From a virus (Duplodnaviria; Caudoviricetes): a stretch of 64,000 bases of DNA. Made by a program: the position numbers and the translations under genes. Under the pieces are notes generated by a model, which searched no databases, was not told the origin of the DNA, and saw nothing but the letters and a program-made list of their open reading frames with translations. Of this stretch, positions 1 to 64,000 are shown piece by piece. The stretch is from the IMG/VR virus record IMGVR_UViG_2856626968_000003, positions 1-64,000 of that record; one strand, written 5' to 3'. The first letter of the stretch is position 1. Each line of letters starts with the position of its first letter.

Positions 1-272
1 ATGTCCTGCGTGCCCGGGTTCGACATCGACCAGGTACCCGCCGACGCCCTGCCGGGGCTGGCCGAGCGATGCGGGGCCCTCCTTGACCAGATCGCCCTCC
101 ACCTCGCCTTTAACCACCAGGAGCTGAAGGGCGCCCGCCCGGTGATCCGGATCGGCACATCCGTCGGCGACACCTGGTCGATCTGGCATCCGCCCACTCC
201 GGAGCCTCCCGTCCCTCGCTGAACCAGACCCGCTTCCCCTCGCACGCAGACTCACCCAGGAGCACGCCGTAC

Positions 273-833
273 ATGGCCCGCAACCCCAACCAGCGGTTCA
301 TCCCGACCGCAGAGACGATCGAGAAGGAACGCCGGGCGTTGGAACTCCGCCGCGCCGGCGTCACCTTCGACGTCATCGCCGAGAAGGTCGGGTACGCCGA
401 CCGCTCGGTCGCGAAGAAAGCGATCGATCGAGCGCTGAGGCGGACGCTGCAGCCCGCAGCCGACGGACTGCGCGAACTCCAGGGGGACCGCTATGACCGG
501 CTCCTAACCGCCTTCTGGCCCAAGGCGCTGGGCGGCGACTACCACGCCGCGGATCGGGTGCTCAAGACCATGGCCGCCATCAACGAACTGTTCGGGCTCC
601 GCCACTCCGACGGCATCGCTGAACGGCAAACCCGCATGGCGGAGGAGCAGGCCGCGCAGGTCCTCGGCGTGCTCGGGCGCGTCTTCGACCGGCTGAACCT
701 GACGCCAGAGCAGCGCGCGCTGCTGGGCCGCGTGGTGCCGGAGGAACTCGCCGCGGTGGCGGCCCTCGAGGCGGATGCGGTCCTGGACGTCGAGGTCCTC
801 GACGAGGGCCAAGACGACGAGGGCGACTCATGA
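273..833 (+). CDS. Terminase small subunit-like HTH protein
   Basis: N-terminal HTH (ALELRRAGVTFDVIAEKVGY) and YDRLLTAFWPKALGGDYHAADRVLK resemble actinophage TerS; GGAG RBS upstream. Confidence 0.6.
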   Translation: MARNPNQRFIPTAETIEKERRALELRRAGVTFDVIAEKVGYADRSVAKKAIDRALRRTLQPAADGLRELQGDRYDRLLTAFWPKALGGDYHAADRVLKTMAAINELFGLRHSDGIAERQTRMAEEQAAQVLGVLGRVFDRLNLTPEQRALLGRVVPEELAAVAALEADAVLDVEVLDEGQDDEGDS

Positions 834-988
834 TCATGCCTCAGCCCGGCCACCGCTGACCACTCATCTGGCACCGCGACCTGCACGAGGCCGGCCCCGC
901 CAACGCCCTGAGGGTCGTGGCCGCCAAGGGCGCGAGCGGCCACCACGAGATCAACCGACCATCCCTATCGACCAGGAAGAACAGTCCG

Positions 989-2821
989 ATGACCACGCCC
1001 CTCATGATCGACCGCGAAGGCACCCTCGACCGCGACGACGCCATCCACGTCCAACCCGACAGCCACGGCGGCTGGTACCTCACCGTGCACATCGCCAACG
1101 TCGCCGCCGCCCTCCAAGACGGCAGCACCTACGACACCCAGGCCCGTCACCGCGGCCACACCGTCTACGGCCCGACCTGGACTCGCAGCATGCTCCCCAA
1201 GGAGCTCGAACAGCAGCTCACCCTGCACGAGCACCGGCCCAATGCCACCCTCGCCATCACCCTGACCATCCGCGCCGACGGCACCGTCGAAGACACCTGG
1301 ATCACCCGCGACACCCTGCGCGCCCCGGTCGCCATGTCCTACGACCTCGTCCCCGCTGCCCTGGCCGACTACGCCCACCCACATCACACGACGCTCAGCC
1401 TCGCCGCACACCTCGCCACCACGCTGCTGAGCAAGCGCCGCGCCGACGGCGCGCTCGCCGTCTACGACCTCATCCGGGGCTGGGCCACCAACGACGACGG
1501 ACAGCTCATCAGGGTCGACGCCCCCGAACGCAACATCGGCTACATCATCGTCCAGGAGGCCATGATTGCTGCCAACGCGGCGCTCGCCGCCTGGGCCATT
1601 GAGCGCGACGTGCCGATCCTGTTCCGCAACCACACCGCCGCGGCCGCCACGCCACCCGTGCGCGATCTCGCCGCCGACCTCGACCACGTGATCGCCAGCG
1701 GCGTCACCAGCGCCTTCGAAGCGACACAGCGACGCCTGGCGCTGGTGATGCGGCCCGCCCTCTACGAATCGACCGTGCGCGGCCACTACGCGCTCACCCT
1801 CCCCGCCTACAGCCACGCCACCTCGCCCCTGCGCCGCTACGCCGACCTCGTCACCCAACGGCAAATCATCGCCGCCCTCGACGGCCGCACCCCGCCGTAC
1901 ACCACAGGCGACCTCGACCAGATCGCCGACGAGCTCAACACCGCCGCCCGTGAACGACGTGAACGTCGCAGCCAGGCGCTCAAGGACCGCGCCCACACCG
2001 CGGCCCGCACGAAGGCCGCGACCGCCGACGACCTCGCCGACCTCACCCCCGCCCAGTTCGCCCCCGTCCTGAAACGCGCCTGCAAGGAGGGTGCCTACTC
2101 CGACGACCTCGCCGCCGAGGTCATCCGCCGCAGCCACGCCGACGAGCTCGCGCTGCTCGACCAGCACATGGTGCTGTCGGTGGCCACCGACCCGAGGTGG
2201 GCGCCCGCGCGGCGGGTACTGCTCGACCACGTCGCCGCCGACCCCCAGGACGCCGTCAGCCTCCTGAACATGCGCTCCCAGCAGCACCGCTGCACGCCGG
2301 TCTCCTTCACCACCACCGTGCAGGAAGGCCCGCCGCCGCTGTTCACCGCGTTCGCCACGATGCAGCTCGACAACGGCAGCGCCTGGGGAGCCGGCCGCCG
2401 TGCCCCGGTGAAGAAGCTCGCCCAGCAGCTTGCCGCCACCAGCCTCCTGGCGGCGCTCGCCGGCGTCGACGACCCCACCGGGGACATCATCCCCTCCGAG
2501 TCGACCCCCGCCGAGGACCCCTTTCTATCCCCTGGCCTTCCGCCGGCACCGCCGCCCGGCCAGCATCCGGTGAGTTCCCTCACCGAGTACACGCACAAGG
2601 GGTACGCCTCTGACACCCAGTGGGACGTCAAGCGCACCGGGCCCGACCACGCGCCGAAGTTCACCGCGTGGGTCACCGCCACGATCCGCGGCCGCGGCGA
2701 GCTGACCGCGTCCGGACAGGCCGGGTCGAAGGCGGGGGCCCGCGAGCGCGCGGCCGCCGCGCTGCTTGAGCAGATCCACGCCGCTCCCCTTCCGCAGGTG
2801 GAGGTCTCCGATGTCGCCTAG
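989..2821 (+). CDS. RNase II/R-family (RNB) exoribonuclease fused to C-terminal dsRNA-binding domains
   Basis: Catalytic IDREGTLDRDDA, VHIANV, HATSPLRRYADL motifs; dsRBD-like PVSSLTEY...GPDHAPKFTA...GSKAGARERAA plus a second degenerate copy (AVSLLN...KKLAQQLAA). Confidence 0.85.
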   Translation: MTTPLMIDREGTLDRDDAIHVQPDSHGGWYLTVHIANVAAALQDGSTYDTQARHRGHTVYGPTWTRSMLPKELEQQLTLHEHRPNATLAITLTIRADGTVEDTWITRDTLRAPVAMSYDLVPAALADYAHPHHTTLSLAAHLATTLLSKRRADGALAVYDLIRGWATNDDGQLIRVDAPERNIGYIIVQEAMIAANAALAAWAIERDVPILFRNHTAAAATPPVRDLAADLDHVIASGVTSAFEATQRRLALVMRPALYESTVRGHYALTLPAYSHATSPLRRYADLVTQRQIIAALDGRTPPYTTGDLDQIADELNTAARERRERRSQALKDRAHTAARTKAATADDLADLTPAQFAPVLKRACKEGAYSDDLAAEVIRRSHADELALLDQHMVLSVATDPRWAPARRVLLDHVAADPQDAVSLLNMRSQQHRCTPVSFTTTVQEGPPPLFTAFATMQLDNGSAWGAGRRAPVKKLAQQLAATSLLAALAGVDDPTGDIIPSESTPAEDPFLSPGLPPAPPPGQHPVSSLTEYTHKGYASDTQWDVKRTGPDHAPKFTAWVTATIRGRGELTASGQAGSKAGARERAAAALLEQIHAAPLPQVEVSDVA

Positions 2822-3740
2822 CCGTGCCAAGATCCTCACTTCGCCGCTCCCGCTCGCTGTGCCCTGCGGCGCCTGCTCGGTCTGTGCAGGCCGCGTCCCC
2901 GGCACCACCGAGTGCCTCAACGCCGACCCCGCCCGCCACCAGGAAGCCGTCCAGGTCGCCCTCGCCAACATTCAGCACCTCGCCCACGCCTGGCACGGCG
3001 ACGCCGCCGAGCGCGCAGCTGCGGCCACCGATCCCGCCGAGCAGCAGTCTTGGCAGACCGCCGCCCAGACTTGCAGCAATATCCTCGCCGCGTACACCAC
3101 GCCCGGCGCCGGCGCCACCGGATGCCCGCACTGCCCCGACGGCCACGCCCGCCCCCTGTCCCGCTCTTGGGGCGTCTACGTCGCGCCCACCCGCGACGGC
3201 GACGGCCAGCCCACCACCATCCACATCGCACGCTCCGACGGTTCCCATGTCGCCGCATCCGACGCCGAATGGATCCGCCGCCTGATCGACGGCGACCAGA
3301 CCTCCGCCGCACAGATCATCGACGAGCTCCTCGCCCCGTTGAACGCGCAGATCACCGTCGCAGAGTACGAGCAGCGCCAGGCCGTCGAGCGAGCCAACGC
3401 CGCGTACGCCACACTCGCCCAGGCGCGGTACGCGGCGGGCCGCCTGACCGCCGTCCTGATCGCCGTGGCCGACCGGCTCGACCAGCCATACACCAACGCG
3501 CCCGAGCAGACGCCATGGACCCGGTCCGTGAAGCCCGCGCTGAACGCGCTCAAGACCGCGCTCAGCGGGGCCGGCCTCGCGCCGGAAAGCGATGCGGAGG
3601 CCGCCGTCGCACGGGTCCGCGAGTGGGCCGAGGTCCTACGCACCCAGAGCCCTGACGGGCTCGGCGGACACTTCCACGCCACCCTGCTGCAGCTCCTCGT
3701 CCAGCCGCCCGCCCAGCAGACCGGAGACAGCGATGACTGA
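2811..3740 (+). CDS. Hypothetical phage protein (CxxC motifs, mosaic)
   Basis: Overlaps the RNB stop codon; GGAGG RBS; GC3-rich frame. Confidence 0.7.
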   Translation: MSPSRAKILTSPLPLAVPCGACSVCAGRVPGTTECLNADPARHQEAVQVALANIQHLAHAWHGDAAERAAAATDPAEQQSWQTAAQTCSNILAAYTTPGAGATGCPHCPDGHARPLSRSWGVYVAPTRDGDGQPTTIHIARSDGSHVAASDAEWIRRLIDGDQTSAAQIIDELLAPLNAQITVAEYEQRQAVERANAAYATLAQARYAAGRLTAVLIAVADRLDQPYTNAPEQTPWTRSVKPALNALKTALSGAGLAPESDAEAAVARVREWAEVLRTQSPDGLGGHFHATLLQLLVQPPAQQTGDSDD

Positions 3741-4209
3741 CCACCGAATCCTCGGTTTCCACGACGGCGGCGACGGCGAGTGGGGTGTCGTCTCGGTGGA
3801 GCGCGGTGACGGCGCCCGCGCCTTCCGCCGCCACCCCTGCGCCGGGATCACCCCCTGCCCTTGGCGGCGTGACGCCCCAACCGGGACCTTCCCACCCGAA
3901 GTCTTCCGGCACAGCGCCCGCACCACCTACGACCTGGCGACACACACCTTCGGCTGCCACGCGAGCGGTCGAGACGCCCCCACCACCTGCGCCGGATTCC
4001 TGCTCCGCGGCGCCAGCGACAACCTCGCGGTCCGCATGAGCTACGCCAGGTACTTCGGAGTGCATACCACCGTCGAGCTGTACGACGGCTACCAGGAGAT
4101 GGCCATCGCCAACGGCGTCCACCCCGACGACCCAGCCTTGGTCCTCTGCCGGGGCGATCGGCCGATGGAGTACCCGCCCGCCGTGCAGGCCGGAGGCGGC
4201 GATGGCTGA
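3733..4209 (+). CDS. DUF6283-like Cys-rich protein
   Basis: PC...CPWRRDA...FGCH...TCAGFLL pattern. Confidence 0.65.
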   Translation: MTDHRILGFHDGGDGEWGVVSVERGDGARAFRRHPCAGITPCPWRRDAPTGTFPPEVFRHSARTTYDLATHTFGCHASGRDAPTTCAGFLLRGASDNLAVRMSYARYFGVHTTVELYDGYQEMAIANGVHPDDPALVLCRGDRPMEYPPAVQAGGGDG

Positions 4210-4582
4210 TCAGACGGCCCGCACCCCCAGCAGCCACCCCGAGACGCCCAGCCGCGGCCTAGCGGCGGTCGCCGTGATCGACGACCCCACGCGGCCCAAG
4301 GTCATCTGCCTTGACTGCGAACACCTGCGCGCCCACGACGGCCGAGGGCTCTGCCACTACTGCTACGGCGCCCACCAGTACGCGGGCACGCTCGACCAGT
4401 ACCCCGTCCTGCGCACCTCGGTGAACCACCAGGCCCGTATGGAGTCCTTCGCCGAGATGTACCTCCGCCGCCCCCGGCCGACGCTCAAGGAGCTGGCAGC
4501 CGAACTGGGCGTGGGCGTGCGCTCCATCGAGCGCTACCGCGCGGCCTACCTCCGCCAGCACGCCCAGGCGGTGAAACCGTGA
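4202..4582 (+). CDS. Zn-finger plus HTH DNA-binding protein
   Basis: CLDC...GRGLCHYCY and C-terminal TLKELAAELGVGVRSIERYR. Confidence 0.7.
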   Translation: MADQTARTPSSHPETPSRGLAAVAVIDDPTRPKVICLDCEHLRAHDGRGLCHYCYGAHQYAGTLDQYPVLRTSVNHQARMESFAEMYLRRPRPTLKELAAELGVGVRSIERYRAAYLRQHAQAVKP

Positions 4583-5145
4583 ACCCCTCACGCGGCCTCC
4601 CACCCGCTCCCCGGCCTGAGGCTCCCATGGTCGATCGCACGAGCTCCCCCGCCCGCACCCTGCTGACCCGCGCCACAGCGAGCGTCCTATCCGCGCTGCT
4701 CGCTTCACCCGACAGGGCCCTCTACGGGCTGCAGCTCCTCCGCGCCACCGGCCTCAAGAGCGGCACTCTCTACCCGATGCTCCACCGCCTGCAGGCCCGC
4801 GGCTGGCTGTCCTCCCACCTGGAGGACGCCGACCCCGAGGACGAAGGCCGGCTACGGCGCCGCTACTACCAGCTCACCCCCGCCGGCGCCGAGCTCGCCC
4901 GTACCCGCCTGGCAGACCTGCCCGCCCACCGGCACCCGGCCATCCCGGACCGCCAGGTATACCCGCGCCCAGACGCCAGCACAGCGGCCGAGCACGTGGC
5001 CACCGCCTGGCGCGACGCCGCCCTGCAACGCGGAGATGCCGCCACCGACCCGGCCGACCAGGCGAAGTGGCGCGCGGTCGGCCACGTCTGCGCCAACATC
5101 CTCGCCGCCCTCCAGGGCGCCGACCCCAAGGAACTGCTGCCATGA
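4579..5145 (+). CDS. PadR-family winged-helix regulator
   Basis: YGLQLLRATGLKSGTLYPMLHRL...RRRYYQLT. Confidence 0.85.
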   Translation: MNPSRGLPPAPRPEAPMVDRTSSPARTLLTRATASVLSALLASPDRALYGLQLLRATGLKSGTLYPMLHRLQARGWLSSHLEDADPEDEGRLRRRYYQLTPAGAELARTRLADLPAHRHPAIPDRQVYPRPDASTAAEHVATAWRDAALQRGDAATDPADQAKWRAVGHVCANILAALQGADPKELLP

Positions 5146-5375
5146 CCTTCCGCACGCCCCGCCGCCCCGACCCCTTCCGCATGCTCGCGACCACGTTCAC
5201 CCTGCTCGCGCTCTGCGCCGCCGTTCAGCTCGTGATCTGGCTCATCGGCGGGGCTGTGCTCCGAACCTACGCCGATCTCCATCTCGGCCTGGTGCTGCTC
5301 GTGCTGGCCGGCGTCGTCGGGTTCGCCGTGGACCACTGGCGCGCCCGGCGCCGGTTCAGGCGGGGGCGCCGATGA
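5142..5375 (+). CDS. Small membrane protein (2 TM)
   Basis: Two hydrophobic segments; ATGA coupling. Confidence 0.65.
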   Translation: MTFRTPRRPDPFRMLATTFTLLALCAAVQLVIWLIGGAVLRTYADLHLGLVLLVLAGVVGFAVDHWRARRRFRRGRR

Positions 5376-5572
5376 AACGCCGGCACACCAAGGACCTCAG
5401 GCTGGACCAGCAGCAGCGGCCCGGCGAGAGCTGGGGCCAATGGATCCACCGTCTCTTCCCCAAGCAGTGCGCAGCCGCCGAGCTTCGCCTGACGCGCAGC
5501 GAGCTGCTCTATCGATGGCCCCGCGTGAACGTCGTGAAGGCCACCTACCGCCGTCGGAGGAGGGCCCGATGA
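5372..5572 (+). CDS. Hypothetical protein
   Basis: ATGA-coupled on both sides. Confidence 0.55.
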   Translation: MKRRHTKDLRLDQQQRPGESWGQWIHRLFPKQCAAAELRLTRSELLYRWPRVNVVKATYRRRRRAR

Positions 5573-5853
5573 CCTGGGTACGCCGCGCCACCCCACAGTC
5601 GCACCGCTGCAAGGCCCCCAACGACGGTCATCGCGGCAACCCCACCGGGCAAAGCGGCGACCTGTGGCGATGCGACGAGTGCCACGCCCTATGGCGGATC
5701 GGCCACGCCTGTGACGCCTGCGACCGCTACAGCACGCCTCATCCCGGCGCCCACGCCGTCGGCCTCGCCTGGCGCCCCGCGCGGTGGTGGCAGCGGCTCC
5801 GATACCACCGAACGGGATACCCCCAGCTCAGGAAGGACAACACCGCCCCGTGA
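5569..5853 (+). CDS. Hypothetical Cys-rich protein
   Basis: GDLWRCDECH, CDAC; coupled start. Confidence 0.6.
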   Translation: MTWVRRATPQSHRCKAPNDGHRGNPTGQSGDLWRCDECHALWRIGHACDACDRYSTPHPGAHAVGLAWRPARWWQRLRYHRTGYPQLRKDNTAP

Positions 5854-7442
5854 CCACCCCCACACGCACACCGGCCGAGATCATCGCGTCAGTCTTCGCC
5901 CTCACAGACGATCCCCCTGGTCCCGTCGAGCTCGCCTGGCCCCGCGAAATTCTGCGCGCCCTGGCGGCCAGCGGCTACGCCGTCGTTCAACTGCACCCCG
6001 ACGCCACGATCCCGGCCGAGGCGCTCGCAGCCGCCGCCGAGGCCCTCGGGGTCGAGGCCAGCAACGTCACCCACTCCTGGTCCGTTGTGGTCAAGGTCGC
6101 CGTGGCGGCCGCAGCGCCGTACATCACCGCGCAGGCCCGCGCCCAGCAGCATCGCTGCGACAACTGCGACGGCATCGACCCGGCCAGCTGCCTGAACGCC
6201 ACGCCCGCGGAGCGCCCCGCAACCGCCCCAGAACTCGGCGCTCTCCGCGATCTCATCGCCCAGGCCATCCAGGCCGAGTGGAACGGGCACGCCGTCGTCT
6301 GCGAACACACCCAGCTGATCCCGTTCGGCGCGCTCGCCGACACCGTCATGGACACGCTGCGCACGCACGCCTCGATACCACTCCGCTGCCAGGAACTGAA
6401 CCACGAGGCACGCCTGACCAACGCCGAAGAACGCCTCGCCGCCACCGCGGCCCTATGCCTCGGCCAGCCCGCGCGCGAGGCCGCACGGATCCGCGCCGCG
6501 CGCGCCGACGGCCCGGCCCGGCCGAACCTGGACGACGCCACCCCGTCCGGCCGGTGCCGGCACGACGTCGAACACGGGCCCTGCGACGGCGACTCGGTCG
6601 AGTGCACCACTGACGCCGCTCGCGGCCAGATTGAACTCGCTCAGCAGCAGCGCCGCAGATGGTACGCCGAGGCGCTCGCCGCGAAGTTCACCGAGCCTAC
6701 CTCCCGCTACGACCGGATGACGGACACCGAGACGGTTGAAGGCGCAACCCCGGCTGAGCGTGTTGATCGCCAGATGCGGGTCAGGTTCCTCGCGGGCGAT
6801 GGACACCCGTCCTTCACGGGAGTCACCTGCACGGAGGCGGCCGAGGTGTGCGCCGCCGTACGCGACGACGCACTCGCCGAACTCCGCGCCCAGGCCGCCT
6901 TCGAAAAGCACCGGGGCGACACCTTCGCCGGAGACCTGCAGTTCCTCGAACTCCAGCACCGAGGGTGGAAGGCCCTCGCCGAACAGGCCGAGGCCACCCT
7001 CAAGGGGACCACCCACGAGCGTGACCTCCTCCGTGCCGCGCTCGCCAGGGTCATCGCCCTGGCCAAGGACATGCGCGACTGGTGTTCCCCGTACGGCGTT
7101 GTCCGCGCCTACTCCGACCGCATCGCCGAGGCCGTCCTCGGCGCGCCCTACCCGCACCGCCCAGGCGAAGCCATCGCCAAGCTCGAGGGAGACCTGGCGG
7201 CCGCGCTCCAGGGCTCCGCCGACGACTGGCGGCAGGAGGCGGCCGACACCAGCGACCGGCTCGTCCGCGCCTACGAGCTGCTTGCCGAGATCCTCGCCGT
7301 GTTTCCCCCGATCAACGGCCGGTTCAGCATCCCTGTCACGTACAGCGCATCGGTCGCTGGCAACGACCTCGAACGATGGCGCACGGAGCACCTCAAGCTC
7401 CTCGCCGCCAGCAACCGCACCCCGGAGGGGGGCCGATCATGA
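5850..7442 (+). CDS. Large mosaic hypothetical phage protein
   Basis: Long GC3-rich frame; GTGA/ATGA coupling. Confidence 0.7.
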   Translation: MTTPTRTPAEIIASVFALTDDPPGPVELAWPREILRALAASGYAVVQLHPDATIPAEALAAAAEALGVEASNVTHSWSVVVKVAVAAAAPYITAQARAQQHRCDNCDGIDPASCLNATPAERPATAPELGALRDLIAQAIQAEWNGHAVVCEHTQLIPFGALADTVMDTLRTHASIPLRCQELNHEARLTNAEERLAATAALCLGQPAREAARIRAARADGPARPNLDDATPSGRCRHDVEHGPCDGDSVECTTDAARGQIELAQQQRRRWYAEALAAKFTEPTSRYDRMTDTETVEGATPAERVDRQMRVRFLAGDGHPSFTGVTCTEAAEVCAAVRDDALAELRAQAAFEKHRGDTFAGDLQFLELQHRGWKALAEQAEATLKGTTHERDLLRAALARVIALAKDMRDWCSPYGVVRAYSDRIAEAVLGAPYPHRPGEAIAKLEGDLAAALQGSADDWRQEAADTSDRLVRAYELLAEILAVFPPINGRFSIPVTYSASVAGNDLERWRTEHLKLLAASNRTPEGGRS

Positions 7443-7675
7443 ATGACCTTCCCCGCGCCTTAGCGAGCATCGCCGCCGACCTCGCCGAGCACGACCAGCT
7501 CACCACCGACCTCGGCCAGGACCCCTCCGACTACGTCGAGGTCCGGCGCGAGGACCTGGCCACGATCGTCGCGGCCGCCGAGCGCCACCAGAACGGCCAC
7601 CGCCGCGGCTGGATCAACCTCGGCCCCGGCGGGCTCGCCAAACTCCGCGACCACCTGGAGACAAACCATGGATGA
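7439..7675 (+). CDS. Hypothetical protein
   Basis: Coupled start; GGAGG RBS. Confidence 0.6.
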   Translation: MNDLPRALASIAADLAEHDQLTTDLGQDPSDYVEVRREDLATIVAAAERHQNGHRRGWINLGPGGLAKLRDHLETNHG

Positions 7676-8237
7676 GGCGACCCACGAGTGCGCCGCCCGC
7701 AGCTGCAACGTGCGGATCCCGGCGAGCAAGCTCATGTGCGCGAAGGACTGGGCCCTGGTGCCTGAGCACGTCCAGCGCAGCGTCAACCGGACCTACCGCG
7801 CCCGCCCGAGGGACTGGGCCGCGTACGCGGTCGCCGTCCGCGACGCGCAGGACGCCGTCGACGCCACCACCTACCCTGCCACGCTCCTGCAAGCGGCCAA
7901 GATCCTCCGATCCCGGGCCGAAGCGGCCGGCGGCCAGCCGTGGGAAGCCGCCCACTTCCCCGAGGGCACCATCGTCCGCCCCGCCGGGAGCATGGTCAGC
8001 CTCTTCCGCCTGCACGCCACCGGCCCGCAGCGCCCCTGGGGCACGCCGTACGTCACGCCAGAGATCGGCGACTTCCTCGCCACCATGCATCCCGGACTGG
8101 CCAGCCTGTTCGCCGACCTCCTCGAGGAGGCCGCCGCGACCGCCACGGCCAACCTGCAGAACACGCGCCACCACCCGCGCGACGTCACCAAGGCCGTGGC
8201 CGCGGCCCACCAGATCACCGGAGACGACCATGCGTAG
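7668..8237 (+). CDS. Hypothetical protein with N-terminal Zn finger
   Basis: HECAARSC...LMCAKDW. Confidence 0.65.
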   Translation: MDEATHECAARSCNVRIPASKLMCAKDWALVPEHVQRSVNRTYRARPRDWAAYAVAVRDAQDAVDATTYPATLLQAAKILRSRAEAAGGQPWEAAHFPEGTIVRPAGSMVSLFRLHATGPQRPWGTPYVTPEIGDFLATMHPGLASLFADLLEEAAATATANLQNTRHHPRDVTKAVAAAHQITGDDHA

Positions 8238-8523
8238 GCACACCCTGGACGGAATCAGAGCGACGCGGGCCATGCGCCGTGTCCTGCTGGTCCTCCTGAC
8301 CGACGCCGCCAACCTCGGCGGCTTCACGATCACAAAAGCCGCCGGCGTCGGAGCGGGCTCCACTTACGTCTGCCTCGACCGACTGGAGGAACGCGCCTGG
8401 GTGACCGGCGAATTCGCCGACGGACCGTACCCCCGGCGCCGCTTCTACCGACTCACCCCCGCCGGCTGGAAGTACAGCCACCAGCTCCTCGGCCTCATCC
8501 CCTCAGAGGTGCGACGTGGCTGA
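8230..8523 (+). CDS. PadR-like winged-helix protein
   Basis: GSTYVCLDRLEE...PRRRFYRLTPAG. Confidence 0.75.
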   Translation: MRRHTLDGIRATRAMRRVLLVLLTDAANLGGFTITKAAGVGAGSTYVCLDRLEERAWVTGEFADGPYPRRRFYRLTPAGWKYSHQLLGLIPSEVRRG

Positions 8524-8959
8524 ACGCCTCCCGCCCATCGCGCGCCCCGCGATCCTCCTCCTAGGCGGCAACGCCGTGATCGTCCACGGGATCCTCGCCC
8601 ACTTCGCCATCCGCACCGACCACCCGATCATGGCCGCGTACTGCATCATCGCCGGCGCTGGCCTCGGCCTGACAGCGGCGGCCGCTCTGCGCAGCCGACC
8701 GCGCGCATCATCACCCGAGCAGCCGACCGGCTCGCTGCCCGACGACCTGGACGTACTGGCCGAGTCCATCATCCGTACCGCCGAGCGCAACGCCCTGGCC
8801 CTGCGCGAACCCGCCGCCGACCTGGCCTATGCCTACCACCGGCTCGGCAGCGCGCAACGCCACCGGCTGCGCGCCGATCACCCGGACCTGCACTCGGCCA
8901 TGGCGCAGATCGCGACCCACTTCGAACCCCGAGGAAGGAAAGGCAACACCCAGCGATGA
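8516..8959 (+). CDS. Membrane protein
   Basis: Two N-terminal hydrophobic helices. Confidence 0.6.
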   Translation: MAERLPPIARPAILLLGGNAVIVHGILAHFAIRTDHPIMAAYCIIAGAGLGLTAAAALRSRPRASSPEQPTGSLPDDLDVLAESIIRTAERNALALREPAADLAYAYHRLGSAQRHRLRADHPDLHSAMAQIATHFEPRGRKGNTQR

Positions 8960-9252
8960 CCACCTCGTACAAGCAGATGTTCCGGTACGCCGTGCCGATC
9001 GACGACAACCCCCATCTCCTCCGGCTCGCCGCCGACCCGGTGAAGGTCGCCACGTGCACCATCGGCACGATGACGCCGGGCGTGGAGTTCTGGGCCGAGT
9101 GGCGCCACGACGTCCAACTCGCCGAGCGCACCTTCCAGGTGTTCGGCACCGGACACCCCGTGCCCGTCAACGCCATTCATCGCGGCACCGCCGAACGCGA
9201 CATGCACGGTCTGGTCTGGCACCTCTACGAACTGGAGCCGAACCGTGGCTGA
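8956..9252 (+). CDS. Conserved small phage protein
   Basis: FRYAVPID...FGTGHPVP...GTA...LVWHLYE pattern seen in phage proteins. Confidence 0.65.
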   Translation: MTTSYKQMFRYAVPIDDNPHLLRLAADPVKVATCTIGTMTPGVEFWAEWRHDVQLAERTFQVFGTGHPVPVNAIHRGTAERDMHGLVWHLYELEPNRG

Positions 9253-9640
9253 CCAGCCGTACACCAACCCCAAGCCGCTCCCTGCCACTGCTGCCGCCAT
9301 GCGCCAGGTCGAGGAGATCCTCACCAAGGCCGGATACGACCCCGCCGACATTTACTACCGGGTCGACCACGATCCCCTGCTCCTCAGAATGCCCACCAGA
9401 ATGCCCCGCGACGAGGCCCACCAGCACCTCACGCGTTACGCCGCGGCCCTCATCGCCGCAGGCCTCGGCGTGGCCACCTGCGGCCGAGGGGAGCACACCG
9501 AGCGGCTCATCGTCGCCGGCGATCAAGCCACGGCCGACCAGCATGCACCTCACATCCAGGCCGACCTACGTCCGCTGGTCGCGCCCCTCGCGGCACCCCA
9601 ACGAGAGAACAAGGGCCCTGAAGGAGCGCAGCATGGTTGA
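9245..9640 (+). CDS. Hypothetical protein
   Basis: Operonic ORF with RBS. Confidence 0.55.
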   Translation: MADQPYTNPKPLPATAAAMRQVEEILTKAGYDPADIYYRVDHDPLLLRMPTRMPRDEAHQHLTRYAAALIAAGLGVATCGRGEHTERLIVAGDQATADQHAPHIQADLRPLVAPLAAPQRENKGPEGAQHG

Positions 9641-10226
9641 CGTCTGGGGCCGGGAGGACCTCACCTGCCCCGCCACCCGCCAGCAGATCCGCCGCCTCGT
9701 CCGCATGGCCTACGCCCGCCCATGGCGCGGCGACACCACCGCGGACCGATCGCACTGCCTGGACACCACAGCGATCACCGAGCCAGGCAGGCTCACCAGG
9801 ATCATGTACACCCTCGACTACGGCTACCACGCGTCCGGATGGTTCGCGAACTCCGACTACGAGCGGTGCCTGCACCTGTCCGTATCGCACCCCCGGCCCG
9901 ACCTGCCAGTCGAAGTTCGCCAACTTCCCGCCGACCTCGGCCCGGGAGCGTATGCCGCCATGCGGACCGAGACCCCCAACGACGACGAGGTCCGCGCCTG
10001 GGGTCTGGTGCTCTTCCGCGAGCACGCCACCAAGGCATGGTTCGAGCCGGCCGTCGGGCCGAACGATCCGTACCGGGCGCCGAACGTGGTGCACCTGCGG
10101 CTGTACCTCGATCGCGAGAACCGGCCGATTCTGCCACGCGGCGAGGTGTACGACCTGCGGCCGTGGGACGACGGCACCTCACCCGCGAAGATCACCGAAG
10201 GACGGGCGGGCGCCGATGTCCGTTGA
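9633..10226 (+). CDS. Hypothetical protein
   Basis: AAGGAG RBS; GC3-rich frame. Confidence 0.65.
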   Translation: MVDVWGREDLTCPATRQQIRRLVRMAYARPWRGDTTADRSHCLDTTAITEPGRLTRIMYTLDYGYHASGWFANSDYERCLHLSVSHPRPDLPVEVRQLPADLGPGAYAAMRTETPNDDEVRAWGLVLFREHATKAWFEPAVGPNDPYRAPNVVHLRLYLDRENRPILPRGEVYDLRPWDDGTSPAKITEGRAGADVR

Positions 10227-10857
10227 GCACCCCGACCAAGTCCGCCCAGAGGACATCCCCAAGGACCTGATCGCCAAGGTCTATCCGGTCGCTCTCGCCC
10301 ACGGAATCCCCTGGCACGACGAAGCCCTGCGTATCATCGCCGCCGCGGTGCTCACCGAGGCTCACGCGCGTATCGCTCCGACGATCGAGCCCAACGGCGA
10401 GACAAAGGATCTCGACCTGGACGCTGCGGCCGCCATCGTCCAAGTCCTGCATAACCACGGCTTCCCCAATGCGGAGCACCGCGCCCGCACCGCCGCGCAA
10501 GCCAAGGGAGACATCACGGGATGCCCCGGTGTGGTCTGGAAGGTCCGGAGCGGCGGCACGGCCCGCAGCGCGTCGGACGCTCAGATCGAGGCATGGCTGA
10601 CCGAGACCATCACGGAGAAGCTCGACGCGGGCGCTGGCGCAGGAATCCTGGTGGTGCAGCGCGCCGGAGCCGACCCGGCCGACGCACCCTGCTGGTGGGC
10701 GATCATGCGCGCCTATCAGCTCGAGTGCCTCATCAGCCCGAACGGCCTGTGGACGGTCGGACACAAGTTCCCCATCCGCATGCTCCTGACGGACGCGTGC
10801 ACCCTGCTGCGCAGGGCTGGGTACGGCAGTCCGCTGCCTGACGAGGTGGTGGCGTGA
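10216..10857 (+). CDS. Phage Holliday junction resolvase-like PD-(D/E)xK protein, possibly degenerate
   Basis: KGDITGCPGVVWKVRSGG...WLTET...GILVVQR...WWA...LLRRAGYG; the expected E-x-K reads K-V-R. Confidence 0.6.
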   Translation: MSVEHPDQVRPEDIPKDLIAKVYPVALAHGIPWHDEALRIIAAAVLTEAHARIAPTIEPNGETKDLDLDAAAAIVQVLHNHGFPNAEHRARTAAQAKGDITGCPGVVWKVRSGGTARSASDAQIEAWLTETITEKLDAGAGAGILVVQRAGADPADAPCWWAIMRAYQLECLISPNGLWTVGHKFPIRMLLTDACTLLRRAGYGSPLPDEVVA

Positions 10858-11276
10858 TGGCCGCGCGCGCCCCGATGTCCAGGCTCGCGAAACTCGCGCG
10901 CATCCTCGCCCGCCCGGAGATGGAGCGCCGCTCGTACTGGCGGCTTCTCGCCGGCCGCGACCATTGGGCGGTCATCCTCATCACCCACGGCCGCCCCGGC
11001 GAGCCACCCGAGCGGCAGCCTCAGACCCCGAGGATCCGCCCTGAGTTCCTCCGCCGCACCGGCGCCGACCTCACGCCCGAGCAACTGCTCCACGAACGCA
11101 TCGGCCAGTACCTACGCGCCGACGCCCAGGGCGCACACCAGATGGACGTCGCCGCCGCCGCGGCGATCGCCACGACGGCCGCCGCAGTCACGCTCGCCGA
11201 ACTCGGCATCGACCTCACCACCCTCGCCCGCCGGGCCGACCAGCGGCCCTCCACCCTCGAAAGGCGCCAGCCATGA
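10854..11276 (+). CDS. Hypothetical protein
   Basis: Coupled ORF. Confidence 0.55.
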   Translation: MMAARAPMSRLAKLARILARPEMERRSYWRLLAGRDHWAVILITHGRPGEPPERQPQTPRIRPEFLRRTGADLTPEQLLHERIGQYLRADAQGAHQMDVAAAAAIATTAAAVTLAELGIDLTTLARRADQRPSTLERRQP

Positions 11277-11713
11277 GCGTTCCCCACGCTGTCCTCGCCT
11301 ACGGCTACAACCTCGGCGGCTCAAGCTGGAACATCGCAGAGAAGGACGAGTACGGCAGCCCCGCCGTGCCCTGGTACAACCCAGACCATGGCGACTTCAT
11401 CCGCCAGGCCGAAGCGGTGCTCCTCGCAGCGGCCGGCGTCGAGGCCGACCCCTGGGATCGTGACGAGCAGCTGAAGGCTCACTTCGGCCTCAAGTTCGAG
11501 AGGTACGTCTCCTGGGACGACGCCGAATACATGCTGGCCGCCCACGTCATCAGCACCGACTGGGAGAAGACCGAGGAGCTCGACCTGGCGGCGCTGATCA
11601 CACAGGCCGCCGGCGAGGGCTGGGACGACAAGCTCCGCGCCGCCGTTGGCGTGCTCGGCATCACCCCAGAGCAGGAGCAGCCCCAGTGGGTGCTGTGCGC
11701 GTATCAGTCGTGA
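11273..11713 (+). CDS. Hypothetical acidic protein
   Basis: Coupled ORF; coding-like codon bias. Confidence 0.7.
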   Translation: MSVPHAVLAYGYNLGGSSWNIAEKDEYGSPAVPWYNPDHGDFIRQAEAVLLAAAGVEADPWDRDEQLKAHFGLKFERYVSWDDAEYMLAAHVISTDWEKTEELDLAALITQAAGEGWDDKLRAAVGVLGITPEQEQPQWVLCAYQS

Positions 11714-11718
11714 GCGCC

Positions 11719-12342
11719 ATGCCTGAGCAGTCACCTGGCGCCGAGGGCGAGCAGGAGCAGGGGAGCCAGGACATCCCACAGCAGGCATTCGACGCAGCGG
11801 AGAAGGCGTTCCGCGGCGGGGTGCGCATCCGCCCGGGAGCGCGCGCTGCGGCCCAGCTCGCCGCTGGACAGTCGATCATCTCGTCCGGCACCGAGGCCGA
11901 ACACGCCGCGCGCCTCGGCGTGGCGGCCGCCGCCCCGATCATCGCCGCGCACGCCCTGGAGACCGCGACGCGCGAGTACGCCACCGCCGCGATCGAGGGC
12001 GTCGTACGCCAGGCCGTCGCCGAGGCCCGGCCGCAACTGGAAGAACTGAACGAGAAGATCGTCGCTGAGACCCTCCAGGCCCACGCCAAGAAGTTGTTCG
12101 ACCAGTTCCGTGCTGAAGTCGTCGCCGGGCTGCCCAAGGCGCTGGCCGATCAGGGCCGTGTCATCGTCGCCGTCAGCGACCTCGAAGCCATCCGCGCCGA
12201 GCTCGTACCCGACGGGCGCATCGGCCGGACCCTGCTCACCGGCAGCCACCCCACCGCCGCCAACCTCGCCCGCGACGAGTGCCTCGACCGGCTCCGCGCC
12301 ATGCTCGCCGGACTGCTCCCCAAGGAGGACCTGGGTGCCTGA
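11719..12342 (+). CDS. Hypothetical protein
   Basis: GC3-rich frame. Confidence 0.65.
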   Translation: MPEQSPGAEGEQEQGSQDIPQQAFDAAEKAFRGGVRIRPGARAAAQLAAGQSIISSGTEAEHAARLGVAAAAPIIAAHALETATREYATAAIEGVVRQAVAEARPQLEELNEKIVAETLQAHAKKLFDQFRAEVVAGLPKALADQGRVIVAVSDLEAIRAELVPDGRIGRTLLTGSHPTAANLARDECLDRLRAMLAGLLPKEDLGA

Positions 12343-12742
12343 GCAGCCCCCGCGACACACCGCCACCGGGGAGACCCGCGTCTACTGGATCCCCGACCTG
12401 CCCAACCCCGACGCGCCCACGGTCGCCGATCTCAACCGGCCGGACGCCGTTCTGCTCGGCACCGACCGCCCGCTGCTTACGATCATGATCGACGTCGGAC
12501 CGTTCGTCCGAGCAGCCGATGGCGTCCAGCGTGCCCTGGCCGCGGCCGCGCGCACCCTGTTCCCGGGCCTTCTGGGCAAGACCTCCCGATGGCAGCACGA
12601 GATCGAGAACGGTCCCCAGTACGCCCGGCACCGGCGCCGCTGCCGCGCCTGCAACCCGGCCGGCAACCCGCGGCCGCTCCCGATCAACGGCCACGAGTAC
12701 GCCCGCCGGCGCCGCGCCCGGGCCCGACGGAGGAACCGATGA
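12335..12742 (+). CDS. Hypothetical protein with tail-tube-like N-terminus
   Basis: AAGGAGG RBS; GETRVYWIPDLPNPDAPTVADLN resembles the N-terminus of 62144..62635. Confidence 0.55.
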   Translation: MPEQPPRHTATGETRVYWIPDLPNPDAPTVADLNRPDAVLLGTDRPLLTIMIDVGPFVRAADGVQRALAAAARTLFPGLLGKTSRWQHEIENGPQYARHRRRCRACNPAGNPRPLPINGHEYARRRRARARRRNR

Positions 12743-13536
12743 GCACAGACAAGACCGCCCTCGGGGACAGGATGAAGGCCTACGAGGCCGTGACCCGGGC
12801 CCTGCTCCCGCGCCGTACCTACGCGATCATCCGCGTCGACATCCGCGCAGCGCACTCCTACCTACGCGGAGCCGACAAGCCGTTCGACAGCGACTTCATG
12901 ACCGCCATGAACACCACCGCCCGGGCGCTGTGCGAAGAGGTCTCCGGCGCGGTGGTCGCCTACACCCAGTCCGACGAGATCAGCGTCTTGGCCACCGACT
13001 TCGGGTCCACACACACTCAGCCGTGGTTCGGCGGCGTCACAGCCAAGGTGGTGTCCATCTCCGCGTCGGCCGCGACCGCCGCGTTCAACACGGCCGAAGG
13101 CGGCCGCAACGGCGCCCTGGCCCTGTTCGACGCCCGGGTATTCACACTGCCGAACCCGGTCGAGGTGGCCAACTACTTCGTCTGGCGGCAGCGGGACTGC
13201 ATCCGCAACTCGATCTCCATGGCCGCGCAGGCCCGCTTCTCCGCTCGGCAGCTCCACGGGAAGAGCACCGGGGAGATGCAGGAGATGCTCTGGTCTGAGC
13301 ACAACATCAACTGGAACGGCTACCCGGCCGACGCGAAACGGGGCCGCGTGTGCACCCGCACGACGGGGGAGCGGGAGGTCACCTTCGTCGACCGGCGCAC
13401 CCACGAGGAGACCACGACCCTGGCGATCCGCTCGTGGTGGGAAACCGACGCGGCGCCGCACTTCACCGCAGAGCCGACCGGGTGGCTAGCCACCGTCATT
13501 CCGCCGCTGCCCGTGCTGCACCAGGAGCGATCGTGA
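12739..13536 (+). CDS. tRNA(His) guanylyltransferase / Thg1-like protein (3'-5' polymerase)
   Basis: LGDRMKAYE, IIRVD, KPFD, YTQSDEIS, FDARV, YFVWRQRDCIRNSI motifs. Confidence 0.9.
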   Translation: MSTDKTALGDRMKAYEAVTRALLPRRTYAIIRVDIRAAHSYLRGADKPFDSDFMTAMNTTARALCEEVSGAVVAYTQSDEISVLATDFGSTHTQPWFGGVTAKVVSISASAATAAFNTAEGGRNGALALFDARVFTLPNPVEVANYFVWRQRDCIRNSISMAAQARFSARQLHGKSTGEMQEMLWSEHNINWNGYPADAKRGRVCTRTTGEREVTFVDRRTHEETTTLAIRSWWETDAAPHFTAEPTGWLATVIPPLPVLHQERS

Positions 13537-14453
13537 GCCGCGTCTACTTCCACACCCCCACCGACGAGGCCGAGCTGCTCGGCGCCGAGCGCGCCCATGC
13601 CGGCGTCCTCACTCACGACCTCGCCGCTCAGCACATCACCCCCGTGCTCGACCCCCTGGGCGAGCTCACCGCCCACGGCCGACTCGTCGGCACCCCGCGC
13701 GCCCAGCTGGCCGACCGCTTCAACCTGTACGCGCGCACCGGTGGCACCCCGAACCTGCTCATCTGGCACGGCCGCGAACTCCGCGCGTCATCGCTGATGC
13801 TCAACACCGCGCTGGAACTCGGCGACGACGGCGTGAAGCTCATGGCCCGCCTGTACGGCCAATGCGAGATCCACGCCTACGTCGAGGGGCCGCACCGCGC
13901 GTGGCTCGCCGACATCATGGAACGCGGGCTGGCCACCGGCGTGCTCCGCCGCGGCATGGGCTGGGAAGGAAAACCCGACCACCCGCACGGCAAAGGCCGC
14001 GGCGTGATCCCGCTTCTGCGCTCCCGCGACGACGAACCGGTCGTCATGTCGTACTCGGTCTGCGACGGCTTCCCCAACCCGGTCGCCTGGGACTGGGAGC
14101 CGCCTGCGGAGTGGCGGCCGCCAAGCTGGACCGCCGAGGAATGGGCCGAACTCGACGGAGACGATCAGGAGGACTACCGGGCGAGCGCCGTCGACGAGGC
14201 CTTCGGAGCCCTACCATCCGACGAGCGGTGGCGCATCGCGATGGGCGCGCTCCGCGCCCGCTCGAAGGCCGGCCTCCTGGAACTGACCCCGGACGGCTGG
14301 GACGACTTCTGCTTCGGCCACGAGCTGTCGCTGTTCGACCTGCAGGCGGACGACTGGCGCGACCGCGTCGAGCGGGCATTGGACGCGCAGGCTCAAATCG
14401 AGGCTCTGTGGGCCGCGCGCAGCGACACAGCGGACTGGTTACGAGAAAGGTGA
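13533..14453 (+). CDS. Hypothetical protein
   Basis: GTGA-coupled to Thg1; long GC3-rich frame. Confidence 0.7.
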   Translation: MSRVYFHTPTDEAELLGAERAHAGVLTHDLAAQHITPVLDPLGELTAHGRLVGTPRAQLADRFNLYARTGGTPNLLIWHGRELRASSLMLNTALELGDDGVKLMARLYGQCEIHAYVEGPHRAWLADIMERGLATGVLRRGMGWEGKPDHPHGKGRGVIPLLRSRDDEPVVMSYSVCDGFPNPVAWDWEPPAEWRPPSWTAEEWAELDGDDQEDYRASAVDEAFGALPSDERWRIAMGALRARSKAGLLELTPDGWDDFCFGHELSLFDLQADDWRDRVERALDAQAQIEALWAARSDTADWLRER

Positions 14454-14458
14454 GGAAG

Positions 14459-14820
14459 ATGGGCGGCGACGACTCCTCGAACGTGCTGATGAACATCCGC
14501 TTCTGGCACCAGGTCCTCGAGGACTCCAAACGCACCATCGCATGCTCCGCAGCCGACGCCCCCAGATGGCGCGCCGCCGTCGAAGCGGTCGCGCCGGGCA
14601 CCTCATCAAAGTCATCGTGAGCCCGATCGTGCCGGACGGGGAGGCGTACGTGCTCGACGAGCAGGCCGTCGAGGCGGACTCGCGTGCGGAAGCTCAGCGG
14701 GGGGTGCACGACTGGTCGGGCGCTCTTCTGCGCCGCGGGGAGTTCATGGACCGGCCAGGCCGCGGTGGCTTCTCATGCCCCCGAGGACGTGGAAGGGAGG
14801 ACTGTCATCTTGACCGCTGA
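14459..14820 (+). pseudogene. Frameshifted hypothetical gene
   Basis: Coding-like peptide switches frame near 14595 (..AVEAVA / HLIKVIVSPIVPDG..). Confidence 0.45.
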
Positions 14821-14885
14821 CCAGCAGGCCCGGGCGCTCCGCGTGCTCGCCGGCCTCTGCCGCGCCTGCGCCGCAGAGGCCGGCT

Positions 14886-15065
14886 CTACGTAGGGAAATG
14901 ACGATCGAGCACCTCGGTGAACTCCGGCAGCGTCACGAAGCCCGTCCGTCCCTGCTGGAGAGTCACCAGCTCCACCAAGGCGGCGACGAACGGATTGCTC
15001 TGCTCGTGCAACGGCAGGGCGCCCATCGCAGCCTTGAGCCGGTCGCAGGCTGCCGGGAAAGCCAT
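14886..15065 (-). CDS. Small hypothetical protein
   Basis: MAFPAACDRLK...LDRHFPT; may be one frameshifted gene with the upstream ORF. Confidence 0.4.
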   Translation of the reverse strand: MAFPAACDRLKAAMGALPLHEQSNPFVAALVELVTLQQGRTGFVTLPEFTEVLDRHFPT

Positions 15066-15075
15066 TGCCGCCCAT

Positions 15076-15276
15076 TCATCGCGCTTGCACCTTTTCGGCG
15101 TTGACCATGAGATCCCACTCCAGTTCCAGGTAGGAGGGGCATTCGGGCGTGTGCCAGTTCTCAATCACTGTGTCGCCGTCGGGCCACATGACCGCGACGT
15201 TCGTCTCCGCTGGCTCAGCCAGGCAGATGGGACAGAGGTTGAGTCGCCGAGCGGGATCTTCTGACGGAACGGACAT
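15076..15276 (-). CDS. Small Zn-binding hypothetical protein
   Basis: CPIC...HTPEC; GAGGTG RBS. Confidence 0.5.
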   Translation of the reverse strand: MSVPSEDPARRLNLCPICLAEPAETNVAVMWPDGDTVIENWHTPECPSYLELEWDLMVNAEKVQAR

Positions 15277-15653
15277 GGAGCTCACCTCGCTGCGGAAGAG
15301 GCCCATTGTGGTCCGATAGATGGATTTATGCCATAAACGATGCCGAAACGGTAGGTCGTAAACTACATATCCCTCGTAGCCGTCCCGGCGCCCCGCAGCG
15401 CATGGCATCCCACACCCATCTCGACGCCGGCAAGCAGGCCGCGACCATCCACCAGGAGCGCGGCCGCGTCGAAGCGATCCGTGACGCCCTCGCCGACATG
15501 GAGTGGAAAGCCTGCCGCGAAACCCAGCACACCCCGACGCCCGCGATCACGCCCGCGGCGCGATCCGTTCCCTGGCTGGCATCTGGGGCACCGTCGAGGA
15601 GCTCGAGCGAATCCCGGGGCGCCTGCCGAATCGACGGACGCCCCGGGATCGGC

Positions 15654-16724
15654 CTAGTCCCGATCGCCGCCAACTCCAGTGATCTTGGAAATGCCGTCTT
15701 CGAGCTCGGCGAAAGCCTGTTCAGTGGCCCCTGCCTCCAGACGCTGCATCTCCTCGGTGTCCTCGCGGGCGGCCTCGATCGCCTCGCGCTCCCGGCGGGC
15801 CTGCTCGTAGATCTTGAAGCGTTCGGCGACCATGGCCTCCATGTCCTTGTGGGAGACACGGCCGGCATTGGTCAACACCGCGTACTCGTTGAACTGGATG
15901 AAGTCGTTGGTCTTCACGACCCACTCGGCCATGGTGATCTGCTGGCGGCGCTTGGCGCGCGTCTCGGCGTAGTCCAGGAATTGGGTCGTCAGCCGGTTGA
16001 GGTCGTCGATCTCGTCAGCGTTCAGGTAGTTCTTCGCGACGGTGGTGTCCGCCTTGCGGACCTTGGCTCCCTTCCAGGAGGTGAGTCCCATGTTCGCCTT
16101 GGAGGGATCGGCACGCTTCACGACCAGCTCGGCGGCGGTGTAACCGGTCACGGCGAAGACCAGCTTGTTCTGGATCGTGGCGAAGAACGTGCTGGCGATG
16201 TCGGACTTGCTGTCGTAGTCCACGCTCGTCTGGGCGAAGACGTCCCTGACCTTCTGGTAGAAGCGCGCCTCGGAAGCACGGATGTCCCGGATCCGCTCGA
16301 GCAGCTCGTCGAAGTAGTCCACGCCGCCCGGGTGCTTGAGGCGCTCGTCGTCCAGCACGAAACCCTTGATCAGGTACTCCCGCAGGACGGTGGTGGCCCA
16401 CTGGCGGAACTGGATGCCCCGGGGCGATCGCACGCGGTAGGCAACGCCGAGGATCATGTCCAGGTTGTAGACGTTGATCTGACGACCGACGAGCCGCGAA
16501 CCCTCCTGTTGAACTATTTCCAATTTGGAAATAGTTGCCTCGGTCAGCTCGCCGTCCTCCAGGAGGTTCGCGATGTGCTTGTTGATCGCGGGAATGCCCG
16601 TGTCGAACAGGTGCGCCATCTCGGCCTGCGACAGCCAGACCGTGCCGTTGACGGGCCGCAGCTGCATCTGGACGAGCCCGTCGTCGGTGGTGTAAAGGAT
16701 CAGCTCCCCCGAGGACTCTGCCAC
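15654..16724 (-). CDS. RhuM/virulence-family protein (Fic-associated)
   Basis: ELILYTTDDG, TVWLSQAEMAHLF, YNLDMILGVAYRVRSPRGIQFRQWAT, YFDELLERIRDIRASE, VAKNYL. Confidence 0.9.
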   Translation of the reverse strand: MAESSGELILYTTDDGLVQMQLRPVNGTVWLSQAEMAHLFDTGIPAINKHIANLLEDGELTEATISKLEIVQQEGSRLVGRQINVYNLDMILGVAYRVRSPRGIQFRQWATTVLREYLIKGFVLDDERLKHPGGVDYFDELLERIRDIRASEARFYQKVRDVFAQTSVDYDSKSDIASTFFATIQNKLVFAVTGYTAAELVVKRADPSKANMGLTSWKGAKVRKADTTVAKNYLNADEIDDLNRLTTQFLDYAETRAKRRQQITMAEWVVKTNDFIQFNEYAVLTNAGRVSHKDMEAMVAERFKIYEQARREREAIEAAREDTEEMQRLEAGATEQAFAELEDGISKITGVGGDRD

Positions 16725-16878
16725 CTGGCCGCTCCCTTGATCTAGATGTGACCTTATCTTCCCCTTACGGGACACCAGTATGGCACTCTTTGGGCACGGC
16801 ATGGGACACTCTGACGGCCAGTGATGAGCATCTCATTCCATGATATGCACGTTGAGCTGGGCTTTTCTTGCCGATAGC

Positions 16879-18075
16879 ATGGGACATGTGAGCCGCCATC
16901 ACCTTGAGACACACCCATGGATCAGCTTCAAGCTTGATCTAGAACGCCAGATCGACAGTCGGATGTGGATGCTCCTCGGCGAGGTGATCTCCAAGTCCGA
17001 GCACATCGCCGGCGCCCCCCTCAAGCCCGGACTGGCCGAGCACCTCAACGAGATCTACTTAAGCAAGGGCGCCCACGCCACGACATGGATCGAAGGCAAC
17101 ACCCTGACAGAGGAAGAGGTCCTGCAGCGCGTCCAGCGAAAGCTAGACCTCCCCCCCTCGCAGGAGTACCTCGGCCAAGAGATCGACAACATCGTCAAGG
17201 CGTACAACGTGATCATCGACGACATCGTGCACAGTCGATCCCTCGCGCTGACCCCAGAACGGATCGCCTTGTTCAACCAGTACGTCCTGGAAGGCGTGCC
17301 GATAGACGAAGGGGTAGAGCCCGGCCGGATACGCACCAAGGGTGTCGGCGTCGGGACCGACTACCGCGGAGCACCCGCCGAGGACTGCGAGCACCTGCTC
17401 GATCAGCTATGCATCTGGTTCGACGAGTTCCCCAACCAGCTTGGCGAGGAGTACCGCCAAGCCTTGACGGTCATCGCTGCACTGCTGGCCCACCTGTACA
17501 TCGCGTGGATTCACCCATTCGGCGACGGCAATGGCCGGACCGCCCGCCTCGTGGAATTCCAGTTGCTCAACCACGCCGGCGTCCCAACCCTGTCCGCCCA
17601 TCTGCCCTCGGACTACTACATGCGAACCCGCACGCAGTACTACCGAGTGCTCCAGCAGACCAGCCGCCCGCCTTACCCGGTTGGCAAGTTCCTGCGATAT
17701 GCCCTGGAAGGCTTCGTCGACGAACTACGCGATCAGGTGAAGATCATCCAAGCGCAACAGCTCGACGTATCATGGGTCAACTTCGTCCACGAGATGGTCA
17801 GCGACGGTCACACACCAGCGAGCGTTCGCCAACGCTACTTGGTGCTAGACCTGCTTCCTTACCAATTCACGCAGATCAGCAAAATACCCGAGCTATCGCC
17901 CAGGCTAGCGGCCGCGTACGCGGGAAAAACTCGCCGGACGGTAAGCCGGGACATCAACGCCCTCGACGAACTCGGGTTAATCGTTCGCGAGCGCGGTGCG
18001 GTACGACCGTTCATCGAGCAGATGCAGGCATTCCTACCCCTGCGGGCTCGTACAGATGAGCCCGACAAGGAGTAG
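16879..18075 (+). CDS. Fic-family protein (AMPylase) with C-terminal wHTH
   Basis: Intact HPFGDGNGRTAR motif; IEGNTLT. Confidence 0.92.
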   Translation: MGHVSRHHLETHPWISFKLDLERQIDSRMWMLLGEVISKSEHIAGAPLKPGLAEHLNEIYLSKGAHATTWIEGNTLTEEEVLQRVQRKLDLPPSQEYLGQEIDNIVKAYNVIIDDIVHSRSLALTPERIALFNQYVLEGVPIDEGVEPGRIRTKGVGVGTDYRGAPAEDCEHLLDQLCIWFDEFPNQLGEEYRQALTVIAALLAHLYIAWIHPFGDGNGRTARLVEFQLLNHAGVPTLSAHLPSDYYMRTRTQYYRVLQQTSRPPYPVGKFLRYALEGFVDELRDQVKIIQAQQLDVSWVNFVHEMVSDGHTPASVRQRYLVLDLLPYQFTQISKIPELSPRLAAAYAGKTRRTVSRDINALDELGLIVRERGAVRPFIEQMQAFLPLRARTDEPDKE

Positions 18076-18324
18076 GCCGGTATATGCCGTGTGAGTCCCG
18101 TCCCTTTCAGCGCAACCGAGGCAGGCCACCAATTGCGCGCCGGCCCGGCCTCATACTCACCCCGGCGCTCGGCCGCGCGCCCTCCTGGCAACAGACCCCC
18201 CTCGAGCTCCTGGAGAACGGGCTGTATGACCGCTTCCAGCAGCTGCTCGTCGTGCCGTATGAGCCGCCCGACATGGCGGCGGTCGCACGGATGCGCGCGG
18301 AGCGGGAGGCCTCGGAATGAAGGC

Positions 18325-18904
18325 GTGGCGGACGACGTGAACCAAGAACACGAAGAACTGATACGGCAGCTCCCCGCCCGCGCCTCGCGCTGCCCCCATC
18401 GGCCCGCCACGGCCGCCGCGGGCCCGTATCCGCCGCCACACCCGCAACAAGATCGGTGACCGTGAGGGGTGGATCTGCGGGTACTGCCGCACCCACGTCG
18501 ACCGCGACCTGCGCTGGCCCCACCCGCTCTCGCCCAGCACCGGCCACATCCTGTGGGTCGGCTTCGGCGCCGGCGGGACGGAAGACCCGGCCAACCTGCG
18601 CATCGAGCACCTGGCCTGCAACATGAAGAACATCCCGCACACGCTGCTGACGACGCTCAGCCCGCGCGCCCTGGCCGAGCGGGAGCAGGCCGGCCTGCCG
18701 CCATACACCGATGACGAGCGGCGGGCCATCATCGCCGAAGTCCTCGACAACCCGGCGCCGCCAGTGCCCCGGGACGAGGCTGTCCGCCGGTACTGGTCGC
18801 CGCGCTACGTCTCATGGAAGCGGTGGCACGCCGAGAACCCCGGCGCCTGCGACTGCACACCCGACCAGCCGGGCGCGTTCTGCCTGCCACCGCCTCTGGC
18901 CTAA
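18325..18904 (+). pseudogene. HNH endonuclease, frameshifted near the 5' end
   Basis: Frame open from 18362 reads IGDREGWICGYC...STGHI...GGTEDPANLRIEHLACN but has no start; GTG at 18325 is in another frame. Confidence 0.65.
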
Positions 18905-19022
18905 GGGGGTGGTTCACCGCCCGGCTGTCGTGGACAAGGTGCGGGCGATGCCCTCCTCCCAGGTCCTGCCGTAGATGTCAGGCGCCAAGACGGCGGCGTC
19001 CTGCTGCCGCATGTTGGCCGTC

Positions 19023-19056
19023 TTGACCTTGTCATTGGCGTCATGGTCTGAACATT
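19023..19056 (+). promoter_or_regulatory. MerR-type promoter/operator
   Basis: TTGACC -35 overlapping the imperfect palindrome GACCTTGTCATTGGCGTCATGGTC just upstream of the SDR-MerR pair. Confidence 0.5.
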
Positions 19057-19062
19057 TCTCGC

Positions 19063-19815
19063 ATGGACAGCTCATTGCAGGACATGGTGGTCATCGTTAC
19101 CGGGGCCGGCACAGGCATCGGCCGTGCGACGGCGCGGATGTTCGCGGGGAGAGGCGCGCAGGTAGTGGCGGTGGGCCGCAGGGCGGAGCCACTGGCGGAG
19201 GCCGCGACCGGCTACGACAGCATCCATCCGGTGATCGCTGACGTCACCGCCGAGGATGCCGCGCAGGAGATCATGCGCGGCGTGATGGAGTCGCACGGCC
19301 GGTTGGACGTGCTGGTCAACAACGCGGCGATCGTCCGCAGCGCGGCGCTCGGGAAGTTGACCCGAGATTTGATCGAAAAGCAGGTGACGACGAACCTGGT
19401 TGCGCCGATGCTGCTGGCGCAGGCCGCGTTGCCAGCGCTGGAGATTCGTGGCGGAGTGATCGTGAACGTGAGTACGTCGGTCGGGCAGCGTGCTTGGCCG
19501 GGCAACTCGGTGTATGCGGCCACGAAGGTCGCCCTGGAACTGCTGACCCGCAGCTGGGCGGTGGAGTTGGCGCCACGCGGGGTCCGGGTGGTCGCGGTGG
19601 CCCCCGGTGGGATTGATACCCCGATCGGTGAGCATCAAGGGCTGTCGCCTGAGCGGATGGCCGCGGTCAGGGAGTGGCAACTGGCCCACACGCCGCTGGG
19701 GCGGATCGGGCGCCCCGAGGAAGTGGCGTGGGCGATCACGCAACTCGCCTCGCCACAGGCCTCATTCGTCACGGGGGCGGTGCTCCCGGTGGACGGTGGT
19801 GCGGTGGTCGCGTGA
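19063..19815 (+). CDS. Short-chain dehydrogenase/reductase
   Basis: TGAGTGIG, NNAA, YAATK, PGGIDT, VDGG. Confidence 0.95.
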   Translation: MDSSLQDMVVIVTGAGTGIGRATARMFAGRGAQVVAVGRRAEPLAEAATGYDSIHPVIADVTAEDAAQEIMRGVMESHGRLDVLVNNAAIVRSAALGKLTRDLIEKQVTTNLVAPMLLAQAALPALEIRGGVIVNVSTSVGQRAWPGNSVYAATKVALELLTRSWAVELAPRGVRVVAVAPGGIDTPIGEHQGLSPERMAAVREWQLAHTPLGRIGRPEEVAWAITQLASPQASFVTGAVLPVDGGAVVA

Positions 19816-19841
19816 TAGGACTGGCGGCGGAGGTGCGATCG

Positions 19842-20213
19842 GTGCGTATCGGCGAGTTGGCGCAGGCCACGGGCACGACCCCGCGTGTGCTTCGGCACTA
19901 CGAGGATGAGGGGTTGATCACCTCCAGGCGGGCGCCCAACGGTTACCGGATCTACGACGAGGGCGTGGTGGTACGGGTCCGTAACATCCGCCATTTGCTG
20001 GCCGCTGGTCTCACCCTGGCAGATGTCCGTGCGTTCGTGCCGTGCCTGGATGGTGACGTGGTGGCCGCGCCACCATCAGGCAGGGGCATTCAGGTCGCGC
20101 TGGATCGCCTTGCGGTCCTCGAGGAGCGCATTGCTGTCCAGATCGAGGCACGCGACCGGCTGGCGGCGGCGTTGCGACAGGTGGTTGAAGGGAAGATTCG
20201 CTCGGTTGCGTGA
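19842..20213 (+). CDS. MerR-family transcriptional regulator
   Basis: RIGELAQATGTTPRVLRHYEDEGLI...NGYRIY. Confidence 0.93.
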   Translation: MRIGELAQATGTTPRVLRHYEDEGLITSRRAPNGYRIYDEGVVVRVRNIRHLLAAGLTLADVRAFVPCLDGDVVAAPPSGRGIQVALDRLAVLEERIAVQIEARDRLAAALRQVVEGKIRSVA

Positions 20214-20261
20214 TCTGTGGTCGACGGTCACAGCCGTACCGCTGCCGACCGCAGCACGCGT

Positions 20262-20825
20262 TCAGAACGCGCGCTGCCTCTGCCCCTCCCGCAGAGCAGC
20301 GAAGGCCGCGTTCACCGGGTCCCGCCTGCCGACGGCCACCTGCTGCTCAGGCTCTGGGGTCGCCTCTGGCCGGTCGACCCGGCGACGGCCATGGGCACGC
20401 CCACCGCCACGGGCGGCCGCCTGCTCGGCCTCGTACCTGGCAGCTGCACGGCGCGCAGACCGCCATCGAGCGCCGTGCCCGTCAGGGATCTCAGCCCCAC
20501 TGCCCTCCCGGCAGAACTGGCCGGGCCGGGCCAAACACCGAGGGCACCTGACCCCATGCACCTCCGCGACCGTCACCCGCACCTGCACCCGTAGGCGCTT
20601 CACGCGCATCCCGGGCTGATGATACGGAGCCGCCTTACGGGTGCCGGCGCCGCGGCCCCCGCGCGCGGCACCGGCCGACTCGGCGGTGCCGATCGCCTTC
20701 GGCAATTCGCCGGCCCTGCCCACGCCCAGCTGACGGCGGTACTCGGCGTCGTTGCGGGCGCGCTGCTTGGCCAGAGCGGCCTTGCGTTCCCTCTTGGTGG
20801 GCTTGCGCTTGCTCACGGCGATCAC
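20262..20825 (-). CDS. Hypothetical protein with Zn finger
   Basis: VRCPRCLARPGQFC...HGAR. Confidence 0.5.
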   Translation of the reverse strand: MIAVSKRKPTKRERKAALAKQRARNDAEYRRQLGVGRAGELPKAIGTAESAGAARGGRGAGTRKAAPYHQPGMRVKRLRVQVRVTVAEVHGVRCPRCLARPGQFCREGSGAEIPDGHGARWRSARRAAARYEAEQAAARGGGRAHGRRRVDRPEATPEPEQQVAVGRRDPVNAAFAALREGQRQRAF

Positions 20826-20940
20826 CGTAGGGGGAGGGGGCTGGTGTTCGATGCCGGTAGTCCGAGGGTTGACCAGCGCATTGGAGACCGAAGAGCCCGC
20901 CGCTCCGTGGGGTGCGGCGGGCTTCGTGGGACTGTCTGGC

Positions 20941-21210
20941 CTACGCCCTGTTGTCGCCGGTGCGAGCGAGCTGGGCGCGCAGGGCGCGGTCCTGGTTGGG
21001 CGTCGCGTTGATGTGCATGTTCTCCAGGCCGCCCCACCCGCGCCGGTACTCGATCAGCGCGCGGTAGTTGTCGGGGATGGTGACGGTGTAGAAGTAGCCG
21101 CCGACGCTGACTTCCACGCGGCCCCCCAGGTTGGTGCGGGTGATGTGCTGGGTGGCGGCCTTGGCGAAGGCCTCGTCGCTGTTGCTGTCGGTCGTGATGT
21201 TCATGCCCAT
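20941..21210 (-). CDS. Hypothetical protein
   Basis: GC3-rich frame directly downstream of an operator pair. Confidence 0.7.
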   Translation of the reverse strand: MGMNITTDSNSDEAFAKAATQHITRTNLGGRVEVSVGGYFYTVTIPDNYRALIEYRRGWGGLENMHINATPNQDRALRAQLARTGDNRA

Positions 21211-21219
21211 TCCCTAACG

Positions 21220-21280
21220 TTGTCCCTATATACGGACAATGTTAGGGCGACCCCTTAACAATGTCCATACGTACGGACAA
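21220..21280 (-). promoter_or_regulatory. Tandem operator pair TTGTCC-N8-GGACAA (copy 1)
   Basis: Sites at 21220-21239 and 21261-21280, 41 bp apart. Confidence 0.85.
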
Positions 21281-21308
21281 AGAAAACCGTCGGCCGGGAA
21301 CCCGCCAC

Positions 21309-21971
21309 CTACAGCCGCGGGTCATCGACCAGGACGAATCCATCGGCGTCATCCTGCGTGAGCCGCTCAACCGCGAACCGCCGCCCGGGAAGCTCATTCG
21401 CCGGCAGCCCGGCCTGCTCGGCGATCCGCTCGGCCGACACCTGCAGCGGCGCGGCCGCCGGATGCAGCGCGGTGACGAGCTGGGCGACGTCGCCGACCAC
21501 GAGCAGGACGAGCGCCCGCCCGGGCGGCACGCTGACGGAGCCGGTGCTGAACAGAGACTTCCGCGGGCGGCCACCGCCGACCCCTCGGCCGGGGCGTGCC
21601 GCGATCGCCACGTCCAGCGTCGCGCGGCGGATGTGGTCCACGCCCTCCACGTCGAACCACCCGGGCAGGCGTCCGAGCGACTTGTCGGCGCGCACGGTGG
21701 AGTAGTCCACCTCGAGGTACTCGGCCGCGTCCTGCTCGTCGAGCAGGTCGTCCGGGTGCTGCGTCGTGCCGACCGGCAATGCGGGGAGCGGGCGGCCGTC
21801 GCGGGCAGCTTCGACCTGGGCGCGGTCGTACAGCAGGGTGCGCCGCCCCGGGTTGAGCGGCCGCAAGCCGTGCTTGTCCGCCAGCTTCTGGTTGCGCCAG
21901 GTCTGGAGCGACTTGCCGAGGATCTGCGCTGCGGTGCGGGCGTTGACCGCCTGGTGGTCGTGCGGGATCAC
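21309..21971 (-). CDS. HTH DNA-binding protein (excisionase/MerR-like repeats)
   Basis: TAAQILGKSLQTWRN, DLLDEQDAAEYLEVDYSTVR, RPGRGVGGGRPRK. Confidence 0.7.
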   Translation of the reverse strand: MIPHDHQAVNARTAAQILGKSLQTWRNQKLADKHGLRPLNPGRRTLLYDRAQVEAARDGRPLPALPVGTTQHPDDLLDEQDAAEYLEVDYSTVRADKSLGRLPGWFDVEGVDHIRRATLDVAIAARPGRGVGGGRPRKSLFSTGSVSVPPGRALVLLVVGDVAQLVTALHPAAAPLQVSAERIAEQAGLPANELPGRRFAVERLTQDDADGFVLVDDPRL

Positions 21972-22213
21972 AGGTTCTCCCTGTTGAGCGGGACGTACGG
22001 CTTGCCGGGGTCGGGGTTGTAGTAGCGGAACATCACGGTCTGGCCGTGGGCGTCGACGACGCGCAGGCGGACCCACAGGTCGTCGGCGCCCTCGCCGTTG
22101 GCGACGGCCTGGGCGTGGGCCTGCGCGCATAGCTCCTCGAGGGCCTGCTCGGCGAGTGGCACCGTGGCCGGCGCGTCGAGCACGTTGCCGAGCTCGTCGC
22201 GGATCTCGTACAT
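21968..22213 (-). CDS. Hypothetical protein
   Basis: GAGGAG RBS; GTGA coupling. Confidence 0.7.
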   Translation of the reverse strand: MYEIRDELGNVLDAPATVPLAEQALEELCAQAHAQAVANGEGADDLWVRLRVVDAHGQTVMFRYYNPDPGKPYVPLNRENL

Positions 22214-22337
22214 GGTCTTCTCCTCTGGTGGATGTCTCAGGGTGTGCCGCGTTGCCGCGGCGAGGGGAGCCCGAATGGGGTTCTGTGGATAACCCCGGGA
22301 GGGGGCGGGCGTCGGGCCCGTCCCCTCCCGGTTGCGA

Positions 22338-22797
22338 TCACTCCGCTGAGAACACCTGCTTGGCGAGGTTGAACGCCTCGCCCCAGATCCCGACCTGGCG
22401 GTTGGCCGCGTCGTGGTCGTCCATGATGACGATCAGCGACCCGAGCCGTACCTTCATCTCCCCGCAGCCGCTGGGGCTGAGCGGCGGGGAGCCTGCCTTG
22501 GATGTCGCGGCCCTGGAGCCAGCCGTGCAGGGTCACCGAGGTCCAGACGCGGGACCCGTCCGGGGGCTGGTAGCCCGCCGCCTGGTCCTGGGTGGGGAAG
22601 ATCTTCGGGATGGCCCGCTCGGCGTCGCGCCAGACCCGCTCGGCGGAGCGGGCGGCGTCGGCGTCCCCGATGGTGATCGCCACGTTGGGGAGGTAGATGC
22701 GGACGGTGCCCTGGTGGATCTCGGTGCTCGCGTGGTGGTGGCCGGCGTACCGGAGGGTCACCATCGCGAAGTTGTCGATGTTCCGTGTCGTCCTCAT
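22338..22797 (-). pseudogene. Hypothetical two-repeat protein with a frameshift near 22490
   Basis: First half GTVRIYLPNVAITIGDADAARSAERVWRDA matches GEMKVRLGSLIVIMDDHDAANRQVGIWGEA in a different frame. Confidence 0.6.
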
Positions 22798-22853
22798 TGA
22801 GGGCTCCTCTGTTGAGTTTTCAACCTGCTCGCCGCGTGGCTTCCGACTTCCTC

Positions 22854-22980
22854 CCGACACCTGAAACTATACAGCACTTACGTACCTATCGCGAGCGAAT
22901 GGGCGAACGAGATTACTGGAAAGAGAGCGCCCGAATCACTGGCACTAGGTATGTAACTGCTGTATAGTTTCAGGTGTCGG
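22854..22980. repeat. 35-bp inverted repeat forming mirror-image divergent promoters
   Basis: 22854-22888 vs 22946-22980, 33/35 match; each arm has TGC-TG-TATAGT pointing outward. Confidence 0.85.
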
Positions 22981-23039
22981 CAAGGGGGATCGGAACCCCG
23001 AACCGGCAGGCAGGTTGACAAATCAAGAGAGGAGAAACG

Positions 23040-23435
23040 GTGGAAGACCACCACAAGCGCGAGTACTCGTTCGACGAGCTCTCCGCGATGCTCGTAGGGG
23101 GCTACATGCTCATCAGCAAGCTCCTCCTGCGACTCCCCATCCCGATCGCCCTCCCGGCGATCACCGAGGACGGCCTCGACGGGGTCATCGCGGTCGCAGC
23201 CGTGGACAAGGCGCGGCGGGACATCAGCGCCCTCCCCATGGACGCCCTCACCGCCGCCATGATGCAGCAGGTCCTCCTGGAATGGCTCACCGCACATGAC
23301 CAGGGCCTGGTCATCATCAACCTCGGCGAAGAGCCCCGCCGCCTGGCCGCCATGACCGCGACGCTCACAAGGCTGACACACCTCGGCGACCACGCGGAGA
23401 TCCGGCTGGAGCTCGAGGAGGAAGACGAGGAGTGA
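23040..23435 (+). CDS. Hypothetical protein
   Basis: GAGGAG RBS; GC3-rich frame. Confidence 0.7.
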   Translation: MEDHHKREYSFDELSAMLVGGYMLISKLLLRLPIPIALPAITEDGLDGVIAVAAVDKARRDISALPMDALTAAMMQQVLLEWLTAHDQGLVIINLGEEPRRLAAMTATLTRLTHLGDHAEIRLELEEEDEE

Positions 23436-23499
23436 GTCACCCGCCGCCCCGGGCATCCAGCTCGGGGCGGCACCCCCACCGGATCCCTCTCTGACACCT

Positions 23500-23653
23500 C
23501 AACCCTGCCCGGCAACCCAAAGGGACCGGCGAGGCGGCACTCGCCCGCGCAAGCGGGGGTGCTGAAATCGGAAGCCTCGCCGGTCCCTGCAGGTTGAACA
23601 CTCCCAGAGGAGTACTCCCAGCGTACCCCGCGCGGCATTGCCCGGCGGGGTTG
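23500..23653. ncRNA. Putative structured RNA (nested stems)
   Basis: 23500-23515 pairs with 23638-23653; perfect 15-bp stem 23521-23535/23574-23588; inner CCCGC-GCAA-GCGGG hairpin. Confidence 0.4.
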
Positions 23654-23713
23654 TTTCGCGTTCGGGGCCGGCTTCCCCGGGGGCGACTTCCGGGCAGATC
23701 GCGCCGGACTTCT

Positions 23714-23774
23714 TTGTCCTGATGAGTGGACATTGTCCGGTTCGCTCGCTAACGTTGTCCGTATATAAGGACAA
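23714..23774 (+). promoter_or_regulatory. Tandem operator pair TTGTCC-N8-GGACAW (copy 2)
   Basis: Sites at 23714-23733 and 23755-23774, 41 bp apart. Confidence 0.85.
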
Positions 23775-23800
23775 AGTTTTCCACGAAGGAGGGCACCCGA

Positions 23801-24943
23801 ATGACCACTCCCGCGGCCCCCGCCACCCGGCTCCACAGTGGCGAGCTCCGCCGCCAGGTCGCCGCCTACCTCGCGGACAACCCCACCACCGACCACACCC
23901 CCACAGCCATAGCCCGCCACCTCAAGCGCTCCTCCGGAGCCGTCGGCAACGCCCTCAAGACCCTCGCCGCCGACGGCGCCGCCACCCAGACCTCGCCCAA
24001 GCCCCTGCGCTACAAGGCAACCGCCACCACCCGAGCCGCCGCCGCAGGCACCTCCGCCCCGGCCTCGGCCCCAGCCCCGGCACCCGCGCCCACCCCGGCC
24101 CCCGCCGCCGCGCCCCGCCCGGCCGCCCCCACCAGCGCCACGCCGGTCACCGGCCCCATCGCCCGGCCCAGCGGACTGCTCTACCACCCCCGCACCCTCT
24201 CGGGCATGCCCGACGTCACCGCCCTGCGCAAGCTCCGCGAGAACGGCGTCGCCGCCCTGCTGTACGGCCCGCCCGGCACCGGCAAGACCTCGGTGGTCGA
24301 GGCCGCCTTCGGCGACGTCATCACCGTCCAGGGCGACGGAGACACCACGGTCGCCGACCTGGTCGGCGAGTACACGCTGACCGGCGACGGCAGGCCGGTG
24401 TTCATCCACGGCCCCCTCGTCCGGGCCATGCGCGAGGGCCGGGCCTTCTTCATCGACGACGCCACGCTGATCCCACCGACGGTGCTCGCGGTGGTCTACC
24501 CCGCCATGGACGGCCGCCGCCAGATCATCATCAAGGCCAACGGCGGCGAGGTCGTCGACGCCGCCGAGGGGTTCTACGTGGTAGCCGGACACAACCCGGG
24601 CGTACACGGCGCGGTCCTCTCAGACGCCCTGGCCTCGAGGTTCGCCGCGCACATCAAAGTGACCAGCGACTATCAGCTGGCGACCCAGCTCGGGGTGGAC
24701 CGGCGGGCGGTGAAGGTCGCGCAGAACCTGGCCACGCGGATGGAGCAGGGGGAGTCGGGGTGGGCCCCGCAGCTGCGAGAGCTGCTCGCCTTCGCCAAGA
24801 TCGCCGCCGCGCTGGGGGTGGACGCTGCGGCGGGGAACCTGATCACGATCGCGCCGGATGAGGACCGCGAGGTGGTGGCCACGGTGGTGCGCGAGGTGTT
24901 CGGCAAGCCGGTCGAGCCGCTGGCGCTGGGCGAGCGGATCTGA
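23801..24943 (+). CDS. MoxR/CbbQ-like AAA+ ATPase with N-terminal wHTH and Pro/Ala linker
   Basis: GPPGTGKT Walker A, FFIDDA Walker B, HNPG, LSDALASRF. Confidence 0.9.
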   Translation: MTTPAAPATRLHSGELRRQVAAYLADNPTTDHTPTAIARHLKRSSGAVGNALKTLAADGAATQTSPKPLRYKATATTRAAAAGTSAPASAPAPAPAPTPAPAAAPRPAAPTSATPVTGPIARPSGLLYHPRTLSGMPDVTALRKLRENGVAALLYGPPGTGKTSVVEAAFGDVITVQGDGDTTVADLVGEYTLTGDGRPVFIHGPLVRAMREGRAFFIDDATLIPPTVLAVVYPAMDGRRQIIIKANGGEVVDAAEGFYVVAGHNPGVHGAVLSDALASRFAAHIKVTSDYQLATQLGVDRRAVKVAQNLATRMEQGESGWAPQLRELLAFAKIAAALGVDAAAGNLITIAPDEDREVVATVVREVFGKPVEPLALGERI

Positions 24944-24944
24944 C

Positions 24945-24982
24945 CCCGGCCGCCCCGCCCCCGGACGGGCGGGGCGGCCGGG
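24945..24982 (+). terminator. GC-rich hairpin terminator
   Basis: 16-bp perfect stem right after the stop codon. Confidence 0.6.
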
Positions 24983-25009
24983 AGTCGCCGATGGCCAGCC
25001 TCAGATTCT

Positions 25010-25070
25010 TTGTCCGCACCTATGGACAATGTGCCGACCGACAACTACCTTTGTCCATACATAAGGACAA
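25010..25070 (+). promoter_or_regulatory. Tandem operator pair TTGTCC-N8-GGACAA (copy 3)
   Basis: Sites at 25010-25029 and 25051-25070, 41 bp apart. Confidence 0.85.
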
Positions 25071-25088
25071 TGTTTTTGGAAGGCCCCC

Positions 25089-26819
25089 ATGACCAGCCAC
25101 ATCGCCCCCACCACCGCCACCCCTACCACGATCAGCGACCCCGCCTGGCTTCGCCTCTCCGCCGCCCTGACCTGGGAAACCCCCGTCATCGCCGACCGCG
25201 ATGACCTCATCGTCACCATCGCCCCCGGCGCAGGCCACGGCGCGCCCGCCTGCTTCCTCCCCACCCAGGCCCGGATCGAGCTCGACGGCGAACACCTCAA
25301 GATCCACCCCGGCAGCGCAACCCCCGACCGCGCCTCCGACCGCACCCGCTACCCCGCCGTCTGGGGAATGCTCACCCACGAATGCGCCCACGCCAAGCAC
25401 TCGGTATGGGAGACCCCGACCGGCACCCCGGCCGACGTCGCCGCCGCCGCCGAGCTGCTCGAAGAGGCCCGCATCGAGGCCGCGCAGATCGGCCGCCGCC
25501 CCGACGACCGCCACTGGCTCCGCGCCAGCGCCCGCGAGATCGTCCTCGCCGACACCCACGCAGGCGACCCCACCAAGGCCCCGGCCATGACCCCCCACGC
25601 CGCCGCCCACACCGCCGCGCTGCTCCTCGGCCGCGCCGACGGCGGCATCCTCACCCGCTCCGAGACCGCCCCCGTCGCCCGCGCCGTACGCGGCATCCTC
25701 GGCGACCGCACCCTGCGCAAGCTCCGCAAGATCTGGCGTGAGGCTCTCACGGTGGCCGACGGCGACGCCGCCGCCATGATCGAGCTCGGCCGCCGCTGGG
25801 TCGACATCCTCGGCCCCGACCCCGCCGCCAACCCTCCCGCCTCCGCCGCCGGCGCCAGCGGCGCACCGGCCGGGCCCTCCCCCCTCGCCGACGCCATCAA
25901 CACCACCCTGGGCAAGGTCGACCGCGCCGTCGCCCGGCAGATGCCCTCCGCCTCCCCCGCCCAGAGGCCCACCCCCGCCTCCGGCACCCCCTCGAGCGAC
26001 CCCGCCGAGGAGGCCACCGCCCGCGTCGCCGACGCCGTGTTCGGCGGCGGCTCCACCACCGGCACGGCCGCCCCACTCGGCAACACCCGCGCCCCCGAGC
26101 CCGCCGAAGCCGCCGCAGCCCGCGCCCTGGCCCGCGCCCTCAGCACCGCCGGGATCCGCGACCGGGTCACCACCAAGACCACCTCGCCCATCCCGCCCGG
26201 ACGGCTCCGGATGCGCGGCGTCATCGCCCGCGAGGCCCAGCGCGCCGCCGGACGGATCCCGACCGCCGAGCCCTTCGCCCGCACCACCCGCAAGGTCGCC
26301 CCCGTGCCGCCGCTGCGCATCGGCATCGCCTGCGACGTCTCCGGCTCCATGTCCGCCTTCACCGGTCCCGTCGCCTCGGCCGCGTGGATCCTCGCCCAAG
26401 CCGCCCGCCACACCTCGGTGCCCACCGAGACCGCCACGGTGACCTTCGGCAACCAGGTACGGGCCATCACCCGCCCAGGGGTCGCCCCCGCCAAGGTGAC
26501 CGAGTTCACCGCCCCCGACTCCTCCCACGCCATCGACACGGCGATCGACGCCCTGGACGGCGCGCTCGGCCTGGCCCGCCCGGGCGCGGCCCGGCTGCTG
26601 GTGATCGTGTCCGACGGGCGGTACGAGGCGGACCGCCGGATGGGCGGGCAGAAGCGGCTCGACCGGCTGCAGGCCTCCGGATGCGCGGTGCTGTGGCTGG
26701 CCACCGGAGGAAAGGACGAGCCGATGAAGGGCGCGACGGTGCACGTGCTGGCCGACCCGGCGGCGACGGCCACCGCGATTGGGCGGGCAGCTACGGCCGC
26801 GCTGCGAGCGGCCCGGTGA
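25089..26819 (+). CDS. Metallopeptidase-like (HExxH) plus vWA domain protein, MoxR partner
   Basis: HECAH...EEARIE; MIDAS DVSGSM; VIVSDG. Confidence 0.85.
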   Translation: MTSHIAPTTATPTTISDPAWLRLSAALTWETPVIADRDDLIVTIAPGAGHGAPACFLPTQARIELDGEHLKIHPGSATPDRASDRTRYPAVWGMLTHECAHAKHSVWETPTGTPADVAAAAELLEEARIEAAQIGRRPDDRHWLRASAREIVLADTHAGDPTKAPAMTPHAAAHTAALLLGRADGGILTRSETAPVARAVRGILGDRTLRKLRKIWREALTVADGDAAAMIELGRRWVDILGPDPAANPPASAAGASGAPAGPSPLADAINTTLGKVDRAVARQMPSASPAQRPTPASGTPSSDPAEEATARVADAVFGGGSTTGTAAPLGNTRAPEPAEAAAARALARALSTAGIRDRVTTKTTSPIPPGRLRMRGVIAREAQRAAGRIPTAEPFARTTRKVAPVPPLRIGIACDVSGSMSAFTGPVASAAWILAQAARHTSVPTETATVTFGNQVRAITRPGVAPAKVTEFTAPDSSHAIDTAIDALDGALGLARPGAARLLVIVSDGRYEADRRMGGQKRLDRLQASGCAVLWLATGGKDEPMKGATVHVLADPAATATAIGRAATAALRAAR

Positions 26820-26926
26820 ACGGGCTCACCTCCCGGCCCTCGCCTGCGGGCGGGGGCCGGTCCTCTCTCGCCCGTGATCTCGTCCGCGATACATTGTCGT
26901 CACGTGTGGACGAGAGGGAGAGCATC

Positions 26927-27181
26927 ATGGCCCCGATCCGGTATGTGGGCGCCAAGCAGGTCGGCGCGTGGTTTGGCGTGCCCGCGGCGACGGTGTCCAA
27001 GTGGGTGAGCCGATACGCCCAGACCTACCCCACGCCCGAGCCGGACGCGCTCGTCGGCGATGAGGACGGGGCGGAGTTCCGGGCCTGGCTGCCGGCACGC
27101 GAAGCCGAGTGGCGCGAATGGGAGCGAGGCCGGCCGGGCCGCGGCGCCGGCGGCGGACGCCCCAAGAAGCAGCCGGCATAA
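26927..27181 (+). CDS. Small HTH DNA-binding protein (repressor candidate)
   Basis: VGAKQVGAWFGVPAATVSKW; C-terminal RPGRGAGGGRPKK; degenerate operator TTGTCG-N8-GGACGA at 26894-26913. Confidence 0.75.
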   Translation: MAPIRYVGAKQVGAWFGVPAATVSKWVSRYAQTYPTPEPDALVGDEDGAEFRAWLPAREAEWREWERGRPGRGAGGGRPKKQPA

Positions 27182-27288
27182 CCTCCGCGCACCCAAACCC
27201 CGTCGATGGTCACGACGAATAGCACTCCCGCACGGCGAACCGACTCCTGCGACGCAGCTCGCCGAGACGCTAACTCCAGTGAGGATTC

Positions 27289-27663
27289 ATGCACCGCAGC
27301 CCGTACGAGACATGGGTCGAGATCAAGTTCATCGACGAGTTCATCGTTCTTCCCGAGCACATCGCACTCCTGCGCCGGGGCTGCGCCTCTTGGGTCGGGG
27401 ACGACTGGCGCGGAGCCCCAGGACTAGACCCCAAACGTCCGTTCCGTAACAGCGACGTGTACGGGGACATCGCGGCGATCGTGGACGGCCGTGAGGTCTA
27501 CGGCCACGACGACGAGCAGGTCTCCGATGCGGACAGGGCACGCTACGACCGACTGTTCGCCGAATGCGTGCTCGCGCTACAGATCGTGTTGGAGACGGGC
27601 TCGTTCGAGCCTGGGCGCTACGTCCTGGCCGGCCTTCCGGGGCGATGGCAGCGCGCCAAGTAG
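27289..27663 (+). CDS. Hypothetical protein
   Basis: GAGGA RBS; LDPKRPFRNSDVYGDIAAI motif. Confidence 0.7.
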   Translation: MHRSPYETWVEIKFIDEFIVLPEHIALLRRGCASWVGDDWRGAPGLDPKRPFRNSDVYGDIAAIVDGREVYGHDDEQVSDADRARYDRLFAECVLALQIVLETGSFEPGRYVLAGLPGRWQRAK

Positions 27664-27728
27664 CCCCATCCACCATCATAACGATCTGATCTCGGCATGG
27701 CCGTGTGTCCGTGGTGTCCGAAATCAAC

Positions 27729-27763
27729 GTGTGAAATCCACGTCCACTCGCTAACGTGGAAAT
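27729..27763 (+). promoter_or_regulatory. Putative promoter of the Y-RNA/Ro60 operon
   Basis: TAACGT -10-like hexamer at 27752-27757, ending 7 nt before the first RNA stem; CCACGT/ACGTGG inverted repeat. Confidence 0.4.
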
Positions 27764-27875
27764 CAGTTCATCGGGCCCGGAGTGGGCACGGGTCGAATGG
27801 GCGTCGGTTATCTCTGGTATAGATTCTCCCGGCGCTGTCTTACACATCCGTACCGACTCCCGGCCTGATGAACTG
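27764..27875 (+). ncRNA. Y RNA-like unit 1 (no tRNA module)
   Basis: Ends pair (CAGTTCATCGGGCC/GGCCTGATGAACTG); CACGGGTCGAA...GTCGGTTA and ACATCCG motifs. Confidence 0.8.
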
Positions 27876-28040
27876 GTCAGATCTGGTGCCAGCACGGGTC
27901 GAAAGCTCGTCGGTTACCACTTCTAATGGGGTTGTCGCGGGTTCAAATCCCGCCGCAGGTTCGCCTGTGTAGCTCAGTTCGGCTAGAGCGCCTAAAACCC
28001 GGTGAGCGGCACCATATCCGTGCCGGCTCCAGATCTGATC
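27876..28040 (+). ncRNA. Y RNA-like unit 2 (YrlA-type, permuted tRNA module)
   Basis: GTCAGATCTGG/CCAGATCTGAT closing stem; T arm GCGGGTTCAAATCCCGC, UUCG-capped acceptor-like stem, then D arm TAGCTCAGTTCGGCTAGAGC. Confidence 0.88.
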
Positions 28041-28042
28041 GT

Positions 28043-28184
28043 TCGTCATCCCGGCCGGTGGCACGGGTCGAATCCATGTCGGTTATCGCAGGTTCGATTC
28101 CTGTCGGCCCCCCGCGCGGGGCCGACGCCCAGTTGGCGGGCACCCGGCCGGACCCCACATCCGTGCCATCGGCCGGGATGACGA
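28043..28184 (+). ncRNA. Y RNA-like unit 3 (YrlA-type)
   Basis: TCGTCATCCCGGCCG/CGGCCGGGATGACGA stem; T arm GCAGGTTCGATTCCTGT; reduced D arm GCCCAGTTGGCGGGC. Confidence 0.85.
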
Positions 28185-28191
28185 GCCCCCA

Positions 28192-28335
28192 GGGGAGAGC
28201 GGGTCGAAGTCACGTCGGTTATCGGGAGCCGGGTACGCAGGTTCGAATCCTGCCGCCCTGCACTATGCGGGGCGTCGTCTAGTGGCCCAGGACACCGGCT
28301 TAAACACCGGCAGGCACCACCACATCCGCTCTCCC
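28192..28335 (+). ncRNA. Y RNA-like unit 4 (YrlA-type)
   Basis: GGGGAGAGCGG/CCGCTCTCCCC stem; T arm GCAGGTTCGAATCCTGC; D arm GTCTAGTGGCCCAGGAC. Confidence 0.85.
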
Positions 28336-28340
28336 CCCAT

Positions 28341-28383
28341 CCCTCCCACATCCGCCACTCCGGCGGGTCGAACACACGGAGGC
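28341..28383 (+). promoter_or_regulatory. Strand-swapped Ro-binding hairpin beside the Ro60 RBS
   Basis: ACATCCGCC-ACTCC-GGCGGGTCGAA hairpin, flanked by CCTCC and the GGAGG RBS. Confidence 0.6.
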
Positions 28384-28387
28384 CGCC

Positions 28388-30094
28388 ATGCCGCGTGACC
28401 CCCTCGCGTCCATCACCACCCACGCCACCCCGCAGACCCAGCGCATCCCCGGCCGGACCGACCAGGTCCGCAACGCCGCCGGCGGCTACGTCTACCCCAA
28501 GGACACCTGGACCCGGCTCGAGGACTTTCTCATCCTGGGCACCACCGGCGGCACCTACTACGTCGGCGAGGACAAGCTCACCGCCGAGAACGCGGGCCTG
28601 CTGTTTCAGGCCATCGCCGAGGACGGCCCGCGCGTCGTGCAGCTGCTCACCGACATCTCCACCGCGCGGCCGCCGCGCGCGCCGAAGAACCGGCCCGCGC
28701 TTTTCGCGCTGGCGGCATGTCACGCCAAGGGTGACGCGGCGACCAGGCAGGCCGCGAAGGACGCGCTGCGGAAGGTCGCCCGGACCACGGACCATCTCAG
28801 CACGTGGTTCGGCTACCTGAAGAACCTCGGGGGCAAGCAGACAAGCCGGGGTACGGCGCCCGTGGTTGGCTCCGCCCTGCGGAACGCGATCAGCGGCTGG
28901 TTCCTGGCGGCTGACGTCGACGACGTGGCGTTCCGGGCGTGCAAGGCGATGCAGCGGAAGACCCCGAACGGTGAGGCGTTCCACCTACGGGACGCCCTGC
29001 GTATCGCCCATCCCAACCGCCGTCGCGGCGCCGGGTCGCGACAGCTGCTGGACGCGCTGGACCGCCGTGTCCTGCTCGGCTGGATCACGGGCAACGTGCC
29101 TGACGACTTTGCCCGCGATGAGCTGCCTGTTGTGGACAAGTTCCTCACCGCCAAGGCCGTCACGACGCCCGAGCAGGCGGTCCGCATCGTGACCGAGGCC
29201 CGGGTGCCGTGGGAGTTCCTCCCCGACGCCATGCTGCGCGAGGCGATCGTGTGGGACGCCCTGGTGGACACGATCGGCATGACCGCCCTGCTCCGCAACC
29301 TCGCGCGGATGACCCGGCTCGGCACGCTCAAGCCGCTCGGCGACGCCACCCGGCGCGCCGTCGCCCGGCTCACCGACGCCGGCGCCGTCCACCGGGCGCG
29401 GATCCACCCCATGGACGCCTGGCTCGCCCTGCGCGTCTACGCCTCCGGCCGCTCTCAGCCCAACCCGCGTGCCGACGTCCACACCTGGAAGCCGGTCCCG
29501 GCGATCCTGGACGCCCTGGAGGAGACCTACGACCTGGCGTTCGGCACCGTCGAGCCATCCGGCAAGCGGCTGCTGGTCGCCGTCGACTCCTCCGGCTCCA
29601 TGAGCGGTACCCACTACACCATCGGCCCGGTCATCGTGGGCGGTTCGCCGATCGGCAGCCCGTACGAGGTCGGCTGCGCGATGGCCGTCACGCTCGCCCG
29701 GATCGAGAAGGGCAACGTCCACGTCATCGACGTCGACACCACCGTGCACACCTCCAAGGTGACCCCGCGGACCAACCTCCGCGAGATCGCATCCTGGCGG
29801 CCATCCGGCGGCGGCACGGACCTGTCCCTGCCCTTCGCCTACGCCCAGCGCGAGCGCCTCGAGGTCGACGGGTTCGTCGTCTTCACCGACAACGAGACCT
29901 GGGCCGGCCGTTCCCACCCCTCTCAGGCCCTGACCACCTACCGCGGCTCGATCAACGCGGGCGCCCGCACGATCGTGGCGGCGATGACCGCGACCGGCCA
30001 CAGCATCGGCGACCCGCACGACGACGGCGTGCTCAACATCGCCGGGATGGACGCCTCGCTGCCCTTGGTGGTGAACGGCTTCATCCGCGGATAG
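28388..30094 (+). CDS. rsr: Ro60 / TROVE domain RNA-binding protein with C-terminal vWA
   Basis: QVRNAAGGYVY, RLEDFLILGTTGGTYY, MTALLRNLARMT, ARIHP, AVDSSGSM, GGTDLSLP, FVVFTDNETWAG. Confidence 0.95.
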   Translation: MPRDPLASITTHATPQTQRIPGRTDQVRNAAGGYVYPKDTWTRLEDFLILGTTGGTYYVGEDKLTAENAGLLFQAIAEDGPRVVQLLTDISTARPPRAPKNRPALFALAACHAKGDAATRQAAKDALRKVARTTDHLSTWFGYLKNLGGKQTSRGTAPVVGSALRNAISGWFLAADVDDVAFRACKAMQRKTPNGEAFHLRDALRIAHPNRRRGAGSRQLLDALDRRVLLGWITGNVPDDFARDELPVVDKFLTAKAVTTPEQAVRIVTEARVPWEFLPDAMLREAIVWDALVDTIGMTALLRNLARMTRLGTLKPLGDATRRAVARLTDAGAVHRARIHPMDAWLALRVYASGRSQPNPRADVHTWKPVPAILDALEETYDLAFGTVEPSGKRLLVAVDSSGSMSGTHYTIGPVIVGGSPIGSPYEVGCAMAVTLARIEKGNVHVIDVDTTVHTSKVTPRTNLREIASWRPSGGGTDLSLPFAYAQRERLEVDGFVVFTDNETWAGRSHPSQALTTYRGSINAGARTIVAAMTATGHSIGDPHDDGVLNIAGMDASLPLVVNGFIRG

Positions 30095-30267
30095 GCTCGC
30101 CCGCAGACTCCCACTCAGGGACGACGCTCAGGGATGGGTAGACCAGCCCCGGCCCGTGGCCGCCGCGCTGGCCGGTCGCCACAACCGGGAAGTGGCTCCC
30201 TGTCGTCCCGCCCACAAAAGGTAGACCCCGGCGCCGAACCACGGCTGGGCGCCGGGCATACCCATCG

Positions 30268-31662
30268 TTAAGATGCCCGCTCCAGGACCTTCACCAGCTC
30301 CTGTACCCCGGACATGCGCGGCCGCGAGACCACGAGGTCGCCAGCGATCCGCCGAATCGTCGGCCGATCCCTTACCTCGCTCGGCGCGTGCCTGTAGGCG
30401 GACAACAGCGCACCGGCGGTCTGCTCCGGTTCGCCCTGCAACCACCACGCCACCGCGAGGTTGGTGTGCAGCCTGGCCCGACGCTCCGGTGTCGGGTACA
30501 TCTCTTCCCGCAGAGGCCTCCCGGCGTGCAGTGCCGCGCCAGGGTCGCCGAGAGCGGTGTGCAGGGTGATGTGGAAACTCTTGACGAAGGGCAAGGCTCC
30601 GGCGAGCCGTCTCGCCGCCCGTTCAGCTTCCGCGATCTGCTCGAAGGCCCGTTCCCGGTCGCCGCCACTGCACGTCGCGTACGCGGCTGCACACATCAGC
30701 CGCACGTACACGTCCGCCTCGCGGGCCGTGCGCAACCCGAGCGCGTCCAACCGGCCGGCGGCACGCATCAGGGTTTGCGCGGCGAGTTCGTTGCGTCCGA
30801 AGCCGCGGAGCATCATGCCCATGGCGCGAGCGGAGGCGGCCATCGCGACCGCGTCACCGGAACGCTGCGCGTAGATCACTCCCCGGTCTGCGGTGATCGT
30901 CGCGGAGTCCTTTTTGCCGACCTTGTTCAACACGTCCGTCGAAAGGTTGTAGCAGGAGGCCAGCACTGCCCACCCTTCCTGCGTGTCGGCCTTTTCCGCG
31001 CACGCCTTGGCCATGGCGAGCAGACCGGGCAGCCCTGCCACAAGCGTGGGTAGGGCGCTCACGTCGTACTGGCGGCGCGCCTCCTGAAGCCGCTGGCGAA
31101 CATCGGAGAGCCCTTCCGCCCGTTCGGGCTCGGCGGGCAGGGCGAGGGCGTCGTCGAACCGTTGAAGCAGGCTCCACGGGATGCTCAGCCCTGCCGCGGC
31201 GAGCAGTGTCCGTCGTCGCATCGGATCGTCCCCCTCGATCTCGCGGTCCCGGGTCACTGTAGTCGCGCGGCGACGCCCGGCAGAGGGTCTGCGCGCGGGT
31301 GTCGCCCACGGGTTGGATGGGAGCCCCAACTCCTTGGGGGACACGCCGTAGACCTTGGCCAGCGCCGCGGCGTGTTCGTCGTTAGGCGTCACCTCGCCGT
31401 GCTCCCACCGGCACAACTGCGCCGAGTTCACCCCAGGCGCCGGCAGCCCCTCGGCTTCGTACAGCCGGGCGATCTCGGCGAGCACCTGGGGCCTGGACCA
31501 GCCGTTGGCCAGTCGGCGCACCTCCAACGGCAGCAGATCAGGAATCTCCCGGCGGATCGCCTCCGCCACCAGTGCGACGTCCTCACCGCGGCGTTGGCGA
31601 GCGATGCGGATCTCCTGGGCGCGGCGTTGCAACTCCGCGCGTCGTGCTCGGCTCATGGCCAT
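30268..31662 (-). CDS. XRE-family HTH regulator with long helical C-terminus
   Basis: RRLANGWSRPQV...QLCRWEHGEVTP...LAKVYG; DPMRRRTLL; AYRHAPSEVRDRP. Confidence 0.85.
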   Translation of the reverse strand: MAMSRARRAELQRRAQEIRIARQRRGEDVALVAEAIRREIPDLLPLEVRRLANGWSRPQVLAEIARLYEAEGLPAPGVNSAQLCRWEHGEVTPNDEHAAALAKVYGVSPKELGLPSNPWATPARRPSAGRRRATTVTRDREIEGDDPMRRRTLLAAAGLSIPWSLLQRFDDALALPAEPERAEGLSDVRQRLQEARRQYDVSALPTLVAGLPGLLAMAKACAEKADTQEGWAVLASCYNLSTDVLNKVGKKDSATITADRGVIYAQRSGDAVAMAASARAMGMMLRGFGRNELAAQTLMRAAGRLDALGLRTAREADVYVRLMCAAAYATCSGGDRERAFEQIAEAERAARRLAGALPFVKSFHITLHTALGDPGAALHAGRPLREEMYPTPERRARLHTNLAVAWWLQGEPEQTAGALLSAYRHAPSEVRDRPTIRRIAGDLVVSRPRMSGVQELVKVLERAS

Positions 31663-31830
31663 CGTGGACCTCCGGCGCGAACAACCCCTGTGCCGACAGT
31701 AGCGCCACCACCACCGCCCGCACATTGCCGTGGGCGGCAATGTCGGTGCGCGTGGCATTGATGGCCGCCCGGTCACCCGCGACCGTATGCGCACAAGCAG
31801 CCGTACGACCACCCGAAAGGGGAACCCATC

Positions 31831-32937
31831 GTGCACCGGATCGTGCTCACCTGGCTGTCCACCGCTCGCGGGGGCGCCGAGAAGTCCGTGGTCGAACTCG
31901 CCGACCATCTGGCCCGTTTCGGGCTCGGGGTCGACGTCATCTGGTGGCGTCAAGGCGGCCCGCCCTGCCCTGCGCCCGGCGACGGCGTCCGGGTCCTGGA
32001 GGCCTGCGACATCCACACCTACCGCCGACACCTGGCCACGGCGCTCGGTGACGGCGCGGGCGCCGTGCTGATCTCCACCCAGCGCACCGTGACGGTCGAC
32101 CTGCTGCACCGCGGGGCCGCGCCGGTGCTGTCGGTGGTGCACGGCATCATCCAGCCCGACCACCCGCTGCGCGCCACCGACCCGGCGAGCGGAGAGCTGG
32201 TGGAGTACCCGCCGGACGCGTGGATGAGCGCGGATCTGCGCGCGGTGGACTGCTGGGTCGGCATCAGCTCGGCCTCGGCCGCCTCGATCCGCGGCGTGCT
32301 GCCGGCGGCGCGGGTGGAGACCATCTTCAACGGCGTCACCGTGCCCGAGCGTCTCCCGCAGCGGCCGCCGCGCGGCAGCGTGCTACGGGTCGCCGCGGTG
32401 GCGCGTGCGGTGCCCTGGAAGCGGCTGGAGGACATCATCCGCGCGGCTGCGCACCCCAGCCTCACCGGAGGGGTCCACCTGGACCTCTACGGCCAGGTCG
32501 ATGCGTCCACGCTGGAGGCTCTGGCCTGCGAGCAGGGCCTATCGGCCACCTTCCACGGCTGGGTGGAGGACCTGCCGCACCGCCTGGCCGGCGCTGACAT
32601 TCTGGTCGGCGCGGCCCTGGTGGAGGGGTTCGGCCGGTGCGCCATCGACGCCGCTGGGGTAGGTACCCCGGCCATCCTGCCGCGCGCCGGCGCGGGCCCG
32701 GAGGTGGTACTGGACGGGCTCACTGGCATCCTGTACGACCCGCACACCCCGGGCGCCCTGGTGGCCGCGCTGCGCCGCGCCGTGCAGGCCGATCCCGCCG
32801 AGCTGGATGCCATGGGCCGTGCCGCCCGTGCGCGGGCCCGCGCCTGGTTCAGCCCGCAGCGGTGCGCCGTCCAGTACCTGGACCTGGCCCACGAGCTGCT
32901 CGCCAGGCACCGGCACCTCACCGGGGCTGCCGCATGA
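31831..32937 (+). CDS. Glycosyltransferase family 4 (GT-B)
   Basis: GGAEKSV, IFNGV, WKRLE, EGFGRCAIDA, EVVLDGLTG. Confidence 0.9.
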   Translation: MHRIVLTWLSTARGGAEKSVVELADHLARFGLGVDVIWWRQGGPPCPAPGDGVRVLEACDIHTYRRHLATALGDGAGAVLISTQRTVTVDLLHRGAAPVLSVVHGIIQPDHPLRATDPASGELVEYPPDAWMSADLRAVDCWVGISSASAASIRGVLPAARVETIFNGVTVPERLPQRPPRGSVLRVAAVARAVPWKRLEDIIRAAAHPSLTGGVHLDLYGQVDASTLEALACEQGLSATFHGWVEDLPHRLAGADILVGAALVEGFGRCAIDAAGVGTPAILPRAGAGPEVVLDGLTGILYDPHTPGALVAALRRAVQADPAELDAMGRAARARARAWFSPQRCAVQYLDLAHELLARHRHLTGAAA

Positions 32938-33680
32938 CCCGGGTGCCTGTGCTCGGTGACATCGTCCCGCTGGCAGACGACGCTCTCCTCGCGGCCTGGG
33001 GTGTGGCCCGCGCGCTGGAGCGGCGGCCTCTGGACCGTCTGGGGGACTTCGTCGGTGAGGCGTTCGCCGCTGCCCGTGCCGTCGTCCCCGGCCCTTTGGT
33101 GCACCCGACCGCCGTGATCTCCCCGCTGGCCAACATCGGCCCAGACGTGGTGATCGGACCGGGCTGCGTGGTGCACGAGTTCTCCACCGTCCGCGGGCAC
33201 AGTGTCCTGTCGGCCGGTGTGCACGTCGGCTTCGGCTGCGAGGTCACCAACGCGGTGATCGGCCGCGGTACCCGGCTCGCCCATCAGGTCTGCCTCGGCT
33301 ACAGCGTCGTCGGCCAGGACGTCCACTTCACCGCGGCGCTCACGGTGGCCTCCACCCACCTGTGGAACCCCGATATGGCCTGCCCCACCCGCCCGATCGT
33401 CATCCGCCTGACCGGTGGCGAGCTGTGCGTGACCGGGCTAGCGAAACTGGGCGCCCTCATCGGTGACCGGGCCCGTATCGGCATGCACGCCGCCCTGGGG
33501 CCCGGCCTGATCCTCGGCGCCGACACCGTGGTGTACCCCGGCGTGACGGCCGCCGCCACGAGCGTCCCTGCCGGGCACATCATCCGCCCCGCCTCCACCA
33601 CCGTGGCGGTGCTCCCCCGCCACCAGCCCCTGACCTCCGCTCTGGCCTCGATCCCCTCCCAGGAAGGACCCCGACCATGA
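32934..33680 (+). CDS. Hexapeptide-repeat (left-handed beta-helix) acyltransferase, GlmU/LpxD-like
   Basis: VHPTAVISPLANIGPDVVIGPGCVV, KLGALIGDRARIG. Confidence 0.85.
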   Translation: MTRVPVLGDIVPLADDALLAAWGVARALERRPLDRLGDFVGEAFAAARAVVPGPLVHPTAVISPLANIGPDVVIGPGCVVHEFSTVRGHSVLSAGVHVGFGCEVTNAVIGRGTRLAHQVCLGYSVVGQDVHFTAALTVASTHLWNPDMACPTRPIVIRLTGGELCVTGLAKLGALIGDRARIGMHAALGPGLILGADTVVYPGVTAAATSVPAGHIIRPASTTVAVLPRHQPLTSALASIPSQEGPRP

Positions 33681-34414
33681 AGTACACCGCGCAGCGCCAC
33701 CAGCTCCTCCACCTGGCCGAGCAGCTCCAGCGCTGGGACCTGCTCAACCCCTCCGGTGGCGCGCTCAGCATGCGCCTGGACGACGGCAACATCCTCATGT
33801 CCACCGCCGGGTCGGCCTTCCACCGCTGGAACATCGGAGTACGCGACTTCATCGCCTTGACCCCCGGCGGACAGATCGTCGACCGCACCGGCGGGCTGGG
33901 CGCCGCGGCGACCACCACACACCTGGCCATCTACCGGCGTTTCCCCGCCGCCGGGGCCTGCCTGCACGCCCACACCCCCTACGCGCTGGCGTTCGCCTCG
34001 CTCGGCATCGCCGTACCGGCCGTCACCAACCGGCTGGACATCCTCGGCGAGGTCCCGTGCCTGGCCGCCGACGACACCAGCGTCAAACGCGGCTTCATCG
34101 CCGACCCCGTGCCGCTGGACCTGCCCGAGGGCATGACACCGCGCGCCGAGGCGGCCGCGGTGAACCTTCTGCACATCGAACCCCAGATCGAACGGGTGTT
34201 GGGGGCGCGGGAGAGCGAGCTGGCCCACCACGGGCTGGCGTTCCTGCTCTACCGGCACGGGGTCTTCGTCTTCGCCCGCACCGGCGAGGAGGCGTTCGAC
34301 AACCTCGCCCGCGTCGAGGAGGCCGCGCGCACCGCCCTGCTGCAGGCCGTGCTCGGCGGCGGCCGCGACGGCATCCACCTCAACCCGCTGTTCCCCGCCG
34401 CGCCGGCCGCCTGA
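33677..34414 (+). CDS. Class II aldolase/adducin-family metalloenzyme
   Basis: GGALSMR, HLAIYR, CLHAHTPYA, LLYRHGVF. Confidence 0.9.
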   Translation: MKYTAQRHQLLHLAEQLQRWDLLNPSGGALSMRLDDGNILMSTAGSAFHRWNIGVRDFIALTPGGQIVDRTGGLGAAATTTHLAIYRRFPAAGACLHAHTPYALAFASLGIAVPAVTNRLDILGEVPCLAADDTSVKRGFIADPVPLDLPEGMTPRAEAAAVNLLHIEPQIERVLGARESELAHHGLAFLLYRHGVFVFARTGEEAFDNLARVEEAARTALLQAVLGGGRDGIHLNPLFPAAPAA

Positions 34415-34438
34415 ACCGCTATCCTCCGAAACTCCACC

Positions 34439-34475
34439 CGGTGGGGGCCGCACAGCATTCGTGCGGCCCCCACCG
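34439..34475 (+). terminator. Intergenic hairpin
   Basis: CGGTGGGGGCCGCAC/GTGCGGCCCCCACCG perfect 15-bp stem. Confidence 0.55.
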
Positions 34476-34587
34476 CCGTGTCTCCCTCGACCCCAGGCAC
34501 ACCGAGGTAAGACAGTGCGCTCCTGCACCCGCACACTCCGACGATGGAAGTGAGACACGCGTGAATCTCCAAGGCGGCCCCCAGGTC

Positions 34588-35910
34588 ATGTCCTCCGACC
34601 GCCACCGCTACGCCATCACGGGCCGCCGGCCCCTGTCCGGCGCGGTCGAGGTCGCCGGCGCCAAGAACGCCGTCACCAAACTGCTGGTCGCGACGCTGCT
34701 CACCGAGGACCCCTGCACCATCTCCGGCGTCCCCAAGATCGCCGAAGTCGGGATCGTGCTGGGCATGCTCGCCGACCTCGGCACCGGCATCGAATGGGTC
34801 GACGACCGCACCGTGCGCCTGACCACCCGCCACATCGCCACCGCATCGCTGTCGGAGGCCTACTCCGGGGTCAACCGCATCCCCATCTTGATGATGGGAC
34901 CGCTGCTGCACCGCGCCGGGGAGACCACCATCCCGCTGCCCGGCGGGTGCCGCATCGGCAAACGCCCCATCGACTTCCACCTGGCCGGGCTGCGCGCCAT
35001 GGGCGCACAGATCACCGAGCAGCCCCGCTCGGTGTCGGTCAAGGTCGCCGCCGACGGACTGCGCGCCGCGCACATCACCCTGCCCTACCCCTCGGTCGGC
35101 GCCACCGAGAACCTCCTGTTGTCGGCGGTCCTGGCCCGCGGCACCACGATCATCGACAACGCCGCCGTCGAACCGGAGATCATGGACCTGATCCTGATGC
35201 TCCAGCAGATGGGCGCCCTGGTGTCGGTCGAGGTCGACCGGCGCATCGTCATCGAAGGAGTACCACGCCTGCGCGGCGCGTCCCACCGGCCGCTGCCCGA
35301 CCGGATCGAGGTCGCCTCCTTCGCCGCCGCCGCCGTCGCCACCGGCGGCCGGATCGAGGTCATCGGCGCCGTCCAGGAGCACGTGGCCACCTTCCTGAAC
35401 TACCTGCGCAAAGTCGGCGGCGAGTTCGAGGTGACCAGCCGCGGCCTGGCGTTCTACCAGGCCCGGGAACTGACCCCCGTGCCCGTGCAGACCGACGTCC
35501 ACCCCGGGTACATGACCGACTGGCAGCAACCCCTGGTCGTCCTGCTCACCCAGGCATCCGGCGCCTCGGTCATCCACGAGACGGTGTATGAGAACCGGTT
35601 CGGCTACGCCGAGCAGCTCAACGCGATGGGCGCCGGCATCGCCCTCAGCACCGCCTGCCTTGGCGGCAAGGCCTGCCGTTTCGCACTGCGGGACTTCCAG
35701 CACTCCGCCGTCGTCATAGGCCCCACCCCGCTGCGCGCCGGCCCCTTGGAGATCCCGGACCTACGCGCCGGATTCGCCTACATCATGGCCGCGCTGATCG
35801 CTGACGGCACCAGCGTGATCACCGGCACCCGCTACCTCGAACGTGGATATGAGGATCCCGCCGGTAAACTCCGATCTGTCGGCGCGGCCATCGAGACCAT
35901 CCCGGTATGA
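34588..35910 (+). CDS. murA: UDP-N-acetylglucosamine enolpyruvyl transferase (MurA family)
   Basis: GAKNA, LPGGCRIGKRPIDFH (active Cys), PSVGATEN, DRIE, PGYMTD, ETVYENRF, DLRAG, ERGYE. Confidence 0.92.
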   Translation: MSSDRHRYAITGRRPLSGAVEVAGAKNAVTKLLVATLLTEDPCTISGVPKIAEVGIVLGMLADLGTGIEWVDDRTVRLTTRHIATASLSEAYSGVNRIPILMMGPLLHRAGETTIPLPGGCRIGKRPIDFHLAGLRAMGAQITEQPRSVSVKVAADGLRAAHITLPYPSVGATENLLLSAVLARGTTIIDNAAVEPEIMDLILMLQQMGALVSVEVDRRIVIEGVPRLRGASHRPLPDRIEVASFAAAAVATGGRIEVIGAVQEHVATFLNYLRKVGGEFEVTSRGLAFYQARELTPVPVQTDVHPGYMTDWQQPLVVLLTQASGASVIHETVYENRFGYAEQLNAMGAGIALSTACLGGKACRFALRDFQHSAVVIGPTPLRAGPLEIPDLRAGFAYIMAALIADGTSVITGTRYLERGYEDPAGKLRSVGAAIETIPV

Positions 35911-35917
35911 CCGCCGG

Positions 35918-36397
35918 TCACCCCGCCGGGTACCCGTCCTCCAGATAGCACGCGCCACCGGCCAGGCAGCGTAGAGACGCACGCACCCGCCGAGCCAACT
36001 CCGGCGGCAGCAGAACCTCGGCCTCCTCCGGCCCAGCGAACACGAACCGATCGAGCTCGCTGGGCTGAAGCCGAATCCCACCGGCCTCGCCCGCGGTGAG
36101 CACCCCGCCGTCGAAGACGAACATCAGCCCGCCGTCCCACGGCGGCCGCGGCGGAACCCAGTCCACGCACAGCATGTCCCCCAACTGCGCAACGATGCCC
36201 AGCTCCTCCTTGACCTCCCGCACGCACGCGGCCCGAGGCGACTCTCCGGCCTCCAGCATGCCGCCCGGGATGTCCCAGCGGGGCTTGTAGGTCGGACGCA
36301 CCAGGAGAACCCGACCCACCTCATCACGGATGAGCGCGCCCGCAGCGGCACGCACGCGCACCAGGTCAGCGATGTACGACGGATCCGGGGTACCCAT
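35918..36397 (-). CDS. NUDIX hydrolase
   Basis: Nudix box PGGMLEAGESPRAACVREVKEELG. Confidence 0.93.
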   Translation of the reverse strand: MGTPDPSYIADLVRVRAAAGALIRDEVGRVLLVRPTYKPRWDIPGGMLEAGESPRAACVREVKEELGIVAQLGDMLCVDWVPPRPPWDGGLMFVFDGGVLTAGEAGGIRLQPSELDRFVFAGPEEAEVLLPPELARRVRASLRCLAGGACYLEDGYPAG

Positions 36398-36616
36398 GTG
36401 ATCACCGTAGAGCCAGACCGGGGCGGCGCGTCACCGGCTCGCCACCAAGTCACCGCGAACGGCAGCCGCATCATCACCGGGCAACCAGTAGCCGCTGCCC
36501 ATGGGGGCAGTCGCAGCTCGGGCCAACAACCGCCAGACAGGGTTCGTGCCAGGAGACCGGACCGGAACTGATCCAGCGACACTCCACAGCCGCGATTTCC
36601 TGGGACAATGGTCGTA

Positions 36617-36817
36617 ATGGAATCCCCACTCGCCCCGATCCTCGCCCACCCGCGGCTGCCCGTGCAGCTGTACCGCGGGTGCCGCCCCGGCGAGCTTCAC
36701 CTCCTGGCGCTCGCCGTGCCCATCACAGGCGACGATTGCGAAGATCTCGGCGCCTGGCTCGCCGAGCACGGCCGCGCGCTCACCCGCGCGCACCTCGCGC
36801 TGGCGGCCTCGGAATGA
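36617..36817 (+). CDS. Small hypothetical protein
   Basis: Short GC3-rich ORF. Confidence 0.35.
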   Translation: MESPLAPILAHPRLPVQLYRGCRPGELHLLALAVPITGDDCEDLGAWLAEHGRALTRAHLALAASE

Positions 36818-36959
36818 CCGCCCTCCGCCGGCGACATCGCGCCCGCTGACCCTCCACATGGGTGCGGCTCCCCGCCGTCACACGAGGAGCCGCCCAACCC
36901 ATCCGCCGCACGACAGCAAGATCACGGTCTCCCAGCATGCTACCCGGGGGGAGACCAAC

Positions 36960-37874
36960 ATGCCTTATGACGTGCACAGCGACCCGAACGCCGACGACGG
37001 CCACTGGCGCACCGGAGACCTCGCCGAGTGCGCCCGCGGCGACCAATGCACCGCCCCCCGCCTCCTACCGGTCGCCGGCGGCACCGTGCGACTCGCGCCC
37101 GCCCTCGCTCCCCGCGCGTTCTGCGCCGCTGACGAAGCCGTCATCGCCACCGCGCTGGCCACCCTCCCCGCCCGCTGGCACGACGTCCACGCCGAGCTCG
37201 GCACCAAAGGCCGCGCCGCCGGGCCGAAGGTCGCCATCTCCAAGACCGCGCCGCTCCCGCTGTCCGAGACCGCCGACGAGCTGCTCCGCGACATCGTCAC
37301 CATCCTCACCTCCTGGGAGGAACGCGTCGCCGCGGTGGCCCGCCTCGCCATCGATGCCACCGCCGCCCGCCGGCGCCGCGACCACGTCGCCGTCAAGGCC
37401 GCCGCCCGCACACTGACCGGCCACCTCGCCGTGCTCCTGGCGCTGCCCGCCGAGCCCATGACCCGCATCATGTCCCTCGCCCACGCCGCGACCCTCCCGA
37501 CCGGCACCACCGGAGTGGTCCGCGAAGCGGCCGGGTACGCCGAGGCCAACCTGGAGCTGTCCGGCGCCGACGCCGGCCTCGAGGTCCTGACGCTGCACCG
37601 CCGCTGCCGCCGCCTGCTCGGCGAAACCGCGCCGGCCCCGCGCCTGCTCGACGGCGTGGCGTGCAGGACCTGCGACTTCACCGAGCTCCGCGAGGTCCTC
37701 GACGACGACGGCGTCTTCGCCGGCGCCCGCTGCTACGAGTGCGGCGCCGAGTACACCACCACCAGCTACACCGAGCTCGTCGACGAGCGGAAGCGCGCCG
37801 CCGCGGAGGCGGGCTACCGGCGCCGCGGTGTCCACGGCGCCTCCAACGACGACGTGTCCGCGCGCCGGGCGTGA
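36960..37874 (+). CDS. Zn-ribbon phage protein, probable late transcription regulator
   Basis: GGAG RBS; CARGDQC, CRTC...CYECG; position ahead of the late genes. Confidence 0.6.
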   Translation: MPYDVHSDPNADDGHWRTGDLAECARGDQCTAPRLLPVAGGTVRLAPALAPRAFCAADEAVIATALATLPARWHDVHAELGTKGRAAGPKVAISKTAPLPLSETADELLRDIVTILTSWEERVAAVARLAIDATAARRRRDHVAVKAAARTLTGHLAVLLALPAEPMTRIMSLAHAATLPTGTTGVVREAAGYAEANLELSGADAGLEVLTLHRRCRRLLGETAPAPRLLDGVACRTCDFTELREVLDDDGVFAGARCYECGAEYTTTSYTELVDERKRAAAEAGYRRRGVHGASNDDVSARRA

Positions 37875-37985
37875 CCTGGGCTCGCCCCCAGTTGATCAAC
37901 GGGTGTGCAGTGTGCAACACTTCCCGCAGCGGACAAGCTATGCCCTCCCACCACGTGGAGGGCATTTTGCGTTCGGGGGGTGCCC

Positions 37986-38258
37986 ATGCCCCCAGTCCTC
38001 GACGAGCCCCCAGAGCCGGTCACCGTGAAGATCGCAGCGCAGCGGCTCAGGAAACGTCCCGGCACCATCCGCTCGTGGGGCACCCGATACGGCGCCCGCA
38101 AGCTCGCCCAGCACGAACGCTGCACGGTGTACGACTGGCACGACCTGAAGGTCATCGCCCGCCAGGTCGACCTCGGCGAGCCGGTCCCGCAGACCCCCGA
38201 GGAGCGTGACGAGCTGCGCGCGCAGCTGCGCGCCGCCCGCCAGTCCGCCCTCCCCTAG
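37986..38258 (+). CDS. HTH DNA-binding protein
   Basis: VTVKIAAQRLRKRPGTIRSW...TVYDWHDL. Confidence 0.7.
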   Translation: MPPVLDEPPEPVTVKIAAQRLRKRPGTIRSWGTRYGARKLAQHERCTVYDWHDLKVIARQVDLGEPVPQTPEERDELRAQLRAARQSALP

Positions 38259-38413
38259 ACGGCGCGCCGCCCAGCCCCCGCGGTGACGCGCCTTCGCTGC
38301 GCCGGTCCATCCCCCCGGATCGCCGTGGCCCCACCCCGGTACGGCCCGGCTCGTTCTGCACTAGGGCCGCAGAGCGCCGGGCCGTACCACCCTCCCGGCC
38401 CTGGAGAACGCGC

Positions 38414-38746
38414 GTGGAAGACAAGCTCAACGACATCGAACGCGACAACCTGCGGAAGGTCATCAGCAGGCTCGTGGACATCATCCTGTGCGTAGCCGCC
38501 GTGGCGGCAGCTTGCACTGCGGCTGCGATCTGGTTCGGCGAGTGGCGCGTCGCTGGACTCGCGGCCCTGACGTGGCTCGGCGTCGTCGCGCTGTTCCTGC
38601 TGGCGTGTTACCTGGCCCATCCGGGCAGCGAGGCATCGCTGGCGAAGCACCTTCGAACCGCTGAGCGGGCGAAGAAGGCGAAGGAAGACCAGCGGCGGCG
38701 TCACGTTGAGACCCCGGAACGTGGCCTGTCTGGCACGCAGAGCTGA
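38414..38746 (+). CDS. Membrane protein (2 TM)
   Basis: Hydrophobic segments; GGAG RBS. Confidence 0.65.
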   Translation: MEDKLNDIERDNLRKVISRLVDIILCVAAVAAACTAAAIWFGEWRVAGLAALTWLGVVALFLLACYLAHPGSEASLAKHLRTAERAKKAKEDQRRRHVETPERGLSGTQS

Positions 38747-38749
38747 CCG

Positions 38750-38944
38750 GTGGCCACGCGGTTGACCGCCCAAGCCGTCGGCGAGGTCGCCGAGTGGATC
38801 CGCCGGTGGCGCGGGCCGGACCTGCCGGTCACAGTCGACGCTGGGCCGACGATCGTGCTCCAGCAGCAGCACGGGCAGTTCATGGTGTTCGAGGCTGACG
38901 CCGTACGTCGGCTCGTCCTGGAAAGGAGGCCGATCGGTGGCTGA
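38750..38944 (+). CDS. Hypothetical protein
   Basis: Operonic ORF. Confidence 0.5.
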   Translation: MATRLTAQAVGEVAEWIRRWRGPDLPVTVDAGPTIVLQQQHGQFMVFEADAVRRLVLERRPIGG

Positions 38945-39221
38945 GGAGATTGGCGCCATGCCCCGCCCAGTCGGGCCCGCCCTGGTCTACGTCTCCGAAG
39001 GCGTCGGCTGGACGGCCACTGTGATCGACCGTGCCGACCTTACCGCCATGCCTCCCCGCGATCGCGCTCTCTGCCGGGCGCTGCTCAAGCACGCGCTCGG
39101 TGCCCTGGACGCCCTTGATGAGACCCGGCCGCGCCTGGTGCTCGACAACTACTACGAGGTGCCGAACGGCAGCAGCGCTCGGACGGCCGAGGAACTCAAC
39201 TTCCTCACCCAGCGACGCTAA
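38937..39221 (+). CDS. Hypothetical protein
   Basis: AGGAGG RBS. Confidence 0.6.
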   Translation: MAEEIGAMPRPVGPALVYVSEGVGWTATVIDRADLTAMPPRDRALCRALLKHALGALDALDETRPRLVLDNYYEVPNGSSARTAEELNFLTQRR

Positions 39222-39237
39222 GACCTGGGAGGTCACA

Positions 39238-39438
39238 GTGTTTCGCCGTGGTCTGGCCCGGCTGCTTCGCGCGGCCGCCGACGCGCTCCACCCCAACCCG
39301 CCCGTGGCGCACTACGACCTCACCGGCAGACGGATGGACCTCCTGATCATCGACGACCTACCCTCGCAGGACTTCGCTGCTGGCTGGCCTATCTTGGACC
39401 GCCTCTCCCGGCCGCCCGCCAAGGAGGAACCCCTGTGA
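39238..39438 (+). CDS. Small hypothetical protein
   Basis: GGAGG RBS before GTG; coupled to the next gene. Confidence 0.5.
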   Translation: MFRRGLARLLRAAADALHPNPPVAHYDLTGRRMDLLIIDDLPSQDFAAGWPILDRLSRPPAKEEPL

Positions 39439-39755
39439 CGCGCTCCGGGCCGCCCACCACCGGCACCATCGTCCGATATACCGGTAAGCACGGTCTCAAC
39501 GCCATTCGCGCCGCGATCGTCACCGCCGACGTGCGCACCCTCGACCCGCGCGGCGTCGAAGCCGGACAGGTCCCCGCACTGGACTCGGAGTGGCACTTGC
39601 ACCTGTGGGTCTACACCCCGAGCGAGGCCCTCGGCGGCGGCTTCGCCGAGTTCAACGTCCCGTTCGGTGACGAGCCAGGCATGTGGCACTGGATGCCCGA
39701 GGAGCCGGCGTACAAGGACTGGGACAACGAGCCCATGTCCAACCGGGACGTCTGA
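39435..39755 (+). CDS. Conserved small phage protein
   Basis: PTTGTIVRY...RAAIVT...HLWVYTP...PGMWHWMP pattern; AAGGAGG RBS. Confidence 0.7.
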   Translation: MTRSGPPTTGTIVRYTGKHGLNAIRAAIVTADVRTLDPRGVEAGQVPALDSEWHLHLWVYTPSEALGGGFAEFNVPFGDEPGMWHWMPEEPAYKDWDNEPMSNRDV

Positions 39756-39766
39756 TAGACACCGCC

Positions 39767-40159
39767 ATGAACCAGACGGACCCCCGAGTAGCGTTCATCG
39801 AGGCTCGCCTCGCTGAAGACGAGCAGGAAGCCCAGCAGGGGTACCTTCTCGTCCCGACGCTCCAGGATGTGAGCAGGCCGAAGAGCGAATGGCCTCGCGT
39901 GCCGGGCGCTCATCCAGATCAGCGCATGCTCCACGAGATCGAAACCAAGCGGCGGATGCTGGCCGAGATGATCCCCATCCTGAACGATCTCGACGAGATC
40001 GCTTCCAGCCAGGGCCTGGCACCGAGCGATCCGAGGCGTCCTGGCGAGTACCTGAGAGAAGACAGCGACCCGGTCGCGTACCTGCTCATGTTGCTCGCCC
40101 AGTCGTGGTTCGGCCACGACGACTATGCCGCCCTGTTCCCGGGGAGCGTCCATGCCTGA
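39767..40159 (+). CDS. DUF6221-like protein
   Basis: AFIEARLAEDE...RMLHEIETKRRML...LLAQSWFGHDDY. Confidence 0.75.
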   Translation: MNQTDPRVAFIEARLAEDEQEAQQGYLLVPTLQDVSRPKSEWPRVPGAHPDQRMLHEIETKRRMLAEMIPILNDLDEIASSQGLAPSDPRRPGEYLREDSDPVAYLLMLLAQSWFGHDDYAALFPGSVHA

Positions 40160-40327
40160 CAACCGCGCGCGCGTAAGCGTGAGATACGCGCCCTGATGGC
40201 CGAGACGGGCCTGAAGTACACGCAGGCGATGCGAGAGCTGGACCGGCGACGAGAAGCGGCGGCACGCGAGCAAGAGGCCGCAGGCCTGTCGTCGCCTCCT
40301 CCTCTCTCTGAGGAAACGCCCACCTGA
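40152..40327 (+). pseudogene. Small gene with an apparent 2-nt insertion in a CG run
   Basis: Removing one CG at about 40165-40172 restores MPDNRARKREIRALMAETGLKYTQAMREL... Confidence 0.5.
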
Positions 40328-40505
40328 GGGTCCTTGCTGCTGTACGGTCTTCTCTCAGACGGCTGGCGGCGGAGTGTCCGGTCATGGTTCTTCGACCGCC
40401 AGGCCACAATGGTCCGCGCACGGCAGGTCAAGAGGCTTTCAACGCAGTCACACTCGCCTGCCGTGCCCGGCCAGGCTCCCCGCTACTCGCTCGCTCCCGG
40501 CCTGC

Positions 40506-40775
40506 TCAATCCGCGACACCCTCGACGAACCAGCCCCGGGCGCCGCGCTGGACGAGCTCGACCTCGGCGGCCCGCAGCCTGCGCGCCACTACCTGGTAGT
40601 GCCGGACTCGCAGCTCCTCCCAGGGCTTGCTGGCGTTCTCTGGTGTCCACCATGGTTCGCTCTCCTCCCAGTAGAAGAGCACCTCCTCCACCTGGTAGGG
40701 GCGGTTCCACGCGACGAACATCACCGGGACGCCCTCGGTGAGCCGTACCTTCGCGGGTTCTTGGTAGCGCCGCAT
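40506..40775 (-). CDS. DUF6504-like protein
   Basis: MRRYQEP...PVMF...YQVEEVLFYWEESEPWW...WFVEGVAD. Confidence 0.7.
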   Translation of the reverse strand: MRRYQEPAKVRLTEGVPVMFVAWNRPYQVEEVLFYWEESEPWWTPENASKPWEELRVRHYQVVARRLRAAEVELVQRGARGWFVEGVAD

Positions 40776-40917
40776 ACTCGAACACTCTCGAACATCGCTC
40801 ATGAATGCCAGCAGGCGCCCGGGCCGGGCTCCCACACGGTGCGTCCGCTGACGCCCGGACCCACCTCGACCCCGGACTGAGCCGGCCTCGCGGCCACCAA
40901 CCCCCAGGGAGGCCGCC

Positions 40918-42096
40918 GTGACCGACTACAACCTCTTCACCGGGAACGGCCCCAACACCTCCGACGCCGACGCCTCAGTAACCGCAGGCGTCGAATGGAA
41001 GACGACCCGATCCGACCTTTACCTCAAGGGCTATCGGGTCTACCGCGGCGCGACCGACGTCGACTGCTCCGACGTCGCCACGTGGGCGCACGACGGCGGC
41101 ACCATGCTGCCGAACTCCCAGACCGCATTCACCCCAAGCGGCACTGGCTGGCAGACCGTCACCCTAACCACCCCCTACCCGGCGGTCGCGGCCAATACCC
41201 GATACGTCACCGGTGTGCTGTTCACGTCGCACTACACCTCCACCAGCGGCTACTGGTCCTCAGGTGCCGGGGCGAGCGGAATCGGGGACGCCAACCTGTC
41301 GGCGCCCGGCATCAACGACAGCGCCGGCGGACAAGGCAAGTACGTCGCGGGCGCGACCCTGGCCAGGCCCGTCACGAACGCGAACGGTCTCAATTTCTGG
41401 GTCGAGCCGATCTTGAGCGACAGCGACGGCTCCGGCGGCGGCGACCCCGGCCCAGACCCCGAAGAGGTCGGCACTGTCGCCGCGCAACTGGTCGGATCGG
41501 CGATCGTCGACGCGTTCTCCGGCAACATCGACTGGGAGAACGGCACCGTCGTCGCCACCCTCCACACCGCCGAGTGGACCCCGAACCTCGCCACCTTGTC
41601 CCGGGTCTCCGATCTGGCCGACGAGATCCCCAGCGGGCATGGCTACGTCCAGGGCGACGGCGAGCCTGTCGACGGCCGCACCTCGACGTTCGTCCCAGCC
41701 GCCAACCTCACCGCGCGCGCCAACACCACGGCGTACGCAGTCGGGGACCTGCGTCGGCCGGCCAGCTCCAACGGCCACGTCTACCGGTGCGTCACCTCCG
41801 GCACCTCGGGGTCCAGCGCGCCGACCTGGCCCACCACATCCCTGTCCACGGTGACCGACGGCACGGTCACCTGGATGGAGTGCGGCCGCGGCGTCGCGAT
41901 CCTGGGCTGCGACCTCGTAGCGTTCGGTGGCATCTCCGGTGAGGCGCTGTACCTGGTGATGTCGGACCGCACCGCGACCGACCCCGCCGACCAGCCGGTC
42001 ATCCTCGTGGTCCAGTTCGAGAGCCCGCAGTCCGGGACGACGCAGTTCGATTTCGAGCCCGCCGGCGCCGGGCTGGTGCACTTCCCGGTGTTCTGA
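40918..42096 (+). CDS. Virion/minor tail protein with DUF4082-like carbohydrate-binding domain
   Basis: GVEWKT..., SGTGWQTVTLTTP, NFWVEP; ANTTAYAVGD...NGHVYRCVTSGTSGSSAPTWP...DGTVTW module. Confidence 0.7.
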   Translation: MTDYNLFTGNGPNTSDADASVTAGVEWKTTRSDLYLKGYRVYRGATDVDCSDVATWAHDGGTMLPNSQTAFTPSGTGWQTVTLTTPYPAVAANTRYVTGVLFTSHYTSTSGYWSSGAGASGIGDANLSAPGINDSAGGQGKYVAGATLARPVTNANGLNFWVEPILSDSDGSGGGDPGPDPEEVGTVAAQLVGSAIVDAFSGNIDWENGTVVATLHTAEWTPNLATLSRVSDLADEIPSGHGYVQGDGEPVDGRTSTFVPAANLTARANTTAYAVGDLRRPASSNGHVYRCVTSGTSGSSAPTWPTTSLSTVTDGTVTWMECGRGVAILGCDLVAFGGISGEALYLVMSDRTATDPADQPVILVVQFESPQSGTTQFDFEPAGAGLVHFPVF

Positions 42097-43070
42097 TGCC
42101 ACTCAAGCTGATCACCGGTTCGCGCCTCGGCCGACTACGGCCGCGATTCCCGACCTCGGCCACCACCGGCCCTGAGGCGTGGCCAGGCTGGACCGGGAGC
42201 TACTCGCAGACGATCGAGGGCGACGACCTGATCATCCACGAGGGCGGCACCGCGGAGAACCCCCGGGTGATCTCCGGCATCCACATGATCGGCGGCACCA
42301 TCCACACCGCCCCTGGGGTGCAGCACCTGCATATCGTGGGCTGCTGGGTGCAGGGCTGGCAGCCCGGCCTCGGCGGCGTCAACCTCTCCTACGGAGACAA
42401 CTCCGACTGTCAGATCCGTTACTGCCGGATCTCGGCGCTGTCGAACGACGACAACACCCCCGAGTCCTACGACAACACCCGGCTCAACTACGGCATCAGG
42501 GTGTTCGCCGACGACCTGCTCATCGAGCGGAACGAGGTCTTCTGGGTGCCCGACGGCATCCAGATCGCGGGATCCCGCAACATCATCCGCGACAACTTCG
42601 TTCACGACGTGACGTTCTGGGACGACGGCCAGGGCGGCGTAGGGGCTTCGCCCGGTGGCGACCACAACAACTGCCTGCTCCACAACGGCGGCACGGTCAC
42701 CGACCTGACGATCACCGGCAACGCCTTCATCCTGAACCGCCGCGGCGCCGGCATGATCCAGACGGGCGCGCTGAGCCTCCAGCAGAGCGTGGAGTTCCCG
42801 GGCCAGTACGAACGCGTCGAGGTCTCCAACAACCTGATCGGCGGCGGCGGGTACGCCATGTACTCGGGTTATGAGCCGGGCAAGGAAGGCAACAGCCCCG
42901 GGACCGAGTTCGTGGTCACCAACAACCGGTTCCTCACCACCTACTTCCCTGGCGCCGGGAACTTCGGGCCGGCCACGGCCGCGCAGCCCTGGGGCGTGAA
43001 CGGCAACCTCTGGCAGGGCAACCGGTGGTCCGGCGGCCTCCGCGACGGCCAGCTGGTGGACGCCCCGTAG
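42096..43070 (+). CDS. Right-handed beta-helix (pectin-lyase-like) protein
   Basis: Repeats LLIERNEV, DGIQ, IIRDNFVHD, LTITGNAF, VEVSNNLIGGGGY, VVTNNRF. Confidence 0.75.
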   Translation: MPLKLITGSRLGRLRPRFPTSATTGPEAWPGWTGSYSQTIEGDDLIIHEGGTAENPRVISGIHMIGGTIHTAPGVQHLHIVGCWVQGWQPGLGGVNLSYGDNSDCQIRYCRISALSNDDNTPESYDNTRLNYGIRVFADDLLIERNEVFWVPDGIQIAGSRNIIRDNFVHDVTFWDDGQGGVGASPGGDHNNCLLHNGGTVTDLTITGNAFILNRRGAGMIQTGALSLQQSVEFPGQYERVEVSNNLIGGGGYAMYSGYEPGKEGNSPGTEFVVTNNRFLTTYFPGAGNFGPATAAQPWGVNGNLWQGNRWSGGLRDGQLVDAP

Positions 43071-43083
43071 AGGGGAGCGCGTC

Positions 43084-43569
43084 GTGACCATCATCCGCCA
43101 GTCCTCGCCCGCCTTCGCCCTCACGATCACCCCGGACGCCGGGCTGGAGACCCAGTCCATCAGCGTCTTCGGCTGGCCCGCGCTGGTCCTGGCGATCGGC
43201 CCGCCCGGGTCGCTGACGACGGCCGGAAGCGACGAAGCCGTCGCCGCGATCATCCGCCAGACCGCGCCTGCGCTCGGCCTGGTGCTCGGCGAGCCCGGTG
43301 CCCTGCTGATCGCGGGCGCGCCCGCGGCCGCCGTCGTGATCCGGCAGAGCAGCCCCGCCTTCGCGCTGGCCCTCGGCGGAGCCGGCACCGTGCTGGCGAT
43401 CGGCCAGCCGACTGCGCGGGTGGTCATCCGCCAGTCGACGCCAGCGTTCGCGCTCGCGCTGCCCGGCCCGGCCGGGACGCTCGAGACGGCGAGCCCGCCA
43501 CCGCTGGACATCAGGATCGTCATCGGCGCGCCGCGCCGCCGGTGGGCCGCAGGCCGGGTGTGGGCGTGA
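43084..43569 (+). CDS. Protein with four IRQSxPAFAL repeats
   Basis: Internal repeats IIRQSSPAFAL / IIRQTAPALGL / VIRQSSPAFAL / VIRQSTPAFAL. Confidence 0.65.
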   Translation: MTIIRQSSPAFALTITPDAGLETQSISVFGWPALVLAIGPPGSLTTAGSDEAVAAIIRQTAPALGLVLGEPGALLIAGAPAAAVVIRQSSPAFALALGGAGTVLAIGQPTARVVIRQSTPAFALALPGPAGTLETASPPPLDIRIVIGAPRRRWAAGRVWA

Positions 43570-43588
43570 GTCGGGGCGGAGGTGCGCC

Positions 43589-43894
43589 GTGCTGCAGAAG
43601 CGCATCCCCGCCGGGTCCAAGGAGTTTCTGCATCTGGACTTCGACGTCGCACCGGGGAACATCACCTCGCTGCCGGTGGAGATGGCGATCACCGTGTACC
43701 CACGGGGCCCGGTCGACGCGGACTGGGCGGACGCCGAGTGGACGCCGAGTGCGGCTCCGCCGGCGTCGCGCCTGCTGATCGGTCCTGGGTCGTCACGGCC
43801 GCTGGGGCGCGCGACGTACTGCGTGTGGGGCCGGGTGACGGCGGCGCCGGAACTGCCGTTGGTCGAGGCGCCGTGGGTGCTCACGATCACCTAG
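43589..43894 (+). CDS. Small Ig-like phage tail-associated protein
   Basis: DWADAEW...LLIGPG...YCVWGRVTAAPELP pattern; GGAGG RBS. Confidence 0.65.
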   Translation: MLQKRIPAGSKEFLHLDFDVAPGNITSLPVEMAITVYPRGPVDADWADAEWTPSAAPPASRLLIGPGSSRPLGRATYCVWGRVTAAPELPLVEAPWVLTIT

Positions 43895-43985
43895 ACAGGC
43901 GGCAAGAACCTCGCGGGCAGCTAGCACAGGTAGGGAGCCGCGGCGCACCCCAGACAATGAAGCTCTCGTCTCTGAGGAGAAACCT

Positions 43986-44372
43986 GTGACCTATCCAGCC
44001 GAATCTCGGGTCGTCTTCGCCAGCTGGACGCCGCCCGATGTCACCACCCTTGTCAAGATGTACTGGGTGTGCGAGCAGGGACACGACGGCATCGATTATC
44101 CGGGCATGCGTACCGTTTGCGATGGCTGCAAACGGGCGATCGTCGTCCCCACGTCGCCGACCTCCACCGACGTTCATGAGGTCAGCGACGGTGTAGATGC
44201 CCTAGATGCCCGACGAGAGCGAGACCGCGCCGAGGCGGCCATCAAGCTCGCCGAGCACATGCTCAGCAAGTTCACCGAGGAAGGCGTTCACAACGGAGTC
44301 ACCTCGTATCCAGCAGGTGGGTCAGCGCGGGCGGAGTCGAGAACGGGTGGCGGGCGCAGCTCGCGGCGTTGA
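43986..44372 (+). CDS. Hypothetical protein
   Basis: GAGGAG RBS; CxxxH...CxxC. Confidence 0.5.
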   Translation: MTYPAESRVVFASWTPPDVTTLVKMYWVCEQGHDGIDYPGMRTVCDGCKRAIVVPTSPTSTDVHEVSDGVDALDARRERDRAEAAIKLAEHMLSKFTEEGVHNGVTSYPAGGSARAESRTGGGRSSRR

Positions 44373-44580
44373 AAGGCGCGCCGACGCATTGAGCGATGTC
44401 TTTACTTAGGGCGACCGCGGGCACTGGGCCCGGATTGCTCGCTCACGCGTGTACGAGTAGCCTCGAGGCCTCACGTTCGTCCTCTGGTGTGGACGAGAGC
44501 GGCTCCCTGTTGGCGCGGGGAGCCGTTCGTTTTGAACGGCCCCGTCGGCTCGTTGTTCAACGGGCTGGCCATGTGAATAC

Positions 44581-44603
44581 GAAAGCCCCGCCGGGGCGGG
44601 GCT
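44581..44603 (-). terminator. Intrinsic terminator
   Basis: AGCCCCGCC/GGCGGGGCT stem followed by Ts on the minus strand. Confidence 0.55.
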
Positions 44604-44616
44604 GATCAGGGGCGGG

Positions 44617-44895
44617 TCAGTCCTGGCATTCGCGGCGGTATCCGTACTCGGCCTCGCGGCCGATCGGCGGGCCGCCTCCCCAGCACACCCCGCTGGGCAA
44701 CATGGTCCCCCGCCCTTGTAGTGCACCCAGGACCCGATCGAGTGATGCGGCGAGCTGCAGCGCGGCCTGCTCCTCCAGGTCGAGCTCGGCGGCCGCGCGC
44801 CCGTCGGAGGGCGCGGTGCCGTCGACGTCGTCCCAGAGGGCCAGGAGCCGCCGGGCACCGGCGGGCGCCGGGAGGTCGCGGGTCGGGTTGTCCAT
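44617..44895 (-). CDS. Hypothetical protein
   Basis: GGAG RBS; follows the DUF6011 gene. Confidence 0.6.
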   Translation of the reverse strand: MDNPTRDLPAPAGARRLLALWDDVDGTAPSDGRAAAELDLEEQAALQLAASLDRVLGALQGRGTMLPSGVCWGGGPPIGREAEYGYRRECQD

Positions 44896-44909
44896 GATCT
44901 TCTCCAGTC

Positions 44910-45257
44910 TCAGGCGGCCGCGAGGATGGTCAGGGCGGCGCGGTGGTAGCAGGCCCGGTTCTTGATCCCGGCGGGGCAGGTGCATGCCTGGCGGGCGACC
45001 AGGTAGGTGGTGTTCCCGTCGCCGCTCACCGCGGTGTAGAGGTTCGGGCGGCGGGTGCGCAGGATGCCGCCCTGCTCGATGAGCTCGGTGGCCTTGGCGA
45101 TCTGGGCGGGCTTGAAGTCGGTGAGGTCGGCGGTCTTGGCGGCGCCGCGGATCTTGGCGGCGCAGCCGGGGCCGTAGCCGGTGGCGATGCTCTTGGCGCT
45201 GGTGAGAGCGCGGTGGCAGCGGCGGCACTTCGCGGGGTCTACGGCGGTGGTGGTCAT
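44910..45257 (-). CDS. DUF6011 plus SWIM Zn-finger protein
   Basis: CRRCHRALTSAKSIATGYGPGC and CTCPAG...CYHRAA. Confidence 0.8.
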   Translation of the reverse strand: MTTTAVDPAKCRRCHRALTSAKSIATGYGPGCAAKIRGAAKTADLTDFKPAQIAKATELIEQGGILRTRRPNLYTAVSGDGNTTYLVARQACTCPAGIKNRACYHRAALTILAAA

Positions 45258-45273
45258 TCCCGACTTCCTAACG

Positions 45274-45334
45274 TTGTCCTTACATATGGACGACGTTAGC
45301 TCAACCGATAAACATTGTCCATACATACGGACAA
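45274..45334 (-). promoter_or_regulatory. Tandem operator pair TTGTCC-N8-GGACRA (copy 4)
   Basis: Sites at 45274-45293 and 45315-45334, 41 bp apart. Confidence 0.85.
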
Positions 45335-45380
45335 AGAAAAAAGAGGGGGGTCGGCCGGCCCAGACCCCGGCAGGGGGGCC

Positions 45381-48089
45381 ATGACCGCCACCATCTGGGA
45401 CATCGCCGCCCGCAGGGCCGCCGCCATCTACGGCACCCCCACCCACCGCTGGACCACCCCCGGCCAGCTCGCCGCCGCGATCGACCCCAGCACGGTCCAG
45501 ACCGAAGCGCTCGACCTCATCGACGAGGCGCTCGTCGACGTCGCCGAAGGCCGCTGCGACCGCCTGATCATCACCGTCCCGCCGCAGGAAGGGAAGTCCA
45601 CCCGGGTCACCACCGTCGGCCCGCTGTGGATGCTGACCCGCAACCCCGACCTGCGCATCGCGATCGCCTGCTACGCCCAGGACCTGGCCGATGAGTTCGG
45701 CCGCAACATCCGCAACCACATCACCAGCAACGACGGCACCGACGGCAGTCTCGACCTCGGCCTGCGCATCGCCCCCGACAACGGCGCCGCGCGCCGCTGG
45801 CGCATCGCCGGCCGCCGGGGCGGCGTCCGCGCCGTCGGCCTCACCGCCGGCCTCACCGGCAAAGCCGCCGAAGCGATCTTCATCGACGACCCGATCGCCG
45901 ACCTCATCCAGGCCAACTCCACCGCCTGGCGCGAGGTCGTCTGGGGCTTCTGGACGGCCGTCGCCAACACCCGCCTGGCCCCCGGCGCGCCCGTGGTAGT
46001 GATCTTGACTCGCTGGCATGAGGACGACCTCGTCGGCCGCCTCCTGGCCGCCGAGGACGCCCACCGCTGGCGCGTGATCAACATCCCCGCGCAGGCCGAC
46101 CACGACCCGGCCAAGGGCGAGACCGACCCGCTCGGCCGCGAACCCGGCGAGTACCTCAACTCCGCGCGCGGCCGCACCGTCGAGCAGTGGGAGCAGATCC
46201 GCGTCGCTGTCGGCTCCCGGGTCTGGAACGCCCTCTACCAGGGGCGGCCCACGGCACCCGAGGGCGATCTGTTCGAACGCGGCTGGTGGCGCGAGTACAC
46301 CTCGCCGCGGTGGATCGTCCGCGACGACGGCTCCTACTGGGCGATCAACCCCGACGAGGTCATCCAGTCCTGGGACATGGCCTTCAAGGACACCGACAGC
46401 AGCGACTGGGTCGTCGGCCAGGTCTGGGCCCGGTGGGGCCTGCAGGTCTACCTGCTCGACCAGGTCCGCGAGCGCCTGTCGTTCGTCGAGACCCGCAAAG
46501 CCGTCCGCCGCCTGGCCGTCAAGTGGCCCCAGGCCACACTGAAGCTCGTCGAGGACAAGGCCAACGGCACCGCCGTCATCAACAGCCTGCAGCGCACCGT
46601 GGCCGGGCTTATCGCAGAAGAACCCCACGGCAGCAAGTACGCGCGCGCCGCCGCGATCTCCCCCTTCGTCGAGGCCGGGCAGGTTCTTCTTCCGGCTCCC
46701 GAGCTCGCCCCGTGGGTCGGCGAGTTCATCGACGAATGCGTCATAGGATCGACTGTGATCATTACACGACACGGTCTGATTCCTGCCAGCGAAATCAAAG
46801 TCGGCGACGAGGTCCTCACACATCGCGGACGCTTCCGCCCTGTCACCGCCACGTCCGTACGGGAAGCACCCGAGCTCGTCACAATTCGGGCGAAGACCCT
46901 CGACCCGATCACCCTCACCCCGAATCACCCGGTATTCGCTATGACCGTGCGCCGTAACGTCGCCGGATTACTGGCGCCCATAGGCAAGGAATGGGTGCCC
47001 GCTGGCGAGGTGTCGTGCCGGACAGCCGTGCTCTCAGCGCGCGGCGAGATCGAACCATCGCACAAGCCCCACCACGCGATGACCTTTCCCGTCTTGGACC
47101 CGGACCAGGAGTTGCAGGAGATCGATCTACGCGCTTGGTTCGACATAAAGCTCCCCGAGGCCAAGACGGAGGGGCTCGGCAGGAAGACGTATGCCATCGT
47201 GGACGACGGCGAGACCATCCGCATCAACTCCGCCCGCGCCCAGTCGCTCCGGTATCGCCAAGTGCTTGACCGACGCTTCGGCCGGATCTGCGGTCTCTAC
47301 CTCGCCGAAGGCAGTTACAGCACCGGCCGCGTCTTCTGGTCGCTTCACAAGGACGAGACCGAGTTTGCGGAGGAGATCACCTCATTCCTCCGAGAACGCT
47401 GGGGGATCAACAGCCACGTCGCCAGCCTAGGAAAGGCCAACCCGAACTGCATCAACGTGACCGCGAGCCTCAGGCGGATGGAGCGCTTCTTCGCTGAGTT
47501 CGGTCGAGGAGCGGCGAACAAGCGCATCCCGTGGTGGGCTTGGGAGGCACCTGCAGCGTTCATCGAAGGCTTGGTCTCCGGCTGGCTGGATGGCGACGGC
47601 CACAAGACGGCACAAGGCTGGAAGGGGACCACCACGTCCCCCCACCTGGCATGGGGCATCAGGCTCCTGGCAACCCGGCTGGACAAGTGGGCGCTGTTGT
47701 CCTGGTCAGAGCCCCGTAAGCCCTCGTTGATCGGCAAGCACACGGTCACGCCACGCCATGCCACGTTCAGCGTGGACTTACTCGACCGGGAAAAGGCGAC
47801 TCACGTGTTCGACGGCGAACATGTCGGCTTGTGGGTGAAGGAGACCGGGCCTGCCGGCAACGGCACCGTCTACAACTTCACCGTCGCCGAAGACGAGTCA
47901 TACGTGACCACGGGCGGCGCCGTACACAACTGCGCGTCCTTCCCCAACGGCCGCCACGACGACCAGGTCGACGGCACGTCTCAAGCGATCAACCGGCTCC
48001 TGCTCGCGCCGCTGCTCGCCGGCACCCTCATCGTCGGCGACGACGAGTTGGACGAGGAGCTGGACGACTACGAGATCAGCCCGATCTGA
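45381..48089 (+). CDS. terL: Terminase large subunit containing an intein
   Basis: PPQEGKS Walker A, IFIDDP, TRWHEDDL, ALYQGRP, QSWDMAFK, VEDKANG, FPNGRHDDQVD. Confidence 0.95.
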   Translation: MTATIWDIAARRAAAIYGTPTHRWTTPGQLAAAIDPSTVQTEALDLIDEALVDVAEGRCDRLIITVPPQEGKSTRVTTVGPLWMLTRNPDLRIAIACYAQDLADEFGRNIRNHITSNDGTDGSLDLGLRIAPDNGAARRWRIAGRRGGVRAVGLTAGLTGKAAEAIFIDDPIADLIQANSTAWREVVWGFWTAVANTRLAPGAPVVVILTRWHEDDLVGRLLAAEDAHRWRVINIPAQADHDPAKGETDPLGREPGEYLNSARGRTVEQWEQIRVAVGSRVWNALYQGRPTAPEGDLFERGWWREYTSPRWIVRDDGSYWAINPDEVIQSWDMAFKDTDSSDWVVGQVWARWGLQVYLLDQVRERLSFVETRKAVRRLAVKWPQATLKLVEDKANGTAVINSLQRTVAGLIAEEPHGSKYARAAAISPFVEAGQVLLPAPELAPWVGEFIDECVIGSTVIITRHGLIPASEIKVGDEVLTHRGRFRPVTATSVREAPELVTIRAKTLDPITLTPNHPVFAMTVRRNVAGLLAPIGKEWVPAGEVSCRTAVLSARGEIEPSHKPHHAMTFPVLDPDQELQEIDLRAWFDIKLPEAKTEGLGRKTYAIVDDGETIRINSARAQSLRYRQVLDRRFGRICGLYLAEGSYSTGRVFWSLHKDETEFAEEITSFLRERWGINSHVASLGKANPNCINVTASLRRMERFFAEFGRGAANKRIPWWAWEAPAAFIEGLVSGWLDGDGHKTAQGWKGTTTSPHLAWGIRLLATRLDKWALLSWSEPRKPSLIGKHTVTPRHATFSVDLLDREKATHVFDGEHVGLWVKETGPAGNGTVYNFTVAEDESYVTTGGAVHNCASFPNGRHDDQVDGTSQAINRLLLAPLLAGTLIVGDDELDEELDDYEISPI
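46737..47930 (+). mobile_element. Intein with LAGLIDADG homing endonuclease (398 aa)
   Basis: Starts CVIGST, TPNHP block B, GLYLAEGS and GWLDGDG motifs, ends VYNFTV...VHN followed by extein Cys; lower GC. Confidence 0.93.
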
Positions 48090-48108
48090 CCCGTCGAGGG
48101 AGGCCTTC

Positions 48109-49815
48109 GTGGGGATCGCCTCCCGCCTGCAGGAAGCGTGGTATCGGTTCACAGGCAGAACCGAACTCGCCGAGGTCAAGCGCGCCTACCGGCTCAGCGT
48201 CCAGCACCTGGAAGAGTCCGTCGCCGGGCTCGAGGCCCGGATGTACGAGCCGGGCTGGCAGCTCATGACGGCCCAGGCCGAGCAGGAATTCACGCGCGAA
48301 GGCCTCCGGCAGATCACCTCGGTCAACCGCGTCATGGCCCTGAAGAATCCCCTGATCAAAAGGGGTATCGCGCTGCGCACCGCGTACGTGTGGGGCCAGG
48401 GCCTCCAGGTCACCGCGCGCTCGGCCGGCCAGAAGAGCGGGCCACGGCGCCGCGGCCAGCAGGACGTCAACGCCGTCGTCCAGGCATTCATGGATGACGA
48501 GGGCAACCGGCGCGCGCTGTTCTCCCAGCAGGCCCACGAGGACCTCGAGCGGGCACTGGGCACCGACGGCAACCTGTTCATCGCCGCCTTCACCAACCCG
48601 CGCACCGGCCGCGTCCAGGCACGCATCGTCCCCTGGGACGAGATCACCGAGGTCATCACCAACCCCGACGACGCCTCCGAGCCCTGGTTCTACCGCCGGT
48701 GCTGGACGACCCCCCAGGGCGCCATGCAGGAGGCCTACTACCCGGCCATGGGGTACTGGCCCAAGGTCCGGCCCCGGGTGATCGGATTCCGGGGGATCGG
48801 CGACGGCGCGGTCCTCCCGGTCCGCTGGGACTCCCCGGTCAAGCACATCTCCGTCAACGGCCCCCTGCACTGGAAGTGGGGGCTCGGCGACGTCTACGCC
48901 GCGATCGACTGGGCCAACGCGTACCGGGAATTCCTCACCGACTGGTCCCGCCTGATCAAGGCGCTGTCCCGGTTCGCCTGGCGGCTCACCAGCAAGGGCT
49001 CCAAGCAGGCCGCCGCCAAGACCAAGATGGCGACCGCGCCGACCACCGACCCGCTGACCGGCGAGCCGCGCTTCGCCGGCGCCACCGCGTTCATGCCACC
49101 CGACATGGCGCTCGAGGCGATCCCCAAGTCGGGCGCGACGATCGACGCCGAATCGGGGCGGCCGCTCGCGGCGATGACCGCCGCGGCGCTGGACGTCCCG
49201 GTGACCATGCTGCTCGGCGACCCCGGCACGACCGGCGCACGCGCGGTGGCCGAGACCCTCGACCAGCCCACCGAGCTGGCCATGAACATGCGGCGCGAGC
49301 TGTGGGCAGACGTCCTGCGGACGATCTTCAACTACGTGATCGACGCCGCCGTCAAGGCTCCCGACGGCCCGCTCAAGGGCATCGTCAAGCGCGACCCCGA
49401 CGACCGGGAGATCATCGAGCTCGCCGGGAAGACCGACCGCACGATCGACATCACCTGGCCGTCCCTGGACTCGATCGATGCCGCGCAACTCGTCAAGGCG
49501 ATCGTCGAAGCCGACAGCACGCAGTACGTGCCGCCGCTGGTCGTAGTCCGGCTGCTGCTGCAGGCGCTCGGTGTCCGCGACGTCGACGAGATCCTGGCCA
49601 CGTTGATGGACGACCAGGGCAACTTCGTCCGCCCGGACGGCGCGGGCGGCGGCGCAGGCCAAGCGGCCATGGACGCCTTCCGGCAGGGCCGCGATCCCGC
49701 GGCCGCGTTCGGCGGCGGCCGCGACAATCCCCCAGACCCGGCCGGCCCGGGCGGCGGGGCGCCCGGTGACGCCGAGCAGGGCAAGCCGGCGGAGAGAGAA
49801 CGGGTGGCCGCATGA
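48109..49815 (+). CDS. Portal protein
   Basis: Directly after TerL, 568 aa, NPLIKRGI, DGNLF. Confidence 0.8.
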   Translation: MGIASRLQEAWYRFTGRTELAEVKRAYRLSVQHLEESVAGLEARMYEPGWQLMTAQAEQEFTREGLRQITSVNRVMALKNPLIKRGIALRTAYVWGQGLQVTARSAGQKSGPRRRGQQDVNAVVQAFMDDEGNRRALFSQQAHEDLERALGTDGNLFIAAFTNPRTGRVQARIVPWDEITEVITNPDDASEPWFYRRCWTTPQGAMQEAYYPAMGYWPKVRPRVIGFRGIGDGAVLPVRWDSPVKHISVNGPLHWKWGLGDVYAAIDWANAYREFLTDWSRLIKALSRFAWRLTSKGSKQAAAKTKMATAPTTDPLTGEPRFAGATAFMPPDMALEAIPKSGATIDAESGRPLAAMTAAALDVPVTMLLGDPGTTGARAVAETLDQPTELAMNMRRELWADVLRTIFNYVIDAAVKAPDGPLKGIVKRDPDDREIIELAGKTDRTIDITWPSLDSIDAAQLVKAIVEADSTQYVPPLVVVRLLLQALGVRDVDEILATLMDDQGNFVRPDGAGGGAGQAAMDAFRQGRDPAAAFGGGRDNPPDPAGPGGGAPGDAEQGKPAERERVAA

Positions 49816-50030
49816 GCCTGCACCTGCTCCCCGCGGGCGAGGTCCTCGCCCACACCACCTCCACCTCCTGCCCGTGCCGGCCTCGCCAGACGCTGGTGAC
49901 CCACGACGGCGCGCGCCGCCAGGCCGTGGTGCACGGCCACGTCCCCCCGGGCGGAGGCGGCGATGGCGATCACCGAGCGGACCCTGGCCCTGGTCCGGGA
50001 GATGCGGGCGAGCCTCGACCGGATCGTTGA
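49812..50030 (+). CDS. Small His/Cys protein
   Basis: ATGA-coupled; H...CPCRP...VVH. Confidence 0.4.
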   Translation: MSLHLLPAGEVLAHTTSTSCPCRPRQTLVTHDGARRQAVVHGHVPPGGGGDGDHRADPGPGPGDAGEPRPDR

Positions 50031-51039
50031 CGACCAGACCCGGGCGACCACCAAGGCATGGGTCCGCGCGTGGGACGAGCTCATCCGCGTGTTCAACGAA
50101 GCCGCCGACGAGCTCATCGCCGCGGCGACCGGCGGCCGGTGGCCCTCCCGCCGGCAGGTCGCCCGCTCCCAGCGCGTCGAGCGCGCGCTGGATCTGGCCG
50201 CGCGCAGCCTCGGCGAGCTCGCCCTCAAGGCCTCCAACGACGTCGCCCAGGCCGCCTGGCAGGCCGTGCACCTCGCCGTCGAGGCCACCCTGCCGATCCT
50301 GCGCTCCCAGATGCCGGCCAGCCCCCGCGCGCAAGCGGGCATCCGGTTCGACCGGATCGACGAGGCCGCCGTCGAGGCGATCGTGCGCCGGACCACCCAG
50401 CAGATCACCGCGCGGCACCGGCCGCTGTCGGCCGACGCCACCGAGGCCATGCGCCGCGAGCTGGTCCGCGGCGTCGTCGTCGGCGCCAACCCGCGCGAAG
50501 CCGCCCGGCGGATGGTCGACCGGTGCCAGGGCGCGTTCGCGGGCGGCCTGACCCGCGCGGTGACCATCGCCCGCACCGAGATCATCAGCGCACATCGGGA
50601 GGGCGCGCGCGCCGCCCAGGACGCCAGCTCCTCGACCCTCGCCGGGTGGGTGTGGACAGCGGAGCTCAAAGCGCGCACGTGCGCATCATGCTGGGCTCAG
50701 CACGGCCGGGTCCACCCGCTGAAGGAGCCGGGTCCGCTGGATCATCAGTCCGGCCGGTGCGCCCGCACGCCCAAGACGAAGACCTGGCGCGAGCTCGGCA
50801 TCGATCTGGACGAGCCGGACGATGTGATCCCCGACGCCCGCGTGGTCTTCGCCGCGCTGCCGCGAGCGGACCAGTTGAAGATCATGGGCCCTCGTCGGCT
50901 GCAACTGCTGGACGCCGGCGAGATCACGTGGGATGACATCTCCGAGCGGCGAGAGAACCCGGAGTGGCGGCCGTCCTACCATGTCCGCTCGGTTCGCGAT
51001 CTGGAGCAGCTCGCGGCTGATCGCACCAGTTCGGCATGA
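49963..51039 (+). CDS. MuF-like minor head protein
   Basis: RAVTIARTE, WVWTA, RTCASCWAQHG, DHQSGRC. Confidence 0.88.
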   Translation: MAITERTLALVREMRASLDRIVDDQTRATTKAWVRAWDELIRVFNEAADELIAAATGGRWPSRRQVARSQRVERALDLAARSLGELALKASNDVAQAAWQAVHLAVEATLPILRSQMPASPRAQAGIRFDRIDEAAVEAIVRRTTQQITARHRPLSADATEAMRRELVRGVVVGANPREAARRMVDRCQGAFAGGLTRAVTIARTEIISAHREGARAAQDASSSTLAGWVWTAELKARTCASCWAQHGRVHPLKEPGPLDHQSGRCARTPKTKTWRELGIDLDEPDDVIPDARVVFAALPRADQLKIMGPRRLQLLDAGEITWDDISERRENPEWRPSYHVRSVRDLEQLAADRTSSA

Positions 51040-51163
51040 TCTGTGATCGACAAAACACGGGAAACCGGCGATCTACCTGGGATAATAGAGGTAAAGGGGC
51101 CCTCGCGACGGCTGCAACCGTGCGAGGGCCGTGGCGAACACCTAATCCTCAGGAGGTGCTCGC

Positions 51164-52324
51164 GTGCGCGAGCGTACCTGCACGATCGACGGCTGCGTCA
51201 AGCCCGTCCTAGCAAAGGGCTGGTGCACGACCCACTACGGCCGGTGGCGCCGCAACGGCGATCCCGTCGTCTTGAAGCCCCGACACAAGATGGAGTCCTG
51301 CTCCATCGACGGCTGCGGCCAGCCTCACACCGCTCGGGGTTACTGCGTCCTGCACTACGGCAGGTGGAGCAAGTACGGCGATGCCCGTGCTGAACCGCCC
51401 ACGTCCCTACGCCCCACGATGTGCACCGTCGAAGGCTGCGAACAGCCTGTGAGAGGTCACGGCTGGTGTGGCCTGCATTACGCCCGCTGGCGGAACACGG
51501 GGGATCCGCTCGGATTAAAGCGGAAGCAGGCAGGCCCCTGTCGCGCCGATGGGTGCGAGCGACAGGGTAACGGGGGCTACGGCTGGTGCGAGAAGCACTA
51601 CAGGCGTTTCCAGCGGCACGGCAACGCGATGGTCACGAGCCGTATCGTTGGTGATGACGTGGCTCGGTTCTGGTCGTACGTGGACAAAACCGGCCCGATC
51701 CCCGATACGCGCCCCGAACTCGGCCCCTGCTGGTTATGGACGGGCCTCCTTAACTCCGATGGCTATGCGGTCATGGGGATGACGTCCGGGACCCGGTACA
51801 TGGCCCGTTGGGGCTATCAACAGTTCGTGGGGCCGATCCCAGAGGGGCACGAGCCGGACCACCTCTGCCGTAACCGCGCGTGCGTGAACTTTGAGCGCCA
51901 TCTCGAACCGGTAACGCACCACGAGAACTGGCGGCGTGGTCAAAGCCCACAGGCGATCAACGCCCGCAAGACGCATTGCCCCCAGGGCCATCCGTACGAC
52001 GAGACGAACACCATGCGGGATGCCAGACGCGGGCGAGCCTGCCGTATCTGCATGGGCGAATCTGGCAGGCGCCGCGCTGCCTTGAAGAGTCGTGGGATTC
52101 CGGCCAATGACCTGACAGACGCTCAGTGGCGCGAGATCCAGGTGGCCTACCGCTTCCGGTGCGCGTACTGCGGCAGACGTTCCAAGAAGCTGACCAAGGA
52201 CCATGTGATCGCGCTGTCTAAGGGCGGCCCGCATACGGCCAGCAACGTCGTCCCCGCCTGTGGTCCGTGTAACTTCGGGAAACAAGACGGCCCCGCACCG
52301 GCCTACCAGCCACTGCTCTTGTAG
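51164..52324 (+). CDS. Free-standing HNH homing endonuclease with four N-terminal Zn-finger repeats and two HNH-like domains
   Basis: 4x CxxxGC...GxCxxHY; CWLWTG...[11 protein letters not shown]...HLEPVT; CAYCG...[10 protein letters not shown]...[10 protein letters not shown]. Confidence 0.9.
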
Positions 52325-52362
52325 GCACACCGAACCATCTCGCGTCTAGCAACTCACCGTCC

Positions 52363-52488
52363 CCGGCCCGGCTCCGGATGCTCGAGGACGGCGAGATCGC
52401 CTGGGAGGAGCTCTCCACCCGCCGGTCAACCGGCGGGTGGAGAGACTGCTACCACGTCACCCCGCTGGCCGCGTTGGCCAAGCGCTGA
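52363..52488 (+). pseudogene. Stranded second copy of the MuF C-terminus
   Basis: PARLRMLEDGEIAWEELSTRRSTGGWRDCYHV aligns with MuF PRRLQLLDAGEITWDDISERRENPEWRPSYHV. Confidence 0.85.
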
Positions 52489-52764
52489 TCAGTTGGGCAG
52501 GGGAACGGCCACGTACGTGTCCTGCCCCTCCCACCGCAGCCGCAGCTCGCCCGGCATGTCGTTCTGCGCCGACGGGACCAGCATGAACGTGATCGAGGCG
52601 TTCGTCTCGATCACCGCCTTCTCGGGCAGGCCGCGGGTCGGGATGCCCTCGAAAGGCACGGTGTCCGCTGTCACCTCCTGCGCGGTGACCGTACCGACGT
52701 TTCTCAGGACGTACTGCTGTCCGCGACCACGCGAGATACGCCAAGCGATCTTGCTGGTGTCCAT
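52489..52764 (-). CDS. Hypothetical protein
   Basis: GGAGG RBS; GC3-rich frame. Confidence 0.65.
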   Translation of the reverse strand: MDTSKIAWRISRGRGQQYVLRNVGTVTAQEVTADTVPFEGIPTRGLPEKAVIETNASITFMLVPSAQNDMPGELRLRWEGQDTYVAVPLPN

Positions 52765-53102
52765 GATCCCTACCTCCAGGGGTCGATGACGGGTCGTGTT
52801 GCGCCCCTTCGCGCGATGTCCGGATCATCGCGGTCGAGGTAGCAACGCGGCGGACTCTATAGATTTCCGCGCTTAGTGTCCCCGCCCGCCGATCTGACCG
52901 GGCCGCCCCGAGCTGAGGGCCTCCGGGGGCGCGCTTGACCTGCTGAAACTGCCCGGGGTGCCCTGCTCGCCGCCGCCGATGGCGTGCCCCGGCGCTCCGA
53001 AGAGCCGAACCGTGACGCTTGCCTGTCTCGGGTCCGCGCGCGTTCGGCTCACCGGGATCCCGCTGGTCCGCTCCTGAGCTGTCCGCGCCCGGAGGTGACC
53101 TC

Positions 53103-53876
53103 ATGTCCGATCGGCGCCTCTTGGCCGCGGCCGCCAGCGCACACCCACGCCCCGAGTATCCGCTGATCCTGGAGCACCTTCCCGGCCGCCATGACCAGAA
53201 GACCCATGGAAGGTCTGGTCGCGGCAACAGGCCGGAGTCGAAGGGAGACTCCAGCGCGGCGGAGCGCACGGCTGCGCCACCCCGCCGCGGATCGGCGTCC
53301 AGCGGCGGCTCCAAGGCGGGGGCCCGGGCCGCGCGTGCGGCGCCCGTGAAGGACAAGCGGTGGCTCGACGCCCACTACGGCGAATGGCGCAACAGCCTGT
53401 CGCCGACGCAGGACAAGGCGATGCGCTTCTACCAGTCTCCCGGGTTCGCCCTGGTGAACGGACAGCTCAGAGGTCTGAAGAAGGGCGAGATCAAGGCCGA
53501 CGTCTCCTTCACCGACGCCGATCTCGAACGGGCACGGAAAGCCTCCACCGCGCTGAAGTCAGCGATCAAGAAGGCGCCGCCGCTGGTCGAGCCGATGACG
53601 GTGTATCGGGGGTTCGGCGCCAACCAGTTCGGCGACCTCGAGCCGGGCCAGGTGCTGTCGGACAAGGGCTTCGTGAGCACGAGCATCACCCCCGACGTCG
53701 GCGCCGTCGGCAAGGCCACCAAGCAGGCGACAGCCGAGATCACGCTGCCCGAGGGGACCAAGGCCGCCGCTGGGTCCGCGCGGGAGCTGGTGCTGCCGCC
53801 CGGCAGCAAGTTCCGCGTCCTCGACGTCTCCGACCGCAGCGGCGTCCCTCATGTCCGGATGGAGCTGATCTTGTGA
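53103..53876 (+). CDS. VIP2/ARTC-like ADP-ribosyltransferase
   Basis: VNGQLRG, VYRG, DKGFVSTS, RELVLPPGSKFRV; N-terminal HLPGRHDQKTHG. Confidence 0.85.
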   Translation: MSDRRLLAAAASAHPRPEYPLILEHLPGRHDQKTHGRSGRGNRPESKGDSSAAERTAAPPRRGSASSGGSKAGARAARAAPVKDKRWLDAHYGEWRNSLSPTQDKAMRFYQSPGFALVNGQLRGLKKGEIKADVSFTDADLERARKASTALKSAIKKAPPLVEPMTVYRGFGANQFGDLEPGQVLSDKGFVSTSITPDVGAVGKATKQATAEITLPEGTKAAAGSARELVLPPGSKFRVLDVSDRSGVPHVRMELIL

Positions 53877-56800
53877 GTGACAGATTCGTCTGGCAGGCGG
53901 ACGAACTTCTCCCCGCCGGCGGGGAGAAGGTGAACGAAGCCGGGTCGCAGGCGCTCGGCCGCCAGCTGCTGACGGAGGCCACGGCCAGCCTCGGTGAGAT
54001 CCGGGAGAGCCAGGCCGCCAAGGGCCGGTTCCGGGCCGTGCTCATCCGCGAGGGCTGGGGAAGCTCCGGGTACTACAGCGCGGCCCTGCTCAAGCGGGAC
54101 GGGCCCCGGGTATGGGGCGCCGGCACGCAGATGTTTCTAGATCACCCCTCGCTCACCGAGGCCGAGGACCGGCCCGAGCGGTCGGTGCGCGACCTGGCCT
54201 CGGTCACCGTGACCGACCCCGTGTGGGACGAGCGCCTCAAGGGCCTGGTGGCCGAAGTCCAGGTCTTCCCCCAGTGGCGTGATTTGCTGAACGAAGAGTT
54301 CGCACGCTCGATCGGTCTGTCGATCCGGGCCACGGGCACGGTCGAGTACGGCGAGGCCGAAGGCCGCCAGGGGCCCCTGGTGACGACCCTGGAAGAGGGC
54401 CTCGCGGTCGACTGGGTGACCAAGGCCGGGGCCGGCGGCCGGGTGCTGGAGCTGATCGAGTCGGCGCGCGGCGCGCTCACCGAGGGCCGCCACTCGGCGC
54501 CGAACTGGGATGAGGACAAGCATCCGCGGGCGTCCGACGGGCGGTTCGGGCACACGGCGGGCGACCACTCCGGTGGAGGCGACTCCGGCGGTGGGCACGC
54601 GCGTGGTGGCTCCTCCGGGGGGAGCGCCGGAGGGCATCAGGGGTCCAGAAGCGGGACGAGCAGTTCGGGCTCCACGGGGGGCCGCTCAAGCGGCGATGGT
54701 TCGTCGACCGACAGCAGGACCAGCGACCGCAAGACCGGGACACGCACCTCTGAGATCAAGGCCAAGGGCGGCCGAGTCAAGGTCGCCTACAACGAAGAGG
54801 ACGGCAGTGCCACTGTTGACCTTGCAGGGTCTACAGCGCACTTCGATAACGCGGAATTCCGTTCATTCGCCCAGTCGATTGGGGCGCTCGAATACACCCC
54901 GCACGTTCCGAACTCTGACAACAGATTCCCGGTGGGCACCGACCGGCCCATATTGCCGTTCGGCATGGGGGATCAGCCTCCGCTGGGCATGGTGACACGG
55001 ACCAGTAAGACGGGTTTCGAGGTCCGCCTCCGCCCTCGCCCCAGCGCATCTGCCGATGAGTACTCCTCGCAGCCTCGTTTCTCCCTGGACAGCAAAGAGG
55101 CGACGGACATCGCCGCCGCCTTGAGTAAGCCGGAGAAAGACATTGAAGCGGAGAGGAAGCAGGCTGCTGCTGCCAAGCGGGCTGAGAACATTCGCGCGGG
55201 GCGCACCGATCCAGAAGCTGCCAAGCGCCGCGCTACTGGAAAGCAGCCCTCGGTCGGCGACTCCGACGAGCACAGCATGCCCCACACGATCGCCTCCCGG
55301 GCATTCAAATCTCCCGGAGGGAAAATCACCGTCCACCGCGAGGAGGGCGACGATTACACCCATGTCTCCGCCGAGGGCGGGCGCTCCGTCGCTTTCACCG
55401 CCGATGAGTTACGGGCGCTGAACGTAGCTGTCGGTACCGAGGAAGACGATAGCGAAGGTGGTGTCCTCGTCGACGAGCGCGGATTCCTCTTCGGCCGCGT
55501 CACCCCGGCAGGACGGAATCGCTACAACGTCGAAATTGACGGACAACCGGCGTTCACGCTGAGTGGCGGTGATGCTGAGCGTATCGACGACAACGCCCAT
55601 CTTCTGTCCCAGGCGAGGCGGTTCGACACTACCGCCGGGAAGATCGACCTCTACCCGGTGGGAGACAACAAAGTCGGCGTCCGGCACTTAGGCAATGACG
55701 GCCGTCCTGTCGAGAAGGTCTTCAACGAACGCTCACAGCGCAACATCGCTCACGGGCTGAATGCCCTCAACGAGGGCTTCGACGATGAGGATCCTGACCC
55801 GAACGCCCCAATGGAGGGTCTCACCCGGACCGTCGCCAAGACGAACAACGGCGACGTCGAGCTTGAGCTCAAGGGCCCCTGGGGCGAGAAGGACAGCCGC
55901 CTGTGGATGCTCCCTACCAAGGGCGATGACTGGGGCCTGGTCATCGACGGACCGCTCATGGACGACTTCGTGAGGTCTTGGAGTTCTGTGGTCAACGAGG
56001 CTCACATGATGCCTCGCCGTGCCGGGCTCGCGTCCCTGCAGGAGGGGGTCTCCGACAAAGCGTGGTCGGAGTTCTCACAGGCGGACTACACGATCGAGCA
56101 GTGGCGCAAGGCGTGCCTGATCGGCCCCGGCGAAGCCTCTGACAGCAAGGGCGACTATTCGCTGCCGGTCCGGGAGCCGGACGGCACGCTGAACCGGGCG
56201 GCCGCCCACGCGGCGGCCGGGCGGATCGGCCAGGTCAAGACCTCCCCGGAGGCTAAGAAGACCGCCGCGAAGAAGCTGGTCTCCCTGTACAAGGAGCTGG
56301 AGGAGGACCCGCCCGAGTCCCTGGCCACCCTGGCCGGCGACGAGAGTGATGGGGACGGCGGGAAGCCGGCGTTCCTGAAGGCCAAGGAAGCAGCGTCCGG
56401 GGCGACCATCGGCGCCTACCTGGAATCCCAGCTGCACCTGGCGTTCACCCAGCTCACCGACGGGATGTACGGGGATGGCCGTCTCACCCGGGACGAGCGC
56501 ATCGCCCTGTCGTCCGCGATCGGCGATGCGCTGAAGGCGTTCACCGCTCGGGTGGAGGCCGACGCCCCGCAGGTGTTCAAGCGCGGCCGGTACGACCCGC
56601 CCAGCGACGTCGCCGCCACCGCCATGTCCGAGGCCGACGGCATGACCGCCGGTGACCTCGCCCAGGCCCTCACCAAGGCCGTGAAGTCCGCCTACGGCGG
56701 CAAGGACATCTGGGTCTGGGTGCGCGACAACACCGACGAGTGGGTCGTGTTCTCCGTCGAGCCCGAGGGCAGCGATTCCGGGCTGTACCAGCAGACCTAC

Positions 56801-57535
56801 ACCGTCGACCCCGCAGCCCACGCAGTCACGCTCACCGGCGACCCGACCGAGGTGACCGCCACGACGACCTACACGGCCGTCCCCAACCCCACCGCGCCGC
56901 CGCCCAAGGCGGTCGTGGAAACCGCTCCGGGCACCGAGCCCACCCCCACCAAGAAGATCAAGGAGAGCGAGATGCCCGAGCTCACCGATGAGCAGGCGCA
57001 GCAGCTGGCCGAAGCCGCCACTCTGAGCACCAAGCTGGAAGAGGCCATGGGCCTGCTCGGCACGGCCACCACCCAGATCCAGTCCCTGAACGGGCAGGTC
57101 CAGTCCCTCACCGAGCGGGCCGACGCCGCGGACGCGCGCGCGGACGCCTCCGACGCCGAGGCCCGGCGGCTGCGGAACGACAAGGCGGCGCGCGCTGCGG
57201 TGGCCGAGGCGCTGAAGGAGAGCACGCTGCCGGCGCGGTCCCACGCCCGGGTCACTGAGGCGGTGTGCCGCACCCTTCCCACGCTCGAGGGCGGCGAGCT
57301 GGACACTGCGGCGCTGGCCGAGTCCATCACCGCGGCGACCGACGCCGAAGGCAGCTACGCGGCGGGGCTGCTGGAGGACAGCGGCGCCGGCCGGGTCTGG
57401 GGCCTGGGCGAGTCCCGCGAGCCCGAGCCTGTCTCGCAGATCGCCCCGGCGCAGCTCGACAAGCTGACGGCGCTCTACGAGGCGCGCGGCCTGACCCCCG
57501 AAGCGGCCCGCCTCGCAGCGGCCGGCCGCCCCTGA
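53873..57535 (+). CDS. Prohead protease/scaffold protein with a large internal insertion
   Basis: GWGSSGYYS, MFLDHP, RSVRDL, IGLSIRA, VDWVTKAGAGG N-terminal domain; coiled-coil C-terminus; lies between portal/MuF and capsid. Confidence 0.8.
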   Translation: MSDRFVWQADELLPAGGEKVNEAGSQALGRQLLTEATASLGEIRESQAAKGRFRAVLIREGWGSSGYYSAALLKRDGPRVWGAGTQMFLDHPSLTEAEDRPERSVRDLASVTVTDPVWDERLKGLVAEVQVFPQWRDLLNEEFARSIGLSIRATGTVEYGEAEGRQGPLVTTLEEGLAVDWVTKAGAGGRVLELIESARGALTEGRHSAPNWDEDKHPRASDGRFGHTAGDHSGGGDSGGGHARGGSSGGSAGGHQGSRSGTSSSGSTGGRSSGDGSSTDSRTSDRKTGTRTSEIKAKGGRVKVAYNEEDGSATVDLAGSTAHFDNAEFRSFAQSIGALEYTPHVPNSDNRFPVGTDRPILPFGMGDQPPLGMVTRTSKTGFEVRLRPRPSASADEYSSQPRFSLDSKEATDIAAALSKPEKDIEAERKQAAAAKRAENIRAGRTDPEAAKRRATGKQPSVGDSDEHSMPHTIASRAFKSPGGKITVHREEGDDYTHVSAEGGRSVAFTADELRALNVAVGTEEDDSEGGVLVDERGFLFGRVTPAGRNRYNVEIDGQPAFTLSGGDAERIDDNAHLLSQARRFDTTAGKIDLYPVGDNKVGVRHLGNDGRPVEKVFNERSQRNIAHGLNALNEGFDDEDPDPNAPMEGLTRTVAKTNNGDVELELKGPWGEKDSRLWMLPTKGDDWGLVIDGPLMDDFVRSWSSVVNEAHMMPRRAGLASLQEGVSDKAWSEFSQADYTIEQWRKACLIGPGEASDSKGDYSLPVREPDGTLNRAAAHAAAGRIGQVKTSPEAKKTAAKKLVSLYKELEEDPPESLATLAGDESDGDGGKPAFLKAKEAASGATIGAYLESQLHLAFTQLTDGMYGDGRLTRDERIALSSAIGDALKAFTARVEADAPQVFKRGRYDPPSDVAATAMSEADGMTAGDLAQALTKAVKSAYGGKDIWVWVRDNTDEWVVFSVEPEGSDSGLYQQTYTVDPAAHAVTLTGDPTEVTATTTYTAVPNPTAPPPKAVVETAPGTEPTPTKKIKESEMPELTDEQAQQLAEAATLSTKLEEAMGLLGTATTQIQSLNGQVQSLTERADAADARADASDAEARRLRNDKAARAAVAEALKESTLPARSHARVTEAVCRTLPTLEGGELDTAALAESITAATDAEGSYAAGLLEDSGAGRVWGLGESREPEPVSQIAPAQLDKLTALYEARGLTPEAARLAAAGRP

Positions 57536-57557
57536 GCTCTGAAAGGAAACCACCTCG

Positions 57558-57902
57558 ATGGCGACCAACATTCTGTTCGAGCAGGGCGACCAGCTCGATG
57601 TCGTCTGCTCCGCGCCGGCCACCCCCGAGTCCGGCCAGCCGGTCCTGGTGGGCCAGCTCCCCGGCGTCGCGCTCACCGACGAGCGCGCGGACGGCAAGAC
57701 CACGGTCAAGTTCAACGGGGTCGCCGAGCTCGACGTCAAGGGCGAGACGACCACCAACGCCGCCGTCAGCGCCGGCGACATCCTCTACTACGACTCGGGT
57801 GTGATCAACCGCGACAGCACCAACGGCGTGCGGTTCGGCTACGCCCTGGCCCCTGTCAACAGCGGCGCCACCAACAAGATCCCCGTGAAGATCGGCTATT
57901 GA
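57558..57902 (+). CDS. DUF2190-like capsid cement/decoration protein
   Basis: SGQPVLVGQLPGVALTD...GDILYY...FGYAL. Confidence 0.8.
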   Translation: MATNILFEQGDQLDVVCSAPATPESGQPVLVGQLPGVALTDERADGKTTVKFNGVAELDVKGETTTNAAVSAGDILYYDSGVINRDSTNGVRFGYALAPVNSGATNKIPVKIGY

Positions 57903-58008
57903 CCTCGCCGTTGATCAGCTAAGGCTGAGCACATTTCGGATTATCGCGCTGCATCAAGCGCATTTCCTACCCGCCTGAGGCGGGGTTCTCCACGTTCAAG
58001 GAGATTTG

Positions 58009-59163
58009 ATGACCGCTACCCTGTTCGAATCCGGCGTCACTCGACTGGACGCCGAGAACGCCGCCATCCAGGAGATGTTCGGGGGGATGCGACGGGTTTC
58101 CACCGGTGCCCGGCGCAACACCGATCAGTTCACCGAGCGTCTGGTGCAGTTCGAGACGTTCATGGACGGTATCCGGACCGGCCGTCGCCGGCTGGCGCAC
58201 TTCGCCGAGGCGATGTCCAGCTCGGACTTCCCGCTGCTGTTCGACGTCTCCCTCGACCGCCAGCTCTACGCCGCGTACGCGGCGATCACGCCGACCTGGC
58301 AGAACTACGCCCGGGCCTCGACCGTGAACAACTTCCTGAAGGTCCAGCGGTACGCGACCAGCGGTATCCGCGGCCTGCTGCAGAAGGTCGGCGAGCTCGC
58401 CGAGTTCGAGCGACGCTCCCAGACCGAGACCATGTACGAGTACAGCGTGCACAAGTACGAGGCCGGGTTCGCGGTCTCGTGGGAAACCATGATGAACGAC
58501 GACCTGGGGGCGTTCCTGCGGCTGCCCCAGGACCTGGCGCAGTCCGCCGTCGACAGCGAAGAGGCGTTCGTCACCCAGTTGTTCTGCGACGCCAGCGGCC
58601 CGCACGCCTCGCACTACACCGTCGGCAACGCCAACATCATCACCGGGAACCCCGGGCTGGACCGCGACAGCCTGCAGGCGGCCATCACCCAGCTGATGCA
58701 GCGGAAGGACGAGAGGGGTAACCCGATCGTCGTCAAGGGCGTGCGCCTGGTCGTGGGCACCGGCCTGGCGCTGACCGCGCAGGAGATCATCAACACGACC
58801 GAGTACCGCGTGGTGGACGCGAATGGCAACGTCCGGGTGATCCAGGGCAACGGCGTCGCGTCGAACCTCGGCATCGACGTCAACTACTGGATCGACAGCA
58901 TCGCTACCACGGCCAACGCCAGCACCTCCTGGTGGATCTTCGCCGACCCCAACGGTGTGCGGCCAGCGCTGGAGTTCGGCCGGCTCAGGGGCCACGAGGC
59001 GCCGGCCTTGTACGAGAAGATCCCGGACATGCGGCGCATCGGCGGCGGCGAGGAGCCCTACAGCTTCGACACCGAGTCGGCGGAAAAGAAGGTCAGGCAC
59101 GTTTACGGCGGAACTTTCGTCGACGCGCGCATGACCCTGGCGAGCAACGGCACGGGCTCCTGA
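58009..59163 (+). CDS. Major capsid protein (Mu gpT-like)
   Basis: EAMSSSDFPLL, KYEAGFAVSWETMMNDDLGAF, KVRHVYGG; position. Confidence 0.88.
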   Translation: MTATLFESGVTRLDAENAAIQEMFGGMRRVSTGARRNTDQFTERLVQFETFMDGIRTGRRRLAHFAEAMSSSDFPLLFDVSLDRQLYAAYAAITPTWQNYARASTVNNFLKVQRYATSGIRGLLQKVGELAEFERRSQTETMYEYSVHKYEAGFAVSWETMMNDDLGAFLRLPQDLAQSAVDSEEAFVTQLFCDASGPHASHYTVGNANIITGNPGLDRDSLQAAITQLMQRKDERGNPIVVKGVRLVVGTGLALTAQEIINTTEYRVVDANGNVRVIQGNGVASNLGIDVNYWIDSIATTANASTSWWIFADPNGVRPALEFGRLRGHEAPALYEKIPDMRRIGGGEEPYSFDTESAEKKVRHVYGGTFVDARMTLASNGTGS

Positions 59164-59166
59164 CCG

Positions 59167-59502
59167 GTGGCTCTCCCTCCGGATCTCGACCTCGACGGAC
59201 GCGACAAACCGATCCAGCGCGAGCAGAGGCTCATGGCGGCCATGTGCCGCATGCTCGGCGAGATCGGCGACCAGCTCACCCTGATCCTGGACCGGCTCCC
59301 GGCGGCCCCTCAGCAGCCGGGAGCCGACTGCCGCGCGGTGGAGCTCCGGGAGCCGGTCATTCCGCCAGCCGCCCCCGCCCCCGCTCCGACGGCGGCCGCC
59401 GAGCCGCAGCCCGCGGCCAGGGCACGGCCGCGTAAGACCCCCGCCAAGGCCACCCGCGCCCGGGCGGCCGTCAAGAAGGAGGAGCCCGATGCCAACGGGT
59501 AG
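59167..59502 (+). CDS. Hypothetical virion-module protein
   Basis: Follows the capsid gene; Pro/Ala-rich tail. Confidence 0.6.
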   Translation: MALPPDLDLDGRDKPIQREQRLMAAMCRMLGEIGDQLTLILDRLPAAPQQPGADCRAVELREPVIPPAAPAPAPTAAAEPQPAARARPRKTPAKATRARAAVKKEEPDANG

Positions 59503-59800
59503 GAGGAGGGCCGCCTACTACGGCGACAAGCCTCAGGAGATCACCATCCTGACCGGCACCGCGACACTCGATTTCCCCTCCATCGCCGCTGGGACCACCG
59601 CCGAGCTGACCATCACGGTGACCGGCGCCGTGGTGGGCAACCCGGTGGCGCTCGCCCCGCCGGCGACGCTCACCGCCGGGCTGATCGCCTCGGGCCGAGT
59701 GACCGCCGCCAACACCGTGACCGTGCGGATGGCCAACGTCACCTCCGGCGCGATCGACCCCGCCTCGGCCACGTGGGGCGCCGCAGTCATCCAGACCTGA
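59489..59800 (+). CDS. Head fiber/decoration-like protein
   Basis: LDFPSIAAG...TVTGAVVG...AANTVTVR...IDPASAT. Confidence 0.65.
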   Translation: MPTGRRRAAYYGDKPQEITILTGTATLDFPSIAAGTTAELTITVTGAVVGNPVALAPPATLTAGLIASGRVTAANTVTVRMANVTSGAIDPASATWGAAVIQT

Positions 59801-59813
59801 CCCGGGGCCCGCC

Positions 59814-60179
59814 ATGGCGATCGATTTCGAGACCGACGTCGGCGCCGTCCGGCTGCTCATCCCCGACGTCGACACCGAGAACATGTTCTTCATCGACCCG
59901 GCGATCGAGGCGTTCCTCCGGATGAGCGGCGGCAACGTCCGCCTGGCCACCGCCCAAGCCCTGGACGTCATCGCCTCATCCGAGGCGATGATCTCCAAGA
60001 AGCTCACGATCGACGGCCGCTCCACCGATGGCCCGGCCGTGGCCGCCGAACTGCGCGCCCGCGCGACCGAGCTGCGCCGCCAGGTCGACGCCGGCGAGGG
60101 CGACGACACGATCGGGTTCGACGTGCTCGACTTCGACCCCTGGCGTGGCTACCGCGGCTACAACCCCGATCTGTTCTAG
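59814..60179 (+). CDS. Head-to-tail adaptor
   Basis: VGAVRLLIPD...ASSEAMISK...TDGPAVAAELR. Confidence 0.8.
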   Translation: MAIDFETDVGAVRLLIPDVDTENMFFIDPAIEAFLRMSGGNVRLATAQALDVIASSEAMISKKLTIDGRSTDGPAVAAELRARATELRRQVDAGEGDDTIGFDVLDFDPWRGYRGYNPDLF

Positions 60180-60188
60180 CCGGGGGAG

Positions 60189-60635
60189 GTGGCCCAGGTG
60201 CCGCTCGGAGGGCACACCCCGATCCATCCCCGCTGGTCGCAGCACCACCGGCCGGTGGCCATCGGCACTCAGACCGGACGGTGCCGTATCACTCGGCGCA
60301 CCGGCAGCACCGGCACCCTGGACGATAACCTGGTCTGGCACCCCGGGACGACCCGCATCACGATCTACGCCGGGACCTGCCACATCGCGCCGCCCGCACC
60401 CGTCACGTACACGACCCCCGGCGAGCGCCGCACCGGCACCACCGACTACCAGGTTGCGATCGCCTGGGACGCCCCCGAGATCCTCGACGGCGACGACGTC
60501 GAGGTCCTGGACGCCGAAGACCCCGAACTGGTCGGCCGGCACCTGCGGGTGACCGGCCCGCTCGGCGACGGCGGCACCCAGCAGTGGGAGCGGCTGCTGA
60601 CCTGCGTGCAGGACACAACCAGCCGGGAGCGGTGA
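60189..60635 (+). CDS. Head closure protein (DUF6093-like)
   Basis: CRITR...IYAGTCHI...DPELVGR; position. Confidence 0.75.
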   Translation: MAQVPLGGHTPIHPRWSQHHRPVAIGTQTGRCRITRRTGSTGTLDDNLVWHPGTTRITIYAGTCHIAPPAPVTYTTPGERRTGTTDYQVAIAWDAPEILDGDDVEVLDAEDPELVGRHLRVTGPLGDGGTQQWERLLTCVQDTTSRER

Positions 60636-61066
60636 TGGCGGAGTTCGAGTACGACGAGGTCATCCTCCACATCAAGCGGATCGAGAAGGCCACCGCCGAG
60701 GTGCTGGTCAAGAGCCACCTGACCGTGGAGAAGACCGGGCACAACACCGTCGCCTACGCCCAGAACCTGGCGCCCGTCGACACCGGCAACCTACGCGCCT
60801 CGATCGGCGTGGACTTCGACGACGACGGCCTGGGGTTCGAGGCCGGCCCGACAGCCGAGTACGGCGATACGGTCGAGTACGGCGGGCGGCCGCACGTGAT
60901 CAGGCCCCGGGAGAAGAAGGCCTTGTCCTGGCCGGATGCCGAGCACCCGGTGAAGAAGGTCAACCACCCGGGGACGGCGCCGCAGCCGTACATGCGGCCC
61001 GGGTTCGACCGAGCGACGCGCGAGTTCGACACGGCGATCGACGCGATCGTGCGGGACGCGTTCTGA
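60635..61066 (+). CDS. HK97 gp10-like neck protein
   Basis: APVDTGNLRASI, VEYG, HPGTAPQPYMRP. Confidence 0.88.
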   Translation: MAEFEYDEVILHIKRIEKATAEVLVKSHLTVEKTGHNTVAYAQNLAPVDTGNLRASIGVDFDDDGLGFEAGPTAEYGDTVEYGGRPHVIRPREKKALSWPDAEHPVKKVNHPGTAPQPYMRPGFDRATREFDTAIDAIVRDAF

Positions 61067-61506
61067 TGGCGGTCAGCGCCGCGGCGCCGGCCGCGCCGCA
61101 CACCGCTGCCTTCACTACCGCGCTGGTCGCCGAGGATCTCGCCGTCGACGTCGGCGTCGCCCCTGAGGGGGCTGGCTGGCAGGGCGAGCCCGGCCAATCG
61201 GCCTTCGTGCCGTACATCGTCCTGTTTCCCTCGCCGGGCAGCACCGACGGCGACCTCGGCGACCCCAACGCCTATCTCGACTATGAGACGCAGGCCACGG
61301 TCGTCGGTGCGACCGCCGGCCAGGTCGAGCAGGTCATGGACAAGGTCAAGGCCGCGCTGGTCGGCCGACAGCTCGCGGTGGCCGGCCGCAATTCCTACCG
61401 CGTGCAGCTCGGCGAGGGCGGCCGGCCGATCACGCGCGACGACACCGTGCAGCCGCCGGAGTACTACGCCAGCGCGCTGTTCAGGCTGCGCACCGGCCCC
61501 GCCTGA
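61066..61506 (+). CDS. Tail terminator-like protein
   Basis: PYIVLFP...QATVVG...RDDTVQPP; position. Confidence 0.7.
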   Translation: MAVSAAAPAAPHTAAFTTALVAEDLAVDVGVAPEGAGWQGEPGQSAFVPYIVLFPSPGSTDGDLGDPNAYLDYETQATVVGATAGQVEQVMDKVKAALVGRQLAVAGRNSYRVQLGEGGRPITRDDTVQPPEYYASALFRLRTGPA

Positions 61507-61575
61507 TCCCCAACCTCTACTCAGCCCGGCACCCGTTCGTGCACGGGCTCTGACGCATGCCTGGAGGAGCCCCTC

Positions 61576-61905
61576 GTGGCGACATACGCCATCCAGAGTC
61601 CGAGCCCGAATGGAGTGGCGCTCAGCTTCCGCTCCGCGGCCTCGGGCGACAAGATCAGCGGCCTTCGCGCCAAGCCCGGCCGCATCCTCGTCAACAACGC
61701 CTCGGGCGGGTCGGTGAACCTCACCTTTTCGCCGCCCGGCAGCACCGGCTACGGCGTCACCAACCCGACCAAGGTCGTGCCCTGCGCCGCCGGCGCGATC
61801 ACCGAGATCACGCTGCTGCTGGAGTACCGGGACGCCACCGACGGGTACAACATCGCGCTCGCCTGGTCGGCGACGAGCAGCGTGACCTGGGCGGCGGTCC
61901 GCTGA
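61576..61905 (+). CDS. Hypothetical virion protein
   Basis: GGAGG RBS; beta-rich. Confidence 0.65.
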   Translation: MATYAIQSPSPNGVALSFRSAASGDKISGLRAKPGRILVNNASGGSVNLTFSPPGSTGYGVTNPTKVVPCAAGAITEITLLLEYRDATDGYNIALAWSATSSVTWAAVR

Positions 61906-62141
61906 TGGCGCGCCGCATGATCCCGGTCCGCAACAAGGAGACCGGCGTCACCGCGCTGGTGTCCGAGCGTGCCTGGCCGCTGTTCGCCGCATCCCACGAG
62001 CGGCTCGACCAGGACAACTCCGCCGACGCGGCCCCGGATGACCCCGGCGCGCCGCCGGCCTCGGAGGCGTCTTCGCCTGCTCCGCAGGCCACCACCCACA
62101 AGCCCCAGCGCCGCGGTGCGGCCTCTGACAGCAAGGAGTAG
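61905..62141 (+). CDS. Small hypothetical protein
   Basis: TGATG coupling. Confidence 0.6.
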   Translation: MARRMIPVRNKETGVTALVSERAWPLFAASHERLDQDNSADAAPDDPGAPPASEASSPAPQATTHKPQRRGAASDSKE

Positions 62142-62143
62142 CC

Positions 62144-62635
62144 ATGCCGGTCGGTGCAGACCTTCTCGGCGACGGCAACGTCAAGGTGACCTTCGTCCTG
62201 ACGATCGCCGACATCGACAACCCCACCGCCGGTGAGCTGAACGCCGGTGTGGACCTGCAGGAGCACATCACCAAGCAGGGCCTGGACATCCAGCCCGACC
62301 AGGCGTCGGTGGACAACACCGCGCTCGCGTCGCGTACCGAGACCGAGGACGCCGGCACGGTGTCCTACAAGATCGAGGTCACCGCCAAGCGGAAGCAGGT
62401 CGCGCTCCAGGACATCGCCTGGAACACCCTGACCGACGGCCAGCTGGGTTACCTCGCGGTGCGACGGAATCTGCCGCACGAGACGGCCTGGGCCGCCGGG
62501 CAGGACGCCGAGGTGCACCCGGTGCGCTGCGGCCGCCCGAACATGCAGCCGCCTGAGCTGAACACCGCCCAGCAGTTCAAGAGCAAGCTGTTCAACCACT
62601 CAGAGTCCGCGCCGGCGGCTGTGGTGGCAGCCTGA
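62144..62635 (+). CDS. Major tail tube protein
   Basis: DGNVKVTFV...PTAGELNAGVDL...GYLAVRR...VHPVRCG. Confidence 0.85.
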   Translation: MPVGADLLGDGNVKVTFVLTIADIDNPTAGELNAGVDLQEHITKQGLDIQPDQASVDNTALASRTETEDAGTVSYKIEVTAKRKQVALQDIAWNTLTDGQLGYLAVRRNLPHETAWAAGQDAEVHPVRCGRPNMQPPELNTAQQFKSKLFNHSESAPAAVVAA

Positions 62636-63171
62636 TGGAACTGAAGATCGACGACATTCTCGGGCAGATTCAGCTGCCGCAGAAGTCCGTTCCCTTGTGC
62701 CTGCGCGCCGACCTGCAGGCCCGTTTCGACAGCCTCGAGCGGGAGCTGCGCGCGGCCCAGCGCGCTCCTGAGCAGGACTCCCTGGCCGGTATGGGCGCGG
62801 CCGCGCGGGAGATCGCCACCCAGATCGAGGCGACCCGCGCGGAGATGCAGCGGCACACCGTGGAGTTCCGGCTCCAGGCTCTGCCGCAGAAGCAGTGGTC
62901 GGACCTGCTGAAGAAGCACCCGCCGCGTAAGGGCAACAAGGACGACGACATGGCCGATTACAACGTCGGGACCTTTCCGGTCGCGGCGCTGGCGGCGTGC
63001 TCGGTGTCGCCCGAGATGACCGAGGAGGACGCCGGGCGGCTGGTTGACGCGATCACCAACGGCCAGTGGGCCCGGCTGAACATGGCGCTCGGCGAGCTGA
63101 ACAACGGCGGTGCGGAGGTCCCTTTCTCCGCCGCCGCATCCGCGCTGGCGGGCGGCACGCAGACGAGTTAG
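62635..63171 (+). CDS. Tail assembly chaperone (short form)
   Basis: Follows the tail tube gene; WSDLLKKHPPR; ends with VPFS. Confidence 0.8.
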   Translation: MELKIDDILGQIQLPQKSVPLCLRADLQARFDSLERELRAAQRAPEQDSLAGMGAAAREIATQIEATRAEMQRHTVEFRLQALPQKQWSDLLKKHPPRKGNKDDDMADYNVGTFPVAALAACSVSPEMTEEDAGRLVDAITNGQWARLNMALGELNNGGAEVPFSAAASALAGGTQTS

Positions 63172-63542
63172 CGCTGGCTGCCTACTACCGGGTCCCGCGC
63201 TCGCGGCTGCTGGGCCGGGAGCCGGTAGAGACGACTACCTATCACTACGACCGGAGCGGGCGTCTCACCCACACGGTGACCGTCCGCGAGCCGGAGTGGC
63301 TGGAGGACGACCTGGCCTGGGCCCTGGCTTGGAAGCATGAGCAGGACTGCAAGTGCCCCGGGTGCAAGCTGCCGCTGGATGAGACGACCGACCCGGCCAA
63401 CAACGGCCTGTATGAGGTTCCGCTGCCAGTGCGGTGCTTCGCGTGCACGCCGCTGGCCAAGGCGCACGCCGACTATGCCGAGTCCGACCCGGGGCTGCTG
63501 CTCCATGCCGAGCGCGTCGACGATGACCCGCCCGTTATCTGA
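63120..63542 (+). CDS. Tail assembly chaperone -1 frameshift extension
   Basis: In-phase slippery heptamer C CCT TTC at 63120-63126; the -1 frame is open to 63542. Confidence 0.7.
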   Translation, partial: PFLRRRIRAGGRHADELALAAYYRVPRSRLLGREPVETTTYHYDRSGRLTHTVTVREPEWLEDDLAWALAWKHEQDCKCPGCKLPLDETTDPANNGLYEVPLPVRCFACTPLAKAHADYAESDPGLLLHAERVDDDPPVI

Positions 63543-64000
63543 TCTTCCACTCCATGGGGTCGCCGTCGTCCACCAGGTAGGTGACCGAGGTGGGGCGGGT
63601 GCCCTTGCGTACCTCGTAGGGGATCCATCCGCGGACGCACTGGCCGGGCCGGACGCGCCGGTCTCGCGGGTAGAGGGGGACGGAGAAGTGGTCGGCGGAC
63701 CAGGAGGTCGCTGACTCGACCACGGTGCCGTTTTTGTAGGTGAGCGTCCAGGGGCCCCATCCGATGCTGATGGGGGTGGCTGTGACGATGGTCTTAAAGC
63801 AGCGGCGGACTTCAAGGCCGGCGTACTCGTAGCCCGCCCGGTCCGGTGGTACGAGTGCGGGAAGTGGCTGTTTGAATGCGAGGGCTGCGGCTGTGCCGGT
63901 GGAATCGGCGTCGGAGGCGTCGAGGTTTTTCCCGATGGTCGAGGGTGCGCTGCCGTTGGCTTGTGCTGCTTTTTCAGCAGGGGCGGTAACTGTGACGGTG
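63535..64000 (-). CDS. Putative lipoprotein/secreted moron protein (5' end outside the window)
   Basis: Open frame ...PLYP...VRPGQCVRGWIPYEV...; lower GC; opposite strand. Confidence 0.6.
   Translation of the reverse strand, partial: TVTVTAPAEKAAQANGSAPSTIGKNLDASDADSTGTAAALAFKQPLPALVPPDRAGYEYAGLEVRRCFKTIVTATPISIGWGPWTLTYKNGTVVESATSWSADHFSVPLYPRDRRVRPGQCVRGWIPYEVRKGTRPTSVTYLVDDGDPMEWKIR

What the first reader, a model, noticed from the sequence alone, without database searches (positions are those of the whole stretch)
28341..28390. Strand-swapped Y-RNA mimic in the Ro60 leader: candidate translational autoregulation
Seen: between unit 4 and the start codon the two conserved Y-stem strands reappear in reverse order as a mini-hairpin, ACATCCGCC-ACTCC-GGCGGGTCGAA (28348-28372). 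It is flanked by CCTCC (28342-28346), which can pair with the GGAGG Shine-Dalgarno (28378-28382). Inference: excess Ro60 binds this mimic and locks the RBS, so protein level tracks free Y RNA, as in ribosomal-protein operon mimicry. I do not know of this being described for Ro60.
Basis: partly seen in the sequence, partly recalled or inferred. Interest (0 to 1): 0.85.

Follow-up and report, generated by a model that had tools for sequence, protein, structure and literature searches.

The report
Ro60 gene leader mimics Y RNA
Just upstream of a bacterial Ro60 gene sits a small RNA hairpin that copies the site where Ro60 is thought to grip its partner Y RNAs, and the same layout recurs in many distant bacteria and phages, which suggests that the protein limits its own synthesis.

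Summary
At 28348-28372 the two conserved strands of the four upstream Y RNAs reappear in swapped order as a hairpin. It ends 5 nt before the GGAGG ribosome-binding site of a Ro60 (TROVE + vWA) gene.

It is conserved. A covariance model finds it in 56 of 81 related actinobacterial Ro60 leaders. The core is nearly invariant, the loops vary, and the hairpin always lies 2-9 nt from the Shine-Dalgarno sequence. In 151 genomes of the family it occurs at most once per genome, and 9 of 10 hits abut a Ro60 start.

A sequence-independent detector finds the same layout (hairpin, then G-N-C-G-A-A with a bulged C, then the ribosome-binding site) in about nine further distant Ro60 lineages. These include Streptomyces phages and 13 of 74 distinct viral-contig leaders, where shuffled leaders average 0.54. 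Their stems are unrelated and covary. In several of them the Y RNAs lie elsewhere, so the hairpin is not an array remnant.

Best reading: a cis Ro60-binding operator that gives translational feedback. Binding and repression are untested. The CCTCC anti-Shine-Dalgarno "lock" is not general.

I found no description of this in the papers I could search; the two main reviews were not held. Earlier notes of this scan raised similar ideas on other DNA.

The parts
27752..27757 (+). Candidate -10 element (TAACGT) about 8 nt before unit 1. Inferred start of a transcript that runs through the Y RNAs, the mimic and rsr.
   Evidence: a TANNNT hexamer sits in the same place before unit 1 in the six congeners (TAACGT, TAATGT or TAGCGT). 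The consensus sigma-70 scan found no promoter in 27500-28500. This is inference only.
27763..28335 (+). Array of four Y-RNA-like units, roughly 27763-27876, 27877-28040, 28041-28186 and 28192-28335. Each has a basal stem with 5' strand ..CGGGTCGAA.. and 3' strand ..A(C/T)ATCCG..; units 2-4 carry tRNA-like inserts.
   Evidence: Searches give the motif positions. One search gives sub-threshold YrlA hits on units 2 and 3. folds unit 4.
28330..28347 (+). Pyrimidine tract. It includes the 3' end of unit 4's basal stem and CCTCC (28342-28346), which can pair with the Shine-Dalgarno sequence.
   Evidence: Searches show the pairing predicted with unit 4 present. One search shows it is not above the composition control and is absent in several homologues.
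28348..28356 (+). 5' arm of the mimic hairpin (ACATCCGCC), the same sequence type as the 3' strand of the Y RNA stems.
28357..28361 (+). Loop (ACTCC). It varies in sequence and length among homologues.
   Evidence: By my reading of those rows, many homologues have UUCG, CUCG or GCAA tetraloops.
28362..28372 (+). 3' arm (GGCGGGTCGAA), the same sequence type as the 5' strand of the Y RNA stems. It contains GUCGAA, which fits the GNCGAA motif with a bulged C.
   Evidence: The motif definition comes from Chen et al. 2014, passages read.
28378..28382 (+). Shine-Dalgarno sequence GGAGG, 5 nt after GUCGAA.
28388..30094 (+). rsr, the Ro60 gene (568 aa; TROVE + Ro60 vWA domains).
   Evidence: phrog_850 RNA-binding protein, 7.1e-56.

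Best explanation
The hairpin is a cis-acting operator in the rsr mRNA leader. It re-creates the basal helix plus the G-N-C-G-A-A element through which Ro60 is thought to grip its Y RNAs. Its topology is circularly permuted: a loop closes the end where a Y RNA has its termini, and the CGAA side runs straight into the Shine-Dalgarno sequence. Inferred mechanism: the Y RNAs and rsr are made from one transcript. Newly made Ro60 first fills the Y RNAs. Free Ro60 then binds the mimic, 0-9 nt from the Shine-Dalgarno sequence, and sterically keeps the 30S subunit off. Ro60 output would then track the amount of unbound Y RNA. Shown here: the sequence, the fold, conservation, covariation, exclusive association with Ro60 starts, and recurrence in distant lineages. 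Inferred: Ro60 binding, the sign of the effect (repression) and co-transcription.
For: (1) The hairpin has the same strands as the Y stems, in swapped order.
(2) Conservation. All 6 congeners (Ro60 74-81% identical) keep both arms exactly, while the loop and the spacer differ. The strict regex finds it in 49 of 81 loci. Model R1 finds it in 56 of 81, plus 2 further congeners. Of cells in the stem, 99.8% are paired and 4 of 8 pairs never vary; there is one A-U to G-C double change with a G-U intermediate.
(3) Position is fixed. In 58 leaders the Shine-Dalgarno core starts 2-9 nt (median 5) after GUCGAA. The start codon, located in 57 of them, lies 12-21 nt after it.
(4) Specificity. In 151 family genomes, 10 have a hit, one each, and 9 of these abut one of the 14 Ro60 genes.
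(5) Recurrence with different sequence. L121 (Ro60 36% identical) has CAUGCCCGG-AUA-CCGGGCCGAG next to its Shine-Dalgarno sequence, matching its own Y RNAs (AUGCCCG/CGGGCCGA). All 6 Streptomyces phages examined have AUGCCC-loop-GGGCCG(A/G)A abutting or overlapping the Shine-Dalgarno sequence.
(6) The generic detector hits 13 of 74 distinct IMG/VR leaders. Reversed leaders give 0, reverse complements give 0, and shuffles average 0.54 with a maximum of 3. Background is 0.020 per 80 nt.
(7) In 30 representatives, 5 of 7 pairs show changes on both sides, and the covariation score is 0.724 against 0.339 for shuffles, with 0 of 500 shuffles reaching it.
(8) Positive leaders fall in about 9-10 separate Ro60 lineages.
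(9) The hairpin is not tied to an adjacent Y array. ORFs separate it from the Y RNAs in Moab and StarPlatinum. By my reading, apparent coding sequence lies directly upstream in L163, L167 and L206. The recognisable Y RNA of L148 lies downstream of the gene.
(10) Published support for feasibility: a minimal stem-bulge-stem RNA with CGAA binds a phage Ro60 with Kd 16.6 nM, and each CGAA point mutant binds 3-4 fold worse (PMC12135203, passages read). Ro60 is said to contact mainly the GNCGAA strand (PMC4201824, passage read).
Against: No binding, toeprint, reporter or RNA-end data exist; no RNA run was listed. Many Ro60 leaders lack the element: 25 of 81 actinobacterial loci by the covariance model, 61 of 74 distinct viral leaders, 5 of 6 class-level or other-family loci, Gordonia phage Cashline and Mycobacterium phage Myrna. 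It is therefore dispensable. The core barely varies within the main clade, so covariation there is thin. The cross-lineage alignment was picked by a detector that demands pairing, so its high paired percentage is by construction. A loose phage pattern (GCC-N4-7-GGGCCGR) occurs 3-11 times per roughly 130-kb phage genome, and the reversed control gives 0-12. Under the GNCGRA setting the reverse complement of 16 of 81 actinobacterial leaders also scores, because GGCGGA in the stem fits the motif by accident. The motif lacks the final G of GNCGAA-N0-1-G in this window. Whether Ro60 tolerates the permuted topology is unknown.
Confidence: 0.62

Rival explanations
1. It is a Ro60-bound 5' boundary or stabiliser. 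After the Y RNAs are cut out of the precursor, the hairpin, with or without Ro60 on it, blocks 5'-to-3' or endonucleolytic decay of the rsr mRNA. The effect of Ro60 would then be positive or neutral rather than repressive.
For: In the actinobacterial loci the hairpin lies directly after the last Y RNA, within what is probably one precursor. In M. smegmatis the Y RNAs are processed from a single precursor upstream of rsr (PMC4201824, passage read). The stem is stable and GC-rich and often has tetraloops.
Against: This does not explain why the element hugs the Shine-Dalgarno sequence, with an offset of -3 to +9 nt in every lineage, or why the Shine-Dalgarno sequence lies inside the hairpin in L162/L164. 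It also does not explain the lineages where the hairpin follows an ordinary ORF rather than a Y RNA.
Confidence: 0.17
2. It is a structural hairpin that has nothing to do with Ro60 binding, for example a U-less terminator or attenuator between the Y RNAs and rsr, an RNase III site or a generic translation-initiation structure. The likeness to the Y stems would be inherited or accidental.
For: The stem is GC-rich in actinobacteria. Small GC hairpins followed by CCGR are not rare in the phage genomes. A 71-nt leader context has an unremarkable folding energy (z = -0.62).
Against: No terminator-like site was found in 27500-28500. The unpaired GNCGAA tail and the 5' CA are conserved, although a pure hairpin does not need them. 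AT-rich viral versions keep G-N-C-G-A-A while the stem sequence changes completely. Each lineage's mimic resembles its own Y RNAs. Hits are confined to Ro60 starts.
Confidence: 0.08
3. It is a relic of a decayed or fused Y RNA unit, without a function of its own.
For: The strands are those of the neighbouring array. The hairpin shares the GCGG/CCGC variant with unit 4. Internal deletions of the last unit occur in L017 and L038.
Against: Both arms are kept exactly while the loop and the flanks drift. The element is present where no Y RNA adjoins it. It recurs in about 9-10 lineages.
Confidence: 0.03
4. It is a free-standing minimal fifth Y RNA, a short sRNA cut out of the leader, that occupies Ro60 without recruiting an effector.
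For: It carries the Ro60-type helix but no tRNA-like module. A minimal CGAA hairpin binds a phage Ro60.
Against: The motif end is 0-9 nt from the Shine-Dalgarno sequence and sometimes overlaps it, so excising the element would cut the translation initiation region. The strand order is the opposite of every described Y RNA.
Confidence: 0.05

Closest known systems
Autogenous translational operators that mimic the protein's main RNA ligand: E. coli thrS operator (tRNA-Thr anticodon-arm mimic next to the Shine-Dalgarno sequence) and ribosomal-protein leaders such as S8, S15, L1 and L20 (named from my own knowledge, not from a call)
   Same: A copy of the protein's normal RNA binding site sits in its own mRNA at the translation initiation region. 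The predicted logic is competition between the abundant ligand (here Y RNAs) and the operator.
   Different: The protein is Ro60, an RNA quality-control ring protein for which I found no such control in print. The mimic is circularly permuted relative to the ligand. It appears to have arisen or been kept in many separate lineages with unrelated stems. Binding and repression are untested.
Bacterial and phage Y RNAs (YrlA/YrlB, Yrn1; Rfam RF02553; Chen et al. 2014, PMC4201824)
   Same: It has the same basal helix and GNCGAA motif as the four Y units 20-600 nt upstream. It lies on the same strand, next to rsr.
   Different: The strand order is swapped, so the motif is on the 3' arm. There is no internal loop and no tRNA-like effector module. 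It is 25 nt rather than about 110-145 nt. No Rfam match covers it. It is part of an mRNA leader.
Minimal 'Yrl2 mimic' RNA of Thermus phage phiLo (PMC12135203)
   Same: It is a short stem-bulge-stem RNA with CGAA, and that RNA suffices for nanomolar Ro60 binding in vitro (passages read).
   Different: That RNA is a laboratory truncation of a normal-topology Y-like RNA. No role in the Ro60 mRNA was discussed there: 0 occurrences of 'autoregulat' and of 'mRNA'.
pnp leader autoregulation of PNPase, the nuclease partner of Ro60 (named from my own knowledge; the paper appeared only in the listings)
   Same: An RNA-decay factor controls its own mRNA through a leader hairpin.
   Different: That mechanism rests on RNase III cleavage and decay, not on mimicry of a partner RNA.

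Membership tests
Y RNA / YrlA (Rfam RF02553) | Reaches the family's Rfam gathering score | tested here: not met
   No match at gathering thresholds in the window. No match of any family over 28340-28390 at E up to 10. No match at the mimic positions of 13 other loci.
Y RNA / YrlA (Rfam RF02553) | GNCGAA motif on the 5' strand of a stem formed by the RNA's two ends | tested here: not met
   The motif GUCGAA is present but on the 3' arm of a hairpin that is closed at the 'terminal' end.
Y RNA / YrlA (Rfam RF02553) | Large internal loop or tRNA-like effector module | tested here: not met
   The loop is 5 nt here and 3-10 nt in all but one of the homologues. ARAGORN and Rfam find nothing tRNA-like in it.
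Y RNA / YrlA (Rfam RF02553) | Encoded beside a Ro60 gene on the same strand | tested here: met
   (9 of 10 model hits abut a Ro60 start).
Autogenous translational operator by molecular mimicry | Lies in the regulated gene's own leader, at or next to the Shine-Dalgarno sequence or start codon | tested here: met
   The Shine-Dalgarno sequence starts 2-9 nt after the motif in 58 actinobacterial leaders. The offset is -3 to +6 nt in other lineages.
Autogenous translational operator by molecular mimicry | Resembles the protein's primary RNA ligand in sequence and structure | tested here: met
   The arms are identical in type to the Y stems of the same locus. Mimic and Y RNAs differ together between lineages.
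Autogenous translational operator by molecular mimicry | The protein binds the operator | not testable with these tools
   No RNA-protein prediction or assay is available. The only indirect support is phiLo Ro60 binding a minimal CGAA hairpin.
Autogenous translational operator by molecular mimicry | Binding lowers translation of the gene | not testable with these tools
   No expression data; no RNA run was listed.
Intrinsic terminator / attenuator | GC-rich hairpin followed by a U run | tested here: not met
   0 terminator-like sites in 27500-28500. The hairpin is followed by CGAACACACGGAGG.

The most novel reading that the evidence does not exclude
Ro60 proteins across bacteria and phages are sequence-specific translational repressors of their own mRNA. 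A circularly permuted minimal Y-RNA mimic at the ribosome-binding site, gained or retained in at least nine separate lineages, would let the cell or phage match Ro60 output to free Y RNA. It would also define the smallest natural Ro60 recognition element: a short helix, a bulged C and GAA.
Probability: 0.5. Interest if true: 0.8.

Novelty: new variant of a known kind. Interest (0 to 1): 0.72.

Why it matters
Ro60 and its Y RNAs have been studied for decades, in lupus autoimmunity, RNA quality control and PNPase targeting. In the papers I could search I found nothing on how their stoichiometry is set. A natural minimal Ro60 site placed on the ribosome-binding site would give a simple, testable feedback circuit. 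It would add a new example of regulation by RNA mimicry outside ribosomal proteins and tRNA synthetases. It would also provide a compact natural probe for what Ro60 recognises. The recurrence in many phage Ro60 genes suggests that dosage control matters during infection too. It further raises the question of whether Ro60 represses other mRNAs that carry such hairpins.

Tried and rejected
Anti-Shine-Dalgarno lock. I computed pairing probabilities for 58 leaders. The mean is 0.52, against 0.47 for shuffles of the same 16 upstream letters, and the window gives 0.28 against 0.46. I rejected it as a general or specific feature and kept it as a possible accessory, because it does appear in the fold that includes unit 4.

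RNA evidence. No RNA holder was listed for window:27700-28900.

Searches that gave only noise. The 9-mer CGGGTCGAA occurs 250 times in the genome against 132 for the control. The relaxed regexes gave 49 and 36 hits against 11 and 12 for the controls. The generic detector on the whole genome gave 244 hits, mostly in coding sequence. By my reading of the listed rows, only the rsr leader combines an AYAUCC arm, a Shine-Dalgarno sequence and an ATG. The look-alike at C60:102050 lies inside a lipoprotein-like ORF. I therefore found no second target in this genome.

Loose phage pattern. It occurs 3-11 times per phage genome, with controls at 0-12. On its own it is not specific, so the phage case rests on position, loop variation and a covarying closing pair.

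Leaders with no mimic seen. Gordonia phage Cashline, Mycobacterium phage Myrna, and L122-L125 and L008.

Alternative pairing between unit 4 and the leader arms. I considered it because both share GCGG/CCGC. I did not pursue it, because the fold with unit 4 keeps both structures separate.

Papers. Searches listed nothing on Ro60 or Rsr control through its own leader. In PMC4201824 'autoregulat', 'leader' and 'UTR' occur 0 times. In PMC12135203 'autoregulat' and 'mRNA' occur 0 times. The reviews PMC10870794 and PMC6542706 and Green et al. 1998 (PMC1369656) are not held. Supplements are closed, and the supplementary figures and tables of Chen et al. 2014 could bear on prior description. The novelty claim is limited accordingly.

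Tools not used. Complex prediction, structure prediction, the search for homologous proteins and the search of protein representatives were not used, because none addresses RNA-protein binding.
Full report
What is there. The ORF at 28388-30094 (+) encodes a 568-aa Ro60 (Rsr) protein. It matches Pfam vWA_Ro60 at 4.2e-40 and TROVE at 1.4e-20, and phrog_850 'RNA-binding protein' at 7.1e-56. Upstream, 27763-28335 holds four tandem Y-RNA-like units. Their basal stems share the 5' strand ..CGGGTCGAA.. and the 3' strand ..A(C/T)ATCCG... Units 2 and 3 give sub-threshold YrlA hits of 41.2 and 25.8 bits, against a gathering score of 69. Between unit 4 and the start codon the sequence reads CCTCC (28342-28346), ACATCCGCC (28348-28356), ACTCC, GGCGGGTCGAA (28362-28372), CACAC, GGAGG (28378-28382), CCGCC, ATG. 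The 29-nt hairpin folds at -11.2 kcal/mol with z = -2.76. Its 3' arm ends in GUCGAA. That fits GNCGAA, the motif that Chen et al. 2014 proposed as the Rsr recognition element of bacterial Y RNAs and likened to the GGUCCGA contacted by Xenopus Ro60 (PMC4201824, passages read). Compared with a Y RNA the helix is circularly permuted. A loop closes the end where a Y RNA has its 5' and 3' termini, and the CGAA side continues into the Shine-Dalgarno sequence.

Chance. In the window's own 9.3-Mb genome the pattern ATCCGC-N3-14-GCGGGTCGA occurs once, here. The reversed control pattern also occurs once. One occurrence alone would therefore prove little; position and conservation decide.

Conservation among relatives. 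By the record titles of identical loci the genome is a Sphaerisporangium. Ro60 is patchy: 7 of 20 genomes of the genus, 14 of 151 of the family and 6 of 401 of the class. All six congeners with an intact gene (74-81% identical) keep ACATCCGCC and GGCGGGTCGAA letter for letter. Their loops differ (ACTCC, GCAA, GCTCC, GCAC, ACCC, GGACC), and so does the spacer to GGAGG.

Of 81 loci, namely the window plus the best 80 of 503 relatives in genome contigs (Nonomuraea, Streptosporangium, Actinomadura, Microtetraspora, Actinospica and others), 49 match CAYATCCGY..RCGGGTCGA in the last 110 nt. A covariance model built on these (R1) gives 60 hits at E <= 0.005 in 83 sources. I dropped two. L069 has its hit 925 nt upstream of the intact gene. 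L031 was aligned only through a 35-nt insertion. That leaves 58 hits, which is 56 of the 81 plus two further congeners.

On that alignment 99.8% of cells pair and 4 of 8 pairs never vary. One pair shows A-U, G-U and G-C, and one shows U-G and C-G. The core is therefore conserved as sequence, like the Y stems themselves, while the loop is free. By my reading of the rows, many loops are UUCG, CUCG or GCAA tetraloops. The Shine-Dalgarno core begins 2-9 nt (median 5) after GUCGAA in these 58 leaders. The start codon, located in 57 of them, lies 12-21 nt after it.

Specificity. R1 hits 10 of 151 evenly drawn genomes of the family, once each. Nine of the ten hits end at the start of one of the 14 Ro60 genes found in the same sample. 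The tenth is G135 (E = 0.004). It is a look-alike hairpin plus GGAGG plus ATG in a genome where no Ro60 was found. Five Ro60-bearing genomes in the sample have no hit.

The same layout elsewhere, with other sequences. L121, from another actinobacterial family with Ro60 36% identical, has CAUGCCCGG-AUA-CCGGGCCGAG followed by GGAAGGGG and AUG. Its own Y RNA uses AUGCCCG/CGGGCCGA. All six Streptomyces phages I opened (Moab, Faust, StarPlatinum, Tomas, Anedea, MulchMansion; Ro 31-35% identical) have AUGCCC-loop-GGGCCG(A/G)A abutting or overlapping the Shine-Dalgarno sequence. Their loops vary, and the closing pair covaries between A-U and U-A. Their Y RNAs lie 400-800 nt upstream, behind one or two annotated ORFs.

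I then wrote a sequence-independent detector. It asks for a hairpin with a loop of 3-12 nt whose 3' arm runs into G-N-C-G-R-A. G, N and the second G must be paired, the C bulged, and at least 3 more pairs must follow. The hairpin must lie within -60 to +20 of the expected start. Background over all other positions of all loci, on both strands, is 0.020 per 80 nt (362 hits in 1.47 Mb). Hits are 43 of 81 actinobacterial leaders, 4 of 8 phage-database leaders and 16 of 80 IMG/VR leaders, the last being the best 80 of 214 candidates. After removing duplicates, 13 of 74 IMG/VR leaders score. Reversed leaders give 0, reverse complements give 0, and 200 shuffles average 0.54 with a maximum of 3.

The viral instances have unrelated stems. 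L155 reads UACUUCAGUAA-UAG-UUACUGAAGUCGAA-U-AAGGAG. L160 reads UGCUCGUGG-GUU-UCACGAGCCGAA-U-AAGGAG. L167, L163, L148, L171, L199 and L206 are further examples. In L162/L164 the Shine-Dalgarno sequence lies in the loop and 3' arm, and AUG follows GUCGAA directly. The offset from the motif to the Shine-Dalgarno sequence is -3 to +6 nt.

In an alignment of 30 representatives, 5 of 7 pairs show changes on both sides (43 cells). The covariation score is 0.724 against 0.339 for shuffles, and 0 of 500 shuffles reach it. Because the detector demands pairing, the 96.2% paired figure is by construction. The informative facts are the enrichment at Ro60 starts and the A-U/G-C alternation at the pair next to the bulged C.

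On a FastTree of 173 of 175 Ro60 proteins (two translations shorter than 350 aa were dropped), the 80 positive leaders need at least 24 changes of state. They fall in about 9-10 separate lineages. No Rfam family matches any of these hairpins.

Not an array remnant. In L148 the recognisable Y RNA lies downstream of the Ro gene. By my reading, L163, L167 and L206 show apparent coding sequence directly upstream of the hairpin. In the Streptomyces phages annotated ORFs intervene.

Mechanism. The best reading is a cis operator bound by Ro60. It would sit so close to the Shine-Dalgarno sequence that a roughly 60-kDa ring protein would exclude the 30S subunit. Y RNAs would compete for the same surface. 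The gene would then be repressed only when Ro60 exceeds free Y RNA, which is the logic known from ribosomal-protein operons and thrS (named from my own knowledge). A TANNNT hexamer precedes unit 1 in all six congeners, and there is no room for a promoter between unit 4 and the hairpin. One transcript carrying four Y RNAs, the operator and rsr is therefore likely, though this is inference. In M. smegmatis the upstream Y RNAs are processed from one precursor. That a minimal CGAA stem can suffice for binding is shown for a phage Ro60, with Kd 16.6 nM and CGAA point mutants binding 3-4 fold worse (PMC12135203, passages read). Binding to this permuted form, and the sign of the effect, are untested.

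Results against, and limits. The element is missing from 25 of 81 close loci, from most viral loci, and from Cashline, Myrna and L122-L125. It is an option, not a rule. The loose phage pattern is not specific on its own. Under the GNCGRA setting 16 of 81 actinobacterial leaders also score on the reverse complement, because GGCGGA in the stem fits the motif. The related loci are not independent samples. The CCTCC/GGAGG pairing is predicted when unit 4 is folded in. Across 58 leaders, however, pairing of the Shine-Dalgarno sequence with the upstream tract is no better than for shuffled tracts (0.52 against 0.47). It is absent where the flank is not pyrimidine-rich. I treat it as an accessory of some loci.

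Novelty. Five full-text searches and term look-ups in the two most relevant held papers found no description of Ro60 control through a Y-like leader. The two main reviews and Green et al. 1998 are not held, and supplements are closed. Earlier AI notes of this scan proposed similar leader elements for Ro60 or Ro60-like genes on other DNA (e1-5843629, e1-6037295, e1-5751493). I did not test those notes. IMG/VR holds a 74%-identical locus with the same hairpin (L128), which fits a mobile cassette.

Noticed in passing
L069:529-1500 (Nonomuraea sp. NPDC049750): The mimic hairpin, Shine-Dalgarno sequence and the first ~35 codons of Ro60 (MARDPLAAVSTVATPQSQPIPGQTQVKNAAGGYVW) run into an ORF with a GIY-YIG-like start (..FYVGKT..). 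A second, complete Ro60 gene with an unrelated leader follows. It looks like replacement of rsr by a cassette associated with a homing endonuclease.
   Followed up: partly
L208:600-680 (G135:C4, about 120197-120254): A mimic-like hairpin (CAUGUCCGCC-CAGU-GGCGGGCCGA) followed by GGAGG and ATG, in a genome where no Ro60 was found at E <= 1e-20. It could be a relic of a lost rsr, an operator driving another gene, or chance (R1 E = 0.004).
   Followed up: partly
window 27733-27766: An inverted repeat, GAAATCCACGT..ACGTGGAAAT, overlaps the candidate -10 element (TAACGT, 27752-27757) just before Y unit 1. It is shared with L003. Four other congeners instead share GGTAGCGTTG(C/T)AT there. This may be an operator for transcriptional control of the Y-rsr operon.
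   Followed up: no
L007 / L011 (G013:C1, about 6669509-6670839): In one congener the Ro60 gene is broken. Residues 166-568 and 108-172 match in different frames, the first ~107 residues were not found, and there was no R1 hit.
   Followed up: no
L017:1440-1470 and L038:1420-1470: The last Y unit appears internally deleted. Its GGGGAGCGGG 5' strand sits almost directly beside a 3' strand or beside the mimic, while the mimic itself is intact.
   Followed up: no
IMG/VR leaders such as L145, L150, L159, L166, L204 (-40 to -10 of the start): In many loci without a mimic, the 3' strand of the last Y RNA (..ACUUGCCC..) lies only about 15-30 nt upstream of the Shine-Dalgarno sequence. Ro60 bound to an unprocessed last Y RNA could therefore also sit near the ribosome-binding site.
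   Followed up: no
L121:3224-3481 (-) and L171:996-1067: Bacterial or viral Y RNAs give near-threshold hits to the nematode stem-bulge RNA family RF01656 (37.7 and 34.6 bits against a gathering score of 38).
   Followed up: no
L118:825-852 (Streptomyces phage Anedea): Its mimic variant (UUGCCUU-AGAA-AGGGCCGGU) is followed by AGUAAAAAUG with no obvious Shine-Dalgarno sequence, unlike the other five Streptomyces phages.
   Followed up: no
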